Source of the DNA: Candidatus Thorarchaeota archaeon
GTDB lineage: Archaea > Asgardarchaeota > Thorarchaeia > Thorarchaeales > Thorarchaeaceae
Length of the DNA: 58,352 nucleotides
Reading direction: 5' to 3'
NCBI GenBank assembly: GCA_048884965.1
Contig: JBHLQH010000008.1
Location: 5,745-64,096, forward strand
Part shown: positions 1-58,352 of the stretch, in pieces
How the letters are laid out: each line of letters starts with the position of its first letter
Numbering within the stretch: position 1 is the first letter of the stretch
Made by a program: the position numbers and the translations under genes
Notes under the pieces: generated by a model
Told to the model about the DNA's origin: nothing
What the model saw: the letters and a program-made list of their open reading frames with translations, nothing else
Database searches by the model: none

Positions 1-30
1 TCGCTGGTTCAAATCCGGCGCGGCCCACCA
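1..30 (+). tRNA. 3' end of a tRNA gene truncated by the window edge; isotype not determinable
   Basis: T-arm GCTGG-TTCAAAT-CCGGC, acceptor 3' strand GCGGCCC, discriminator A, encoded CCA. Confidence 0.85.
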
Positions 31-417
31 TTATTTTTTGTAAGATCATTCCATCAAGATAGAAATGACGTTTCTAGTGAATCTGTGCTACCTCTTCCCA
101 CGTCTCCTGTAGTACACCGTTCATGTATACTCGCGTGAACGAATTTAGTAACACTTGGCTCTAGCGATGATAATTGCCATTGAACCTCAATTAGAAGTCT
201 AAATGTTTCATATGATTTGGATAGTGATTCTCAATTTACGTTTGCTATATCAAAATTAATGATGGTATTTAGACTATTCATATTGATTCATTTGGTCCTG
301 AATGTGTGGGGGATATCCACAACGGTTTCCAGAATCCTGACACATCAGCAACTTGAACAACCGGCAGATGATAATCTTATATCTAAGTGAAGCGAACATG
401 TAAACTCAAAAAAGATC

Positions 418-822
418 ATGAGGTGTAAACATTTGAATGTAAACGAAAGACCATCAAAAGCTTTCACCTTATCCCTAAGTGCAGGAATTCTAATACTTTG
501 CAACGCTGTGGCAGTGGGAATTGCATCAACATGGTTTCCTTGGATTTTTCCAATACTTCCAGGGTCGGACAATAACGCAACAGTTCCATTTGCGAGTATT
601 ACAGTCATCGGACTGATTTGCGGTGCGCTGGTACTGTTTGGGGCAATAATGTTGCACGCTAAATTCGAAAATCGAAAGGTATGGGCCATAGTGATAATCG
701 CATTCTCAATACCCAGCGTGGTCACGGGAGGAGGATTCATAGTAGGCTTCATACTAGGAATAATTGGCGGAGTAAATGCAATCAGATGGACACCTAACTT
801 GTCAGCAACTGAATCTCATTAG
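418..822 (+). CDS. small multi-pass membrane protein, function unknown
   Basis: 134-aa ORF with 3-4 hydrophobic segments and a GGFIVGFILGIIGG motif. Confidence 0.7.
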   Translation: MRCKHLNVNERPSKAFTLSLSAGILILCNAVAVGIASTWFPWIFPILPGSDNNATVPFASITVIGLICGALVLFGAIMLHAKFENRKVWAIVIIAFSIPSVVTGGGFIVGFILGIIGGVNAIRWTPNLSATESH

Positions 823-964
823 TTAGTGCCTATGTTCCATTATTGATGAAACATGACAATAACGGGCATAAACCGCGATTGATGGATGATATTTCTAAGA
901 CTGATTAAGAGCAAATGCTTTTGGAGAAATCATCAGGAGGATTATGAGGCATGGGAGTTGTCTT

Positions 965-989
965 GACTCAAATCCGTCGCGGTCCACCA
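965..989 (+). repeat. degenerate direct repeat of the tRNA 3' end (att-like)
   Basis: GACTCAAATCCGTCGCGGTCCACCA matches 6-30 (GGTTCAAATCCGGCGCGGCCCACCA) at 21/25. Confidence 0.75.
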
Positions 990-1073
990 CTTCTCAATCC
1001 CTATCGAAAATAGAGAGATTCATGACTAGGGTTCATCGATATTCGTTTTTTTTCGAGTTCTGATTGCCGCTTA

Positions 1074-2483
1074 TTATTCGCTCAATACAACTCGCTTCAA
1101 TCGCTCTTCGATTTCATCTTTGAGCTTCTCATACCACATGACAATAGTTGCTACATTCAAGCTCATTGTTGTTCTGAAGAAAGATATCAAAGTGTCCGGT
1201 ATTATCGCATCAGAGAAGGATGCATCCAGACGATAGGGAGCATGAGTACTAGCAGAATATGAATATGGTTCAGCCATTTTGTACTCGGTGAATAAGAATG
1301 GTGTATTCATTATCTTTCGTTCGTGTGCATCACAGGTATATCTTATAGAATCGGAATCATGAAAAATCATCAACAGGACAGATTTATGATACTTGTTCTT
1401 AAAGCCCCTTTCATAATCCATTCTGAAAATGACATGGAGAATTTCTTCGATTGTGGACCCTACAGGCATCTCAAGTCCAAAGTGGAATCTTACTTCGTCA
1501 ACAGAAAGTTCATCACTCGATCCAGGTCCAGCTTTTTGAGCAAAGATGCCAAATGAGAGTGTGTGGCCCGTACCGTGAGTTTCTAGAATGTGCTTCAAAA
1601 AGAGTGCGTTTCTATTGTTGGATTCTAACTTCAAAATTCTATCAATGATCTCCAATGCCTCATCCTTTTTCTCGAGAAATCCATAAACTCTTGAAAGATC
1701 CCAAAGTGCTTCAATATCATCTCCATTGATATCAATAATTTTCTGAAGTTTGTCTTGTGCCTTTTCATATTCTTCATAGATAATGTGCAATCTGCTACGC
1801 AACAACAATACTCGTGTGTCTTCAGGATTATTCTCCTGTAAGTGATCAAGAAGCGCTATAGATCTATCATACTCGGCTCCTCCAACAAACAATCTAGCTA
1901 GAAGCAGCAGATAGTCTTCTTTCAAAGCCTCTTGATTTCCCAACAATGCACCAATCCATTCTGCTTCTGGTCTTCCAAGTACTTGATATTGATCTAGCAA
2001 TTTCCTCCATAATTCCAGACGAGTTGGTTCATTTAGGAGTGGTACTCTTGCTGCTTTAAGCTCTTGATGGAGTTTTGCAGAATTCCTATCGGCACTGGCT
2101 ATAGATACTAATTTCCCAACAATGGGGTCTTGATCGCTCATACTACTAATTTGTCTTGTCAAATCTGCTGTAGCTGCCATGAATATATCAGATATACTAG
2201 ATTGTGGCTGCTCGATTGTACCTTTGGAGGGTTCTACATCCAGGTTCTCGTCTTCTATACCTATCTTAATCCATGCAATTCTCTTGCTCGAAGTGCCTTC
2301 AAAGGCTAGCTTAACGATATCTCCTACAGAAGGTACAGGACCCTTAGATTTCCGATCGTATTTCAGAGTGAATCTTGTTTTTCTTGTTATAGTTTCAATT
2401 ATGATTGTCCCAAAATGGAAGCCAGACATTTCGCTAATCTGAGTACTTAGCACTTTTCCTGTTAATTCGACCTCCATAGCCAA
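1074..2483 (-). CDS. tetratricopeptide-repeat protein with a small beta-rich N-terminal domain
   Basis: Helical TPR-like repeats (e.g. ALWDLSRVYGFLEKKDEALEIIDRILKLESNN). Confidence 0.75.
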   Translation of the reverse strand: MAMEVELTGKVLSTQISEMSGFHFGTIIIETITRKTRFTLKYDRKSKGPVPSVGDIVKLAFEGTSSKRIAWIKIGIEDENLDVEPSKGTIEQPQSSISDIFMAATADLTRQISSMSDQDPIVGKLVSIASADRNSAKLHQELKAARVPLLNEPTRLELWRKLLDQYQVLGRPEAEWIGALLGNQEALKEDYLLLLARLFVGGAEYDRSIALLDHLQENNPEDTRVLLLRSRLHIIYEEYEKAQDKLQKIIDINGDDIEALWDLSRVYGFLEKKDEALEIIDRILKLESNNRNALFLKHILETHGTGHTLSFGIFAQKAGPGSSDELSVDEVRFHFGLEMPVGSTIEEILHVIFRMDYERGFKNKYHKSVLLMIFHDSDSIRYTCDAHERKIMNTPFLFTEYKMAEPYSYSASTHAPYRLDASFSDAIIPDTLISFFRTTMSLNVATIVMWYEKLKDEIEERLKRVVLSE

Positions 2484-2536
2484 AACCTCAGAGTGTCTAT
2501 CCTCAAGTGTTCATTATATCCATTTTGGTTAATCGC

Positions 2537-2561
2537 GGTTCAAATCCGGCGTAGCCTACAA
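2537..2561 (+). repeat. second degenerate direct repeat of the tRNA 3' end (att-like)
   Basis: GGTTCAAATCCGGCGTAGCCTACAA: first 15 nt identical to 6-20, 21/25 overall; preceded by TCGC as at 1-4. Confidence 0.75.
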
Positions 2562-2630
2562 CCTCCATTTTTCAGAATGCTTCCAAGAGCTATTGACTCA
2601 TGCCTATGTCGCTGAAAACCCAATCTCAAT

Positions 2631-4901
2631 TCATCTTGTCTGCAGTTTTTCTTTGGTGAGAAATACTATTGCAATGAGAACGACTCCTCCAACAAGAATA
2701 CCACCTGCTATTGATATGTACTGGACAAATATCTCACCTATTTGCAGTCGCGTCGTTGTTTCTGTAGTCGCATCAGTACTTGCTGTGGTATCTGTGGTCG
2801 TTGAATCTGACATATCAGGTAATGATGGAAAGATGTCAATTGAATACGAGGGAAGAGATTTTGTTTCCGAGAGTAGAAGCAATCTTGTTCCATTAGCTGC
2901 AACATTCACATCGAACGAGAGCCTCTGTCCTGAAGATGCTACGCTCCCTAATGATGCATTCTCATCTAGGCTGTGAATCCAGTAATTCCCATCAGGGAAT
3001 CCGAACCGGGAGAGGTCAAGAGTGTACGGAATGGTCCGACTACTATCTTCAAAGTTGCAGACGCCTGCCAGAATGGTATAGGCATTCACCTTTGCTTGAG
3101 TAATGAGAGCATGCTCGGTTTCAGGAGTTGATACAGAGTCGGTTGCATCTATGTAGGTGGCAAAGGCTCTGACTACCTGCCTGTATAGAGAATGAAGAGC
3201 ATCTCTTTCATCGGGATCGAAAGTGTACCATGTGTCCCCAGGTACTTCAGATAGATATCGAAGACCGAAATAAAGCATCCACCCGCTATCGGGTCGAGAG
3301 GAGTTATGATAGAGAAGCAGAGGAGAGTCAGTCAGAAGGGTTGCATTATCATCCTCATCGATAGTGTAGAAACCACCAATGGAGTGATGATCCTCAGTCA
3401 GGTTCTCTCCAGGAAAGAGGTAGGTCACATGATAGGGAATGTCAAATTCCATCTTCAGATCAAGAACATTGGGTTCTGTGATGTTGATAAGCATCTTACC
3501 CTGAATATAGGACTCGGTCAGGTTCTCTTCGATTGAGAATATTTCATTTCGCTGGATTCCGTCCTTGGCATAGATTCCCCCCAGAAAGATTGCATTCCCT
3601 CCAGATTCCACATATTCATTGACCTTTCGTACCGTATCGTCCAAATACCAGTCATCTGTGACTACAAGAAGAGAGTAGCATGAGAGGTCCAAGTCCATAG
3701 TTGCGAAGTATCTGTGATTTACAATATCATATTCGGTGAATAGACCAGCTTGCGCTACATTTGGATAGTATCCATTCCCAATCACCAGCGCTCGTGGAGC
3801 TGGTTCCATGACAGGGAGATAGCTCAACTGCCCAGCTAGATTATCTATATATCTCCAGATTTGGCGACCAAGATTATCAGTTCGAGCATGTCCGAATTTC
3901 CAGACATAGCTATCATTGTTCTCAGGAGCCCAATCGAAATAGCCAATTACGTCTGCACCTGAGAGATATGATACCCAAGTTTCGCGGCGTATCTGCTCGA
4001 AACTGCCTATCTTGTAGTACTCTCCATCTCCTGCTTCATTCAGGAAATCCCAGATAGTACCCCAGAGGTCCCAATGAAGTGGCTTGTTTGGGATGCTGGT
4101 CTTGTATAATCGTATACCTTCGTGTAGCAGCCACGGGTTGTCAAAAGCGTAATAGCAGTCCATGGCATGGATTTCTGCCTTCAGTTCATAGGCTGAGCAG
4201 AGCTCATCAGATAGCCCCCATATTGGAGGCATCATAACATATTGCATGATGAGTGCATGAGGAACTTGTGACTTCACATAGTCATACATGTAGTTGTATA
4301 CCCAGATTGTCTTCTCATTGAGCCATTCAATGAATGTGTATCTCTCTGAATCATTCATCCCATAGATAGGCTTCATGTAGAAACCTGTTTCATCGTTATA
4401 GGTAGCATTGTATTGTCCGATCTGTGGAGAAACAGATCCATAGATCTCTGATTGCCGTAACCATGCAGGCTCCTCGTCCCCCAAGCAGATTGCCCAGATG
4501 TCATCCTTAGCAATGGGATACGCGAACTGTTCTGGTCCTCCTGCATAACTAGGTAGGATTCCATATAGGCTCTCGTTGATCGCTTCCTTAGCGAAGGTCC
4601 TAATGGTCTCATTGTAGTAGATATCCAAGGGATTGCTGACATTATTGTTCCACCATCCCTCACCATGTATTATTTTGATTCCAGCTTGAGCTAGCTCATG
4701 AATGAGCCGGGCATCCGATTCGCCGGCATGACCTCCGAATCCCCACATAGTGAAGTTGCTGTTGATCATTGCTGCCGCATCGTCACATATCCCACCGTGT
4801 CTTCCGCCTACTGCATTGGCAGTCGGTAGGCAAGTTACGGAAAGAAGAAGCAGATTGACCAGAAGAAGCGCGGAAACGCCTCGAGAACCTAACCAACTCA
4901 A
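2631..4901 (-). CDS. exported, C-terminally anchored glycoside hydrolase-like protein (GH-A-like barrel plus GH42-type trimerisation-like domain)
   Basis: N-terminal signal peptide, LGDEEP motif, Thr-rich linker, C-terminal TM helix with basic tail. Confidence 0.55.
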   Translation of the reverse strand: MSWLGSRGVSALLLVNLLLLSVTCLPTANAVGGRHGGICDDAAAMINSNFTMWGFGGHAGESDARLIHELAQAGIKIIHGEGWWNNNVSNPLDIYYNETIRTFAKEAINESLYGILPSYAGGPEQFAYPIAKDDIWAICLGDEEPAWLRQSEIYGSVSPQIGQYNATYNDETGFYMKPIYGMNDSERYTFIEWLNEKTIWVYNYMYDYVKSQVPHALIMQYVMMPPIWGLSDELCSAYELKAEIHAMDCYYAFDNPWLLHEGIRLYKTSIPNKPLHWDLWGTIWDFLNEAGDGEYYKIGSFEQIRRETWVSYLSGADVIGYFDWAPENNDSYVWKFGHARTDNLGRQIWRYIDNLAGQLSYLPVMEPAPRALVIGNGYYPNVAQAGLFTEYDIVNHRYFATMDLDLSCYSLLVVTDDWYLDDTVRKVNEYVESGGNAIFLGGIYAKDGIQRNEIFSIEENLTESYIQGKMLINITEPNVLDLKMEFDIPYHVTYLFPGENLTEDHHSIGGFYTIDEDDNATLLTDSPLLLYHNSSRPDSGWMLYFGLRYLSEVPGDTWYTFDPDERDALHSLYRQVVRAFATYIDATDSVSTPETEHALITQAKVNAYTILAGVCNFEDSSRTIPYTLDLSRFGFPDGNYWIHSLDENASLGSVASSGQRLSFDVNVAANGTRLLLLSETKSLPSYSIDIFPSLPDMSDSTTTDTTASTDATTETTTRLQIGEIFVQYISIAGGILVGGVVLIAIVFLTKEKLQTR

Positions 4902-5008
4902 CTCAAATCCCCGTAGTAGTCGCTACATTTGCCAAAATGTCTTTCGATACTTTATAGGTAAACGATTTGGAAAGATGCAATCCGACTCATCAGAGGATTG
5001 CGCGAATT

Positions 5009-5404
5009 CTAGGAGAAGAAGTTGCTATCCTGAATGATCCTTGTCATGTCCTCAAAGATCTCAAGACTTGAGTTCTCCGTTAGAAAAGGGAGGATATCGG
5101 CGTACTTCGACATGAATGTTTCAACAAATGTCTGAAGTCTTCGGTGATTATCATTGGAATTCCCGTCATCTACGGTGAGTGCGAAGATCAACTTATCCTT
5201 AGCATGGACTAGTAGAGATTCGTCAGCCATCTTGATCATCTTGATGTTGGCTCCTGTCAGTATGGGTATCGCTTGATGGATAACACTGACAAGAGCGCCG
5301 ACTCCTTGGATTGTTTTTCTTAGGGACTCATTAGGTATAAACTCGTGCGCATAGATCAGTCGCCCATGTTCCCCAACTACCATTATGTTGCGGATCATAT
5401 CCAC
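5009..5404 (-). CDS. longin-like domain protein
   Basis: Pattern MIRNIMVVGEHGRLIY, helix, beta-meander LIFALTVD, helix LQTFVETFMSKY; 131 aa. Confidence 0.6.
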   Translation of the reverse strand: MDMIRNIMVVGEHGRLIYAHEFIPNESLRKTIQGVGALVSVIHQAIPILTGANIKMIKMADESLLVHAKDKLIFALTVDDGNSNDNHRRLQTFVETFMSKYADILPFLTENSSLEIFEDMTRIIQDSNFFS

Positions 5405-5456
5405 TAGCCATCATACTAGTCGTATTATTCTAATTAGAACCTATGTCTGATTTCCT

Positions 5457-6011
5457 CTAGAAGTACATTCCAGCTCTCATAGGGTAGCGTTTCTTGAAGA
5501 TGCTCTGGGCGGATCTCTCAAGGGAGTCCTGTATCTTCAATACATCTGGGCTGATACTACCTAGATCTGGACGTGTGAAGACCGGGCCAGTTAGAAGGTG
5601 TTCAGCGGAAGTCCGCTCAATGTCCTTGGGTACTATTGGGTCTCTCTGAATAATGGACTCAAGATGTAACCGGGATGCTGCTGGATCTGTCATAGATTCG
5701 AGCAGTTTCTGGATATCCAGATTGTCAAGAGGACGAAGCCCATACTCGGGAGACTCGCGCAGCCTATCTATGGCAGCATTCGAGTCAGAGAGCTCGATAC
5801 CAGCCCCCGTGAACTCCATGGGATTTAGAGATATGAGTTTGAGCTGAAAAGCGGAATCAGGACCGACAACAAGCATTTCACCTCGCGGTGTGCTTAGTAC
5901 TCTCCACCCCCTGGGTGATTTGGAGTACTGACTAAGGATGCGCGGTACAATCTCATCAGCAGGTTCGATATCGGTCAATGTGCTCAATCTATCTATGAAG
6001 ATTCCTTTCAT
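5457..6011 (-). CDS. hypothetical protein
   Basis: 184-aa ATG ORF, globular composition, co-oriented with neighbours. Confidence 0.7.
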   Translation of the reverse strand: MKGIFIDRLSTLTDIEPADEIVPRILSQYSKSPRGWRVLSTPRGEMLVVGPDSAFQLKLISLNPMEFTGAGIELSDSNAAIDRLRESPEYGLRPLDNLDIQKLLESMTDPAASRLHLESIIQRDPIVPKDIERTSAEHLLTGPVFTRPDLGSISPDVLKIQDSLERSAQSIFKKRYPMRAGMYF

Positions 6012-6077
6012 ATTCTTATCGATAGAACCGGTGGCATATGGCGCGAATCAGGCAGTGATGATGAAAGGCGTTCTTAC

Positions 6078-6467
6078 TTAGGGTCGAATGGAAAGAGCTT
6101 CTCCAATAGAAGTGTTGGCTGTCAAAGCTCCTCTTACAAGACCACACTCTATACGGAGTGACTCGATGACCTCGGAGATTCTCTCCTCGATGTCATCGAC
6201 CTGTTCGTCCCAACTAATCTTTGGATCATAGAAATCCTCATAGCTGACGGTGTAGGAGAAGTTCAGTAGGATATCCCGAATCCTCACACCAACAGCCGTA
6301 AAAGTCACTCTTCGAAGGCGTTGGGGGTCATCAAGGAAAGGTCCTTTGTAGAAGTCAGGTCTGTAGGTGACCAATGCTGCTTCTCGCGCGTATTGTTCAA
6401 AATCCTCATACCTATCCAGGATTACTGGTAGGCCCATGTTATTCGTTAGCTCGTGCACGTATCTCAC
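6078..6467 (-). CDS. hypothetical protein
   Basis: 129-aa ORF; true start may be the ATG of MGLPVILD. Confidence 0.65.
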   Translation of the reverse strand: MRYVHELTNNMGLPVILDRYEDFEQYAREAALVTYRPDFYKGPFLDDPQRLRRVTFTAVGVRIRDILLNFSYTVSYEDFYDPKISWDEQVDDIEERISEVIESLRIECGLVRGALTANTSIGEALSIRP

Positions 6468-6482
6468 CGGTTCCGACGCTTG

Positions 6483-6671
6483 ACCCTCTCACCCCACCAT
6501 TTCCAGTGGAGCCAGTCGAGGGCACTCGCTTGTACAAGCCTTGCGGCCCGCATACATACCTATTATACTATGTTGTATATAAATATTTTTGTTTATTTAT
6601 TTTTATAAATATTTATCTATATAAATCAACTTGGAACACGTGTTCTAATAGAATCGAGGAGGTAAGAGGGT
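6483..6671. other. candidate replication origin: inverted ORB-like elements (6483-6512 minus, 6642-6671 plus) flanking an AT-rich stretch (6561-6626)
   Basis: GCTCCACTGGAAATGGTGGGGT on minus resembles the archaeal ORB (TCCAnTGGAAA plus G-string); weaker GTTCTAATAGAATCGAGGAGGT on plus; only 5 G/C in the 66 nt of 6561-6626. Confidence 0.6.
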
Positions 6672-6687
6672 GTGATTGTCTGAAAAA

Positions 6688-7140
6688 TTAGAATGTGTCA
6701 CAGATTCTCCTGATTCGTCCAATCTGAACCAGTTTGACATACGCAAAGTACTCAAAGAGCCTGCTAACGACTTTGGATTTTGCACGAGCGGCAATAGACA
6801 GGAAGAATGTGTATCCCTTGATCTCATGGTTCAAAGCCTTGTTGCATACGAAAATTCGTGGATCAGTGTCCTCTCTTGTCAAATCAAAGGGAGTGGCATC
6901 AGGCTCTTCATCTAGAAGGTTCGAATCAGACAACTCCTGCAACTCCGTACTGATGCCAAAACGCATCATCTCCTTGATCTTGTCCATCAGCTCTGACTCT
7001 GTTTCAGCAAGCACTGTCAGAAGAGCCTTCACTTCAGGAGTTTCGGCGGCCATTGAGGCTTTGTGGTAGTATTGATAGTGATTTGCCACCGTGGTCAAGG
7101 CCAGCTTCAGCATTTGGGTGACAGGGTTTGGTGAACTCAT
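6688..7140 (-). CDS. ferritin/rubrerythrin-like four-helix-bundle protein (degenerate metal site)
   Basis: Two helix-pair halves (PEVKALLTVLAETE; AKSKVVSRLFEYFA); paralog of 7207-7659. Confidence 0.65.
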   Translation of the reverse strand: MSSPNPVTQMLKLALTTVANHYQYYHKASMAAETPEVKALLTVLAETESELMDKIKEMMRFGISTELQELSDSNLLDEEPDATPFDLTREDTDPRIFVCNKALNHEIKGYTFFLSIAARAKSKVVSRLFEYFAYVKLVQIGRIRRICDTF

Positions 7141-7206
7141 AGGACGGTCGGTATGATTACTCTTACTTGTAGAAATGGTTTTGCATTGTAAATACGAGCG
7201 CAGGAA

Positions 7207-7659
7207 TCAGAATGTCCTGCATATTTTGCGGAGCTGCTCAATTTGATGCATCTTGAGGTAGGCGAGATACTCGAATAGGAGACTAACGACCTCGGACTTG
7301 GCCTTTGTTGCAAGATTGAGATAGAGCTTGTAGCTGTTGAGCGCCTTGTCAAGTGATTTGTTGCAGATGAAGATGCGAGGGTCAGTTTCCTCTCTGAAAG
7401 GGTCGAAGGGAGTAGGATCAGGGATCTCATCACGGTCAGGGACCTGTTTGAGCTCTTCAAGCTCGTCAAGGATCCCTGTTGCGATCATATGCTGAATTTT
7501 GGCAATCATTTTGTGCTCTGAATCAGCAAGTACGAGCAGCAGTGCCTTCACCTCTGGTAGTTCAGTCTTCTCTGAAGTTGAAACAAAGAACTCGTGTTGC
7601 GATTTGGCTGAGAGCAATGCCAGCTTCAGCATTGGGTTTAGAGATCCTGAATCATTCAA
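7207..7659 (-). CDS. ferritin/rubrerythrin-like four-helix-bundle protein (degenerate metal site)
   Basis: 150 aa, aligns without gaps to 6688-7140. Confidence 0.65.
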   Translation of the reverse strand: MNDSGSLNPMLKLALLSAKSQHEFFVSTSEKTELPEVKALLLVLADSEHKMIAKIQHMIATGILDELEELKQVPDRDEIPDPTPFDPFREETDPRIFICNKSLDKALNSYKLYLNLATKAKSEVVSLLFEYLAYLKMHQIEQLRKICRTF

Positions 7660-7711
7660 TGTTAACGGGTATGGGTATTGAAAACCAGATGATAGGAATT
7701 TCTGTCATGAA

Positions 7712-8419
7712 CTAGGGCTTCTGGAAGTCTTGGGGATTGGCCAAGTATTCGGAGAGGAGCCTATGCTCACTATCAGACATCCTGCCTTTCAAGAGAGGCA
7801 GACCATCATCAACGAAACGAATGAGTGCATAAAGATTCATACCAGCGGCTTTCGCAGCTTCTCGCGCGCCCTGCTGTCTGTCTACCAGTACAGCGATATC
7901 ATCACAGGTCGTATCTTTGATGCCACGGTTCTCAAGCTCGGCTTGCACCTGCTCACGGGCGGTAATCTTACTAGTGAGTCCTGTGACGAGATCATCAACC
8001 AAACACAGCGCATCGCCGTCTTCTAGTATGCCTTCCACGAGGGCATGTTGACCATACTCTTGCAGTGCCTTCCTGAAGTCATCAGAGGTCTTGACACCAG
8101 CTATCTTTCTAGTGTGCACGGCGGGTAGCTTCGACTCAATAGACACCACTGTCGCGATGGGGACACCAGCAAATGCAATCCCCACAAGCTTATTGACATG
8201 AGGAGCTTCCTCTCGAATCATTATGGCCATAGCATGGCCGACCTTGGATAGAGTTTCTGGGAACGAACTGATAAGACGTAGCTGAATGTAGAAAGGACTC
8301 CACAGACCAGATATGAGCTTCCAACCTTCAGGACGATCTCTTTCAGAGGTCAATAACATCCTATTCTCATAGATCTCTGTCATAATCTCCTGCTTGAGCT
8401 TGGCAATGTCTGGACTCAT
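7712..8419 (-). CDS. pyrE: orotate phosphoribosyltransferase-like protein
   Basis: LISGLWSPFYIQLR, PRPP-binding CLVDDLVTG, VLVDRQQG; ATG start at 8419 preferred. Confidence 0.8.
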   Translation of the reverse strand: MSPDIAKLKQEIMTEIYENRMLLTSERDRPEGWKLISGLWSPFYIQLRLISSFPETLSKVGHAMAIMIREEAPHVNKLVGIAFAGVPIATVVSIESKLPAVHTRKIAGVKTSDDFRKALQEYGQHALVEGILEDGDALCLVDDLVTGLTSKITAREQVQAELENRGIKDTTCDDIAVLVDRQQGAREAAKAAGMNLYALIRFVDDGLPLLKGRMSDSEHRLLSEYLANPQDFQKP

Positions 8420-8493
8420 AATCGTGTACCCGGTCAAGGTAAACACTGAAAGGCTCTTAACTTTGACCGTGAATTGGAGGTAGGCGTTGGATT

Positions 8494-9576
8494 ATGGAGT
8501 CCGTAGACCTAGCATATTGGCTTCTGAGAAACGCAGGTCCATCAATCAGATACAGAACTTATGTCGATATCTTCCATGAACAAGATATTGGGCTAGTGTG
8601 GCAGGCACTCTCAGAGCTAACAGCAAGCCCTCTGATACACGAGTGGCTTCAGAGATTGGTACCTGGATTCGGGTTGAACTTAGTCCATTCCAGTCGGCCC
8701 CATGCCTATGAGAATGTGATGGGTAAGCTGGTCCAACTCGGGCTTCGAGCAGGGCTTCAATCCTTTGACAACAAGACGCTCCCATTTCGTGCATGGCTAT
8801 CTGATAATCTCAACTCTCCACCAGACCAGCCTCATGCGATATTCCTCAAAACTGTCATCGCTTCATTCCTGTCGTACGCTGGATATGGGAATATCCATCC
8901 AGTATCAGCTCATCTCATTGCAAGGCTGAGCTCCCTCTACGCCTTTTCCAAGGAGCCAGATTACGAGTCGATATTCGTTGATAGGATGGGATTCAAAGGA
9001 ATACCAAAGACTCTGGAGAGCTATAATTTGGTAAATCCGGAACTGTATCCTGAACAGCATCTCGCACTCCCTTGGATATATGATATACGAGGGCTCGCAT
9101 TCTGCACAGATATCATGCAGTCAAGCACTCTCAGGAAACAGGCTGAAACTGTAGTGAAAATGATACTAACAGAGGAGTATCAAAGCCTTCCTCGGAGCTA
9201 TGGAATCGCCAAGTATGGTGATCATTACTATGTGCTCGGTTGGTCAACACATCTTCCTAACTACAGGCAAAGACCAACGGGAGTTCCTTTCGCTGAACTT
9301 ATCCTTTCCCTAGAGATGCTGGCTCCGTTCGATTGTACTAGAACAAGCAGCTGGTTCCAAGATTCAATGGGCTACCTTGAGGAGTTCAGAACGGATGATG
9401 GCACATACAAGTTTCCCAGAGATTCCCTTCCCGAGAAAATGGATGGATACTGGGTAGGCGGATATCGGATGGGACTGGAGGAGAAACGCAGAAGCGAAAT
9501 TGCAATCGAGTGCGAGTCGACCTTCTGGATGTTGCGCATCAAGACCCTTGCGGGAACACTTCAGGCTCGATTCTAG
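8494..9576 (+). CDS. hypothetical protein, possibly alpha/alpha-toroid fold
   Basis: 360-aa ORF, strong SD GGAGGT, WLL..AGPSIRYRT N-terminus. Confidence 0.7.
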   Translation: MESVDLAYWLLRNAGPSIRYRTYVDIFHEQDIGLVWQALSELTASPLIHEWLQRLVPGFGLNLVHSSRPHAYENVMGKLVQLGLRAGLQSFDNKTLPFRAWLSDNLNSPPDQPHAIFLKTVIASFLSYAGYGNIHPVSAHLIARLSSLYAFSKEPDYESIFVDRMGFKGIPKTLESYNLVNPELYPEQHLALPWIYDIRGLAFCTDIMQSSTLRKQAETVVKMILTEEYQSLPRSYGIAKYGDHYYVLGWSTHLPNYRQRPTGVPFAELILSLEMLAPFDCTRTSSWFQDSMGYLEEFRTDDGTYKFPRDSLPEKMDGYWVGGYRMGLEEKRRSEIAIECESTFWMLRIKTLAGTLQARF

Positions 9577-10654
9577 TCCTATTACGTCGGGCTACTGTCC
9601 CTGTGAAGATGAAGGATAGGATGCGATTGCGCCGTATAACAAAGAGAACCACAGGAGTAGAGACAAGCACACCCAGAGCGAAGCGTAGAGGCCAAAGGAG
9701 ATCAAACGATGATCCAACCTCTGCGATGGACCAACCAAACAGGAACATGATTGGCGCAGTAAGGAAGAATGTCAATGGATGGAACTCGTAGATTTCTTGG
9801 GATGCATTCCCTAACATGACAAGTCCCCGACGAATGGTCTCAAAGGAATCCGCGATATAACTAGCGAAGATGAAGACTATGATGGTGCCAATCGTACCTG
9901 TTCCAAGATAGATACAGATGCAGAGACCAATATTGTCAACTGCGATGTCAGTGAACCCATTAAGCTCTGAGAGAAGGAACAAAGAAGCAATTGCAAGCAG
10001 AATAATCAATAGATCCTTGACCTTGGAGTTAGTCTTCCAGATGGAAATACCTCCTTCCTTCCTCAGTTCGTTGCCAATGAGTGTGTATGCGCAAGAAACT
10101 AGGATAGCTCCGATATGCCAAGGAACTAACATGGGATAGAATGCCTGATTGATGAGCGCTGCAAGCACTGCAAAGCAAGGAACTAGAAGGAAACGGATGA
10201 TGCGCGGTCGATCCCCGACCAAACGGTCCACAACTGCAAACAAGAGAAATCCAAAGTAGAGGACTGGGAGGAACCATAGATGCGTCGACTGCATGGGCGG
10301 ACCACTCCCGTAGAGGAACCAGAAGACGACCTCGTTGGGGGTTAGGTAGGTTTCAACGGCATCCGGTAGAAGATAGAACAGGATGATCATTATTATCTGT
10401 AGGCAAAAGTAAGGGATAAGGAATTGACGCCCGCGACTTATCGCAAATTTCCTCAGGTCGTATCTGTGTCTTTGTGACTTATAGGTCAGACCTGCCATGA
10501 TGAAGAACAAGGGGATGGTAAAGCTACTCAGGGTGGTAGTGATGATGTTCACGTTGGGTATTATCGAATGGACCAGAATGACTGAGAGAATGCCAAGTCC
10601 CTTCGCTGCATCAATCCATTCAACACGGGTCTGATCTGCAGCGAGCTCGGGCAT
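9539..10654 (-). CDS. acyltransferase family 3 membrane protein
   Basis: RVEWIDAAKGLGILSVILVH, F.IPLFFIMAG, HLWFL motifs; about 10 TM helices. Confidence 0.9.
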   Translation of the reverse strand: MPELAADQTRVEWIDAAKGLGILSVILVHSIIPNVNIITTTLSSFTIPLFFIMAGLTYKSQRHRYDLRKFAISRGRQFLIPYFCLQIIMIILFYLLPDAVETYLTPNEVVFWFLYGSGPPMQSTHLWFLPVLYFGFLLFAVVDRLVGDRPRIIRFLLVPCFAVLAALINQAFYPMLVPWHIGAILVSCAYTLIGNELRKEGGISIWKTNSKVKDLLIILLAIASLFLLSELNGFTDIAVDNIGLCICIYLGTGTIGTIIVFIFASYIADSFETIRRGLVMLGNASQEIYEFHPLTFFLTAPIMFLFGWSIAEVGSSFDLLWPLRFALGVLVSTPVVLFVIRRNRILSFIFTGTVARRNRTRIEPEVFPQGS

Positions 10655-10813
10655 TGTCTAATCACTTCTCTCCTCTCACCTACTTTCCTACCTATATATT
10701 CACCTTCGGTGAATTCATCAAGAAATACCCTCTAGTTGTGCCCTAAAATCAAACCGTTAAACAGATTACGTAAAATAGGGTGTATTCTGTTACAGCTTTA
10801 TTGGGGAGATAAG

Positions 10814-13387
10814 ATGACAATTCGCGTCACGGGAAGTATGACTCTATTCCTAGTCATTCTCCTAGTTTTTCCTGTTATTTGTGCTACTTCAGTAGATTCT
10901 CTAACTCTAGCTGAAATGGAAAATGGAGATTCTGATTTTGCAGTTTCAGCTATTGACACTGATCGTGTGGATTGGAAGATGGACCATTTTGAGAATCAAG
11001 GCTTTGAGGATTGGACTGATGAATACACACCTGAAGTGGATTCGGTGACGAGAACATCAGAGTACTACCGTTGGTACGCCACATCACCATGGCCAGTCAA
11101 TGAAGGAAGTCAATCCTTCGGAATGCAGGCACGAGCCACAAATACGATATACGAGTCCATAGCAGAACTCCAGAGATCCAGTGGATGGGTTAGCAAATCG
11201 AATGTTGTCAATCTAACAATGAGCTTTGATTGGTATATCGATGAGCTTCCAGACTCAATAGGGAATGACACCCTAGTGCTAAGTGTTGAATTCTCGGGTC
11301 CACGATATTTGGTCTACCATCTGGGAAGCGAACCAACTTCAGCGACCAACTCGAGTTCTGAGGGAAACTTCTTCATTGATGGAGTAGCTGACACATGGCA
11401 TCGTTTTGACCGAAATCTCACAGAGGATTACTTTGATGTGTTCAGTTCCTATCCAGGATCATTCATGCTCTTTCGACTCAGGCTCATAAGCCGAACCATT
11501 GAATACTCCAGAGTCTTTCTTGATGATCTATGGTTGGTCAATGGAACAGTAATAATAGGCGGTACGACCGAGAATGGGAACTTTAATGCTGCTACCACTT
11601 GGGATACCGGCCCAAACTACAGTCCTTCTGATGTGTCTCGATGTAGCGATCGTCAGGAAGGGGATTGGAGCTACAATGCGACATCCACATCGAACGGGAA
11701 TGTAAGCTATACATATTTCCGATCCTATCCAGACAAGGTTGCATCTGCCCTCAACCCGGATATCTTCACATTCCAGTGGAAAATGAATGACTTTGGTACT
11801 GGCGATATTTTCAACTACGCTTACGTTTCTGTTTCGACGTATAATAGCACCGGCTTTTCGATGAGCGTGAAGTACAGGATTTGTGGAACGCCTCCATCCA
11901 TATTCGGAAATGGCATAGACATCAATGTACCAGGATACGAAACCACAGGACAGTGGTACTCGTTCAACACCAGTATTTGGGAGGACTTGTCAGGTACCTT
12001 CACCTTCTCCGATTTGCTAATTGATAGGATTGAGTTTCGAGTGGCAACTAGAGGGGCAGGAGAACGAATTAGCATACTCTTGGATAACCTTACTCTGACG
12101 ATGGCTAGATTGAATGACATGGGATACGAGCAGATAGGAGATGTCGGAGACGAGATCTATGCCTGGAGCCCAACAAGTGGCCCCTTTTCCGAGATGACTC
12201 TGACAGATGATGCCTACAGCGGTCTTTATGCTGCGAACATCACCGTAGAGAATGGAAATACGTTCGGAGAAGACCAAGATTTCTGCAATCTGCCTGTAGA
12301 CGGTGCAACGGACCTATGGTTGGATCTACATTGGAAACTGCAAGAGTACTCAAATCTTGCTTTCGAAGAGGTGTATATGGAGCTAGACTTTGCAGATTCG
12401 AATTCATTCGGGTACATATTCGCAAATGGAAGTGCGGTAAACACTGGTAATGGATTTGAGGAGTTCATTCTTCTATCAGAAGTGAATTCAGTTGGTACAT
12501 GGTACAGCATCAAGAGAAATATCTTCGATGATTATGTTGAGCTATTTTCTACTGAACCAGACACAGAATTGGAACGTATTCACCTTGCAGTCTATTCGCA
12601 GTCAGGAGGACGAATTGAGTTCTTACTTGATGATGTCTATCTATACACAGATCCTGCACCAGAGATAAGCAATGAAGCTCGAGATCCAACAGCTCCAGAA
12701 GGGAATGAAGTTGTTGTTGTGACCGTTGATGTCTTCGATCCGAGCCTTGATGTAGTGATGCTACACTATCAAGTAGATTCAGGAAGCTGGATGGAGGATG
12801 AGATGGTGCATGACTCAGGAAACACCTTCAATGCAACCATCCCAGGTCAACTCTACGATTCAGAAGTTCAGTACTATATCTCGGCAAACGATACCTTTGG
12901 ACAAAGCACTACAACTGGAATGTTTTCCTATACCACTGTTGACACAGAAGGTCCAATAATGGCAATCTCATCTCCTGCAAACGAATCTATATGCAGTGGA
13001 GGAGTTGACATTTCTGTCGATGCTTCTGACGATGCATCTGGAATCCAACGAGTTGAGCTGTATATCAATGGCGAGATGGTCTTGAACGATACCTCGGCGC
13101 CTTATTCCTATGACTGGGATACAACAGCAGGTGAGAATGGATCATATGTGATCATAGCGATAGGATATGATGTTGCTGGGCTTAATACGACAGTCAAGCA
13201 TGTGGTGACCGTGGCGAATCCTTCAACTTCGACAGGAACTACGACCTCGACCACTGATACAGGTACGACCACACCGCCACCTCCTCCAGACATGACCCTG
13301 ATACTAGTCATTGCAGGATTCTTAGGAGCAGTTGTCGTTATTCTCGTGTATATGGTCGTGATACGACCAAGAGCAAAAGGAACGTAG
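10814..13387 (+). CDS. cell-surface protein: three repeated beta-rich domains, Ig-like domains, C-terminal TM anchor
   Basis: Signal peptide; repeats ending LDDLWL/LDNLTL/LDDVYL; Ig-like V.VDASDDASGIQRVELYING; Thr/Pro linker and TM. Confidence 0.75.
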   Translation: MTIRVTGSMTLFLVILLVFPVICATSVDSLTLAEMENGDSDFAVSAIDTDRVDWKMDHFENQGFEDWTDEYTPEVDSVTRTSEYYRWYATSPWPVNEGSQSFGMQARATNTIYESIAELQRSSGWVSKSNVVNLTMSFDWYIDELPDSIGNDTLVLSVEFSGPRYLVYHLGSEPTSATNSSSEGNFFIDGVADTWHRFDRNLTEDYFDVFSSYPGSFMLFRLRLISRTIEYSRVFLDDLWLVNGTVIIGGTTENGNFNAATTWDTGPNYSPSDVSRCSDRQEGDWSYNATSTSNGNVSYTYFRSYPDKVASALNPDIFTFQWKMNDFGTGDIFNYAYVSVSTYNSTGFSMSVKYRICGTPPSIFGNGIDINVPGYETTGQWYSFNTSIWEDLSGTFTFSDLLIDRIEFRVATRGAGERISILLDNLTLTMARLNDMGYEQIGDVGDEIYAWSPTSGPFSEMTLTDDAYSGLYAANITVENGNTFGEDQDFCNLPVDGATDLWLDLHWKLQEYSNLAFEEVYMELDFADSNSFGYIFANGSAVNTGNGFEEFILLSEVNSVGTWYSIKRNIFDDYVELFSTEPDTELERIHLAVYSQSGGRIEFLLDDVYLYTDPAPEISNEARDPTAPEGNEVVVVTVDVFDPSLDVVMLHYQVDSGSWMEDEMVHDSGNTFNATIPGQLYDSEVQYYISANDTFGQSTTTGMFSYTTVDTEGPIMAISSPANESICSGGVDISVDASDDASGIQRVELYINGEMVLNDTSAPYSYDWDTTAGENGSYVIIAIGYDVAGLNTTVKHVVTVANPSTSTGTTTSTTDTGTTTPPPPPDMTLILVIAGFLGAVVVILVYMVVIRPRAKGT

Positions 13388-13397
13388 CTGGGACACG

Positions 13398-13419
13398 GCC
13401 CTGTCAGATTTGGCAGGGC
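13398..13419. terminator. GC-rich hairpin between convergent genes
   Basis: GCCCTGTCA-GATT-TGGCAGGGC. Confidence 0.4.
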
Positions 13420-13471
13420 ACCCGTCTTATTTCGTAAGAGAGATCTCAATATCTAAAGTTTTGACCTAGTG

Positions 13472-14740
13472 CTAGCTCTGACTCTTTTTCCAGTACAATA
13501 GCACGATGACTCCAATAGTGGCTACTCCTGAAACTATGATTGCAGGAATCGCATAATCAGTTGAAATGGTTGTTTGATTCGCGTCAGGTCCTGATGAAAC
13601 AGATTGCAGAATGTAGTCAGTATACAGGTCATACTCTGGATCATAATCGAGGTCTCCAATTCGAGCAGTAAAGACGACGACAAGATCTAGCTCGCGGGAT
13701 ACGATGATCTTCTGCCCCATACGACCGCAAGCCATGAAGGTCTCCATATCAGGAGCTAGCCACCATTGCCAGCCATAGCCAGCATATTCTGGTGGAAAAT
13801 AGAGATCTGTGAAATGAGGTGTGGTCGCATTTGAAACATAAGACGATGAGAGAATCTGGGTCCCATTCCATGTCCCGTTATTTAGATAGAGGAAGCCAAG
13901 CTTCGCCATGTCATGGGTATTGGCCCTGAAGCCTCCCTGAGAGTTGTACCAACCTCCAGGAAACAGATACCAAGTTGTAGACCCAAATCCGAGAGGCTCG
14001 AACAAGAACTCTTCCGCAAAGCTATCAGTGGTATATCCGGGAATCTGCTGAATGATCGCGCCAAGAAGTGTAGACACTCCTCCGCTATACAGGAATACTT
14101 CACCAGGGTCGTGTATCATAGGCTTATCAAGGACATACTGTACTACATCAGAACTTACCATCATCCCGCCAAGATCGTTGACCTCAGGGTCTGTGAAAGG
14201 CAGTGATGACTCATCCCACTCGAAACCAGCACTCATGGTAAGGAGATGCTCTATAGTGATGTCGCTCTTTCGCAAATCGGGATTTGCTGGTGTATACTCC
14301 GGGAAGAAATCAAGGAGGTGTTCGTTGACGCTACCTATGAATCCTTGTTGAAGTGCAATTCCAATGAGCGTCGAAGTGAAGCTCTTCGATACCGAATGCA
14401 TGTCATGTCTTCGTGTGGGGTTGTAAAGTCCTGAAGGGTATGCCTCAAAGACCGCATAGCCATTCCTAACTATGAAAACTGAGTCTATTGGATAGTCCTG
14501 TTCTTCAATGTGACCAATCATGTTGTTGAGAATGGTGACACTCATACCCTCTTCAGCAGGGGTGCTGTTTCTCCAGCCATAGGTTGGCCAGTAGTCACGA
14601 GGCGCAGTTCCATCTTGAGAAGTGGAGAAACCACTGTTGGTAGATACGCTACGTCCAATCGCTTGTTCGCTTGTCAACACTGACAAAGAGGACAGAAATA
14701 GAATTACGATAATCCCAATGCTATAGTGCATCTCTTTCAT
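13472..14740 (-). CDS. serine hydrolase, beta-lactamase/AmpC-like family, membrane anchored
   Basis: HSVSKS (SxxK), HLLTMSAG, F.YS, GYGWQWW; signal peptide and C-terminal TM. Confidence 0.9.
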   Translation of the reverse strand: MKEMHYSIGIIVILFLSSLSVLTSEQAIGRSVSTNSGFSTSQDGTAPRDYWPTYGWRNSTPAEEGMSVTILNNMIGHIEEQDYPIDSVFIVRNGYAVFEAYPSGLYNPTRRHDMHSVSKSFTSTLIGIALQQGFIGSVNEHLLDFFPEYTPANPDLRKSDITIEHLLTMSAGFEWDESSLPFTDPEVNDLGGMMVSSDVVQYVLDKPMIHDPGEVFLYSGGVSTLLGAIIQQIPGYTTDSFAEEFLFEPLGFGSTTWYLFPGGWYNSQGGFRANTHDMAKLGFLYLNNGTWNGTQILSSSYVSNATTPHFTDLYFPPEYAGYGWQWWLAPDMETFMACGRMGQKIIVSRELDLVVVFTARIGDLDYDPEYDLYTDYILQSVSSGPDANQTTISTDYAIPAIIVSGVATIGVIVLLYWKKSQS

Positions 14741-14890
14741 GACGACAACGTCCTATGACTGTATCTTATAGTCATGCAACTGTGTGCTATAAAGACTGGA
14801 TGTCGACGCAATCCCGTTCTTGGATAGACCAAGACTCTGGGCTGCTACGTGGTAAGCTTTAAAACCAACACTTACTCGCTCATCAGTCAA

Positions 14891-14965
14891 GCGCTCGTTG
14901 TCTAGGGGCTATGATGGTTCCCTGCCACGGAACCGGCCCGGGTTCGAGTCCCGGCGAGCGCACCA
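14891..14965 (+). tRNA. tRNA-Gly(GCC)
   Basis: Acceptor GCGCTCG/CGAGCGC, anticodon arm GTTCC-CTGCCAC-GGAAC, GGTTCGAGTCC, encoded CCA. Confidence 0.95.
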
Positions 14966-15005
14966 CTTCTTTTCTGAGCGTATCCGTCTACATTTTCCCG
15001 ACATG

Positions 15006-15566
15006 CTAGTGATTTCCAAGCTTTCGACCCAGTTCATACGCCTCTTCAAGTTTCTCCGGATTATTAGATACATGGATATCGTCGATTGTGGGATCATCTG
15101 ATAATGAGCAGTATATCAAAGGAGTGAACTCCCCATCAAAAAAGGGACAGATCCGTTCAAAGAAGGCAACCATCGTTTCATAATGATGCCAGTAGGTAAA
15201 GATGCCAACGAACTTCTTTCCTGTCCACCATTCACTAGGTCCGACAGCAAGAGCCTCCATTCTATCTAGAATGACCTTCAATTGAGCAGTCATGTATCCC
15301 CAAAGCATGGGAGTCGAAAAGACAACGATCTCAGATTCCTTGAAAGCTTCATAGATTGGAGTCATATCATCGTCAATAGTGCACTTGTGTCCGGGAGCGT
15401 CCTGACATGTCATGCACATCTGGCATGGCTCAATGTCCATCTCATTTGCATAGAAATCGACTATTTCGTCATGGCCCATACTTCGTAGGCCATTCGCGAA
15501 ATAATGTGCCAATGTGTCTGAGTTCCCGTCACGCCTTGGACTACCATGAAGTATGATTGCTTTCAT
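15006..15566 (-). CDS. flavodoxin family protein (iron-sulfur flavoprotein / FMN reductase-like)
   Basis: GSPRRDGNS, CxxCxxC...C, DDM, STP, LK.ILDR. Confidence 0.9.
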   Translation of the reverse strand: MKAIILHGSPRRDGNSDTLAHYFANGLRSMGHDEIVDFYANEMDIEPCQMCMTCQDAPGHKCTIDDDMTPIYEAFKESEIVVFSTPMLWGYMTAQLKVILDRMEALAVGPSEWWTGKKFVGIFTYWHHYETMVAFFERICPFFDGEFTPLIYCSLSDDPTIDDIHVSNNPEKLEEAYELGRKLGNH

Positions 15567-15651
15567 GATTATTCACTTCTCGATGCTTCGTTTATTGTTT
15601 AATTTCAACGCAAGAGCATCTGCGGTTTAAGCTCAGGTTCCATTCCAGATA

Positions 15652-16764
15652 TCAGGTTTCATCTATTTGCTTCTTGAGAATCATCGCATAGAGATCATCA
15701 ACAGTGCCAGGTGGTATTTTCTCTTCCTCACGTTTCTGTAGACTCAATGCATCATAATCGCAGCTCGCGACACACACTCCACAACCAATACAACGGTCAA
15801 GGTTGATTAACAAACCTTCATTCTCGAGCGTTATCGCATCCATTTGACAGCGCTCAGTGCATATACCACATTGCGTACATAGTTCTTGGTCAACCTGAGT
15901 ATAGTGGTTTGTAGCGAAGAATCGTGCAGGACGCCTTGACATCTTCGTCCCGATGATGACGCCACAACAACATCCACAGCAATTACACAGAAATTCCAGC
16001 TTTTTCGCATTGCTTGGTTGAAGAACTAGTCCATCTTCCTCGTTCTTCAGAATGATTTCGAACAACTCGTCACGAGATATCTCTCGGCCCCAGCCCTGAT
16101 CGATATACATGCTCGCGATAGGACCTGCACCTATGCACAATTCACGTCTATCTGTTGCCTTGCAGGGATTATCCATCAGATCCATTGACTGGCGGCAGAT
16201 GCAATTTGCCACCATAAATGGACCATCACTCGTTTGAATCAGTCCTCTGACATCATCATAACTCGCGATTTCCTTACGGTGAGGAATACTCTTCCCTATC
16301 GGTATAACTCTGAGCTGCGGGGGTTGGGAATAGTGAAGAGCTCGACCAAACGCTTCGATATTGTAATCAACTATATCATCGAAGAGCTCAGGGGTCATCT
16401 TATTGACTTGAAACTCGTATATGCCAATGACCCATGGCGCATTATTGTAGAGTTTCTTGTCGTCTTCTTTGCCTGTGATGATAAGGCCTTTACTGACCAT
16501 TGTGTCCAGAATCGTTTCGAGTTTCTCGATAGAAATCCCGGTTGAGTCAAGTCGTGCGTAGATGTCATTCAATGTTTCAGACGGATGGTGTGAATACCTC
16601 AGATAGGTTGCGATCCTCGCTTCTTCAGTAGTAAAGAGGCGCTTGAGAATACGAATCTCGACGCCAGACTCAGTGGCAGGAAATCCGACTGGCATACTAT
16701 CGAGATGCTCCTGCAAAGTCCGATACACAGAGATATTATCTTGATTCAATGCGAGAAACTCCAA
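15652..16764 (-). CDS. 4Fe-4S dicluster domain protein
   Basis: CICR, CNCCGCCC and two ferredoxin motifs (CTQCGICTERC, CIGCGVCVASC). Confidence 0.9.
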   Translation of the reverse strand: MEFLALNQDNISVYRTLQEHLDSMPVGFPATESGVEIRILKRLFTTEEARIATYLRYSHHPSETLNDIYARLDSTGISIEKLETILDTMVSKGLIITGKEDDKKLYNNAPWVIGIYEFQVNKMTPELFDDIVDYNIEAFGRALHYSQPPQLRVIPIGKSIPHRKEIASYDDVRGLIQTSDGPFMVANCICRQSMDLMDNPCKATDRRELCIGAGPIASMYIDQGWGREISRDELFEIILKNEEDGLVLQPSNAKKLEFLCNCCGCCCGVIIGTKMSRRPARFFATNHYTQVDQELCTQCGICTERCQMDAITLENEGLLINLDRCIGCGVCVASCDYDALSLQKREEEKIPPGTVDDLYAMILKKQIDET

Positions 16765-16893
16765 TCACTCCTCAACTTGTCAGGGTGATTTCAATCCTTC
16801 TGTTTCTTCTCGATACTCTTATCTAAATATCTTGAAACTCAAATATTGAAGCGTGGATCAAATTCAGGGAACACTTCAGAAGAGGGCCATTAA

Positions 16894-17598
16894 TTGCAAA
16901 CAAGTATTCTGGATAGTCTATGGCTGATAATGCTAGTGTATATGATAATTCTTACTGTATTGCTGGTTGGATATATCAAAGTCTACGCCCACATATTTCC
17001 TGAAGGAACGCATTATCGACACTATCGTAAAGGGCGACTAATAAGGCAGGGAAGCAATGGTGGCATGGTAATCAGAATCCCGTTTCTCGATCATGTCGAA
17101 ATTGTAGGTATCGATTCGACGATGATTGACCCTCTTGAGAAATCGATAGTCAAAGAGCAATCAGTCCGAGCAGATATAGATGATGTGTGGAATGCATGGA
17201 CAACTGAAGAAGGAGTCAAGACATTCTTTGCACCTGATGCGAAGGTAGAGCTACGAATCAATGGTCCATATGAGTTGTATTTCGATCTCGATGCAGTATA
17301 TGGACAGAGGGGAGGGGAAGGACTGAAAGTGCTCAGCTACCTACCAAAGAGGATGCTTTCTTTTGAGTGGAACGCCCCTCCGCAATTTCGAGATATCCGG
17401 AAACTTAGGACATGGGTTGTCATGGAGTTTCAAATAATTCAACAGGGTCAGACTCATGTGACATTGACTCACTGTGGTTGGAGAGAGGGCTCTGATTGGG
17501 ATGAGGTCTATAGGTATTTCGAGCGTGCTTGGGATATTGTCATGGACCGATTTCGGAGTAGGTTTGATACAGGACCTGTTGATTGGCAATCACTATGA
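16894..17598 (+). CDS. SRPBCC/AHSA1-like domain protein with N-terminal TM and SPFH-like segment
   Basis: VWNAWTT.EG..FF, LSFEWNAPP, VTLTHCGW, F..AW. Confidence 0.8.
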   Translation: MQTSILDSLWLIMLVYMIILTVLLVGYIKVYAHIFPEGTHYRHYRKGRLIRQGSNGGMVIRIPFLDHVEIVGIDSTMIDPLEKSIVKEQSVRADIDDVWNAWTTEEGVKTFFAPDAKVELRINGPYELYFDLDAVYGQRGGEGLKVLSYLPKRMLSFEWNAPPQFRDIRKLRTWVVMEFQIIQQGQTHVTLTHCGWREGSDWDEVYRYFERAWDIVMDRFRSRFDTGPVDWQSL

Positions 17599-18564
17599 TG
17601 AGAGATTATAGAATTCTCTAGCATTTTTCCAGTATATCTTGCGTAGAATGGCTATTGGAAGATCCAGGCCATTGATGAAGGTCCCTCCAGAGTCCTTTGT
17701 TTCAGGGTCCGGAATTGGAAGCGGGACTTCTTTTCTATCGGTTTCCCAAAGAATCCTTTGAGAGGTGTATCGTCCAGAATAGTACTCATAGCTGCCTCCA
17801 TTAGTTGAGATGTCAGTCCCAAACATGACTCGGTCAGCATATTTGATCATGAACGCTCTAGACTTCTCTGTATCCTTGCTTAGCTCCCTGGCCATCCATC
17901 GAGATGATGCGGTGTCAAGGGAAACGTTCGGATATCTATCAAGCCACCTTGCCAAGGTAGATAATCTGTGAGGCTCTGGTTGAGACGCCATATGCGCAAG
18001 CTGGAACTTGAGCCGGGAGTGCCGAGAGATCAGACTCTCAAGCTGAGACAGGTGCTCCTCCTTTGTCCCATATTTCTCAGAGTCCTTGTATTGGTTGGCA
18101 AAGTAGGTATCAGGGTCAGCTACATGGAGCAACAAGGGGATTCCTTCGTTCTCTAATGCCCGAAACACTGGTTCAAGCTTTGGTGAGTCAACACGAAAGC
18201 CACCAGGAACTTCACCCACATAGTCACGCCATCGAGGACCGAACCACATCTTGGCAAGTGAGAAGCCCTGCTCCTTTATCTTGGAGATATCCTCAATGAT
18301 GGCATTCGTATTGAATTGAGCGACATCACTCATGGAGAGATATTTTGCGAAGACGAAACGATTAGGGAATTGCTCCTCCAGATTACGAAATCCAGGAGCA
18401 TGGACTATGCCAACTTGTGCAGTGATTCCAAATTCCTCTTCGATCTTGACGAGTTTCTCTACATCATTGGGAGCCCCAATATGGGTGTGCACGTCAAATA
18501 TTGGGCCACTATATTTCCAAGAATCGCTCAAAGTGCTCAGATATTCGAATATTGATTCGTTCAA
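17593..18564 (-). CDS. amidohydrolase family protein
   Basis: DVHTH, LLLHVAD, LAHMA, DRVMFGTD. Confidence 0.85.
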   Translation of the reverse strand: MNESIFEYLSTLSDSWKYSGPIFDVHTHIGAPNDVEKLVKIEEEFGITAQVGIVHAPGFRNLEEQFPNRFVFAKYLSMSDVAQFNTNAIIEDISKIKEQGFSLAKMWFGPRWRDYVGEVPGGFRVDSPKLEPVFRALENEGIPLLLHVADPDTYFANQYKDSEKYGTKEEHLSQLESLISRHSRLKFQLAHMASQPEPHRLSTLARWLDRYPNVSLDTASSRWMARELSKDTEKSRAFMIKYADRVMFGTDISTNGGSYEYYSGRYTSQRILWETDRKEVPLPIPDPETKDSGGTFINGLDLPIAILRKIYWKNAREFYNLSS

Positions 18565-18650
18565 AAGGAATTCCCTTTGACAACATCCTCACGACTCAGA
18601 TTGCGGGTTTCACACAAACAGTTGATATGCAAAACATGCCTGAAGGAAGT

Positions 18651-19058
18651 ATGAAACGTGTGCTCTTCCTCTGTACTGGAAACTCAGCACGAAGTCAGAT
18701 GTCAGAAGCGTTGTTGAAATATCTTGGAGGGGATGGCTTTGAGGTCCATAGTGCAGGTACGAAAGTCGCAGCCACAGTCAATCCATTCGCTCTGGAGGTC
18801 ATTCGGGAACGAGGTGCTTCAACTGAAGGTCTCTACCCAAAGAAGGTGGATCAATTCATGAATCAAGCATTTGATGTGGTTATCACGGTCTGCGATAGTG
18901 CAAAACAGGCTTGCCCTCATTTTCCAAACGCGAAGATGATGCTCCATTGGTCCCTTGAGGACCCTGCTGCATTCCAAGGTACATATGATGAGATATTACA
19001 GGTCTTCAGGGACACACGTGAAGAGATAGAACGAAGGATAAAATCACAGCTTCTCTAG
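18651..19058 (+). CDS. arsC: arsenate reductase, LMW-PTP fold
   Basis: VLFLCTGNSARSQM, SAGT, VITVCD...CP.FP, HW..EDP; start moved to ATG 18651. Confidence 0.85.
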   Translation: MKRVLFLCTGNSARSQMSEALLKYLGGDGFEVHSAGTKVAATVNPFALEVIRERGASTEGLYPKKVDQFMNQAFDVVITVCDSAKQACPHFPNAKMMLHWSLEDPAAFQGTYDEILQVFRDTREEIERRIKSQLL

Positions 19059-19062
19059 GGGA

Positions 19063-21087
19063 TTATTCCTCATCTGAGCCGCCTTCTTCTATCCATGCAA
19101 ACTTCCGTTGAAGTGTCTTCGAATAGACCTTCTTCCAGTCATATTCCACCTTCTGGCACCAGTCGTAGATGACCTTGGGATGAATGTATGACTTCATCGA
19201 TGTCCCCAAGTTCCATGTCCTGCTTGCCTTTGCCAACTTATAGTCTACCTCGATCCTCTTCTGTGCAAGCTCTGCCTTCTTCACGCGTTCCTTTGCGTCA
19301 TCAACTGTCTTTTCAGCACGCGCGATTCGCTGTGCGGATTTCTCCTTGAACTCGTTAACGATTTCTTGCTTCTTCTCAAGAGATGTCTTGGCCTTGTCAT
19401 ACCTCTCCCGTGCAGCTTTGAGGCCAGTCTCTGCATTCTCAAGCCGTTCACGAGTTCTCTCGATGCTCTCTTGGGCGTCCTCAAGCCGCTCCTTCTTTGT
19501 GGACTTCCCCTTTCGCTTGCTCCCTCGAATAGTGCTCTTTCTGGCGCGAGCATTGTCCCATGTCACTTTTGCCTTGTCGCGCTTCTCTCTCCAGGATAAG
19601 ACAGATTGCCAGTACTTGTCAACAATCTCTTTCTGTTTCTTAATCGCTTCCTGCTTGCCACTCTGATTCTTTGCTTCTTTCTTCTTGAGAGCTTGAAGCT
19701 TCTTCTGCTGTTCAGCTACGACTTTTTTCGCTTTCTCGATGACCTTTCCAGCATTCTTGATGCGTTGTCTGTAGCGATCCTCACTCTTGGACCAGCCCTT
19801 TGGAGCCTGTTTAGTGTGGTTCATGACTCTGGCGACTTCAAGATTGGCTTGCTTCACTGCTTCTTTCTTGATGAAGTCAGGGTCTATCTTTCGGGCCTTG
19901 CTCTTCTTCAGCTCTTCTTTCATCACGACGGAAGCATGATGGGTCCTGAACATCTTGGCCGTGAGACCCTCCATGACCTCACCCAAGAAACGGTTCACAT
20001 GCGTGCTATTGATTCTTGGAAATATCTGAGCCACTTTCTTGGGATCTGCCTTGGTCTTCTTGCCCTTTCGTCCCATGAAGGACTCAACGCGGTCCAATGC
20101 CTTCTGATAGAGCTCTTCGAACACCGTGAAAACATCAGGCTCTAGCTGTAACTCCTTGTGCCATGGTACGCTATCCTTTCCTAGGAAATCGAAGACGATA
20201 GAACTGTCTTTGAAGGTGAGATGTTCCACACGAAGCGTCGTTGCACCAACAGTGTCTGCCTCTTCAGGGTCCTTCTCATCTCCAACTCGAAGACTCAGAG
20301 CGTCTATGAGATAGCAGGCTGCAGCCACAGCCCGAACCTTTCCATCCTCCGAACGCAATCCCTCCATGATATGCTCACGGATTCTGGGCATCTGTTTCTC
20401 AACCTTGAGTGCCTTGTTGAATTTCTCAGCTTCTCGTTCTTGCTTTATTGGAGTGCTATCATGGAACCACAGATACTTGGTCTTCTTTGTCAGCTCATCA
20501 GTCCACTTAGCTATCCACATACAATCAGGAGCCCAGATGACCTCACCCCAGTCCCCAGGAGGTTGTACAGCGTCTGGTGAGAGATTCAGGGTGATATCCT
20601 TGTAGGTCGCGCCTCGTTTCCATTTCCCTCGTAAGGGATGCTCTCCTCTGCCCATGAATATACCTGATGGCTCTGTTTGGTATTGACCAAGTTCCATGCG
20701 CTCTCCATCAGCTAGCGCAAAGCCATATCGCTCCTTCAACTCCTCTCGGAGCGTCTTGCGCGCTTCACGGTCTGTCTTTTTCTCTTCCTGCGTCATCGCT
20801 TCTTTTCGAGTGCGTTCCGATTCGACATAGTCAACGATTTGAGAGAAATCAATCTCGGTGACCTGCAAACGAGGTGCAATACCGAGTGCTGAACTAAAAT
20901 CAGTCATGAAGTTCTCAGCAAATACAGGATCATCTACATATGGAGTGCCAAGCTTTCGTACCCATGCGACAGCCATCTCACTCTGATGCGAATCAAGTAG
21001 AAATGGTTTCCCACGTACTATGATTTCAAATGGAGGGAAGTCTGGAAGTTCTAAGACAAGTACGCCGTTATGACTAAGTGTATCCAT
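19063..21087 (-). CDS. top1: DNA topoisomerase IB (eukaryote-like) with long coiled-coil linker
   Basis: TLSHNGV, EP.GIF.GRG.HP.RG.WK; catalytic R (LRVGDEK), K (FLGKD), R (AKMFRT), H (MNH), Y (TSMKSYI). Confidence 0.95.
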   Translation of the reverse strand: MDTLSHNGVLVLELPDFPPFEIIVRGKPFLLDSHQSEMAVAWVRKLGTPYVDDPVFAENFMTDFSSALGIAPRLQVTEIDFSQIVDYVESERTRKEAMTQEEKKTDREARKTLREELKERYGFALADGERMELGQYQTEPSGIFMGRGEHPLRGKWKRGATYKDITLNLSPDAVQPPGDWGEVIWAPDCMWIAKWTDELTKKTKYLWFHDSTPIKQEREAEKFNKALKVEKQMPRIREHIMEGLRSEDGKVRAVAAACYLIDALSLRVGDEKDPEEADTVGATTLRVEHLTFKDSSIVFDFLGKDSVPWHKELQLEPDVFTVFEELYQKALDRVESFMGRKGKKTKADPKKVAQIFPRINSTHVNRFLGEVMEGLTAKMFRTHHASVVMKEELKKSKARKIDPDFIKKEAVKQANLEVARVMNHTKQAPKGWSKSEDRYRQRIKNAGKVIEKAKKVVAEQQKKLQALKKKEAKNQSGKQEAIKKQKEIVDKYWQSVLSWREKRDKAKVTWDNARARKSTIRGSKRKGKSTKKERLEDAQESIERTRERLENAETGLKAARERYDKAKTSLEKKQEIVNEFKEKSAQRIARAEKTVDDAKERVKKAELAQKRIEVDYKLAKASRTWNLGTSMKSYIHPKVIYDWCQKVEYDWKKVYSKTLQRKFAWIEEGGSDEE

Positions 21088-21271
21088 GATAAGAGCCTCA
21101 TTGACTTGTAGTAATGGCGTCCTATTACGAAGGATTCTTGGTTCTTTGCCAGCGTGAGGTCGGAGAGTTATAAACAAAAGGATTATGCTGGCGCATCCGA
21201 TTTTTCGTCAAGCCTCGCCTGAAGAACTCTCCTTTTAGTATCAATGGATTCCAATACAGCAAGGTGAAACT

Positions 21272-21793
21272 ATGGACCTTCGAGATCTATCAATCGCAGT
21301 TCAAACAAAACCAAAGTGGATGGCAGGATGGTATATCACAAACAGTACATTAGCAGGACTGACTTTGATTCTTCTCTCTCGATTAGGATACGTTCAGTTC
21401 GATGATCTTACAGCATTTCTACTGGGTTTCTTCGTTCCATTGGGGGTATATGGCATCAAACATCTCATGGGACTCTACAGGTATGGACAAAGATGGGGGC
21501 TTTACCAAGGCACTGAGGTGCTTCTGCAAAAAGCAGAGGGATATTTCGCACATGCCCGTTATAGCGAAGCGATAGACGTTCTCATCAACGTGTTAGAATA
21601 TCTACCAGGGCACAAAAGAGCGCTATTCTATGTGGCAAAGTGCTATGAGAAGCTTGGAAGAATTAAGGATGCTTCAGATTACTATTCAGAATATCTATTA
21701 TTGGAGCCGGATGATGCTGAGGCTAGAGCTATGCTGGATGAATTGCTACAGCCTCATAATGAGAACCAATTCAAGGGGTCTCTTACAATCTGA
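21272..21793 (+). CDS. membrane protein with C-terminal TPR
   Basis: Two N-terminal TM helices then TPR pairs (ALFYVAKCYEKLGRIKDA...YLLLEPDD). Confidence 0.8.
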   Translation: MDLRDLSIAVQTKPKWMAGWYITNSTLAGLTLILLSRLGYVQFDDLTAFLLGFFVPLGVYGIKHLMGLYRYGQRWGLYQGTEVLLQKAEGYFAHARYSEAIDVLINVLEYLPGHKRALFYVAKCYEKLGRIKDASDYYSEYLLLEPDDAEARAMLDELLQPHNENQFKGSLTI

Positions 21794-21808
21794 TCCAAGA
21801 AGGATCCC

Positions 21809-23665
21809 CTAGGAGCCAAGCTCTTCTAGTATCTCGATTTCCTCGATTTCGTTCCCTTCTTTGCGCAGATTCAGTATCGCGACCTCATAGGCTCGCAAGA
21901 CATCAGTCTTGGAGACAAATCCAACCATCAATGAGGGGTCCTGTGGATCGACAACGACTGCATGCCCCTCATCACGCTCCATCATCGCATGAAGTACTGA
22001 ATCTACACTGCATTCAGGATCAAGCTTCAAGAAGGATGTATTCATCAGATCCTTGACAAGTAAAAGAGTACCATCCTCTTTTCGTTGCTTCTTGATATCT
22101 TCAACAACAAGACAGCCCAACGCATGACCTGACTCATCCACAACAGGGAACTTTGTGTGGGTCGATTCTGTCATGATGTCGTAGACCTCTGAAACCGTCA
22201 TAGTGGGAGAGAGGATAGTAGGAGATTTTGTCATGATCTCGGAGATCTTTACTGCTTTCAAGGCTCCAATATAGAATCCCTTCCCGAGCTGGGTCCCTCT
22301 TCGACTCAGCTTCAACGTGTAGATGCTATCCTCCTCGATACTAGATGAAACGAAGAAGGCTGTCGATACAGCGATCATCAGCGGAAGAATCATTGCATAG
22401 TCCAGAGTCATCTCCATTATTATCACTATACAGGTGATTGGAGCCCTGCCAGTTCCTGCGAATAATGCTGCCATTCCCACGAGAACGTAGGCCATGGGGT
22501 TTGGAACAGACCCTGGAAAGACGATATTGAACACCTGACCAAAGGCACCACCTAGTGCAGCACCTATGAAGAGGGTAGGAGCGAATACACCTCCTGAGCC
22601 TCCAGATCCCAATGTGAAAGAGGTGGCGAATATCTTCAGTACTCCAAATACCAATAGGGCAAGAAGAGACGCTTGCCCAATCAGAGCAGCATCTATGAAT
22701 GGATACCCCACCCCCATTATTGCAGGATAGAACAAATCAGTTGAGTCATAGACTCCACTGTAGCTGGAGATGTTTTCAACCCATAGCGCCAAGAACGCCA
22801 GGATGCCGGTCATAAGCCCTCCAAGTACTGGAAGCGCATATGGGGAGGTGCGAATCTTCTCGAATTGGTCCTCTATGAGATAGAAACCACGCATCCAAAT
22901 CACGCTAAGTAGACCAAGAAGGATCCCAAGTATGAGATACAGAACAAGCTCAGGATAGGTTGCCAGAACGAATTGTGGTGCGTGGAAACTTATAGACGGC
23001 CCTAAAAGTATTCCAACAACTGCGGTCGCAACAACTGAAGATAGGATTACAGGTATGATAGAGTAGCCTAAGACACCACCTGCGACAACCTCGATACCGA
23101 AAAGGGTCCCACCCAAGGGTGCATTGAATGTAGCGGCGATGCCAGAAGACATTCCACATATGACAAGGGTCTTTGTTCCAGTCTTCCCCAGTTTCAAGAC
23201 CGAGGCCATGCTTGAGCCGACTCCGGCTCCAATCTGGGCGATAGGTCCTTCTCGACCGCATGAACCACCGGAGCCAATGCATATCGACGATGCAAGAGCC
23301 TTGAGTAGAGGAACTCGAAGTCGCATCTCACCAGAATGTAGATGATAAGCCTCTATCACCTCAGGAACACCGTGGCCTTTCGCTTCTGGTGCATATCTAA
23401 CTGTAATTGCCCCAACAAGAATTCCTCCAATGGCTGGAATCAATATCCAACCCCATACTCCAAGTATTTGAGGAATTATCACAAACATAAGTCCCATTCC
23501 AAAGATTAGGTATCTGAATCCGACAGCAACCAGACCGGACACGACTCCGACAGCTGCTCCTAAGAGATATGATAGGAGACGTTGATTTCCTGTTAATCGA
23601 TGCTTGGCTCTGGTTATTATGGAACACGACTGATTCACTATCATATGCCTTCTGCTAAGAAACAA
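21809..23665 (-). CDS. CLC family chloride channel/antiporter with CBS pair
   Basis: GHGVPE, GREGP, AATFNAPLGG, GGVFAP motifs, two C-terminal CBS domains; start uncertain. Confidence 0.93.
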   Translation of the reverse strand: MFLSRRHMIVNQSCSIITRAKHRLTGNQRLLSYLLGAAVGVVSGLVAVGFRYLIFGMGLMFVIIPQILGVWGWILIPAIGGILVGAITVRYAPEAKGHGVPEVIEAYHLHSGEMRLRVPLLKALASSICIGSGGSCGREGPIAQIGAGVGSSMASVLKLGKTGTKTLVICGMSSGIAATFNAPLGGTLFGIEVVAGGVLGYSIIPVILSSVVATAVVGILLGPSISFHAPQFVLATYPELVLYLILGILLGLLSVIWMRGFYLIEDQFEKIRTSPYALPVLGGLMTGILAFLALWVENISSYSGVYDSTDLFYPAIMGVGYPFIDAALIGQASLLALLVFGVLKIFATSFTLGSGGSGGVFAPTLFIGAALGGAFGQVFNIVFPGSVPNPMAYVLVGMAALFAGTGRAPITCIVIIMEMTLDYAMILPLMIAVSTAFFVSSSIEEDSIYTLKLSRRGTQLGKGFYIGALKAVKISEIMTKSPTILSPTMTVSEVYDIMTESTHTKFPVVDESGHALGCLVVEDIKKQRKEDGTLLLVKDLMNTSFLKLDPECSVDSVLHAMMERDEGHAVVVDPQDPSLMVGFVSKTDVLRAYEVAILNLRKEGNEIEEIEILEELGS

Positions 23666-23742
23666 TTACTTCGGCCCTAAATTTTGGTCTTAAAAAAGCT
23701 ACCATCAACGGAATTCTCAAACAGCATATCTTAGAAAAAGCA

Positions 23743-23820
23743 TGGTGCGGCCACCGGGATTTGAACCCGGCTCGGTACCTTGGAAGGGTACTATCCTAAA
23801 CCAGGCTAGACTATGGCCGC
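23743..23820 (-). tRNA. tRNA-Gly(TCC)
   Basis: Minus strand GCGGCCA...GTACC-CTTCCAA-GGTAC...GGTTCAAATCCCGGTGGCCGCACCA. Confidence 0.95.
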
Positions 23821-23883
23821 TGCTTTTTCTGCAAATCGTAGTTGTGATTTAAGGATATTGGAGAGTACTATGGAAAGAATGTG

Positions 23884-24597
23884 TCATTTGCCATACCGTT
23901 TTGCGATGACATCATGCTTGAGAGAATAGCACCAGAGGATCTCGTTGCAAACATGCCAGGCCATCATGACCTCAGAGTCCAGCTCAATATGATGTTTGAA
24001 CAGGTCTCGTGCAGTACTCTGAAAGTCACCATGGGGGAATGCTCCAACACCGAGAATGACTGGAATCCTTGAGTCGGAAGGTAGGAGATCTATCAGCGAC
24101 TTCATACTTGTCTGAATGCCACCTTCTACTGCAAGTAGGGTAAGGCTTTCACCAGTCGTTGATCGTATCTCTCTAAGAAGGGTGTCAAGGGTCTTGTTCG
24201 TGACCTTCAGTAGCGCAGTCCCAGAAGGAGGCACCTGACCGGTGAGAAGAAGCTGTTCCATGAGACCCACGAATCGATCATAGTTCCTAGGCACACGCAC
24301 CTCTTGATTCACTTCTATGATACGTCCATCATAGAGGTGAATGTGAAGAGAGAGCAGACCTTCTTTACACAAGGGAGTCTCAAGGATGGATTGTAGACAG
24401 AAGAAAAGGATGTCAGGTCTCCCTCGACGATTCCCATCCTGTAGCTGGGTCATAGCCTGTCCATGATAGGATTGATCCAACAGCAATTCATTTGGCCGCT
24501 TCTTTCTGCGATAGGCGTGCTTTTGGATATCCTTCTTTGCAGTTATCTCTGAAGGAACCAACTCAAGAGCAGTTTCAAGGAGGACTATATGAAGCAT
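23884..24597 (-). CDS. nep1: 16S rRNA pseudouridine N1-methyltransferase Nep1/Emg1
   Basis: E.ALELVP, LLD.SYH, RGRPDI, R.PRNY.RF.GLMEQLL, GAFPHGDF. Confidence 0.95.
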   Translation of the reverse strand: MLHIVLLETALELVPSEITAKKDIQKHAYRRKKRPNELLLDQSYHGQAMTQLQDGNRRGRPDILFFCLQSILETPLCKEGLLSLHIHLYDGRIIEVNQEVRVPRNYDRFVGLMEQLLLTGQVPPSGTALLKVTNKTLDTLLREIRSTTGESLTLLAVEGGIQTSMKSLIDLLPSDSRIPVILGVGAFPHGDFQSTARDLFKHHIELDSEVMMAWHVCNEILWCYSLKHDVIAKRYGK

Positions 24598-24672
24598 GGA
24601 ATTGACCTATCACCAGTTCCACTGCGAACAATTTAAGCGATGTGACTGTTCCTTGAAGGTGGGTCACAACTC

Positions 24673-24999
24673 GTGAAGAAACGAAGAAAGCCAAAGAAAC
24701 AGGTTAGAAGCCTAGCGAGTGCTAGGATTGAACATCTTTGGGAGCAATCCAGATACGTCGCATCAGAACGGCCTGACCGGGCAAGACTGTGGATGTCGAG
24801 TGCAAGGAAAATAGCTCAGAAGGCGAGAATGAAGATCCCAAGTGATATCTCCAGATCTATTTGCAAGGAGTGTGGTACGGTCTGGATCCCGGGTAACAAT
24901 TGCCGTGTTCGCGTTCGCAATAATCGATCAACGCATATGACAGTGACCTGTCTTGTTTGTGGGAACGTACGCAGATTTCCGGTCATAAAGCAAGGTTGA
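24673..24999 (+). CDS. rnp4: RNase P protein component 4 (Rpp21)
   Basis: A..RI..L, ICKEC...PG...RVR, TCLVCG..RRFP. Confidence 0.92.
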   Translation: MKKRRKPKKQVRSLASARIEHLWEQSRYVASERPDRARLWMSSARKIAQKARMKIPSDISRSICKECGTVWIPGNNCRVRVRNNRSTHMTVTCLVCGNVRRFPVIKQG

Positions 25000-25030
25000 T
25001 TAACCACAACACGGGGAGTTTGCTTGATTT

Positions 25031-25309
25031 ATGATGACACCCGCTCAGCCAGATTCCTCAAAAATTTCAGATGCATGGAATGAGCCAGCCTTGATCCAGA
25101 TAGGAAAAGGCGGCATCTCAGAGGGCATCATCGCTGAAGCTAAGCGCATCATAAAACGTCACAAGTATGTGAAGGTCAAACTCCTCAGGAGTACTGGTGC
25201 AGACAAGTATACGAAACGTGGTATCTTTGAAGAGCTATGTCAAAAGATTGGAGCGACCCTTGTAGGAATTCGTGGAAACACAGCAGTCATCTACAGGCTC
25301 CGAAAATAG
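25031..25309 (+). CDS. YhbY/CRM-domain RNA-binding protein
   Basis: IQIGKGGI, VKVKLLRS, IRGNTAVIYR; conserved position between rpp21 and S19e. Confidence 0.9.
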   Translation: MMTPAQPDSSKISDAWNEPALIQIGKGGISEGIIAEAKRIIKRHKYVKVKLLRSTGADKYTKRGIFEELCQKIGATLVGIRGNTAVIYRLRK

Positions 25310-25459
25310 TCGTTTGAAGCAGAAATTACACCGGAACAAACTTCGGGTTCTAACGATAATCTTTTATGGACACTCTTGTCGATGAAGCCAGCCTTCTGAG
25401 GTAGGCAATCGCCCTAGTTAGGGTTCGATATCCTTCCCTCAATAGATATGGTGAAAACA

Positions 25460-25915
25460 ATGCCCACAGTTTATGATATTCCAGCCAACATCTTGATACG
25501 GCGCCTCGCCCAGGAACTGAAGAGTCGAGAACAGATTCAGGCACCTGAGTGGGCAGACTATGTCAAGACCGGTGCTCATAAAGAACGAGCTCCGGATGAA
25601 CCAGATTGGTGGTACACTCGATGTGCTAGTATTCTTAGAAAGATCTACATGAGAGGTCCAATTGGAACTGAGAAGCTAAGAATTCAGTATGGTGGCCGCA
25701 AGAGGCGCGGTGGTGAACCAAATCGATTCGCTCGAGGAAGTGGTGCTATCGTACGAACTGCTCTACAGCAGTTGGAAAGGGCTGGATTCGTCAAGAAACG
25801 CGGAAGCAAGGGCAGAGAGATGACGAGCGCAGGCAAGTCATACATGGACAGGGTTTCAGCTAATCTAAAGAAGGAACTAGCGAAGGCAATTCCAGAACTT
25901 GAGAGATACTCCTAA
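25460..25915 (+). CDS. rps19e: 30S ribosomal protein S19e
   Basis: PEWADYVKTG.HKERAP, WWYTRCASILRK, YGGRKRRG; GGTGA SD before ATG 25460. Confidence 0.97.
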   Translation: MPTVYDIPANILIRRLAQELKSREQIQAPEWADYVKTGAHKERAPDEPDWWYTRCASILRKIYMRGPIGTEKLRIQYGGRKRRGGEPNRFARGSGAIVRTALQQLERAGFVKKRGSKGREMTSAGKSYMDRVSANLKKELAKAIPELERYS

Positions 25916-25929
25916 TCGATCAGCTTTGG

Positions 25930-26268
25930 GTGATGTCAGTGAGTGATGATGAGCTAGATGCCATTCGTCAGAGAAAGCTTGCTGAAATACAACAGCAGGC
26001 AGCTGAGGAACAAATAGCCGAACAACAATCGGCTGAGGCAAACGCACAGAAGGAGGCAATCCTTCGACAGATACTCACTCCTGAGGCAAGACAGCGCCTG
26101 ACAAACATCAGGATGGTCAAGCCCCAAATGGCTGAGCAGATAGAGATCCAGCTCATTCAGCTGGCCAGTTCCGGAAGACTTCGGTCAAGAGTAACAGATG
26201 AACAATTGAAATCGCTCCTCCAACAGATACAGGGGAAAGAGCGAGAGCGCAAAGTAAAATTCAGATAA
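25930..26268 (+). CDS. PDCD5-family DNA-binding protein
   Basis: DDEL..IR..KL, ILRQILTPEARQRL.NI..VKP. Confidence 0.93.
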   Translation: MMSVSDDELDAIRQRKLAEIQQQAAEEQIAEQQSAEANAQKEAILRQILTPEARQRLTNIRMVKPQMAEQIEIQLIQLASSGRLRSRVTDEQLKSLLQQIQGKERERKVKFR

Positions 26269-26289
26269 TAGCTGCGAAAGGTGAAGAAT

Positions 26290-26445
26290 ATGGCAAGAAA
26301 TAAGCCTCTAGGTAAGAAACTCAGAATGGCTCGGGCAATGAAGAGCAACAGTAGCGTGCCTACATGGGCTGTAGTTAAGACTAAGGGAAAGGTACGTAGA
26401 ACTCCATCGCAGCGAAACTGGCGCCAGACAAAGCTAAAGCCATAG
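26290..26445 (+). CDS. rpl39e: 50S ribosomal protein L39e (too short for the ORF track)
   Basis: Translates [51 protein letters not shown]. Confidence 0.95.
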
Positions 26446-26459
26446 TAGGTGAATGAATC

Positions 26460-26870
26460 ATGGCAAAAGACAAGAAGAAAGATGCACCAATCTCCGATGA
26501 TGAACCAGAGATAGAAGAGATTGACGAAGACGAGATTGAAGAGGCTAAGAATGTCGAAGTTGACAAAGCGCCAGAGGCAGCTCCAGTTGAAGAAGTTGTT
26601 GAAGAAGAAGAGATCATCGATGAACGTATCTACACTGTCCCACTGAGAAAGGCGTACTGGACAGGTAGCAGGCTCAAGAGAGCGAACCGTTCAGTTAGGA
26701 TTCTTAGAGAGTTTGTCGAAAGGCACATGAAGCCAGAGGAAGTTCTAATCCAACCAGAGGTCAACGAGATCATCTGGGCGAGGGGTATCCAAAAGCCACC
26801 TCGAAGGATTCGTATCCGAGCGACCAAGAACGATGAGAATCTTGTGCGCGTATATCTAGCGGAGGGATAG
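26460..26870 (+). CDS. rpl31e: 50S ribosomal protein L31e with acidic N-terminal extension
   Basis: ERIYTVPLR, KRANRSV..LREFV.RHMK, NE.IWARGIQKPPRRIR. Confidence 0.95.
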   Translation: MAKDKKKDAPISDDEPEIEEIDEDEIEEAKNVEVDKAPEAAPVEEVVEEEEIIDERIYTVPLRKAYWTGSRLKRANRSVRILREFVERHMKPEEVLIQPEVNEIIWARGIQKPPRRIRIRATKNDENLVRVYLAEG

Positions 26871-26873
26871 CCT

Positions 26874-27542
26874 ACGACAATCGCCCGAACGGACTTCGAG
26901 GGCGATATCAATGTGGGAGCCTTCGGAGTAGTTACCGATAGCTTCGTGTTTATCAGCCCGAATATGTCAGAGAAGGGTCTAGACTCTATAGAACGTACAT
27001 TCAATCTACCACTTATCCAGTCCACCATCGCTACGATGGATACATTGGGACTAGTTTCTGCAGCGAATTCGAATGGTGTGCTTGTTCCCTACACAACAGC
27101 AGATGAGGAACTGGCGAACATCAAGAGTAGCTCTGAGGTCAAGGTAGATTGGATCGATAGCAAGATGACCGCCCTAGGAAACATTATCCTAGCGAATGAC
27201 CATGGAGCGCTATGTCACCCTGAATTTGATCGCAAGGCACGTGATACAATAGCTGACGTCCTTGATGTCGAGGTGGTTCCAGGCACAATTGCTAAGTTGC
27301 CAATAGTTGGCGCAAATGCGATTGTCACTAACAGAGGTGCAGTCATACATCCTATGGCGACCTCTCAAGAAATAGAGTTGCTAGCACAGCTGTTAAAAGT
27401 AGAAGTCGAGGTGGGTACTGTGAACAGAGGCAGTCCTTACACAAGTCTTGGTGTGTTGGCAAATATAGATGGGATGATTGCAGGTTCAGACACCACAGGT
27501 GTAGAACTGGCACATATCTCTCAAGTGTTAGGATTCGTATAA
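26874..27542 (+). CDS. eif6: translation initiation factor 6 (aIF6/eIF6); start inferred at ACG 26874
   Basis: F.G..NVG, NSNGVLVP, ALGNIILAND.GAL, GTVNRG; family-like residues extend upstream of the GTG at 26913. Confidence 0.93.
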   Translation, partial: TTIARTDFEGDINVGAFGVVTDSFVFISPNMSEKGLDSIERTFNLPLIQSTIATMDTLGLVSAANSNGVLVPYTTADEELANIKSSSEVKVDWIDSKMTALGNIILANDHGALCHPEFDRKARDTIADVLDVEVVPGTIAKLPIVGANAIVTNRGAVIHPMATSQEIELLAQLLKVEVEVGTVNRGSPYTSLGVLANIDGMIAGSDTTGVELAHISQVLGFV

Positions 27543-27548
27543 CCAAAG

Positions 27549-27800
27549 GTGAAAATGATGAGTACCAAGGTATGGAGAGCAACTGGTGATTACTTGAAGA
27601 AGAAGAAGAAATTCCTATTCACAAAGGAACTTCTAGCTGATAAAGAAGCCCACGTAAAAGAGAAGATCTATTCCGAGATTGGCAGCAAGCATAAAGTCCA
27701 GAGACGATACATAAGCTTCTCTGAGATTGCAGAGATTCAGCCTGAAGAGGTCACAAACCTAGATCTTAGACGACTATTGGGCGTGGAGCTTGAGATCTAA
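27549..27800 (+). CDS. rpl18a: 50S ribosomal protein L18a (LX)
   Basis: FTKEL.A, EKIYSEIGSKHKV.R..I. Confidence 0.9.
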   Translation: MKMMSTKVWRATGDYLKKKKKFLFTKELLADKEAHVKEKIYSEIGSKHKVQRRYISFSEIAEIQPEEVTNLDLRRLLGVELEI

Positions 27801-28243
27801 TGTCTGAGAATCTCATGCAGAGACTATTGTACCAGCAACGAGCTCTAGAAGAACGTATTGCAGAATTAGAGACCACCATAGGAATGCTTCAGGATACCTT
27901 GGGAAGTTATATCTCCAGTAAGCAAGTTCTCGAAGAGCTTGCTACAAGAGAAGCTGGGGAGCAAATGCTCATCAATATTGGTGGCGCTATCTTTGTCGAG
28001 GCGAAAGTTGTCAGCAATGACAAGGTAGTCAGAGGGATAGGTAGTGGTATCCGTGTTGAGCAGTCCCTTGAGGACGCGAAGACCAATATTTCTCAAAGAG
28101 TTGAAGAGCTTACCGAGTATCTGTCAAAGCTCCGTCAGGAGTATCAGACCACAGTAAACCAAGCAGCTATGGTCAATCAGCAGGCTCAACAAATACTTGC
28201 TCAAGCCCAAGCTCAAGCAAGACCAAAACCACCGGAGGAATAG
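27800..28243 (+). CDS. pfdA: prefoldin subunit alpha
   Basis: Coiled coils flanking LINIGGAIFVEAK...V..GIGSG..VE; position between L18a and ftsY. Confidence 0.9.
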   Translation: MSENLMQRLLYQQRALEERIAELETTIGMLQDTLGSYISSKQVLEELATREAGEQMLINIGGAIFVEAKVVSNDKVVRGIGSGIRVEQSLEDAKTNISQRVEELTEYLSKLRQEYQTTVNQAAMVNQQAQQILAQAQAQARPKPPEE

Positions 28244-28247
28244 TCCA

Positions 28248-29156
28248 TTGTTCGAGAAGCTTCGCGGAGCCCTCGACGTTGCCATAACCAAAGCAACAAC
28301 CAAGGAATTGACCGAGAAGAACCTCTCAGATGCAGTATGGAATCTCCAACTCGTACTCATCCAGAACGATGTAGCTGTAGAGGTCGCTGAGCACATCTGT
28401 GAGCTGACAAAGAACAAGATTCTAGGACAGCGAACGGGAAGGCTTGAGAGCACAGCAAAGCTGTTCCGGAGTTATCTCGCTGAATCTGTTTCCGAAGTCC
28501 TTACGCCAAAGCAACCGCTTGATTTACTGGATTTCATTTCTAAGAAGAAGGCCGATGGGGAAACGACAACAATAATGCTTGTTGGCGTGAATGGCACTGG
28601 AAAGACAACTACCCTGGCCAAGATTGCACATCTGCTCAAGAAAAATAACTTCAGTATAGTCATTGCAGCAGGTGATACATATCGTGCAGGAAGCATTGAG
28701 CAATTGCAGAAGCATGCTGATGCTCTGGGGTTGCGTGTGATAAAGCAGGGGTATGGCTCAGATGCCGCTGCCGTAGCATATGATGCAGTTGCACATGCAA
28801 AGGCCAAGCATATTGACGTTGTACTCATTGATACTGCAGGAAGAATGCAAAGCAACAAGAATCTCATCAATGAGATGAAGAAGATTGCACGAGTTGCAGA
28901 GCCCGACATCAAGCTGTTCATCGGAGATGCTTTGGCTGGTAATGATGCATTGTCACAGGCAAAGGAGTTCCATGAAGCGATTGAGATAGATGGTGCAATT
29001 CTCACAAAGATTGACGCAGACCCATCTGGTGGCGCTGCGCTTTCCATCACGTTCGTTACTGGCAGACCCATTGTGTACGTTGGTGTTGGACAGACCTACG
29101 ATGACCTGAAAAAGTTCGATCCAGAGTGGTTCACAAGCAGATTGGTTGAGAACTGA
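28248..29156 (+). CDS. ftsY: signal recognition particle receptor FtsY
   Basis: GVNGTGKTTT, DTYRAG, DTAGR, TKID; TTG start after GGAGG gives MFEKLR. Confidence 0.96.
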   Translation: MFEKLRGALDVAITKATTKELTEKNLSDAVWNLQLVLIQNDVAVEVAEHICELTKNKILGQRTGRLESTAKLFRSYLAESVSEVLTPKQPLDLLDFISKKKADGETTTIMLVGVNGTGKTTTLAKIAHLLKKNNFSIVIAAGDTYRAGSIEQLQKHADALGLRVIKQGYGSDAAAVAYDAVAHAKAKHIDVVLIDTAGRMQSNKNLINEMKKIARVAEPDIKLFIGDALAGNDALSQAKEFHEAIEIDGAILTKIDADPSGGAALSITFVTGRPIVYVGVGQTYDDLKKFDPEWFTSRLVEN

Positions 29157-29223
29157 TTATAACGGCACTCTTATTACGAAGTGGCAGCCAGCAGGGCACT
29201 ATACCCATCTAGAGGTGTCTGTT

Positions 29224-30147
29224 GTGAGTCTAAGAGGCAGAAACTTCGTTGATCTATCAGATTTTGAAAGATTTGAATTAAGGAGAATATTGGATACTGC
29301 ACATGATTTGAAGAGGAAGCAGAAGCGAGGGGAACCACATGAGCTTCTCAAAGGCAAATCGCTTGCAATGATATTTATGAAATCATCCACTCGAACTAGA
29401 GTTTCTTTCGAAGTAGGTATGACACAACTAGGTGGTCATGCACTCTACCTAGAAACTGGCGGAACTCAGTTAGGGAGAGGTGAAACAATTGGAGATACCG
29501 CTCAAGTCTTGAGTAGGTATTGTGATGCTATCATGGCACGTGTCTTCGGACATCAAGATATCACTGATCTTGCAAAGTATTCGACAGTACCGGTCATCAA
29601 CGGATTGTCCGATTTGCTCCATCCCTGTCAGATTATGGCAGATATGCAAACGATTGAAGAACACAAGGGAAAGCTTGAGGGTCTAAAGATCACCTATGTC
29701 GGAGATTCGAATAATGTGAGCAACTCGATAATGCAGGGATGCACGATTATGGGAATGGATGTAACCATCGGGTCACCGAAAGGATATACTCCGGTTGAGA
29801 GTATAATGAAGAAGGCATCAGTTCTCAGTAAGCGATACAAGACAACCTTGGAAGTTGTGCATGATCCGAAAGAAGCTGTCAAAAACGCAGATGTCATCTA
29901 TACTGATACATTTTTCAGTATGGGACAAGAACGTGATAAGGCAAAAGAAGATGCTCTCATGCCATTCCAAGTCAATCGAGCGCTTGTGGAAGCTGCGAAG
30001 GATGATGTCATCGTCATGCATTGTCTTCCCGCTCACAGAGATGAGGAGCTGACTTCGGAGGTCATGGATGGTCGGCATAGTGTCGTCTTCGATCAAGCAG
30101 AGAATCGTTTACATGCACAAAAGGGCATTATGGCGTTACTCGTATAG
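29224..30147 (+). CDS. argF: ornithine carbamoyltransferase
   Basis: SSTRTRVSF, HPCQ, SMG, HCLP, AENRLH. Confidence 0.95.
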   Translation: MSLRGRNFVDLSDFERFELRRILDTAHDLKRKQKRGEPHELLKGKSLAMIFMKSSTRTRVSFEVGMTQLGGHALYLETGGTQLGRGETIGDTAQVLSRYCDAIMARVFGHQDITDLAKYSTVPVINGLSDLLHPCQIMADMQTIEEHKGKLEGLKITYVGDSNNVSNSIMQGCTIMGMDVTIGSPKGYTPVESIMKKASVLSKRYKTTLEVVHDPKEAVKNADVIYTDTFFSMGQERDKAKEDALMPFQVNRALVEAAKDDVIVMHCLPAHRDEELTSEVMDGRHSVVFDQAENRLHAQKGIMALLV

Positions 30148-30158
30148 GTGAAGAAGGA

Positions 30159-31106
30159 TTGTCTGTAGAGGTTGTTTCCATAGGTAGAACGAATATAGAC
30201 ATCGTGATGAATGTCAAGGAGCTACCAAAGCCAAATGAACATGTATTCAGCGAGCAGTCCTCATTTTCGTTTGGAGGGTCAGCCGCGAATTTTGCAGCGC
30301 AATCAGCAAAACTAGGAGTTAAAACTGGCCTGATAAGCTGCGTTGGAACCGACCTCTACGGACAACTTGCTTTGAAGAACCTTCAAGATATTGGCGTTGA
30401 CTCAAAGGCAATCCTGATTTTGGATAACCAACCTACGGGGCTATTCTTCCTTGCGCAGACACCGAGTAAGGAAAGTGTCATCTTTGCTGAACCGGGCGCA
30501 AATAGATTTCTGGAGAGGCATGTGATTGATGACGAGTACCTCCATAGAGCAAGGACTATCCATATTGCAGGAGGATATCCCATGCTTATGCCACGAGTCA
30601 TTGAGTTTGCAACCACAAACGGGATGGTTGTATCGATTGACCCGGGTAGAGCGTCAGAGGGTGTCGATTTCAAGAAGATTCTGCGAAGTACTGATCTCCT
30701 GTTTGTAAACGAATCTGAACTGCAAGCATACTTTGGCATATCTTCTTCTGAAAAGGACCTTCGGATGTTCGCGAAGACATTTCCGGGTATTGTGGTTGTA
30801 AAGATGGGAAATCAGGGATCCATTGCAACTGACGGGTTCGAATATATCACCTCGCCTATCTTCGAAGTACCTGTAGTAGACACGCTTGGAGCGGGAGATT
30901 CATTCGCTGCAGCTTTTGTTACAGCGTGGACCAGATCTGAGAACATCACACAGGCATTGAATTTCGCTAATGCTGCCGCCGCTCAGACAATAAAGGTCCA
31001 AGGCGCTCAAAACGGCCAACCGAGCCTTCAGGAGGTGGCCAGTCTGCTCAAGGTACATGATATTGACATTCATAGCATACTTCGAACCTTTCGGGACAAA
31101 AGGTAG
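30159..31106 (+). CDS. PfkB family carbohydrate/nucleoside kinase
   Basis: GGSAANFA, NESE, VDTLGAGDSF. Confidence 0.92.
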   Translation: MSVEVVSIGRTNIDIVMNVKELPKPNEHVFSEQSSFSFGGSAANFAAQSAKLGVKTGLISCVGTDLYGQLALKNLQDIGVDSKAILILDNQPTGLFFLAQTPSKESVIFAEPGANRFLERHVIDDEYLHRARTIHIAGGYPMLMPRVIEFATTNGMVVSIDPGRASEGVDFKKILRSTDLLFVNESELQAYFGISSSEKDLRMFAKTFPGIVVVKMGNQGSIATDGFEYITSPIFEVPVVDTLGAGDSFAAAFVTAWTRSENITQALNFANAAAAQTIKVQGAQNGQPSLQEVASLLKVHDIDIHSILRTFRDKR

Positions 31107-31258
31107 AGCAAGTTTCACACCGACCTAGTATTACCCACGTAGTATTGGAGTTTTTGTTAGTATAATACACACATGAGATGTCAAGATACTAGAAGGTGTG
31201 AAAAATTCATCCGCTATTAGAAGAAGTTCTCAAAAGTTCAGCAGGAACCAAGCGAAAT

Positions 31259-32338
31259 ATGCCCGGAGTCGCATCTAAGGGACCTGGAAAGAACGAGATA
31301 TCTGATGAAGAACTTGCAGACCTGCTCGAATCAGTAAGTGCAAGAATACTTGTCGTCGGAATTGGAGGAGCTGGAAACAATGCGATTACGCGCCTTATGG
31401 AAGTTGGCGTCGAAGGCGCGGAAACTCTAGCGGTTAATACTGATGCACAAGATCTTTACTTCTGCAACGCCCAACACAAGCTTCTCCTTGGAAAGGAAAC
31501 ATGTGGAGGCCTTGGAGCAGGTAACAACCCAGATATAGGTGAGAGCGCAGCATTGGAAACATACGAGACAATCAAAGATGTTGTCAAGGCGGATTTAGTG
31601 TTCATCACTGCGGGTATGGGTGGAGGCACAGGCACAGGAGCTGCTGCGCATGTGGCAAAAGCAGCGAAGGAGAATGGAGCTCTAACCGTGGCTATTGTTT
31701 GTCTTCCCTTTGAGGTCGAGGGATCGACTAGGAAGAAGAATGCTCGACGTGGGTTGAATGCTCTCATGGAGCATGTTGATACTCTCATTGCCATTCCTAA
31801 TGAGAAGCTATTAGAAATCGCTCCGGATCTATCAATGCCTGAAGCATTCATGGTAGCTGATGAGGTTCTTGTTCGAGCCGTCAAGGGCATCGCAGAACTG
31901 ATCTCAAAACCAGGACTTGTTAATCTTGACTTTGCCGATGTACGAACGACAATGCGAAATGGTGGAGTGTCAATCATCGCACTTGGCGAGGGTCAGGGTG
32001 CAGAGCGGGCAGAAGAGGCTGTCTATAATGCACTACGTAATCCTCTCATTGACGTGTCCATTGAGAATGCTCGAAATATCCTTGTCAATGTAAGCGGCAG
32101 TTCTGATCTTCAGCTTATGGAGGCAAAACGTGTCGTCGAGCTTGTCACAGAGCAGGCAAACCCAGATGCGGAAGTCATCTACGGTGCACTAATCGTTCCC
32201 GAACTGGAAGACCGCCTTCGCGTCACGATAATTGCATCTGGAGTGAGCTCTCCATACGTATTTGACGCGACGACCGAACCAGTATCGCCCCTAGTAGATG
32301 ATCTGAAGAGTGATCTTGGCATTACCAAACTAAGTTAG
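31259..32338 (+). CDS. ftsZ: cell division protein FtsZ
   Basis: GIGGAGNN, NTDAQDL, GMGGGTGTG, NLDFADV. Confidence 0.97.
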   Translation: MPGVASKGPGKNEISDEELADLLESVSARILVVGIGGAGNNAITRLMEVGVEGAETLAVNTDAQDLYFCNAQHKLLLGKETCGGLGAGNNPDIGESAALETYETIKDVVKADLVFITAGMGGGTGTGAAAHVAKAAKENGALTVAIVCLPFEVEGSTRKKNARRGLNALMEHVDTLIAIPNEKLLEIAPDLSMPEAFMVADEVLVRAVKGIAELISKPGLVNLDFADVRTTMRNGGVSIIALGEGQGAERAEEAVYNALRNPLIDVSIENARNILVNVSGSSDLQLMEAKRVVELVTEQANPDAEVIYGALIVPELEDRLRVTIIASGVSSPYVFDATTEPVSPLVDDLKSDLGITKLS

Positions 32339-32445
32339 TACATTCTTGGTTACTCAGCAAGGGTTAAAAGCAGACCATTGCTGAGTCCTTTTCATTCGAT
32401 AAACTGTGAATCTAACACAGTTTGAAATAGGAATGTGAACCATCA

Positions 32446-32628
32446 ATGGGTATCGGCGGTTTCATCAAAGAGAGCAGACGTATACTGAAGCTAGCAACAA
32501 AACCAGCAAGAGGCGAGCTTTGGATGAGCACCAAGGTAAGCTTGATTGCTATGTTTGCAGTCGGTATGCTGAGCTTCATCATCCAAATCATCATGACCCT
32601 CATTACCTCAGGATGGGGTATATCCTAG
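32446..32628 (+). CDS. secE: protein translocase SecE/Sec61-gamma
   Basis: RILKLATKP...E followed by TM helix; between ftsZ and spt5. Confidence 0.9.
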   Translation: MGIGGFIKESRRILKLATKPARGELWMSTKVSLIAMFAVGMLSFIIQIIMTLITSGWGIS

Positions 32629-32659
32629 GGGATTGAGAGTAACATTCGGAGGCCTTAGT

Positions 32660-33352
32660 TTGCAGGCAAGAACCAGTATCTATGCAGTTAGAACAACTAT
32701 TGGACAGGAAAGGGGCGTAACAGACCTGATCACAACCGCAGTCATAGGTGAGACTGATGTCTATGCATGTCCATGGTGTGCAGAAGAATTCCCAACGCAG
32801 AAGGATACTAAGACCCATATGAAGTCCTGCAAGAAGGCTAAGAAGACCGGTGAGCCAAAATTCGTTTCAAGGAACCAGCTGCTCGGACGCGTAAAGGCAA
32901 TTCTGGTACCTGAAACACTGCGAGGGTACGTGTTCTTAGAGACCCTGGAGTTCAGGGACGTGGAGATTGCGATCTCTGGCGTACCACATGTTCGAGGTAG
33001 AGTTGGTGGAAAGGTGTCTTTCGATGAGATAGACAAGTTCCTTGTGCCACCACCAGCTGCAGAAGGACTTGGTACTGGTGATGTTGTCGAGCTAACCTCG
33101 GGTCCATTCAAAGGGGAAAGAGCCAGAATCACTCGTGTTGACTCGGCAAAGGAAGAACTCATCGTTGAACTCCTCGATAGTCCACACACTATTCCACTTA
33201 GGACTCATGCCGACTTCGTTAAGATAGTCGAGAAGGCAAAGAAAGAGGTCGTCATGGAAGAGCCTGAGGAAGAAGAAGACGATGTCCTACGCAAAAGGGA
33301 CTTTGATGAGGATGAAGAGGAAGACGAGGATTCATTCTGGTCACATGACTAG
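32660..33352 (+). CDS. spt5: transcription elongation factor Spt5 (NusG) with inserted zinc finger and acidic tail
   Basis: YAVRTTIGQE, LRGYVFLE, KOW GDVVELTSGPFKGERA; TTG 32660 after GGAGG. Confidence 0.94.
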   Translation: MQARTSIYAVRTTIGQERGVTDLITTAVIGETDVYACPWCAEEFPTQKDTKTHMKSCKKAKKTGEPKFVSRNQLLGRVKAILVPETLRGYVFLETLEFRDVEIAISGVPHVRGRVGGKVSFDEIDKFLVPPPAAEGLGTGDVVELTSGPFKGERARITRVDSAKEELIVELLDSPHTIPLRTHADFVKIVEKAKKEVVMEEPEEEEDDVLRKRDFDEDEEEDEDSFWSHD

Positions 33353-33355
33353 ATA

Positions 33356-34264
33356 TCATGGCTTCTGACCTATGGTAATCGTACGATTAGTGATCTCTTG
33401 TTCATGGATGTGGGATATCTCTTCTGCATCTGCATTTTCAATCTGATCGAAGTATGCAAGGATGGTATCATAGGCATCATCTATCCGGTCCTTATTCAGC
33501 CCAGCAGAAACCATTACCTCAACTTTCTCATCCCGTTCATCTAGAAAGAGCTTCTTCCGCTTGGAAATCCACTTCTTCCTGTGGTCAAAATCAAACCTTG
33601 CATCAGACAATGTGAAGACAGAACACCATCCATAACAGGTGATGTTCGTCAGACCTATCTTCTCAAAGAATTGTGGATATGAATAAGTGAAGGGATTTCT
33701 TCCTTCTGATAATTCTAGGGCTTTGGAGCGCTCAATCGATACGATTCGAGAATACTCCTTCAACACATCGAATGCTTTCCTAAGATTTTCATGGGGCAGG
33801 ATATGTCTATACCCAGAAGTTGGCTCAATGCAAACAACGAATCCACCGGGTTTCACGGCATTTGTCATTTGTATCAATCCGACCATAGGATCTGGAAGGT
33901 TATGAATGACGATGTGCGAGATTGCCATGTCAAAGGTCTCAGGAGTGATATCGCAGGTTTCCAAAGGAGATGTCAAAATCTCTAAATCTGGAAACTTTGA
34001 ATGGAGTGCGGACCTTAGGAATGGATCAGGTTCAAGACAGGTAATTGATCTTTGAGGATAAAGAAAACGAAGCTTTCCAGTAAAATAGCCACTCCCTGAA
34101 CCTACTTCCAAAATCCTTCCTTCACGAGGGATAGTAGGTAACCATTTCATGAACATTTCTGCGGCATAGGAATCATACTCAAAATGACGACCTACATCCA
34201 TTTCGCTGGCAGACTGCAATTTACTCCAGTTAAAGGGCAATTCGGACACGAGCTTTCGCCTCAA
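33356..34264 (-). CDS. class I SAM-dependent methyltransferase
   Basis: ILEVGSGSG, FDMAISHIVIHNL, VKPGG. Confidence 0.9.
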   Translation of the reverse strand: MRRKLVSELPFNWSKLQSASEMDVGRHFEYDSYAAEMFMKWLPTIPREGRILEVGSGSGYFTGKLRFLYPQRSITCLEPDPFLRSALHSKFPDLEILTSPLETCDITPETFDMAISHIVIHNLPDPMVGLIQMTNAVKPGGFVVCIEPTSGYRHILPHENLRKAFDVLKEYSRIVSIERSKALELSEGRNPFTYSYPQFFEKIGLTNITCYGWCSVFTLSDARFDFDHRKKWISKRKKLFLDERDEKVEVMVSAGLNKDRIDDAYDTILAYFDQIENADAEEISHIHEQEITNRTITIGQKP

Positions 34265-34363
34265 TTCTAAGAGGGTGTTTCAAACTTAAGCTTACTTGAT
34301 AAACGTGACCAGTCCGTAAGTCTTTTAAAACAATCAATCGCGATTGCATTTACTCCTTAATAT

Positions 34364-34447
34364 GACATGGAGCTAGACTGCCATGTCTGGGGAAAGAAAA
34401 GTGACAGTGTATGCAGGAGACCGATAGGTCCGCAGTCTAGTTTTGTC
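34364..34447 (+). promoter_or_regulatory. structured 5' leader upstream of rpl11 (candidate cis-regulatory RNA)
   Basis: CTAGACTGC(34373-81)/GCAGTCTAG(34432-40) stem; alternative GACATGG/CCATGTC stem; TTTTAAAA box at about 34323. Confidence 0.4.
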
Positions 34448-34515
34448 CTCAAGGTCGCCATAATCGTATTGTCAGTGTACATTGCGATTGTACTGCATCG
34501 GGAGTCGTGAAGAAA

Positions 34516-35016
34516 ATGAGTGAAAAAATAACAGTTAGCGCTCTTGTCGAAGGTGGTAAGGCCTCAGGAGGTCCACCAATCGGCCCAGCACTTGGTCCAA
34601 CGGGAGTTAATATCTTCCAAGTCGTCACCAAGATCAACGAGGAGACCCAGCCCTATGCAGGACTAAAAGTCCCCGTTGAGATCATTGTTGACCAAGAAAC
34701 CAAACAATTCGAAATCGTTGTCGGTATCCCACCAACAAGCGCTCTTATCCTGAAAGAGGTTGGATCGTCCAAAGGCTCAGGTGAGCCAAATACCAAAATT
34801 GTGGGAAATCTCTCAATTGATCAATTGAAAGCTGTTGCCAAGGCTAAATCAGGAGACCTGTCAGCTTTGACTATGAAGACTGCTGTAATGATAATTTCCG
34901 GTACATGTGTTTCAATGGGAGTCACCATTGAAGGAAAAGCAGCCAAGGATTTCCAAAAGGAGATTCGCGAGGGTGCTTGGGATACACAGCTGGATGAGCC
35001 ACTAAGGGAGGCATAA
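34516..35016 (+). CDS. rpl11: 50S ribosomal protein L11
   Basis: GGKASGGPPIGPALGP.GVN, PPTSALI, GTCVSMGV. Confidence 0.97.
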   Translation: MSEKITVSALVEGGKASGGPPIGPALGPTGVNIFQVVTKINEETQPYAGLKVPVEIIVDQETKQFEIVVGIPPTSALILKEVGSSKGSGEPNTKIVGNLSIDQLKAVAKAKSGDLSALTMKTAVMIISGTCVSMGVTIEGKAAKDFQKEIREGAWDTQLDEPLREA

Positions 35017-35020
35017 ATCG

Positions 35021-35677
35021 ATGTCATATGATGTAGATGCAATTGAAGCCACAGTGGCAGAAGCCAGAGCGAAGGGTACTGAGAGAGGGATCAAATTCGA
35101 GCAGAGCTTTGATCTTGCAATCAACTTTCGAAAGAAGGAATTGGATGTTTCAAAGCCCGAGAACAGACTCAATCAAGAGCTCATCCTGCCCAATGTACTA
35201 TTCCCACCAGCAACGGTATGTGCCTTTGGTGATGGAGATTTTGCAGAGAATGCAAAAGCGGCAGGTGTTCAACATGTGGTATCAAAGGACGAGATTGCAA
35301 AGCTTGCCGATGAGAAGAAACAAGGAAAGAATCTTGCAAAGAGCTATGATTTCTTCATCGCAGCAACAGATGCGATGCCATTGGTAGGTAGATATCTCGG
35401 TCAGGCCCTCGGTCCCCGAGGAAAGATGCCAAGACCCTTTCCACCACAGGCGGATCTCGGACCCATAGTTGGTCAATACCAGCGTACTGTGAGAATCAGA
35501 ATGCGAAATACCCCGACATTCCATGTAAAAGTGGGTCATGTCACGATGGGGGACAAGGAAATTGCGGGCAACATTGTCGCGGTGCTTGACTTTGTGAGGA
35601 GCAAGGAGTTCTTCGACAGAATAGGCAGCGTGGTGCTAAAGACCACGATGGGACCGTCAGTACAGTTGTCCTACTAG
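35021..35677 (+). CDS. rpl1: 50S ribosomal protein L1
   Basis: F.QSFDL.IN, LGPRGKMP, KTTMGP. Confidence 0.96.
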   Translation: MSYDVDAIEATVAEARAKGTERGIKFEQSFDLAINFRKKELDVSKPENRLNQELILPNVLFPPATVCAFGDGDFAENAKAAGVQHVVSKDEIAKLADEKKQGKNLAKSYDFFIAATDAMPLVGRYLGQALGPRGKMPRPFPPQADLGPIVGQYQRTVRIRMRNTPTFHVKVGHVTMGDKEIAGNIVAVLDFVRSKEFFDRIGSVVLKTTMGPSVQLSY

Positions 35678-35689
35678 AGGTGAAGATGG

Positions 35690-36709
35690 ATGAGTACATA
35701 TGAACGCCATATCCCACAATGGAAGATTGACCGAGTAGAGGAACTCTCAAAGACTATCAAGAATAGTGTGATGGTCGGTCTTGTCAATGTTGAGGGAGTT
35801 GGGGCAAAGCAGCTCGATGGTATCAGAACCAGTCTGAGAGGCTCTGCCAACATAAAGATGGCTCGAAACACACTGATGATTAGAGCGATAGATGATTCCA
35901 AACTCAAAGGGATTGACGACCTCAAGAAATATGTCAGAGGTCCTATAGCCTTTATCTTCAGTGACCAAGATCCATTTGTCCTGAGTAAGTTCCTTAGCGA
36001 AAACAAGACCTCAGCTCCTGCGAAAGGTGGACAGGTAGCTCCGAAGGATATCATCGTACCAGCCATGAACACTGGTGTTGCACCAGGTCCGTTCATCAGC
36101 GAGCTTGCAGCCCTCAAGATACCCTCTAGAGTAAAGGGTGGTGTCATTCATGTTGTAGAGGAAACTGTAGCTGTGAAGGCTGGTGACACGATCTCGAACG
36201 CCATGGCTCAAATGCTTGCAAGACTTGGAATTGAGCCAATGGAGCTACAGCTAAAACTTGTCGCAGCCTATACTGAAGGTACAGTAATGACCGCAGATAG
36301 CTTCGCTGTAGATCTTGACAGTCTATTCCAGAACTTCATCGCAGGTCACCAATTCGCAGTCAATCTTTCAGTGAATACTGGATATCCAACAGCAGAAACA
36401 ATCCCATTGATCATTGCAAAGGCCAATATGGAAGCAAAGAGCTTGGCTCTCAATGTTGGGTTCTTCTCACCAGACCTACTCAACGAGTTCCTGGCAAAAG
36501 CAAACTCGGAAGCATTCGCATTAGCAGCAGTTGTTTCAGAGAAAGATCCAGATGCAATACCCTCTGACGTCCTAAGTCAGGTCAAGGCCGCGGCGGCAGC
36601 AGCTTCAACAGCTGCAACAACAACCGCAGCAGCCGATGACAAGCCGGAGGAGGAAGAGGAGGAAGAAGAAGAAGAAGCCGTTGCAGGTCTAGGAGGCCTG
36701 TTTGGTTAG
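35690..36709 (+). CDS. rpl10: 50S ribosomal protein L10 (P0)
   Basis: IPQWK, KMARNTL, AK.G.VAP.DI.VPA.NTG..PGP, acidic tail GLGGLFG. Confidence 0.96.
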
Positions 36710-36728
36710 ATATAAAGAGGTAACAAAA

Positions 36729-37034
36729 ATGGAGTACGTATACGCAGCACTTCTGCTCCACAAAGCAGGCAAAGAGCTAAAGGCGAAGGCCATCGAGGAT
36801 GTTCTCACCGCAGCAGGTGTGACTCCTGACAAGGGTAGAGTCAAGGCTTTACTTGCAGCACTCGAAGGCGTTGATATTGATGAGGCTCTGAAAAGCGCCG
36901 CAGCAATGCCTGTAGCCGTAGCACCCGTAGCTGGTGGCGCAGCCGCAGCAGCACCTGCAGCAGAAGCGAAGAAAGTAGAAGAAGAAGAGAAAGAAGAAGA
37001 AGAAGTCGCAGGACTTGGAAGCCTATTCGGTTAG
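36729..37034 (+). CDS. rpl12: 50S ribosomal stalk protein P1 (L12)
   Basis: [11 protein letters not shown], Ala-rich hinge, acidic tail GLGSLFG. Confidence 0.96.
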
Positions 37035-37075
37035 TTCCACCTCGACCTCAACTTGACATTTCTCATAGAAACCTT

Positions 37076-37104
37076 GGACAGATGGGTCGCGAGCCTGTCT
37101 GTCC
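37076..37104 (+). terminator. 12-bp hairpin after the L11-P1 operon
   Basis: GGACAGATGGGT-CGCGA-GCCTGTCTGTCC (G-U pairs favour the + strand). Confidence 0.5.
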
Positions 37105-37111
37105 ACTGATA

Positions 37112-37624
37112 CTATTTTTTGAAGTTGTAATCCACAATGATTTCTAGTTCAGTTTCAAAACTCAGCATAATTGCAAGAAGTGGAGTGAAAGGCAGAGGCA
37201 GGACCATAAACTCATGCGAATTGAGAGCAAAAGGGAGAATCATGACTATTTGAAAGAGCATCGAAACCAATGCGAGAAGTATTGGCAGTGCCAATGAGCG
37301 TTTCTTTGGTCTGGTCGCTGCATATTGAAATTGATGGACTATCAGTAGATTCAGGAGAAAAGGGATACACATGCAGGACAGAACCAATGCTGGAGAGAAT
37401 GGCATATAATCTGTACCTATGAAGATGAGAGGCTTTCCCCCACTAGAGGCGTATGAGGGAGTTGGCAGGATGGAAACAGGACCAAACCAGAAAATGAGGG
37501 CTGCAAACGAACCAAGGTTCCAATAGTCAGCTAGGATAACGTATGTTTGGGGTAGTAAAAAAGTGCAAAGGAGAAGTACATGTTTCTTCTCCAGTTCGAA
37601 CCGCCCAGCTAGTGAATCAAACAT
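37112..37624 (-). CDS. hypothetical membrane protein
   Basis: 170 aa with 4-5 hydrophobic segments. Confidence 0.6.
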   Translation of the reverse strand: MFDSLAGRFELEKKHVLLLCTFLLPQTYVILADYWNLGSFAALIFWFGPVSILPTPSYASSGGKPLIFIGTDYMPFSPALVLSCMCIPFLLNLLIVHQFQYAATRPKKRSLALPILLALVSMLFQIVMILPFALNSHEFMVLPLPFTPLLAIMLSFETELEIIVDYNFKK

Positions 37625-37687
37625 GCATTACATAAGGAGTACAGGAACATATTCATAGATTGATAGTAATGTGATTGTACTAAAACC

Positions 37688-38605
37688 CTATTCAAATCCC
37701 TCAATGAGATCGAATTCTTGTAGAGTCCTAAGACATTCCACTGTTTTCTTACCAGCCCATTCCTTTTCTGCCATAGGCCACATGTCCTCATATTGACCCC
37801 AATGCCATGTTGGCCACCATCCACCATCATCAGCCTGTTTTTCTATCTCTTGTTCTAAGTAGCTCCTCACAATATCTGGCGCAACCTGTATGAGGAGCGA
37901 GTCATGATGCGGCGCAAGCCAGTAGATTTTGATTTCCCCAAGACGCTCCTGTGGCAATGGAAGCATACTCTGGAAGCTAGTAAGAATAGTTTCCTTGGCG
38001 ATCGACCGCAGTGGCTCAGGGAAGAATTCATAGGCGCGCTCCCAACACATGATATTGTACAACCAGCTTCCGATAATCTTGTGCTCCTCAAGATATTCTC
38101 TGATATTATGATTGATGCTCTCAAGAAGCTCAGGGGACACATATATTGAATACTTATTCAGGTATCCAGCTATTTCAGCTGAAGGATTTGCCCATTCCAC
38201 TCCTTCTGGGCGAGCCATACCTCGAAAGTGCCACCAAGGAGCATGAGGTTCATCATTGACCTCCTCAAAGGTAGCTGGCCAGAATCCGAGCTCAGAGCTG
38301 TAGGTTGAGATCAAGTATGCGACTGCGGATTTGATCATTGGATGTTCAGATGGGCCATCTATATCTTGATAGTATTGTATACCCACGGATGTCGCCATTG
38401 GAGAGGAAGCCTTTAGTCGGAAGTCGGGTTCAATTCCATGTCCGAAACCACCATCCTTGTTCTGGTATTTGGAGAGTTCTTCCAATACAGCCTCTTGACC
38501 ACCGTTCTCGAAATGAAATCTGAATAGGCTAACATCCAAGGGTCTTGCATGTTTCCTGATGAATTCACAGGCATCCTTGTACCTCGCTCTTGATAGCTTC
38601 ATCAT
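37688..38605 (-). CDS. prenyltransferase/squalene-oxidase-repeat-like protein
   Basis: ARPLD, YQNKDGGFGHGIEPD, HAPWW, QADDGGW. Confidence 0.7.
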   Translation of the reverse strand: MMKLSRARYKDACEFIRKHARPLDVSLFRFHFENGGQEAVLEELSKYQNKDGGFGHGIEPDFRLKASSPMATSVGIQYYQDIDGPSEHPMIKSAVAYLISTYSSELGFWPATFEEVNDEPHAPWWHFRGMARPEGVEWANPSAEIAGYLNKYSIYVSPELLESINHNIREYLEEHKIIGSWLYNIMCWERAYEFFPEPLRSIAKETILTSFQSMLPLPQERLGEIKIYWLAPHHDSLLIQVAPDIVRSYLEQEIEKQADDGGWWPTWHWGQYEDMWPMAEKEWAGKKTVECLRTLQEFDLIEGFE

Positions 38606-38711
38606 GTTTTCCTCAACTTCATTCTAGTCATTGGAGTCATATAGATGATTCTCATTATTAGTGAGTGATGAATCCAACAAACACAATAACCAGTTCAGCT
38701 GTGATTATCGT

Positions 38712-39503
38712 GTGAAAATCGTCTATCATCCAATGATGCTCGAAAGCTATGATCGAACACCAGCGGGAGCAGTGGGAAGACTGGAGTCAGCAGTACAACT
38801 CCTTTCAAAGAAGGCGGGGTATGAGTTTGTCGAGCCCAAGCCAGCAACGGATGAAGATATCATTCGCGCACATTCCTCCCGCCATATTGAAAGAATAAAG
38901 GCTGATAGTGATACCCGAAAGGAGGGGCTATTGGAGAAACTTGCTCGTCTTGCAGCAGGAGGCTCTATCCTTACAGGTGAGATTGCACTAGGCGGAAAGC
39001 CTGCCTTTGGACTGCTAAGACCTCCCGGACATCATGCTTCTCGAAGTAGCTACTGGGGCTTTTGCTATTACTCCAATATGGCAATTACAATTCTGAACTT
39101 GAAATCTAGAGGGCTCATCAAGTCTGCATTCGTGCTAGACTTCGATCTTCATGTAGGAGATGGAACAATAAACATCCTAGGAGAGAAGAAGGCATTCACG
39201 ATTCACAATCCAAGTGGCAAAGGGGACGAATCATTCCTGAATGATATTCGCGCAGCTTTGAAGAAAGCTCCTGAATACGATATTATTGCGGCATCTGCAG
39301 GTTTTGATCAGTATGTCAATGACTGGGGGGGAAATATATCCACAGCAGGATTCAACGAGATAGGTCGAGTCATGCTAGAATTTGCAGAGGAAAGATGCGA
39401 AGGCAAGTGTTTTGGGATTCTTGAAGGAGGATATAACTTCGAGGACTTGGGGAAGAATGTACTTGCCTTCTGTGAAGGTCTTCAGGGTAAGTCCGTCAAA
39501 TAG
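38712..39503 (+). CDS. histone deacetylase family protein
   Basis: RPPGHH, GFC, DFDLHVGDG, SAGFD, LEGGY; GTG 38712 preferred. Confidence 0.92.
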   Translation: MKIVYHPMMLESYDRTPAGAVGRLESAVQLLSKKAGYEFVEPKPATDEDIIRAHSSRHIERIKADSDTRKEGLLEKLARLAAGGSILTGEIALGGKPAFGLLRPPGHHASRSSYWGFCYYSNMAITILNLKSRGLIKSAFVLDFDLHVGDGTINILGEKKAFTIHNPSGKGDESFLNDIRAALKKAPEYDIIAASAGFDQYVNDWGGNISTAGFNEIGRVMLEFAEERCEGKCFGILEGGYNFEDLGKNVLAFCEGLQGKSVK

Positions 39504-39512
39504 AACTCCAGC

Positions 39513-39821
39513 CTATTCGAGATTCAAGACCTCTTTTATCGCCTCACGATACACTTCGAATGCTCTTCTTCCCTCTGGAGACAATGTCAGCGTAGTACGA
39601 GGCTTCTTCTCGATGAATTCCTTCGTGACAATCACATATCCAGCAGCTTCGAGCTTTGAAACATGAGAAGAGAGATTTCCCCAGGTTAGATCAGTCTGTC
39701 TCATGAGATACACCATATCCGCACTTTCAACGACATAGAGTTGAGCAACTATCTTCAGGCGGGCGGGTTCATGTATCACTTTGTCAATAGTCTGGTCTTC
39801 ATCTTTGCTCAGTGCCTTCAT
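39513..39821 (-). CDS. winged-helix transcriptional regulator (ArsR/MarR-like)
   Basis: IHEPARLKI, LTWGNLSSH..KLE.AGYV...K.F...KPRT. Confidence 0.9.
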   Translation of the reverse strand: MKALSKDEDQTIDKVIHEPARLKIVAQLYVVESADMVYLMRQTDLTWGNLSSHVSKLEAAGYVIVTKEFIEKKPRTTLTLSPEGRRAFEVYREAIKEVLNLE

Positions 39822-40443
39822 CCTCCGGAGATTCAAGTATAGGATATGAGTGGGTGAAATAAAGGAACTTGAATATGCCACCGGTGCCCAGTATTGCTCC
39901 TAGAAGCAGACAGTAGATTAGAATGCCATCATAATAGTCAGCGGGAGGATAGGCTACGGAAAGAATCGCGATAGCTAGACCAAGAGAGGTCGTCAGGATT
40001 CCAAACAACCAATATAGCTTGGATCCTGTCTTCTCAACCAGGTAGCTGCTAGCTCCTAGCATCAGGAAGCCGAAGGTGAATGGAAAGATAATGACCCAAT
40101 TAGCAAGGTTCAGTATATCACCAGTTAGCAATTGAACTGCGATTCCTGAAGTTAGGAGCATAAGCACTAGCAGAAGAATGAATGCTCCGAAGTTTAGGTC
40201 AGTTCCTTTAGTACGGAGTTTCACATAGCCCAATCTAGGATATGTATACCTCTGGCGAATCCCTTCCATCAGTTTTGGTAGGAACAGGATGTAGAAAACC
40301 ACGTACATAGAGATAAAGACAGGATTTCGGAAGACTATAGCAGAGTAGAGAAAAATCAACCCGGCAAGTATCTCTGAAATGCCATCCTTCATGGAATCTC
40401 TCATAGCGTTCTGTTCGATTTTTGTAAGATCTTCGTCGTTCAT
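39799..40443 (-). CDS. multi-pass membrane protein co-transcribed with the regulator
   Basis: DGISEI, TYPRLGYVK motif, about 6 TM; overlaps the start of the regulator. Confidence 0.8.
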   Translation of the reverse strand: MNDEDLTKIEQNAMRDSMKDGISEILAGLIFLYSAIVFRNPVFISMYVVFYILFLPKLMEGIRQRYTYPRLGYVKLRTKGTDLNFGAFILLLVLMLLTSGIAVQLLTGDILNLANWVIIFPFTFGFLMLGASSYLVEKTGSKLYWLFGILTTSLGLAIAILSVAYPPADYYDGILIYCLLLGAILGTGGIFKFLYFTHSYPILESPEDEGTEQR

Positions 40444-40571
40444 TATCTATCACTTTATTCAAAGTACTCTGTAATGCAAAGTTCTTTGAAGAGATATAAA
40501 TGTTCTTGCTTCAGCAATTATTCTTCAGGAGTTTATATTGTGAGGTGATGATGAAGCAGTGGTGAGATGCG

Positions 40572-40823
40572 TTGTTACCATACTTGCTTCAAAGTCCATT
40601 GACTGATTTCATAGCCCTTATCGCGGGATATTTCGCAGAGATTTGGGAGTTTCTGATATTCATTGGCAGGGTTTCAGGAATCATCGTTGTATTAGTAGGT
40701 GCCATCCTATGGTTCACTGAGGTGAACTCTGGAAGAGGGAAAGGATTGGTGGCAGGAGGGATATTACTATCGATCGTCGTTCAGTATTTTGTGATGTATC
40801 CGCCCACTTTTGCAGTCCTTTGA
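40572..40823 (+). CDS. small two-TM protein (VirB2/TrbC pilin-like topology)
   Basis: Two hydrophobic helices joined by a GRGKG loop; GGTGA SD. Confidence 0.6.
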   Translation: MLPYLLQSPLTDFIALIAGYFAEIWEFLIFIGRVSGIIVVLVGAILWFTEVNSGRGKGLVAGGILLSIVVQYFVMYPPTFAVL

Positions 40824-40856
40824 TAGTAGTTTAAATCATCTTCTTCAGCACCACCT

Positions 40857-40929
40857 GATGAGTGGGTGCAATGGTTTCACACAGAACCGCACTCACCCCG
40901 AGGACGGGCGTCCTCGGCCACTACCTTTT
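40857..40929 (+). ncRNA. candidate ~70-nt structured RNA (three-way junction)
   Basis: TTTAAAT box at 40830, stems AGTGG/CCACT, GTGC/GCAC, CCGAGGAC/GTCCTCGG, ends in TTTT. Confidence 0.4.
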
Positions 40930-40980
40930 GAGTGCCCTGCGGAAAGGTTTATGACTGAACTTGCCCGAGCAAAAACCCGC

Positions 40981-41058
40981 GGGCCCGTTGCCTAGTCTGG
41001 ATAGGGCGCTAGCCTTCTAAGTTAGAGGTCGCGTGTTCGAATCACGCCGGGCCCACCA
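40981..41058 (+). tRNA. tRNA-Arg(TCT)
   Basis: Acceptor GGGCCCG/CGGGCCC, anticodon arm CTAGC-CTTCTAA-GTTAG, GTTCGAATC, encoded CCA. Confidence 0.95.
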
Positions 41059-41063
41059 CAATT

Positions 41064-41414
41064 CTACGGCTCTAATGACTGATATTTGATAATTGAACAC
41101 TTTTTGCTTACATATGATTCAACGTAGCTGTAAGTAACTCTATAATGATGCTCGAAGATCTCCTCTCCTCGTAATAGAGGCAGCTCCGAACTCCATGTGA
41201 TTCCTTCAGGGGCAATCAGAAAACCTGTTTCCATCAATTCATTGCACGATGGACAACGAGCAGAAGACATTGTGTGCAAGTCACTCTGCTGCGTTGTGGT
41301 ATTCGAACTTGAACAGAATCCATAGCATAGACAGATGATTGTGCTAGCCAATATCCCGATAAGAATCATCATCGCTGATATCTCAGATGGTACTACCTGC
41401 ACGGAAAAATGCAA
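41064..41414 (-). CDS. TM-anchored small zinc-ribbon-like protein, possibly degenerate
   Basis: CPSC...METGFL...ITWS motif shared with 47900-48124; second CxxC reduced to SKKC. Confidence 0.5.
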   Translation of the reverse strand: MHFSVQVVPSEISAMMILIGILASTIICLCYGFCSSSNTTTQQSDLHTMSSARCPSCNELMETGFLIAPEGITWSSELPLLRGEEIFEHHYRVTYSYVESYVSKKCSIIKYQSLEP

Positions 41415-41558
41415 CCTCCCATCAGACGCTGGATGTTCGCATGAAGTAAGAAGTAATAATCACTTACACGGACCTTAAGCAATAGAGGTTATTCCTTGCA
41501 AACAGTTTTGTTGCTTCGTTCTTGTATTGACATATCAGAAAGGGAGATTATTGAGTAG

Positions 41559-42239
41559 ATGACAGCTGATGACTTCGAATCCAGATCATATGAGCAGCAA
41601 ACCACGCCGGAGTTGGAGAAACTCAAGACTCGGTCTAAGAATGGATGCGTTGCTGGTTGTCTACTGATGCTAAGCCCACTAGTATTTTTCGCGTTAGCAT
41701 TCATCTTGCCACCAAGCCTGTTGAATCGGGTCTTTCTACCCGCCCTCATTGGATTCTTCGGACTTGCAATCGTCGGGGTTATTGTGCTTGGCCTATTTGC
41801 GATTGGATCAAATACGCTAGTCAGAGCCTATGAGATTCTCTTGGCACTAGGACCACCTGAGCCGCAGATAGGGAAGCGATATGTAGTAAGAGAACTAAAT
41901 GATGTCTATATCATTGGGCACTCCTTAAGTGGAATGTTCTATTTCATTGCTTTCAGAGGACAAGCAGGACTCGCATCTACGTCGAAGATGAGAATCCCAC
42001 AAGCATTATGGAAATGGGAGAAGAGAATTGAGGTTGGGAGTCACAATCTCTATAGACGAGAAGGTGTTTTCGCAGTACCTACTGAACGAGGAGATTTTCT
42101 ATCAGGAGAAGGAGTACTCTATGCAGAGGCGTTCATACCAAGCAAGTACAACCTGATTGTACCAGACTTCAAAAAAGATGATCTGCTTGCTATCGTTGAG
42201 CGTGTATCAGAGGATGCAATGAACCCATCCTATGAGTAA
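41559..42239 (+). CDS. hypothetical membrane protein
   Basis: Two TM helices then a soluble domain, 226 aa. Confidence 0.7.
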   Translation: MTADDFESRSYEQQTTPELEKLKTRSKNGCVAGCLLMLSPLVFFALAFILPPSLLNRVFLPALIGFFGLAIVGVIVLGLFAIGSNTLVRAYEILLALGPPEPQIGKRYVVRELNDVYIIGHSLSGMFYFIAFRGQAGLASTSKMRIPQALWKWEKRIEVGSHNLYRREGVFAVPTERGDFLSGEGVLYAEAFIPSKYNLIVPDFKKDDLLAIVERVSEDAMNPSYE

Positions 42240-42248
42240 GAGCCAATC

Positions 42249-43967
42249 TTACGAGAAGTCGATCCCATGTTTTATCCATTCAGGCAGAACACTATCAAGT
42301 TGCTGTTCAAGCTCGTGGATGTTTGTGTAGGAATCGATACCCTTGAGGCGTGTGGCACGCTTTGCACCGATTCCAGGGATTGCCTTCCACTGTGCCAAAG
42401 ACGCTTCATTGGGTCTGAAGGGATAAGGCAGGACCTTGAGAGAACGAGGGCCATGATCTATGACAAGGACATCCCTTCGATCGGCAATTTCCTGACCAAT
42501 TGGCAGGTGACAGAGTAGGGGATATGTTCCCAGTTGACGTAGGAGATAGCTGTTTCCTTCTTGTCGTTCAATAAAGAGAGACCTGAGGATTGTCCCAGGA
42601 GGCGCAACTCGTTTGATCATTTCCGTATCAATCTCTTGACGAACCTGCTCCTTATGTCTGAAGAAGAGGTTTCGTTTGAGCTTGGTTTTGGCACTTCCAA
42701 GTCGAGTGTCATCGAACCCTATGACTTGACGGATATTGATTCGTCTCACAATCAGTCCCTCATCTACGAGAGTCTTGAGGAATTCCATGTTATGATCGAT
42801 TGTCCTTCTGGATTCACCAGGCAACCCGTATAGAAGATTAATGCCTGGAAGAAGATGTGGTAGACCCCATAGATCTCTCTCGCCACCCACTTCATTCAGA
42901 AGACGTACTGCCTCCAAAATCTCTTCAGGTGATGCCTTCAGATTGTTTCGTTTTATGACTTCGGGGTCGAGTGACTCAGCACCAAAGGCTGCAACATCGC
43001 CCTCTGTGTGATATTTCATGATCACCTTGGCAACAGATTCGCTCCTCTCCGGATGCCTCGCAATGGTGCCTGGGTTCACGTTGTCGATATGGAGGACATC
43101 CAAGTCAGGCGCTACAACCCGAATCTTGGAAAACATCTCTTCAAGTGCGAGAGGATTGGGTGTTGGAAATTCCTCTTCTCCTATCTCCTTTGAGCCATAC
43201 GTGAAGAGGTCTGCCTGCTTACCAATCCGGAAGGCACGAACTCCAAATTCGTAGAGTGCCTTGATCTCATTTGCAATATCATCTGCAGGTCTTTGCTGAG
43301 GTAATCCATAGAGAGGTTCCGTGCAGAATGAGCAACCTCCTGTGATGAACCTCGGACATCCTCTATAGGTTTCAATCTCAGCTATCAGATATCCTCGTTG
43401 GTGATTGGGATGCTGCAGAGCAACTCGAGCCCCAGTGACTGCGTACTCGTTGATTTGAGCGGGTGTGGCTGATTGAATGTCAGATGTTGCAACATGCTCT
43501 ACAGACCAGTTCATGCTAGCAATCTGTGCCACCACCATCTCTGGGTCTCCAGGTAAGACATGAGTGATAGGTGGTGTGAGGTGCTCCGAACTCATGGCAA
43601 GTTTGCCTCCCTCCAAGCCGCATCCAAAATTCGCCCACGGGCCTACAAGGATTGAGGTGGTTGAGTCTAACCGAGGGTCTGAGAACAGGGTTCGTGCTTC
43701 TCGGACAGAGATGGGAGTACCGCCTATGTACTTGCCAGGGACAATCATTCCAGCAACGAGAATGACCAAATCACATGTACTCCATTTCTCTATCGCATGA
43801 CCAAAGCTTCTCCGTACATGGTCGATGGTAGTGTATAGTATCTCAGCATGCGAGTCGTGTTTCCAAATGGCACCTGCTATGTACCGAGGGTACATGCTAA
43901 GATAAGGAGGGACACCTAGAACAGTAGGCTCGTCAACATATCCATCAACAATGGCAACACGGACCAA
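42249..43967 (-). CDS. radical SAM protein with C-terminal helix-hairpin-helix
   Basis: DGYVDEP..LGVPPY, ETYRGCPRFITGGCSFC, RRINIRQV, IPGIGAKRA. Confidence 0.9.
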   Translation of the reverse strand: MVRVAIVDGYVDEPTVLGVPPYLSMYPRYIAGAIWKHDSHAEILYTTIDHVRRSFGHAIEKWSTCDLVILVAGMIVPGKYIGGTPISVREARTLFSDPRLDSTTSILVGPWANFGCGLEGGKLAMSSEHLTPPITHVLPGDPEMVVAQIASMNWSVEHVATSDIQSATPAQINEYAVTGARVALQHPNHQRGYLIAEIETYRGCPRFITGGCSFCTEPLYGLPQQRPADDIANEIKALYEFGVRAFRIGKQADLFTYGSKEIGEEEFPTPNPLALEEMFSKIRVVAPDLDVLHIDNVNPGTIARHPERSESVAKVIMKYHTEGDVAAFGAESLDPEVIKRNNLKASPEEILEAVRLLNEVGGERDLWGLPHLLPGINLLYGLPGESRRTIDHNMEFLKTLVDEGLIVRRINIRQVIGFDDTRLGSAKTKLKRNLFFRHKEQVRQEIDTEMIKRVAPPGTILRSLFIERQEGNSYLLRQLGTYPLLCHLPIGQEIADRRDVLVIDHGPRSLKVLPYPFRPNEASLAQWKAIPGIGAKRATRLKGIDSYTNIHELEQQLDSVLPEWIKHGIDFS

Positions 43968-43968
43968 A

Positions 43969-44961
43969 CTAATCCCACCCTGTCACATTATCATAGCCGG
44001 ATTCAGGGATGTCTATGTAGCCTTCTTTAGTCTCATATCTTACGCCCTCACCTGTTGTTACGTACCCAATTTCATAGAGCGGTACTTTCTGCTGTTGGGC
44101 AATCTGTTGCGCAATCTCCCACTTCTCAGGTGGAATTGATAGGACCAGAATAAACTCCTCTCCGCCTTGCATGACAAAATGATATTCCATCACATAACTA
44201 TTGCGCGCGAATTTCATAACCTCTGTTGAGATGGGCAGACTATCAAGGACGAACGCCACACCACTCTGTTTTGCCATTGTATGAAGCGTGATGCCAATGC
44301 CATCACTGCTGTCCATAGAGGCGTTGACTGCTCCTTCTTTTGCTAATGCATGGACGAACTCATGATGTATATGGGGATTCAGTACCGCAGCCAAAGCGTC
44401 GTATTTCAGCTGACCTTCAAGATTCTTTCCTCTCAACAAGTGCTCGAATGCAACAGCTGTCAGACCTAGCTCTCCCGTCACTGCCAGGATGTCATTAGGT
44501 TTGGCACCCCCACGGGTTACGATTTCATTGGAGGATGCAATGCCAATACCTACTCCAGTCAAGACGACATCAGCAGCAACACCAAAGTCACCACCGATGA
44601 AGGCGATACCATTCTTCATGCAGTACTGAGAGAAGCCACGTACGAGTTCCTCTGCTTCTTCAGACGGGTAGTCCTTGGGAATACACAAAGAGAGCATGGC
44701 TGCTTTGGGAAGGGCTCCTTTTGCAGCGACATCGCTAATCGTCATGACTGCGGTCTTCCGCCCTGCCTGAGCCGCGGTCATTTGAGGTAACCAGTCTGTC
44801 TTGCGTACGAAGGTATCCACATTGATGACAACATGCTCGTTGTCAGAGATGGGAATGTCAGAAGCATCTTCATCAAAGGCCAGAACGGACCCCTTAGCGA
44901 CTTGAACTAGGCGTCTGATCCTTTGGAGGAACTCACGTTCGCCCATGTTTCCTTCTTCCAT
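43969..44961 (-). CDS. thiL: thiamine-monophosphate kinase
   Basis: GEREF, DEDA, SDVAAKGA.P, IGGD, MDSSDG, GGEEF.L. Confidence 0.9.
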   Translation of the reverse strand: MEEGNMGEREFLQRIRRLVQVAKGSVLAFDEDASDIPISDNEHVVINVDTFVRKTDWLPQMTAAQAGRKTAVMTISDVAAKGALPKAAMLSLCIPKDYPSEEAEELVRGFSQYCMKNGIAFIGGDFGVAADVVLTGVGIGIASSNEIVTRGGAKPNDILAVTGELGLTAVAFEHLLRGKNLEGQLKYDALAAVLNPHIHHEFVHALAKEGAVNASMDSSDGIGITLHTMAKQSGVAFVLDSLPISTEVMKFARNSYVMEYHFVMQGGEEFILVLSIPPEKWEIAQQIAQQQKVPLYEIGYVTTGEGVRYETKEGYIDIPESGYDNVTGWD

Positions 44962-45017
44962 AGCTTTCAGCCTAGCACTATCATCTGGTCGAGCGAGATA
45001 AGTCTTTCACGCCAAGA

Positions 45018-46115
45018 TTAGCTCTCTAGGAAGATGAGATATGGCAGAGCATGAGCAACATATTGGTCGACTTGACTCACGAGATCCCAATCACTATGGA
45101 AATCCTCAGCTGTGAGTCTCTTGTATACGGCCTCATTTATGCTTCTCAATAGAATTCTGAGGGAGCGGCGAACAAAGTAGGTTGCCCGATCACATATTAA
45201 CAAGACCGTCAGTTCCCCTTGAGTTTCAAAGAGCAGAGTGCGATTCCTAGACTCTATGAGTTCCAATTGAGCATCTGTCTGCAGGGATTCTGACAACAGT
45301 GTAGAGATAGCAGTGACAGCCATGCTCATCAGATGCTCAGGGACCTTTGCACTCTCAAATCCCTTATTCTGAACCAATCGAGAGTAGACCGCGATTCCTG
45401 CTGCATTATAGAGAATCACATCATGTATTGGCACAGGCATTCGATAGAGGTAGTCTGGTTTACGGATGTAGATTGAAACGAGCAGGACAAGGCCAACGAA
45501 GGTGATGAGATCGCCTAGCTCGTAGAGGGATAGTCCATCCAAGGAGCTTAGATCAGTGTGATTTGCGATTGCTGTTGGAACGCTCCCAATTGTGAGGATG
45601 ATGAGAGATATCCACTCGATATTGGCACCTCGTTCTCTTGTGAGGAGCCATCCGCGAAATGAAACATATGTTGCGAACGTGAATGTTAGCATCCGTGAGA
45701 GGTCGTGAGCCAAATCATTCACAGTCCCAAGACCGACTGAAGGGGATGAGGTGGTCAGAATGATGAAACTGGTCGAGAGGCCAATCCCAAGAAGCGCGCT
45801 CATAATCGCAAGCCGCTCCAAGCGAGGTGTGAGTCGAACGACCTGCTCGAAGTGCAGGTAGATACAGTACAGCATGAGAACATAAAAAACTCCGTTCACC
45901 AAGACAGAGACATTTGCTCCGAGGGGATTTCCGGATGGAAGGAATGGCTCGATTGCGAACAATGTCACTCCTATAAACCCAAAGATCAGTCCAAGGGAGA
46001 GTAGATGAGCTTGTCTGCTCTTCCGAATTGTCTGATAGATAAACAATGCAAGAAGTAATCCTAGTACGATGTCCAGTGCTATTAGAATAGCCTCAGCAGT
46101 TTCTATGACCTGCAT
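45018..46115 (-). CDS. seven-TM membrane protein with C-terminal longin-like domain
   Basis: Seven hydrophobic helices then IHDVILYNAAGIAVYS...AISTLLSE...LTVLLICDR. Confidence 0.65.
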   Translation of the reverse strand: MQVIETAEAILIALDIVLGLLLALFIYQTIRKSRQAHLLSLGLIFGFIGVTLFAIEPFLPSGNPLGANVSVLVNGVFYVLMLYCIYLHFEQVVRLTPRLERLAIMSALLGIGLSTSFIILTTSSPSVGLGTVNDLAHDLSRMLTFTFATYVSFRGWLLTRERGANIEWISLIILTIGSVPTAIANHTDLSSLDGLSLYELGDLITFVGLVLLVSIYIRKPDYLYRMPVPIHDVILYNAAGIAVYSRLVQNKGFESAKVPEHLMSMAVTAISTLLSESLQTDAQLELIESRNRTLLFETQGELTVLLICDRATYFVRRSLRILLRSINEAVYKRLTAEDFHSDWDLVSQVDQYVAHALPYLIFLES

Positions 46116-46246
46116 AGCTTTCGACTCCTCTTATGTCAGCATCCCATTATACCAAGTGGATAGTTTTAGCAGTATTGTGTTTGGAGTAGGGTCGCGTTTC
46201 TTCATGTATATCTTTATTAGAAAATCCAAATCGATAGCGCTGTCAA

Positions 46247-46352
46247 GCCTCGGTGGCTTAGTGGTCATAGCGTCTGCTTCGTAAGCAGAATGCCGGGGGT
46301 TCGAAAATACACGGGATTTCCTCGTGAATTGAAAATCCCCCCCGGGGCTCCA
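46247..46352 (+). tRNA. tRNA-Thr(CGT) with 30-nt intron in the T-loop (46306-46335)
   Basis: Anticodon arm TCTGC-TTCGTAA-GCAGA; removing a BHB-flanked insert restores GGGGG-TTCGAAT-CCCCC; encoded CCA. Confidence 0.92.
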
Positions 46353-46498
46353 TTCCTTTTTTGAAAAGCTCTGTTACCCTATGCCAGTTTTGTGACAGTT
46401 TACTAAGGTCTAGAGTGCGCCAAAATGTTTATCTACGATTTGTGCTCATTTATTATTGCTTTATGCGTAAAATGATAAAGTAAATGGAGGTATAGGAT

Positions 46499-47800
46499 AT
46501 GAAAAAACGAATACTGATTCCAGCGATTTTGATGGCGCTGTTTTTCTTCAGCGGTGTAAGTGTGCAACCCGTTGCTGCATATGGCGGTGGACACACCTAC
46601 GGTGACTTGCGTGCGATACAAATTCTGAATGCAACCTTTGGTTCAGATATGGCCGAGCTATACAGGCATTTACCTGAGATTGATGACGGGAATGTCTGGG
46701 CTGACAATGATGTAGATAATCCAGATAGGAAACGACATTACCATAATCCGAATTCCCACAAGGGACTAATCTGGCTTCCTGATGGAGATAGAACGGCTGC
46801 TACCGTGGCAAACATCGGTATGGAGAGAGCTCTAACTGCCTATGAGGATTATGAAACCAATGGGAACATCCTGTCGTTATACGAGGCCTATGAATGGATT
46901 GGCTTTGCGCTTCATCACATTCAGGATCTGACAACACCTTGTCATACAGACATTATTGATGGAGGTGTGCTCTATCACAAAAGCTATGAGAGCTTCTGCT
47001 CTGATAATTTTGCGACTTATGCCGATCCAGTCACAACAGGCATCTATACATTCACCTCATTCGTAGAGAATGATAAGACACACTGCGATCCTACCACAGC
47101 ATATGGTTGGGTAGACTATGCTGCTCACCAAGCAAACGAATACTGCAATGATGCGTTGGCTGGTCAATTCACTGAATGTGCAAGCGCATTGATACCCCTT
47201 TCAGTGAAGCTTAGTGTAGGATTCCTTTTCTTCGCTTTCCACCAGTTGCATCCTGATGCGGATGTTGATGGTGATGGACTAACCTATGAGGAAGAAGAAC
47301 AAGCAGGGACTTACGCGTGGAAGGCTGATTCCGATGATGACACGATGCCTGACAAGTGGGAACTCGACTGGGGACTGAATCCAATGTCCGCCAGTGATAA
47401 GACCCTTGACAAGGACGGTGATGGATTGAAGAACTACTTGGAATACAGGTATGGTTGCTATCCTTCAATCTCTGACTCCGATGGCGATACCATGAAAGAT
47501 GGTTGGGAGATCACCTACGGTCTCAATCCCCTTAGTAGTGGGGACAAGTACCTTGACAAGGATGGGGATGGCCTCAAGAACTATCTCGAGTATTCTAAGG
47601 GCACGAATCCAACTAAGAAAGACACCGACGGAGACGGATTGAACGACTATGTGGAAATCTATACCTACCACACAAATCCAACAAGATTCGATACTGATGG
47701 AGACGGCTATGGAGACGGATGGGAGATTGCCAATGGCTATGATCCGCTGAACTACTACAGCAAGCCTCTACCTCCCACAGATCCGATCTTTGTCCCATAA
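46499..47800 (+). CDS. secreted zinc-dependent phospholipase C/S1-P1-like enzyme with DxDGDG calcium-binding repeats
   Basis: Signal peptide, HYHNP, GFALHHIQDLTTPCH, H.SYE; seven DxDxD(G) units. Confidence 0.75.
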   Translation: MKKRILIPAILMALFFFSGVSVQPVAAYGGGHTYGDLRAIQILNATFGSDMAELYRHLPEIDDGNVWADNDVDNPDRKRHYHNPNSHKGLIWLPDGDRTAATVANIGMERALTAYEDYETNGNILSLYEAYEWIGFALHHIQDLTTPCHTDIIDGGVLYHKSYESFCSDNFATYADPVTTGIYTFTSFVENDKTHCDPTTAYGWVDYAAHQANEYCNDALAGQFTECASALIPLSVKLSVGFLFFAFHQLHPDADVDGDGLTYEEEEQAGTYAWKADSDDDTMPDKWELDWGLNPMSASDKTLDKDGDGLKNYLEYRYGCYPSISDSDGDTMKDGWEITYGLNPLSSGDKYLDKDGDGLKNYLEYSKGTNPTKKDTDGDGLNDYVEIYTYHTNPTRFDTDGDGYGDGWEIANGYDPLNYYSKPLPPTDPIFVP

Positions 47801-47829
47801 GGCATGATAAGGACGAAATCTCACAAACA

Positions 47830-47869
47830 GGGAGATGTGCAGGGAAGCCTGCCCTCCCGCCTATTTTTT
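47830..47869 (+). terminator. hairpin plus T-run downstream of 46499-47800
   Basis: GGGAG..GCAGG-GAAG-CCTGC..CTCCC then TTTTTT. Confidence 0.5.
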
Positions 47870-47899
47870 CTCTTATTCGACTGAGTTTCTCTTCGCTTC

Positions 47900-48124
47900 T
47901 TATCTCATGAACTCGGGATAGATGATGATTCTACAAGATGCACATCGCTTGCAGCTGATGTAGCGCTCTCCAAAAAGGGAACCTATACGCTTGACAAGCG
48001 GCTTCCCCAACCCATGCTTTGGATGCATCTTACTCCAAGAGATCTCACCACGACCTATGAGATATCCTTCCTCAAGCTCTCGCTTGCACTTTGGACAATA
48101 GTAATCCTCGCTGATTTGCACCAC
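47900..48124 (-). CDS. small zinc-ribbon-like protein
   Basis: CPKC...LEEGYL...ISWS...RCASCRIIIY. Confidence 0.7.
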   Translation of the reverse strand: MVQISEDYYCPKCKRELEEGYLIGRGEISWSKMHPKHGLGKPLVKRIGSLFGERYISCKRCASCRIIIYPEFMR

Positions 48125-48201
48125 GCACCTACGGAATGAGCTAGATACTTGCCCTGAGAAGTGATTTGAAACCTTATGAAAATTCCATCTCTTGGCCCGA
48201 T

Positions 48202-48657
48202 TCAGATAATGTATTCGATTTTCGCAGGTTCGATGTCTAATAGACGGAGGTAGACAGTCAATTGACCTCTATGGTGTATGCTGTGTTCCAGCATCTCGAG
48301 AAGGATCTCACCAAATGTTGCAGGTCGATTAAAGCCATTGATAACTCGAGAGAAATCACTAAGCATGATCAAAGAGAGGTATACCTTCATCTTTGTATAC
48401 ACCTCCTGCCATAGAGCCAGAAGGGATTCATGTGTGACAAATCCATCAAATATGTGGGGGGATGGTTCCCAAACACCTTCAACCAATCCTCGGAGATAAT
48501 ATTCGAAAGACCTTAGCATATGATAGATGATCTCTCCCAGCGCGCGTCCATCAGCTAATGGTTTGCTGTAGAGAAGAGAATCATCCAGCTGCGAAATTAG
48601 CGGAAATGTTTCATTCATATGCCTCTTGATCGCTTCGATGAGGAACTTGTCTAACAT
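48202..48657 (-). CDS. DinB family protein
   Basis: GEIIYHM and EHSIHHRGQLTVYLRLL.I.P. Confidence 0.9.
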   Translation of the reverse strand: MLDKFLIEAIKRHMNETFPLISQLDDSLLYSKPLADGRALGEIIYHMLRSFEYYLRGLVEGVWEPSPHIFDGFVTHESLLALWQEVYTKMKVYLSLIMLSDFSRVINGFNRPATFGEILLEMLEHSIHHRGQLTVYLRLLDIEPAKIEYII

Positions 48658-48725
48658 AGATTACCAATGTGAAGCAATGCTTTTTTGTCTGCCTCTCAGT
48701 TTCTGTACTCTGTTGCCATCCTATT

Positions 48726-50189
48726 CTATATCTCAGGGTCCTCTACTATCTCGATGATCTCCAGAGCTTCAGAGGATGCTTCTATAGAAGCCAATGGTTT
48801 CTCAAGACTAAGTGCGTATTTTGTAACCAAGACTCCCGAGAGGGAAATTATAGCACAGAGAATGAGAGTCATAGGGAATCCGATCTCTGGTATCAACCAG
48901 CCAAAGATAGCGATTTGAGGGATTGAGAGCAGCAAGAGGATGGTTGGTTGGAGGGAGTAGAGTGAATTACGATTTCTATCAGGAATCGCATCTATGAGCT
49001 CTCGCTGGGTCAGAATGTCTGCGAATCCACTGAAGAACATGGTCACTGTGAATAGAGAGAATAGCACCACAATCGGAGCAATGTGGGCCACTGGTAGTTC
49101 GATCAATACAAATGATGTGAAAGGTAGCATCAGCGTGATCAAGTCTGCAGCATTCTCAATTGGCGGAAATACGAACATCAGGACTGCCATCACAATGTAG
49201 AACACAAATCCACAGGCCTGAATTAGTCTGAATCTAGGAATCCATTTCCGAGGCTCAAATCGCTGGGACCAGACGCCAGATCTTTCATTTGCAGCAACAC
49301 CAGGAATGAAGGCGAGGGTTCTGTACGATGCCACTGCAACATCAGTGATCAGGTAGCTATAGTAGAGTGGGAAGAGGATGAGCTGACCCCATGTGGAAAT
49401 AGCACTTGCTGTAATCATGGAGCCAAGTACCAGATACTTGACAAAGGGAGTCTTCCAGAGATAGTCAATCCCTTCCTTTAGCAATGCGGTATACTGGCTA
49501 AAACTGGGTCGCTCTTCGCGCATCGCCTCGACTTCGGGAAAATCTCGGATATATCGAAAAACCAGTAGTGCGAAGAAGAATGCACCGATTGCCTGCATCT
49601 GAAAGACAACGGGCCTTTGAAAGACCACCGCTAGCACGCTTCCAGGGATGAGGACTATGGTCGCGGCTATCTGTGAAATCATGCCCATGCGTCCCCAGAA
49701 CACACCGTACTGCTTTCGATCTATATCATCGGGCTTTGCGATGCGATAGTTGTTATCGAACCAAGCGCCCCATGCACCACTGATTTGAGATTGTGCGACG
49801 CCTTGGATAGAGAATAAAATGACAAGATACCAGAATGGGGTATCATAGGAAACGAAAGAAACCATCAGGAAAGTCACACCGTAGAGCATGTTGCCGATGC
49901 CTATGACCCATCTCTGACCGATCCAATCACCAAGTGCACCACTTGGATAGTCTAGTAGAGTCTGAATTACCATCTCTATTGAAACAAGAACACCTAGTAG
50001 GCCGAGTCCATGTATGAAGTCACCACCTCCCAAAGCTTCTGCAATAAAGATCGTATAGAAGGTGGAACTAAGGGTGAAGATGATGTTGGCAGTGGGTAGT
50101 AGAATCATCAGTACTTTTCCAAGATGTAATGCCTTGGTATCATTGTCAGTAAAACCAAGAAATCTAGATGTTCTACTCATCTTTGTCAA
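48726..50189 (-). CDS. MFS transporter
   Basis: DYPSGALGDWIGQR motif A, about 12 TM helices. Confidence 0.9.
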   Translation of the reverse strand: MTKMSRTSRFLGFTDNDTKALHLGKVLMILLPTANIIFTLSSTFYTIFIAEALGGGDFIHGLGLLGVLVSIEMVIQTLLDYPSGALGDWIGQRWVIGIGNMLYGVTFLMVSFVSYDTPFWYLVILFSIQGVAQSQISGAWGAWFDNNYRIAKPDDIDRKQYGVFWGRMGMISQIAATIVLIPGSVLAVVFQRPVVFQMQAIGAFFFALLVFRYIRDFPEVEAMREERPSFSQYTALLKEGIDYLWKTPFVKYLVLGSMITASAISTWGQLILFPLYYSYLITDVAVASYRTLAFIPGVAANERSGVWSQRFEPRKWIPRFRLIQACGFVFYIVMAVLMFVFPPIENAADLITLMLPFTSFVLIELPVAHIAPIVVLFSLFTVTMFFSGFADILTQRELIDAIPDRNRNSLYSLQPTILLLLSIPQIAIFGWLIPEIGFPMTLILCAIISLSGVLVTKYALSLEKPLASIEASSEALEIIEIVEDPEI

Positions 50190-50340
50190 ATCCTTTCTGG
50201 AATTCTCCTGCTTTCAGGCCGTCAGGAGTATATAATGCAAAGCCACTTCTGAGGGTCACTGATTGAGGACGCTTTTTGTTACTCTCGATACCGTTTATAG
50301 AGCAGCTGAACAACGCCAAATTCTGCTATGAGATGAATCG

Positions 50341-50373
50341 AAAAAAAAGAAGGCGCAGCAGTCCCGCTGCTGC
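50341..50373 (-). terminator. hairpin plus T-run after the carboxypeptidase gene
   Basis: GCAGCAG-TCCCG-CTGCTGC with an A8 run on + (T8 on minus). Confidence 0.55.
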
Positions 50374-50387
50374 ATTCTGAAGTCTTT

Positions 50388-52073
50388 CTAGTGTTTCTTT
50401 AGCACATAGACTATAACGATCACAACTGCAATAACTGCTATGATTACACCACCGATCAGTACAGGATCAATAGAAATGCCTTCGGTAAACGTCACTAGGA
50501 AGTGAGTATATCCAGTGAACTCATTCCCGACCTTTATCGTGATGTTCTCATCAACAGAGGCAAACTCGAGCGTGATGGGCTCTGAGGTACCAGTTTCTGC
50601 ATCAATAGAAGAGATTGAGTCAAGGATAGTCCCATCGACCAGCTGAAGCTCGATGTCATCAATCGTTTCGATACGAGGACTAAGGCAGTTTGTGATCATT
50701 GTAGCTGAAACAGTTGTCCCTTGGACCGTGCCTCCCTGAAGACCTACTGTGATTCTTGGTGTCTGTTCGAGGAGATACTGGTATGCAGGAACCAGTTCGA
50801 ACCAGAGTTTCTCGATGTATGATTCAACAGGACTGAAGTACTCGAATATCCCATTGAATGCCATGATACGATGCGTTGAATTATCCTCATGGATATAGTA
50901 GAGGTCCTCTGACTCGGATGAAGCATTGTTGAATATCTCGAAGGTGATAGGAGCAAGACAGTCTAGCTCATGATACATCCACTCGTCCCATGCGCCACTG
51001 AGTATGGCAGGCCTTGCCTTAGAGGTCGCCTTCGCAGAGTAGTCGATATAGTAATTGAAGTCCGGAGGTAGTATCTCTGCATAGTCATTCCATATCTGCG
51101 TATAGAGAGAGCCCTCGATCCAGTTGCCTGCGTAGTTCGTTACAAAGTACGTGGCATTGATTCCGGTATGCAATGAGTAAGCTATCCCGAACCTGTGCTG
51201 CTCTGCAAAATCCCTGAATGCCTGTGTTTCTGGCTCTGAGAAGGGAGCAGTGCCACAAAAGACCTGACTCAAGGGGTCGTGTGACGAACCTCCCGATTCA
51301 GAGCCCCAATTGGCATCATAGTTCCTATTGATGTCAGTGTGACCAATCCAATCCTCATTTAGGAGGCCATCACCATCATTGTCGATACCTTCATAGTAGG
51401 CGTACTGGTATGTAAGTTGACCACCAGGACCCTTAGTCCACACCTCATACTGTGTCACATATCCATCCTCATTGACATCCTCATAGGAGTCCTCGTCAAT
51501 CAGCCCATCCCCATCATCATCATAGGGACGAAGGTTCTTCCGAAGCCAATGATCACTGGTATTGTAGATATAGTCCAATGCATCTGGATTCATTGTCGGA
51601 ATCACATAGATCTCTTCTGTATCAATATATTCGGTCAGCTGTGTGTCCTCTCCATAGCTATTCACAAGCCATTGTACGAAGTAGATGGCATGATTGACAG
51701 TGACCATCTCACGACCGTGATGTTGTGCTACAAGTAACGTCTTCGCCTTTTGTTGTGTTGCCGCCTCGTTAGTGACCCGTATACTGATTATATCCCGACC
51801 TTCATAGCTTTGACCAATCACCTCTACATCGACCAAATCAGGTGCGATAGCCTGGATGTTCTCGATCTCCTCTTCGACCATGCTAGAATTGAGATATTGG
51901 TCTGGATAAAGCAAGGATACATCATCCCACGTTCGATCTATTGATTGTGTTTCGATCATGGTGAATATCGGTGTAACAGCTTCCACTTCGATTGGCATCA
52001 GAAAAACCGGTAAGACCAATGCTGAAAGAAGCATAGCAAGAGCTATAGTACGTTTCATTGCGTGATTTTTCAA
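50388..52073 (-). CDS. M14 family zinc carboxypeptidase, exported and C-terminally anchored
   Basis: IGQSYEGR, HHGRE (HxxE), NPD, RKN, DINRNY, PFSEPET, SLH; DDDGDG insert; C-terminal TM. Confidence 0.92.
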   Translation of the reverse strand: MKNHAMKRTIALAMLLSALVLPVFLMPIEVEAVTPIFTMIETQSIDRTWDDVSLLYPDQYLNSSMVEEEIENIQAIAPDLVDVEVIGQSYEGRDIISIRVTNEAATQQKAKTLLVAQHHGREMVTVNHAIYFVQWLVNSYGEDTQLTEYIDTEEIYVIPTMNPDALDYIYNTSDHWLRKNLRPYDDDGDGLIDEDSYEDVNEDGYVTQYEVWTKGPGGQLTYQYAYYEGIDNDGDGLLNEDWIGHTDINRNYDANWGSESGGSSHDPLSQVFCGTAPFSEPETQAFRDFAEQHRFGIAYSLHTGINATYFVTNYAGNWIEGSLYTQIWNDYAEILPPDFNYYIDYSAKATSKARPAILSGAWDEWMYHELDCLAPITFEIFNNASSESEDLYYIHEDNSTHRIMAFNGIFEYFSPVESYIEKLWFELVPAYQYLLEQTPRITVGLQGGTVQGTTVSATMITNCLSPRIETIDDIELQLVDGTILDSISSIDAETGTSEPITLEFASVDENITIKVGNEFTGYTHFLVTFTEGISIDPVLIGGVIIAVIAVVIVIVYVLKKH

Positions 52074-52382
52074 GTTGCATTCTCCCTATGAACCAGTAGC
52101 ATAGGTAGCGCTAGAATGTATTAATACCCCTAGTTTGACGCATTCACGAGTGTTGTGCATCTTTCTCCAAGTTTATTATACAATCTATCGAACCAATTGT
52201 TGGTAAGAGGTGAAATAATTTGTTCACAAGAAAACAGTATAAGAAAGATGAAGAAGAGCGGAAGAAGAAATCACTCCCACCATTCGAGTGGTTCGCCGCT
52301 GCGACCAGGTAATTATTCACCTGACGAGAATAGATGGACCAGATTGAAGAGATTGTGATTCTCTTCTCTGATCCTTAAACCA

Positions 52383-52880
52383 TTATTTTTTCAGAACATA
52401 ACAAAAATCACAGATCCCGTCGTTTTCCATGAGTGTCTTTGTTCTCTTCAATTCGATGTCAGGGTTGAAACCATCCATAAATGCGAAGTCTCTTGAACAT
52501 GACATAAGGACACCAAGATCCTGAATGTTCAGACTCTTGTACATTTCTGCATAACGACAGCGGGTCACATCAAAGCTCAATGTTGTTTCATCTAGTGAGA
52601 TATTCTCTATTTCCATTACGCCATCTTTTGCCCAGACCTCTTGTACGATTTTCAGCATATATGCGAGAGAATTTCCTGATAACTGAGCAGCGAGAGTCTT
52701 TCCAGATAGAATAGCATCCTCGTTGATTACTCGCTGTGCTATTTCGAATGTCTTTTCCTCACCAATTTCATCTGCAAATCCCTTGATTAATGCTGAAACT
52801 AGGGGTGCTTGGACCTTTCTAACCTCAAGATGTGATATCCCTTGCTTCTTTTTTTCTCCATTCATTATTTGATTCCTCAA
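52383..52880 (-). CDS. L-2-amino-thiazoline-4-carboxylate hydrolase-like family protein
   Basis: FDVTRCRYAEMY, SCSRD, RTKTLME....CDF. Confidence 0.85.
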   Translation of the reverse strand: MRNQIMNGEKKKQGISHLEVRKVQAPLVSALIKGFADEIGEEKTFEIAQRVINEDAILSGKTLAAQLSGNSLAYMLKIVQEVWAKDGVMEIENISLDETTLSFDVTRCRYAEMYKSLNIQDLGVLMSCSRDFAFMDGFNPDIELKRTKTLMENDGICDFCYVLKK

Positions 52881-53116
52881 TAACTATTGAATCGGGTTAT
52901 CTTATATCTCAGAAATCACTGCGAAAATAAATGCATACCCAGACCACACACAGTATCTAAAAATGATGGGACATATCCTTAGAAATCCTTGATGTGTGGA
53001 TCGCACTCAAAAATCTTCACTGTGCTCAGCCTTGGTGACGCTCTTTCCCCGTCAGATTCAAGATACGCCGGTAGAGGCGAGAGTTGATATTGATGCGTAG
53101 TGATTGATATCATTTA

Positions 53117-53572
53117 ATGTCAGATCATAACTATTCGCATATTTGTAGGGAGTGTGGTGGATACTGCTGCACTCAGGGAGGCACTGTTGCTACGAAGTTA
53201 GAGGTGGATCGAGTTATTGAAGCCGGTTATTCCAATAGATTTATTGAGATAGCTGAGGACTGCTATGTTTCAGATTTTGGAGATGACTTGATTTGTCTAT
53301 ACCTCAAGGACTCTGCCTGTGAGATATATCCAGTACGTCCTTTGGCATGCAGAAAATATCCAATTCTAACGACCGATGGAGAAGCGCACTTTTTGGTTCA
53401 TTGCCCACTGACTCAGTATCTCTCAAAGACTGATATTGCCCAATGCATCAAGGCTGCAATGGAAGTTCCTGAAGAGCTATTCACCTGTGTCCAGAGATTT
53501 ATGGCTCCTTTTGGCTCAAGCATTGATGAACGAATGCATAGATTCAAGATGGAGCGAATCGAGCTGAAGTGA
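53117..53572 (+). CDS. YkgJ family cysteine-cluster protein
   Basis: CRECGGYCC, CLYL....CEIYPVRPLACRKYP. Confidence 0.9.
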   Translation: MSDHNYSHICRECGGYCCTQGGTVATKLEVDRVIEAGYSNRFIEIAEDCYVSDFGDDLICLYLKDSACEIYPVRPLACRKYPILTTDGEAHFLVHCPLTQYLSKTDIAQCIKAAMEVPEELFTCVQRFMAPFGSSIDERMHRFKMERIELK

Positions 53573-53578
53573 AGAACA

Positions 53579-53696
53579 TGGTGCGGAGGGCGAGATTCGA
53601 ACTCGCGAATCACTACTGAAATGCCCCTAAGCAACGAAAAGTTGCGTAGTTTAGGCCCTCAACCTAACGCCTTTGACCTGGCTTGGCAACCTCCGC
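53579..53696 (-). tRNA. tRNA-Leu(GAG) with 30-nt intron at the anticodon-stem/variable-arm junction (53621-53650)
   Basis: Minus strand GCGGAGG...TTAGG-TTGAGGG-CCTAA[intron]T-TCA-GTAG-TGA-TTC-GCGAG-TTCGAAT-CTCGC-CCTCCGC-A-CCA. Confidence 0.92.
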
Positions 53697-53807
53697 TTTT
53701 GCCATTGTCACATTTAGCCCTAGATTGTGAGAGGGATTGGTGTAGTGATTCTTGGCAATCGGCTATCATTTCAATGATAAGGATTTCTATTAGTAGAAGA
53801 TGCCTGC

Positions 53808-54839
53808 TTACCGTAGGTGGGAAGTAAGGAACGAATACACGGATTCCCTAACTTCTTTTGGTAATTCGTGACCACCCTCAAAGACTAACATTTCGAGTTC
53901 CGCGTGCTGAGAGATCATTTGGTGAGATGGATCATCCTTACCATATGCTAGTAGAAAGGGTGTCGGAGGAATCATATCAAGAAAGAAATCGAAATCATGG
54001 CCATCAGCCCTGAAATTTGGAAGGGTCGCTTCTGCAGTTTCCATCCTGCCACTCTGTTCAAACGCATCATAGGACAGGGCACCACCAGAACTTGCTCCTG
54101 CCTTGGTGCGACTATCGAAGGTAGTTAGCACAATCGCCATCTCGCCGCCAAGAGAATGTCCAAAGACACCTATTCTAGTTGGGTCTACTGCTTCACAGGC
54201 AGATAGAATTGAAACAGCCACATAGAGATCATGAAGGTGTTTTGCCATCAGGCAAGAACCATAGAGCAGGTACTTCGAGCTTAGCATCTCTTCATATCCT
54301 CTGATAAATCCGACCTCATCATAGTATTCGTCAACGTCTCTGTACTCTTCAAAGCCTATGAAGTCAGGAGCGAGAACCACAAATCCTCTTTCACAGAGTT
54401 CACGAGCATAAGCCATCTGCTTCCGTCCTTGAGGTGTTTCGTAGGAAGGATCAGGTGGAACAGGCTCTAATTTGGTATATTGAGGGTTCTTCACTAGACC
54501 TACGGTTTCAGACTTACCAGCCTTGTATTCGTCGTTGTGTTGATGTAAAGCGAGAATGCCTGGAGCCTTACGACCCTTTCTCCTAGGAACTAGAAGAAAT
54601 GCATTCACAGGAAGTGATGGCTCGACTTCATAGCAAATCCTATTTAGAGTGAAGGTGCTGAAATCCCATTCATCTAATATCTCAATGACAAAAGAATCTG
54701 GAAGGACCGGATATCTTCTCAGATAATTGCAAAGTCGTGTATTCGCTTTCCGATGAAACTTGTATTGACTAATGCTGTCGGTTAGAGATCGATTCTGCAC
54801 TGCACCATAGTTCAAATCAATCCTATGACTCAAAATCAT
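53808..54839 (-). CDS. alpha/beta hydrolase (dienelactone hydrolase-like)
   Basis: LALHQH, RGFVVLAPD..GF, RIGVFGHSLGG, G.DD, GGH. Confidence 0.88.
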   Translation of the reverse strand: MILSHRIDLNYGAVQNRSLTDSISQYKFHRKANTRLCNYLRRYPVLPDSFVIEILDEWDFSTFTLNRICYEVEPSLPVNAFLLVPRRKGRKAPGILALHQHNDEYKAGKSETVGLVKNPQYTKLEPVPPDPSYETPQGRKQMAYARELCERGFVVLAPDFIGFEEYRDVDEYYDEVGFIRGYEEMLSSKYLLYGSCLMAKHLHDLYVAVSILSACEAVDPTRIGVFGHSLGGEMAIVLTTFDSRTKAGASSGGALSYDAFEQSGRMETAEATLPNFRADGHDFDFFLDMIPPTPFLLAYGKDDPSHQMISQHAELEMLVFEGGHELPKEVRESVYSFLTSHLR

Positions 54840-55280
54840 TCACTCCGAGCTTTGGTCAAGTTTCTTCACAAAGAAGATTTCACCAATTCCTTTAGGATTC
54901 ATTCCTGCAATGATACCACATTCCTTGAAGCCACACTTGCGATGGAATGACTGCGGACGTGGCTCCATGACCTCAGATGATGTGTACAATGAAGTACGTC
55001 CTTGACGTGCAAGATCATTGGATATTCGTTGTATCATTTCGGTCCCGATTCCTTGTCCCTGATATTCATCCTCAAGTGTGATTAGTGCTAGGTAGGGTAT
55101 TTCTAACCAGATGAATTCGAGACGGGCATATCCTATGATGTCACCATCATTCTCAGCTACATACACCCAACCATTCTGAATGCACTGCTTTAGTAAGTCA
55201 TCAGAAACATGGGAGTGCTCATGCTGATGGGCACGAATTGCTTCGATGTCTTCTTTTACTCCAAGTCTAATGTTTGTCAT
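54840..55280 (-). CDS. GNAT N-acetyltransferase
   Basis: YQGQGIGT acetyl-CoA motif, FHRKCGF. Confidence 0.9.
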   Translation of the reverse strand: MTNIRLGVKEDIEAIRAHQHEHSHVSDDLLKQCIQNGWVYVAENDGDIIGYARLEFIWLEIPYLALITLEDEYQGQGIGTEMIQRISNDLARQGRTSLYTSSEVMEPRPQSFHRKCGFKECGIIAGMNPKGIGEIFFVKKLDQSSE

Positions 55281-55292
55281 TTAGGACACCTA

Positions 55293-55628
55293 CTATGTTA
55301 GGAGCTCGGCCGCCCCATTCTTCCTGAGCAGTATCTTTCCTCGTTTCTCGAATTGATAGGGTTCATCAACGGTGAACTCAGTCAACACATATTCTATAGC
55401 TTTCCACTCCACAATTACATCCCCCTCCTCAGTCGTGGTTTGAGAGAGAACCTCTAACTCGTTGGGGTCAATGCCAATATCAGCCTCATGGACGTCCTTA
55501 ATGAAGTCATCAGATTCCATCCGCTTCTTCATGAGCTCCTTCTTTCGCTCCTGTGCCTTCTCATTCAACAATCGTTCGATAATCCCCGCTAGTTCCTTCA
55601 TATCGAATTCCATTCTCATCCACTCCAC
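55293..55628 (-). CDS. hypothetical protein
   Basis: 111-aa ORF tightly packed between two GNAT genes. Confidence 0.65.
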   Translation of the reverse strand: MEWMRMEFDMKELAGIIERLLNEKAQERKKELMKKRMESDDFIKDVHEADIGIDPNELEVLSQTTTEEGDVIVEWKAIEYVLTEFTVDEPYQFEKRGKILLRKNGAAELLT

Positions 55629-56110
55629 TCCTGTTTCAAATACTTCTCAAGCCAGATATGATATCCCCAAGGATTCTTGTCCCGTTTGAAGATGGTATAG
55701 CCATTTTTCTTGTAGAAGCTGACAGCCCATACGGCATCGTTGTCGGTTTCCAAGATCACCCTCTCGTGCTTTTGCTCTATCGCCATTCCCTCCAGATAAC
55801 ACAATAGAGTAGAGCCAAGCCCTCTTCTCTGAAAGTCAGACCGAATGGTCATCAGAGGAATCCATGCGACTCCATCAGCTCTGACACCGAAGGAACCTAC
55901 GGAAACGATATCTCCTTTGAAACGTTGAATGAAGAAGCTCATAGAGGTTGACATTTCTGTGATTTGCTCTATAGTGAGGAAGGGCTCATACCAGAGTTCA
56001 GCAGGGGTTATGTCCTTGTACCATTCACTGTTTGTCTTGTTGACAAGCGCCAGAATCTCTGCTAGATCATCAGCCTTTGCTGGTTCGATGTCACCAACTG
56101 ACTCTTTCAC
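55616..56110 (-). CDS. GNAT N-acetyltransferase
   Basis: FQRRGLGSTLL, AVSFYKKNGY. Confidence 0.9.
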   Translation of the reverse strand: MKESVGDIEPAKADDLAEILALVNKTNSEWYKDITPAELWYEPFLTIEQITEMSTSMSFFIQRFKGDIVSVGSFGVRADGVAWIPLMTIRSDFQRRGLGSTLLCYLEGMAIEQKHERVILETDNDAVWAVSFYKKNGYTIFKRDKNPWGYHIWLEKYLKQEWSG

Positions 56111-56168
56111 CTATACCCCTAATAGGTGATGGTCCTCATATGATATGAATCCTATGACAGTAAGGGAT

Positions 56169-56393
56169 CTAATAGTCGCTGCCATCGTCCATGAAGCCTT
56201 CCCATCGCTTCTTGTGGGATCTATCCTCTTTTGGGAAACGGGAACGAGGTTTCATCGCAGAGTAGTCAACTGATGTGACTTTTTGACGCATCCGCTCATC
56301 AGGATACCTTCGACCCTCAGTTATCTTGGGTCCCATGAAGTACAGTAATAGTGCAAGTCCGACCACGCCAAAAAATAACAATAACAACGACAT
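56169..56393 (-). CDS. small single-pass membrane protein
   Basis: ATG 56393 gives MSLLLLFFGVVGLALLLYF plus a charged tail; the upstream in-frame part looks non-coding. Confidence 0.55.
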   Translation of the reverse strand: MSLLLLFFGVVGLALLLYFMGPKITEGRRYPDERMRQKVTSVDYSAMKPRSRFPKEDRSHKKRWEGFMDDGSDY

Positions 56394-56731
56394 CTCTATT
56401 CTGAATATCCAGCCTCGTGAAAGGATAGGGATATTGTCCCCATTATCCAGTAGAGGAGAAATGAGGATAAGGGACCCGCCCTCAGAGGTCGAGGGAGGCA
56501 GGGAAGAGGGCGAGTCCGAGGCAGGGAGAAGCATAATCAGACCACGGGATTTTGGTCTTCAAGAATATACTTCGCTTTTGGAGATATAAGCTCGTGATGC
56601 AAGTCGGATGCGAAATCCGAAGCGGATATTGTATACGATTGACATCTTAGAGTAGACTAGATTCGGTCGTTCAGCAATACCTTGATTAGGAGCTAATCAT
56701 GGATGACAATTCTAGATAGAGGCGTAGAACT

Positions 56732-57730
56732 ATGAGTACCCCAAGAATTGGAGTGATCGGTACTGGGAATATGGGTCGCATTCACTCAAGGGTATTGGGT
56801 GAAATGCGAATGCTAGCAGGTGTTGCAGACATAAATCTGGACTCTGCGATGCGAGTAGGAGAACTCTACAAAGTACCTGCATTCGAAGATTACAACACAA
56901 TGATCGTTGAGGCATCATTGGATGGTGTGATTATTTCGACACCCACCTTTGCGCATGCAAAGGTTGCCGAGGACATTGCAAAGAAACATCCAGATATCAG
57001 AGGTATTATGATAGAGAAGCCTCTTGCCAGTGGGTTGAAAGAGGCCGAGCGGGTCGCAAAGATACTAAAAGAGAAGAAGATTCCCACCGTGGTAGCTCAT
57101 ACGGAGATATACAATCCAATCGTCCGTCGTGCGATATCGCTCATCAATGAAGGCGCTATCGGAACACCTCGGAACGTCATCTATGATCGTAGGGGCTTTG
57201 TGCAGCCATCAAGAGTTCCATCACTGGGAGATGTCTTTGAAGACCTTGGAGTCCATGATTTCGATATCATGACCCGCATTAGCGAAGGACCTGCAAAGGT
57301 CTATGCTCAGGCCAGAAAGGAAGGTGGAGTCTACAATGCAGGAACCGTACTAATCTCCTTTGAAAACGGTTCAGAACACTGCTTCCATCTTTCAAGAGAG
57401 TATGCGGGGAGAGCAAGAATGGTCAATGTCTCAGGAAACAAGGGAGCTTTGATCTTGGACCTTTTCGCTCAAATCATCTATGTAAAAGACCTCGATCAAG
57501 AACCATCAGCTGAGGATAGAACCATCAAACTCCCCGAAAGAGGAGCTACGATCAAAGTATATGGAGAGCCTGTAAGGGAGGTCCTGATGGACTTCATCAA
57601 GGTCATGGAGAATGGCAGCAGTCCGCTAGTCAGTCTAGATGACGGAATTATCGCCATGAAGGTCATTGAGGCTGCAAGAGAAAGCGCGAGGACAGGAAAA
57701 GTATTAGACATCAATGTCACGTCTAAGTAA
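56732..57730 (+). CDS. Gfo/Idh/MocA family oxidoreductase
   Basis: IGVIGTGNMG..H, STPT..H, IEKPLA, DLGVHDFD. Confidence 0.93.
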   Translation: MSTPRIGVIGTGNMGRIHSRVLGEMRMLAGVADINLDSAMRVGELYKVPAFEDYNTMIVEASLDGVIISTPTFAHAKVAEDIAKKHPDIRGIMIEKPLASGLKEAERVAKILKEKKIPTVVAHTEIYNPIVRRAISLINEGAIGTPRNVIYDRRGFVQPSRVPSLGDVFEDLGVHDFDIMTRISEGPAKVYAQARKEGGVYNAGTVLISFENGSEHCFHLSREYAGRARMVNVSGNKGALILDLFAQIIYVKDLDQEPSAEDRTIKLPERGATIKVYGEPVREVLMDFIKVMENGSSPLVSLDDGIIAMKVIEAARESARTGKVLDINVTSK

Positions 57731-58352
57731 TTTCTCCAACAAGATGCGTCCTTTTTGCATCAGTAATGATAACATTGATGGTCCTTCCGATATCACAGAG
57801 GCCATTGATGATGACTGGTTTGTAGGAGAAGGTCCTTCCATGGACCTGTCCTGTTTTGGCCCTACTTGTTATAATGACTTCACCATTCCAGCCTATCCAT
57901 GATTTGTTTGATTCCCGCACAAGAGAATCAACATATCTGGATAGCTGCCTACTTCGATCCTTCTTGACCTGAGTGAGCACCTTCTCAGTCGATTTGGATG
58001 CCAAAGTACCAGGCCTATCTCCATATTTCGAGATGTTGATAACTGAGGGACGAGTATCTTGTAGAGCTTCTAGGGTCATTTGAAAGTCCGCATCCGTTTC
58101 ACCAGGGAATCCAACGATAATGTCTGTCGCAATAGTCGCACGAGGAAAACGAGAGGTTATGGCATGTACAACATCTTTCCATTCCTGAACAGAATATCGT
58201 CTATTCATCTTTCGTAGAATTGCATCAGACCCAGACTGAAGTGGTACGTGATAGAACTCAAAGAAACGGGGAGAGCTCATTACATCTAGAAAGGGCTCAA
58301 GTTTGTCCATTACAAGGTTGGGATTGAACATCCCAATTCGGAATCTGTGGTC
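57723..58352 (-). CDS. MiaB/MtaB-like tRNA methylthiotransferase, C-terminal part with TRAM domain (5' end outside the window)
   Basis: GMFNP, HVPLQSGSDAILRKMNRRY, TDIIVGFPGET, RPGT.A. Confidence 0.92.
   Translation of the reverse strand, partial: DHRFRIGMFNPNLVMDKLEPFLDVMSSPRFFEFYHVPLQSGSDAILRKMNRRYSVQEWKDVVHAITSRFPRATIATDIIVGFPGETDADFQMTLEALQDTRPSVINISKYGDRPGTLASKSTEKVLTQVKKDRSRQLSRYVDSLVRESNKSWIGWNGEVIITSRAKTGQVHGRTFSYKPVIINGLCDIGRTINVIITDAKRTHLVGEIT

Follow-up and report, generated by a model that had tools for sequence, protein, structure and literature searches.

The accessible part of the description of additive flexible genomic islands in Alteromonas (PMC4898812) depicts a tRNA hotspot at which the number and order of cassettes vary among strains, with some cassettes closed by a partial direct repeat of the tRNA. 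CIMEs have no integration genes and keep their att sites, and ICE-IME accretion stacks elements at tRNA 3' ends with the newest nearest the gene (PMC5704250). In Prochlorococcus tycheposons, partial tRNA copies separate insertions and new elements push old ones inward (10.1101/2020.12.28.424599). Integrons and CALINs, including archaeal ones, hold mostly single-gene exchangeable cassettes, often with no integrase on the contig (PMC9668308). tRNA-fragment islands are usually found and defined through an integrase, and tools such as Islander therefore discard integrase-free ones. The window analysed here, a stretch of 58,352 nt from contig JBHLQH010000008.1 of a Candidatus Thorarchaeota archaeon (GCA_048884965.1), holds a small and partly decayed, but real, instance of an integrase-free, tRNA-anchored array of single-gene cassettes. 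The searchable literature, which gives partial coverage, yielded no description of such arrays in Thorarchaeota.

tRNA-Val(GAC) and the two blocks behind it

The window opens with the 3' end of a tRNA gene, comprising T arm, acceptor strand and CCA (1-30, forward strand), and ortholog synteny points to tRNA-Val(GAC), with dUTPase upstream and a 184-aa gene downstream as in orthologs. The 5' half lies at contig C8:5613-5644, and its acceptor strand pairs 7/7 with the 3' end in the window; because a 100-N gap just 5' of the window hides the middle of the tRNA, the anticodon assignment is drawn from orthologs. One Logan contig suggests that the tRNA may contain an intron of ~46 nt. As the initial annotation had reported, the last 25 nt (6-30) recur on the same strand at 965-989 (copy 2) and 2537-2561 (copy 3), each 21/25 identical to the tRNA with differing mismatches and 17/25 identical to each other. 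Copy 2 begins in the T loop. Copy 3 has a decayed acceptor part, and its homology continues 5' for another ~6 nt and includes a 1-nt deletion (2531-2561). Across both strands of the 4.09 Mb genome, matches of at least 21/25 to 6-30 comprise the tRNA itself, a tRNA-Pro and copies 2 and 3, with a chance expectation of 0.017 per genome (60 dinucleotide-shuffled 25-mers). Logan contigs from public sediment runs (four examined, from one study that possibly includes the source sample) span copy 2 in three runs and copy 3 in a single run, and the copies thus do not stem from an error of this assembly. In run X2, a contig leads from the upstream DNA of this genome through the tRNA into downstream sequence like that of relative G005, possibly a chimera formed via the shared tRNA and for that reason left out of the evidence. 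Contigs of the same four runs, which drop rare forms and can demonstrate presence but hardly absence, contained neither an excised circle nor a junction that skips copy 2 or copy 3; the circle junctions proposed earlier as a check did not appear there. The GC content of the blocks is 0.39, against 0.46-0.48 in flanking core DNA, and each interval holds one gene, as originally described: a membrane protein, identified here as DUF6114, in the first and a TPR protein in the second.

The distal block is the clearer of the two. Block 2 (990-2536; 1,572 bp repeat to repeat) encodes a TPR-repeat protein of 469 aa (467-469; 1074-2483, reverse strand), recognized by profile match and confirmed by Atlas search; of the candidate homologs scored, two match over their full length (83% and 49%), the closest being from Thorarchaeota. 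In GCA_016933575.1, the TPR gene occupies a 1,571-bp unit between two perfect copies of the repeat, with other DNA on both sides, and this unit aligns end to end with window 968-2550 at 84.7% DNA identity. Block 2 is a real cassette, because the unit recurs end to end between copies with different neighbours. Two contigs of the GCA_016933575.1 MAG have an identical tRNA-derived stretch at their start, running to position 85. This stretch is possibly a long internal copy, and the TPR unit may therefore not rank first in that array. With the TPR protein as query, a metagenome scan returned no loci.

Block 1 (31-964), next to the tRNA, is a trimmed DUF6114 cassette. Its gene (418-822, forward strand) encodes a small membrane protein of 134 aa matching DUF6114 (PF19609; E = 2.7e-8, over the cut-off), with 389 homologs. 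The same tRNA-Val locus in GCA_016840845.1 has four copies, and its fourth unit, of 2,409 bp, carries DUF6114 followed by a 528-aa LRR gene and no integrase. Window 259-966 shares ~80% DNA identity with this fourth unit, and 31-258 has no match in it. By alignment to GCA_016840845.1, what is left of the LRR gene at 894-966 (forward strand) is its upstream region and its first five codons, fused to copy 2, and the rest is gone. On the simplest reading, a deletion removed the LRR gene as far as the T loop of the repeat and left five codons joined to copy 2. In GCA_016840845.1, DUF6114 is also nested between two ~98-nt repeats that cover the LRR start and the region upstream of it, so that non-tRNA sequences apparently serve as targets too. 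Other DUF6114 homologs neighbour another family of repeats or belong to plain operons, and a search of two DUF6114 loci against Rfam, L102 among them, produced no meaningful match. A ~110-nt non-tRNA direct repeat stands between short genes on contig C83 (735, 2845, 3498 and 5350), and related sequence flanks DUF6114 in loci L101 and L102. A conserved 16-nt motif occurs at window 894-909, at L100:8248, 9742 and 10460 and at L124:2084, shortly upstream of several cassette genes and often right after a tRNA copy; it is possibly a shared promoter element.

Beyond the last copy lies a 756-aa accessory gene (2631-4901, reverse strand) with homologs in 15/85 family genomes, not at this tRNA. No closing repeat was detected, the best further match being 14/25 before the core gene, and it is an older insertion. 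The far edge of the variable region is the 184-aa conserved core gene (5457-6011, reverse strand), present in 72/85 family genomes. Further on are a very AT-rich palindromic stretch (6585-6630) and tandem 150-aa paralogs (6688-7659), of which relatives have one or two.

Arrays at tRNA-Val and other tRNAs among relatives

About 70 orthologous tRNA-Val loci were fetched, and those that include the tRNA as well as the downstream core gene were counted as complete (n = 48). An extra copy (at least 19/25) is absent from 32/48 of the complete loci, and the other 16 have 1-4; in 13 empty-site loci, the tRNA and the core gene are at most 132 nt apart. Closed units (n = 42) span 392-6,040 bp, mostly 0.4-3 kb, and 32/42 hold one gene. 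Gene orientation is mixed, with 27 along and 24 against the tRNA direction, and the two window genes are opposite. Across the family, copies end at the CCA and have ragged 5' ends, giving lengths of 20-70 nt, and the shortest cluster at the T loop, where they start. Decay increases slightly with distance, from 19.8 of 21 in the first copy to 18.3 in the last, in a small sample (n = 9) of kin that are not independent. Besides the TPR unit, a second shared unit ranks third in G081 and first in G049. The empty sites in relatives, together with the recurrence of the TPR unit with both ends at repeats and other neighbours, support the earlier proposal that repeat-bounded modules were gained at this tRNA: presence, absence and changed rank or neighbours are all seen on comparing the locus. 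Neither fixed synteny nor frequent 21/25 matches genome-wide, the two outcomes named beforehand as counting against the initial annotation, was found. The modularity of the locus is thus displayed by the repeats, the empty sites, a unit with changed neighbours and the trimming of block 1, and we put the probability that the blocks are exchangeable cassettes at roughly 0.85.

G066 and G061 share a unit (90.6%) in which whole T arms are swapped between the tRNA and the copy. In G003 (L124:3786-4628), an old tRNA-Val with two introns is interrupted precisely ahead of its T loop, with no duplication, and the insert carries a complete new tRNA-Val gene plus a 553-bp unit. Among records with the orthologous tRNA pattern, 4/5 are named Thorarchaeota. 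Upstream of tRNA-Val in G005 (L030), three tRNA-Phe-type 3' ends are spaced by 1,323 and 855 bp. Apparent T-loop or T-stem introns missed by ARAGORN occur in the tRNA-Val of G032, G038 and G071 and in this genome's contig C7 (121253-121360 and 66298).

Arrays are not confined to tRNA-Val. A genome scan for tRNA 3' fragments, as had been proposed, revealed a seven-copy array behind tRNA-Ala(GGC), crossing the junction of contigs C91 (its end) and C9 (1-11600; L069, L073), with a DNA methylase, an LVIVD protein, a choline-kinase-like protein and a beta-helix protein as cargo. Five of its copies have in common an A-to-C change in the T loop that tRNA-Ala itself lacks, which suggests homogenization among copies or insertion at internal copies. 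Similar tRNA-Ala arrays are present in G002, G003, G005, G009, G035, G044 and G095, and none was found in G014, G032, G038 or G043. Intron sequence is present in some tRNA-Ala copies and missing from others, and the copies therefore derive from different alleles of the tRNA gene; T-loop hybrids occur in the arrays of G035 and G005. The scan also recovered single 3' copies 857 and 1,711 bp behind two other tRNAs (C34:1-882 and C7:1499-3327), as well as an inverted copy close to the tRNA on C49 (C49:1209). Separately, two dense clusters of divergent tRNA genes, 19 at C4:160883-163299 and 5 at C9:108216-108648, are mostly free of introns and contrast with the scattered, intron-rich tRNA set of this genome. 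Spaced short direct repeats outside tRNAs (C17:2176, 8348 and 11003; C8:115667 and 119489) may be further arrays.

Search for a recombinase and candidate routes of insertion

Profile searches of this 95.7% complete MAG (PF00589, PF00239, PF07508, PF16795, PF01548, PF01797, PF01867 and PF00078) detected no tyrosine or serine recombinase, IS110, Y1 transposase, Cas1 or reverse transcriptase, and a custom HMM built from 18 family tyrosine recombinases, run with filters off, also had no match. The original observation that no integrase was in view thus extends from the array to the whole genome, and the stand-alone tyrosine recombinase that had been anticipated was not found there. Six-frame ORFs of every array locus contain no tyrosine recombinase, and no backbone gene recurs among 219 array proteins. 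PF00589 proteins occur in 29/85 family genomes. The absence of PF00589 from this genome, even of an Xer-like form, is shared with 56/85 other family genomes, and all 14 controls have it. In the fetched DNA around 19 Thorarchaeota integrases, up to 10 kb on each side, neither a credible tRNA nor a credible fragment of one was found; the single ARAGORN prediction there lies across the integrase gene and has no T-arm motif. No integrase-bearing element was seen at tRNA-Val or tRNA-Ala in the ~90 loci fetched. The genomes are MAGs, in which such elements may be missing and integrases are often left unbinned.

In the mechanism that we propose, a unit consisting of one gene, its own flanking DNA and a copy of the tRNA tail would recombine with the tRNA gene at its T arm or close by, restoring the tRNA and displacing its old tail downstream, and older units would shift distally and decay. 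The motor would most likely be RadA, a family present here, or a low-specificity recombinase, acting on repeats of 20-70 nt, rather than a dedicated integrase. Circular intermediates, insertion mainly at the intact tRNA, the direction of growth and the enzyme are what we infer from these patterns. Crossover points seem to vary, as the T-loop hybrids and the arm swap indicate, and on that account host exchange driven by homology is slightly favoured over a visiting integrase. Homologous recombination on 20-25 nt is inefficient, and the first repeat-bounded unit cannot arise by homology alone. The T-loop clustering of the shortest copies and the split tRNA of G003 suggest a site-specific cut, against a homology motor, and subsequent gene conversion might account for the hybrid and swapped T arms. 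Taken jointly, a cassette array at the tRNA-Val(GAC) 3' end and a host motor driven by homology stand at about an even chance. Copies 2 and 3 are decayed, and the array in the window may therefore now be inert.

The strongest competitor, which we regard as possible but the less probable account, has the same cassettes moved by a tyrosine integrase acting in trans, supplied by a virus, plasmid or integrative element that visits the cell and has the tRNA T loop as its target, with CIME-like accretion. The tRNA 3'-fragment geometry is the classic footprint of a tyrosine integrase (PMC4383910). The T-loop starts of the shortest copies, the T-loop hybrids and the PF00589 proteins elsewhere in the family fit this account, and the low-specificity homology recombined by some archaeal integrases (PMC8371274) would blur the exchange point. 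Against it, neither this genome nor any array locus has an integrase, the 19 family integrases show no credible tRNA site within the fetched DNA, several different tRNAs and apparently also non-tRNA sequences are used, and the whole-arm swap of G066 and G061 misfits one fixed overlap. The recombinase in trans invoked by the initial annotation was accordingly not borne out, and the exchange points appear variable. A more tentative proposal, less likely than not, is a host-encoded, target-agnostic capture system of Thorarchaeota that would stack single accessory genes, circulating as small circles, behind conserved ends, both the tails of many tRNAs and further conserved motifs, using recombination outside the families searched.

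Reduction of larger, integrase-bearing elements by deletion, leaving inert blocks never mobile in their present form, is improbable. The trimming of block 1 to five LRR codons on copy 2 speaks for that history, as do the decay of both copies and the lack of junction variants at them in the contigs. The deleted-relic alternative raised at the outset holds in part, for block 1, but the larger parent of that block is itself an integrase-free cassette. The TPR unit keeps both ends elsewhere beside other neighbours, ORFs of array loci show no tyrosine-recombinase match, most units measure 0.4-3 kb and hold a single intact gene, and shared units in different order weaken the case further. Far less probable still is a target-specific nuclease, or an RNA/cDNA process, that cuts the T loop and lets repair insert the unit. 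The G003 tRNA, split exactly before the T loop with no duplication, is what such cutting would leave, but the only LAGLIDADG_3 match in this genome is an intein in ribonucleotide reductase, and neither reverse transcriptase, Cas1, IS110 and Y1 transposase nor a recurrent backbone gene in the 219 proteins was found. Chance similarity or mis-assembly, for which the assembly gap within the tRNA and the X2 contig joining upstream DNA to different downstream sequence might be cited, can be set aside given 0.017 expected matches per genome, contigs that bridge both copies and homologous units that end at the same repeats elsewhere.

Comparison with known systems

The arrays described here are integrase-free, small, exchangeable and common in an Asgard lineage, occurring at a third of complete tRNA-Val loci and at several other tRNAs. 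If the motor is host-encoded, they would represent an undescribed route of gene acquisition in archaea near eukaryotes, one made testable by its defined short sites; target-agnostic host capture, if true, would be an analogue of the integron that works by another principle, in a lineage related to the ancestors of eukaryotes.

The initial label 'integron-like' holds for behaviour and fails for machinery. Single-gene units predominate, and shared units take other neighbours or ranks, as in integrons. Integron cassettes are bounded by attC and served by IntI and attI, whereas the boundary here is a tRNA tail and the genes, read in both directions, bring their own flanking spacers (PMC9668308). 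No attC R''/R' core boxes occur on either strand within ~100 nt of copies 2 and 3, no PF00589 or custom-HMM match that could represent IntI was obtained in this genome, and the near-equal gene orientations at tRNA-Val show no co-orientation. CALINs lack IntI too, and the absence of IntI alone therefore does not exclude a CALIN. The genes that mark casposon, IS110 and IS200-type elements (Cas1, DEDD recombinase and Y1 transposase) were not found in this genome.

The geometry is that of tRNA islands, with a restored tRNA and a co-oriented, displaced 3' fragment downstream. On the sublocation of the crossover, the shortest copies and the hybrids point to the T loop and the G066/G061 swap does not. 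Tycheposons and Islander elements each carry an integrase, unlike the units here (10.1101/2020.12.28.424599; PMC4383910), and Islander tDNA islands, for which an integrase is required, peak in size at 13.6 and 39.9 kb, compared with 0.4-6 kb (PMC4383910). The repeat-bounded, recombinase-free units match CIMEs in structure. CIMEs are decayed ICEs or IMEs beside, or built by, an integrase-bearing element, and neither such a partner nor any remnant of one was found in the arrays (PMC5704250); descent from, or tandem arrangement with, an ICE or IME at the same site was not found among the ~90 Val and Ala loci and the 19 integrases. Additive islands share a fixed site at which cassette number and kind vary among relatives. 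As far as the accessible text on Alteromonas goes, its cassettes are bacterial and multi-gene (metal resistance, hydrogenase), in contrast to the mostly single genes of ~1.5 kb here (PMC4898812), and in this genome no integrase was found. The additive islands of Alteromonas with partial tRNA repeats, along with CIMEs, are the closest known systems.

Follow-up and report, generated by a model that had tools for sequence, protein, structure and literature searches.

A conserved origin recognition box beside a TATA box in Thorarchaeota: the geometry of an origin, the content of a promoter and no origin signal in strand skew

Introduction

Does a well-formed Orc1 box next to an AT-rich tract mark a replication origin, or can it belong to something else? 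The question is raised by an intergenic region of a Candidatus Thorarchaeota archaeon (genome G000; 4.09 Mb, 99 contigs, 95.7% complete), located in the window analysed here, a stretch of 58,352 nucleotides (G000:C8:5745-64096) in which the proteins neighbouring the region have database homologues labelled almost all as Candidatus Thorarchaeota. No prokaryotes known are more closely related to eukaryotes than the Asgard archaea, and in the literature searched no description of a replication origin or of an Orc1 site in them was found. A sequence-only reading of the region had proposed an initiator-uncoupled origin with an extended origin recognition box (ORB), based on two inverted, G-rich 30-mers (6483-6512, minus strand, and 6642-6671, plus strand) with an AT-rich stretch and a palindrome between them. 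Both 30-mers are present as written and match each other at 20 of 30 positions, a value reached by none of 5000 shuffles of the neighbouring 248 bp, and the AT-rich stretch (6560-6629, ~90% AT) and the palindrome GAACACGTGTTC (6634-6645) are equally there. The same reading had placed a change of gene orientation at the region, from minus-strand genes on the left to plus-strand ribosomal operons on the right, and was inaccurate in this detail: the genes at 6688-8446 lie on the minus strand too.

The left arm: a complete and conserved ORB

The left arm (6483-6512, minus strand) is, judged by its sequence, a genuine and strongly conserved ORB of the Orc1 type, and hence a predicted Orc1 site. It is composed of a core, TCCACTGGAAATGGTGGGGT (6491-6510), and an extra G-run, GAGAGGGT (6483-6490), and reads TCCACTGGAAA-TGGT-GGGGT on the minus strand, i.e., it has both the dyad TCCAnnGGAA and the GGGGT at fixed spacing by which an ORB is defined. 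Its G-string is directed toward the adjacent operon and away from the AT-rich tract, which is the polarity of the ORBs of true origins relative to theirs. In the whole G000 genome, the pattern TCCANNGGAAA-N2-8-GGGG has just four copies, all with the same 4-nt spacer: one at 85.6 kb and an inverted pair at 89.7/89.9 kb on contig C7, and the one at 6491-6510. When the genome was scored with a weight matrix trained solely on true-origin ORBs of other genomes, the left ORB obtained 29.2 bits and rank 3 of 8.2 million positions. The top four values (36.1, 35.7, 29.2 and 26.0 bits) comprise this box and three that mark the canonical origin on C7, the next non-origin match having 20.9 bits, so that a motif scan does place the left arm among the four best ORB matches genome-wide.

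In an alignment of the module from 20 genomes (at least 15 genera), the TCCA, GGAA and GGGG blocks are invariant, with the central dinucleotide and the spacer varying, and the box is thus conserved under selection in the relatives. The extra G-run (GGGGT-nn-G-n-GGG) is conserved at 90% or more over the 20 genomes, which bears out the idea of an extended box as far as the tail of the left arm is concerned. A chance match was ruled out by the genome-wide matrix rank, by reversed-pattern controls and by this conservation.

The right arm and the palindrome PAL

Of the inverted pair that had been proposed, only the left member stands. The right arm (6642-6671, plus strand), which overlaps the right half of a palindrome, is a weak and lineage-specific ORB look-alike: it obtains 6.6 bits in G000 and -45 to -6 bits in the same register of 19 relatives, the range found at the flanks of any other copy of that palindrome, and its tail GGTAAGAGGGT, said to be shared with the left arm, is missing even in the closest relative. 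It was rejected as a second ORB for this lack of conservation in the 19 relatives, and around the putative unwinding element there is one ORB, where an origin of the oriC1 type has at least two in inverted orientation.

The conserved element on the right is the palindrome itself (PAL; TTGGAACACGTGTTCTAA, 18 bp, 6631-6648, both strands). It is kept at the locus in 20 of 20 relatives, in 18 of them at 121-129 bp from the ORB (123 bp in G000), and its 12-mer core occurs 10 times in G000, compared with 0.22 copies expected. In most of the family genomes that were inspected, copies of PAL stand on the flanks of the true origin as well. Three genera have PAL 70-100 nt ahead of a gene of the histone-deacetylase family (G000:C7:55296, G014:C2:412608 and G009:C54:20092), which points to a conserved promoter operator besides an origin-flanking element. 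A further copy precedes a GNAT acetyltransferase gene (C35:2375), and other PAL sites of G000 have TATA-like boxes directly downstream. The genes beside these other copies are mixed (the deacetylase, the GNAT acetyltransferase, TYW2, an S9 peptidase, an LRR protein and an ArsR-type HTH protein on C86). PAL is probably the operator of a putative dimeric DNA-binding protein. NrpR, whose operator is GGAA-N6-TTCC, was considered and discarded, given that no NrpR domain is found in the 95.7%-complete genome and that many PAL copies carry AGAAC, not GGAAC.

Two ORB loci across the family

Among 41 family genomes, the ORB pattern has 2-5 copies per genome (0-1 for the reversed control), and nearly all of them fall in two loci. 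The first (type A) is the true origin, with the order PAL, ORB on the minus strand, AT-rich gap of 121-130 bp, ORB on the plus strand and PAL, plus a third ORB ~4.2 kb away; in G000 it is at C7:89.6-89.9 kb. The second (type B) is the locus studied here, with one ORB followed by PAL, which occupies the position of the second ORB of the true origin. This 123-bp frame between the ORB and its partner, shared with the true origin, suggests that the module derives from that origin or mimics it. A strict search for the composite ORB-N110-140-PAL finds exactly one copy in each of 62 out of 85 family genomes, and outside the family the composite occurs in one of 315 genomes of the phylum. This sole exception (G164:C422:2018-2171) is nearly identical to the modules of two family members, G009 and G024, and for that reason is probably a binning artefact, i.e., a mis-binned Thorarchaeota contig. 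In two genomes both loci are on one contig, 270 kb apart in G014 and 109 kb apart in G385.

The surroundings of the module are conserved as well. A PRT-like gene, rbr150, the module, p126 and p173 follow one another in identical order and on one strand in six genera, a chromosomal synteny that led to the rejection of a mobile-element origin. The gene rbr150 (6688-7140, minus strand; ferritin/rubrerythrin-like by a weak match) is upstream of and co-directional with the operon, and ends in a T5 run just before PAL. In G000 it is one of two tandem paralogues (6688-7140 and 7207-7659, both on the minus strand) encoding a 150-aa ferritin/rubrerythrin-like protein; six relatives examined have a single match at this position, and the duplication may be specific to the G000 lineage.

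Strand skew at the two loci

Does the second locus leave the trace of an active origin? On C7 and C8, gene orientation accounts for most of the raw cumulative skew, and because of this dominance a transcription-corrected measure was used instead, namely the mean top-strand skew of the plus-strand and the minus-strand ORFs, in which the coding-strand effect cancels. In four genomes (G014, G021, G009 and G000) this measure changes sign at the true origin, and in none of the four does it do so at the locus under study. At the true origin, the AT term goes from +0.084 to -0.087 in G014 and from +0.065 to -0.064 in G021, and the GC term from +0.057 to -0.029 in G009 and from +0.067 to -0.022 in G000; across the second locus, the readings are +0.077 / +0.050 (AT) in G014, -0.080 / -0.084 (AT) in G021, +0.036 / +0.022 (GC) in G009 and +0.027 / +0.044 (AT) in G000. 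The proposal of an origin therefore fails the strand-skew check, with the true origin of each genome as the positive control. The overall skew of contig C8 in G000 is that of a typical single-replichore contig, and in G052 and G385 the skew is too weak to be read even at the true origin. G014 has both loci on one 592-kb contig, where gene orientation also diverges near the true origin. That contig (G014:C2) has a very clean AT skew, about ±40 per kb in the raw measure with a sharp switch at 378 kb, and this recommends G014 as a reference when replichores of Thorarchaeota are analysed.

Skew records the long-term average of fork direction, and rare or conditional firing is compatible with a missing switch. 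This is where an asymmetric origin of a dormant, conditional or low-efficiency kind has to be weighed, in which Orc1 would bind the ORB, a PAL factor would replace the second Orc1 across the 123-bp unwinding element, and firing would be rare or would take place just when the main origin fails. The genuine ORB with its correct polarity, the frame of the true origin, the 97% AT core, the membership of PAL in the true origin as well and the presence of two Orc1/Cdc6 paralogues in the genome all speak for it, and so do the accessory protein UBP of Sulfolobus, which binds origins and recruits MCM (PMC12141716), and the dormant origin oriC4 of Haloferax mediterranei (PMC4595724), another ORB-bearing locus without a mark in normal replication; oriC4 differs, though, in that it adjoins its own cdc6, has several ORBs and was recently acquired, whereas the Thorarchaeota module is ancient in the family, has one ORB and no initiator gene nearby. 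Weighing more heavily with us, besides the missing switch in the four genomes, is that in G014 the skew is no weaker on the stretch from the locus to the true origin than beyond the locus, which means that any firing must be rare, and a rarely used site would hardly stay so conserved over at least 14 genera. Moreover, in Saccharolobus islandicus oriC1 the loss of either inverted ORB abolishes origin activity (PMC12141716), and here there is a single one, beside an invariant TATA box and a conserved leader that indicate transcription. On balance, a dormant origin of this kind is unlikely, while deserving to be kept in mind.

The skew also gives a direction to the locus. In every genome where it is readable, the inferred fork crosses the module from PAL to ORB, co-directionally with the operon; the map order in G385, a scaffold containing Ns, suggests the opposite orientation. 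A constant orientation relative to the fork could be expected of a locus that controls the initiator or organises the chromosome, titrating Orc1 or altering its nucleotide state in the manner of the bacterial datA/DARS and their sites for accessory proteins, or, as a variant, acting as an Orc1-anchored boundary or as a loading site for single MCM hexamers. The module being single-copy and family-wide, with one ORB and a site for an accessory factor, and lying on the true-origin contig in the two genomes named above, would suit such a role. One site, on the other hand, titrates very little protein, no archaeal precedent was found in the literature searched, the map of G385 runs the other way, and the TATA box with its tight coupling to the operon is more simply read as transcription control. 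By analogy with the bacterial systems, this role can be entertained, and we consider it improbable.

Between the ORB and PAL: promoter and leader

The sequence between the two conserved elements has the content of a promoter. The box TTTATATA (6576-6583, minus strand), which is separated from the ORB by 66 bp and from PAL by 50 bp, conforms to the archaeal TATA consensus and is aimed at the adjacent gene. In the 20-genome alignment, ATATAAA is, along with the ORB and PAL, what is conserved (in at least 90% of the genomes, at nearly fixed spacing), and the conservation that had been looked for in relatives is thus found for the left ORB, PAL and the TATA box, and is absent for the right arm as an ORB. 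A Shine-Dalgarno sequence, GGTGAG (6463-6468, minus strand), and a GTG (6456-6458) that probably starts the first gene of the operon follow 108-118 nt downstream of the TATA box, and the succession of GGTGA and a start codon 5-7 nt later is conserved in relatives; in short, the TATA box is suitably spaced from the downstream gene and its Shine-Dalgarno sequence. The usual TATA-to-start distance would put the transcription start near 6552 and the ORB at about +42 to +61.

The AT-rich tract (6560-6629), earlier proposed as the unwinding element, holds this invariant TATA box, and is therefore at least partly promoter, as the sequence-only reading had allowed for in case the origin failed. Next to the ORB it does have the composition of an unwinding element: its best 40-nt window reaches 97% AT (78-97% in the 20 genomes), which equals or exceeds the values of the true origin, and its AT content is 10-17 points above the local background in most relatives, likewise to what is seen between the ORBs of the true origin. 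In two high-GC relatives the PAL-proximal half of the tract is GC-rich. A second TTTATATA (6618-6625, minus strand), semi-conserved in relatives, is 5 nt downstream of PAL and fits the PAL-then-TATA layout of the other PAL promoters. A scan for bacterial-type promoters and terminators returned nothing, and is of a type not relevant to archaea.

The operon itself (5457-6458, minus strand) has two genes, p126 (6078-6458) and p173 (5457-5978, or to 6011), whose products have no sequence match in Pfam, NCBIfam or the PDB, and whose named homologues are almost all labelled Thorarchaeota. The AlphaFold model of p126 (pLDDT 74) has eL38 for all of its four best structural matches (Z 7.2-7.8, rmsd 1.7-2.5 Å), a weak indication of an eL38-like fold; the canonical eL38 gene of G000 is elsewhere (C9:54615-54782). 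For p173, the predicted model is confident and the fold search gave no match.

Could the likeness to an ORB be a coincidence in a structured 5' leader RNA, where an upstream C-run would pair with the extra G-run, the box would form a hairpin and the operon's own eL38-like product would perhaps bind? At the predicted 5' end of the leader there is a small GC hairpin with a GNRA loop (6533-6552, minus strand; GGCC-GNRA-GGCC type), predicted by RNAalifold, three of whose four pairs have compensatory, pair-keeping changes on both sides, and the weak eL38-like fold of p126 would suit such a leader. In a structure drawn by hand, 87% of cells are paired, compared with 81% for shuffles and 46-60% for slid controls, and some pairs have changed on both sides, these pair counts being inflated because the structure was drawn from the same sequence. 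The RNAalifold consensus is weak (-6.5 kcal/mol, with a covariation term of -0.5), the fold of the G000 leader is no better than that of shuffles (z -1.3), in 35-45% of the genomes the box hairpin has its inner pairs disrupted, and an Rfam search gave no match in 6350-6800 at E up to 1 and tRNAs only in the whole window. Since a chance match of 13 fixed ORB positions at exact spacing is itself very unlikely, we give this explanation hardly any credit.

Orc1 genes and other ORB-like boxes

An orc1/cdc6 gene next to an origin is usual, not obligatory. The sequence-only reading was right that the window has none (nor has the rest of contig C8), and its absence is not special to this locus, as the true origin itself has no orc1/cdc6 within 24 kb, the distance to the nearest one. 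The two Orc1/Cdc6 paralogues of G000 are encoded at C7:10.8-11.9 kb (A) and C7:64.9-66.0 kb (B), and the genome encodes a protein of the Orc1-1 type (2qby_A, E 4e-100; 2v1u_A, E 8e-98), a close relative of a structurally characterised ORB binder (2qby_A).

Boxes of related sequence are found at three further places. At C7:12020-12075, 80-130 nt upstream of paralogue A (C7:10823-11938, Orc1-1-type), there are three tandem mini-ORBs, TTCCAGTGGAAAT, without a G-string, which probably are an autoregulatory site or part of another initiator-binding region. At G000:C66:3150-3200, the mini-ORB TTCCACTGGAAG-CAGAGGT (20.9 bits) stands ~14 nt downstream of a TATA box, at the position expected for the transcription start and 65 nt before a 241-aa gene without assigned function; across relatives this box reads TTCCAGTGGAAG-nAGAGGT, within a non-coding block that is 70-86% identical in at least seven genera. 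At G000:C1:300248-300430, an inverted pair of weak ORB-like boxes (17.7 and 16.6 bits) has 135 bp between its members and G-runs facing outward; a TTTATATA box lies 3 nt before the plus-strand one, the minus-strand one has a GGGGAGAGGGG tail like that of the ORB of the module, the pair and its spacing recur in at least nine genera, and a 52-codon ORF comes next in G000. The two conserved loci with ORB-like boxes just downstream of a TATA box, together with the mini-ORBs before orc1, support a regulatory use of ORBs in the family.

Discussion

In its geometry the locus resembles an origin and in its content a promoter, and strand skew shows no mark of replication starting there. The reading that we favour, while giving it about even chances of being correct, is that of a non-origin docking site for Orc1, which would gate the promoter of p126-p173 together with the PAL factor. 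One Orc1 monomer would sit on the ORB, with its winged helix on TCCAnnGGAA and the initiator-specific motif of its AAA+ domain on the G-string, ~40-60 nt downstream of the presumed transcription start and thus in the path of the RNA polymerase, and a dimeric factor would occupy PAL, ~50 bp upstream of the invariant TATA box. If both jointly gated the operon, its expression would follow the occupancy of the initiator, and hence the state of replication or of the cell cycle; such is the proposal. Its single ORB would not suffice for the module to fire like a regular bidirectional origin. There are points that this docking-site reading does not accommodate well: the 123-bp frame and the very AT-rich core are unneeded for a simple roadblock and fit an origin-like nucleoprotein assembly, the operon has no known link to replication, and skew leaves room for firing that is rare or conditional.

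Compared with origins of the ORB-DUE-ORB type (oriC1 of Saccharolobus, those of Aeropyrum and Pyrococcus, and the Thorarchaeota origin on C7), the module has in common with them the dyad TCCAnnGGAA, the 4-nt spacer and the GGGGT, as well as a G-string distal to the AT-rich tract, an ORB-partner distance of ~124 bp and the presence of PAL. It departs from them in having one ORB, with PAL in the place of the second, an invariant TATA box mid-way, an extra conserved G-run and no switch in skew. An Orc1-family protein acting at promoters, not at origins (as is predicted here), has its counterpart in Saccharolobus islandicus, whose Orc1-2 is no initiator but a regulator that recognises the DDRE (ANTTTC) of promoters (PMC9738581), with an activity proposed to be set by its ATP state, and a role in gene regulation has been suggested for Orc1/Cdc6 proteins at large (PMC5333045). 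Unlike the asymmetric DDRE, the box found here is a canonical, symmetric ORB with a G-string, that is, one of the type of the initiator Orc1-1.

As for PAL, the closest likeness is the ucm motif of Sulfolobus, bound by UBP at origins and at hundreds of other sites (>300) (PMC12141716). PAL is likewise a short conserved motif at the origin and elsewhere in the chromosome, and this double location implies a shared accessory DNA-binding protein. The two motifs differ in sequence, in number (~10 copies of PAL per genome vs >300) and in placement, PAL being outside the ORB pair at the true origin and ucm inside the unwinding element.

A more speculative possibility, reached by analogy and to which we assign a low probability, is a "half-origin", in the sense of a single Orc1 site and an accessory-factor site set on the frame of the true origin and serving initiator control rather than replication start. 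If that were the case, it would be an archaeal counterpart of datA/DARS, with the sensing, titration or resetting of Orc1, or a loading of MCM that is not followed by firing, as possible functions, and might be a stage on the way to the uncoupling, in eukaryotes, of origin firing from the binding of ORC.

The family thus appears to have one skew-defined origin and, no less conserved, a second Orc1 box with the behaviour of a promoter element. It follows from this second ORB, conserved and without the signature of an origin, that a full ORB alone is insufficient to call an origin in these genomes. The two loci also constitute a natural pair of substrates, one with two ORBs and the other with one ORB plus PAL on a common 124-bp frame, with which it could be probed what Orc1 needs for the loading of MCM, and whether the initiators of this lineage double as transcription regulators.
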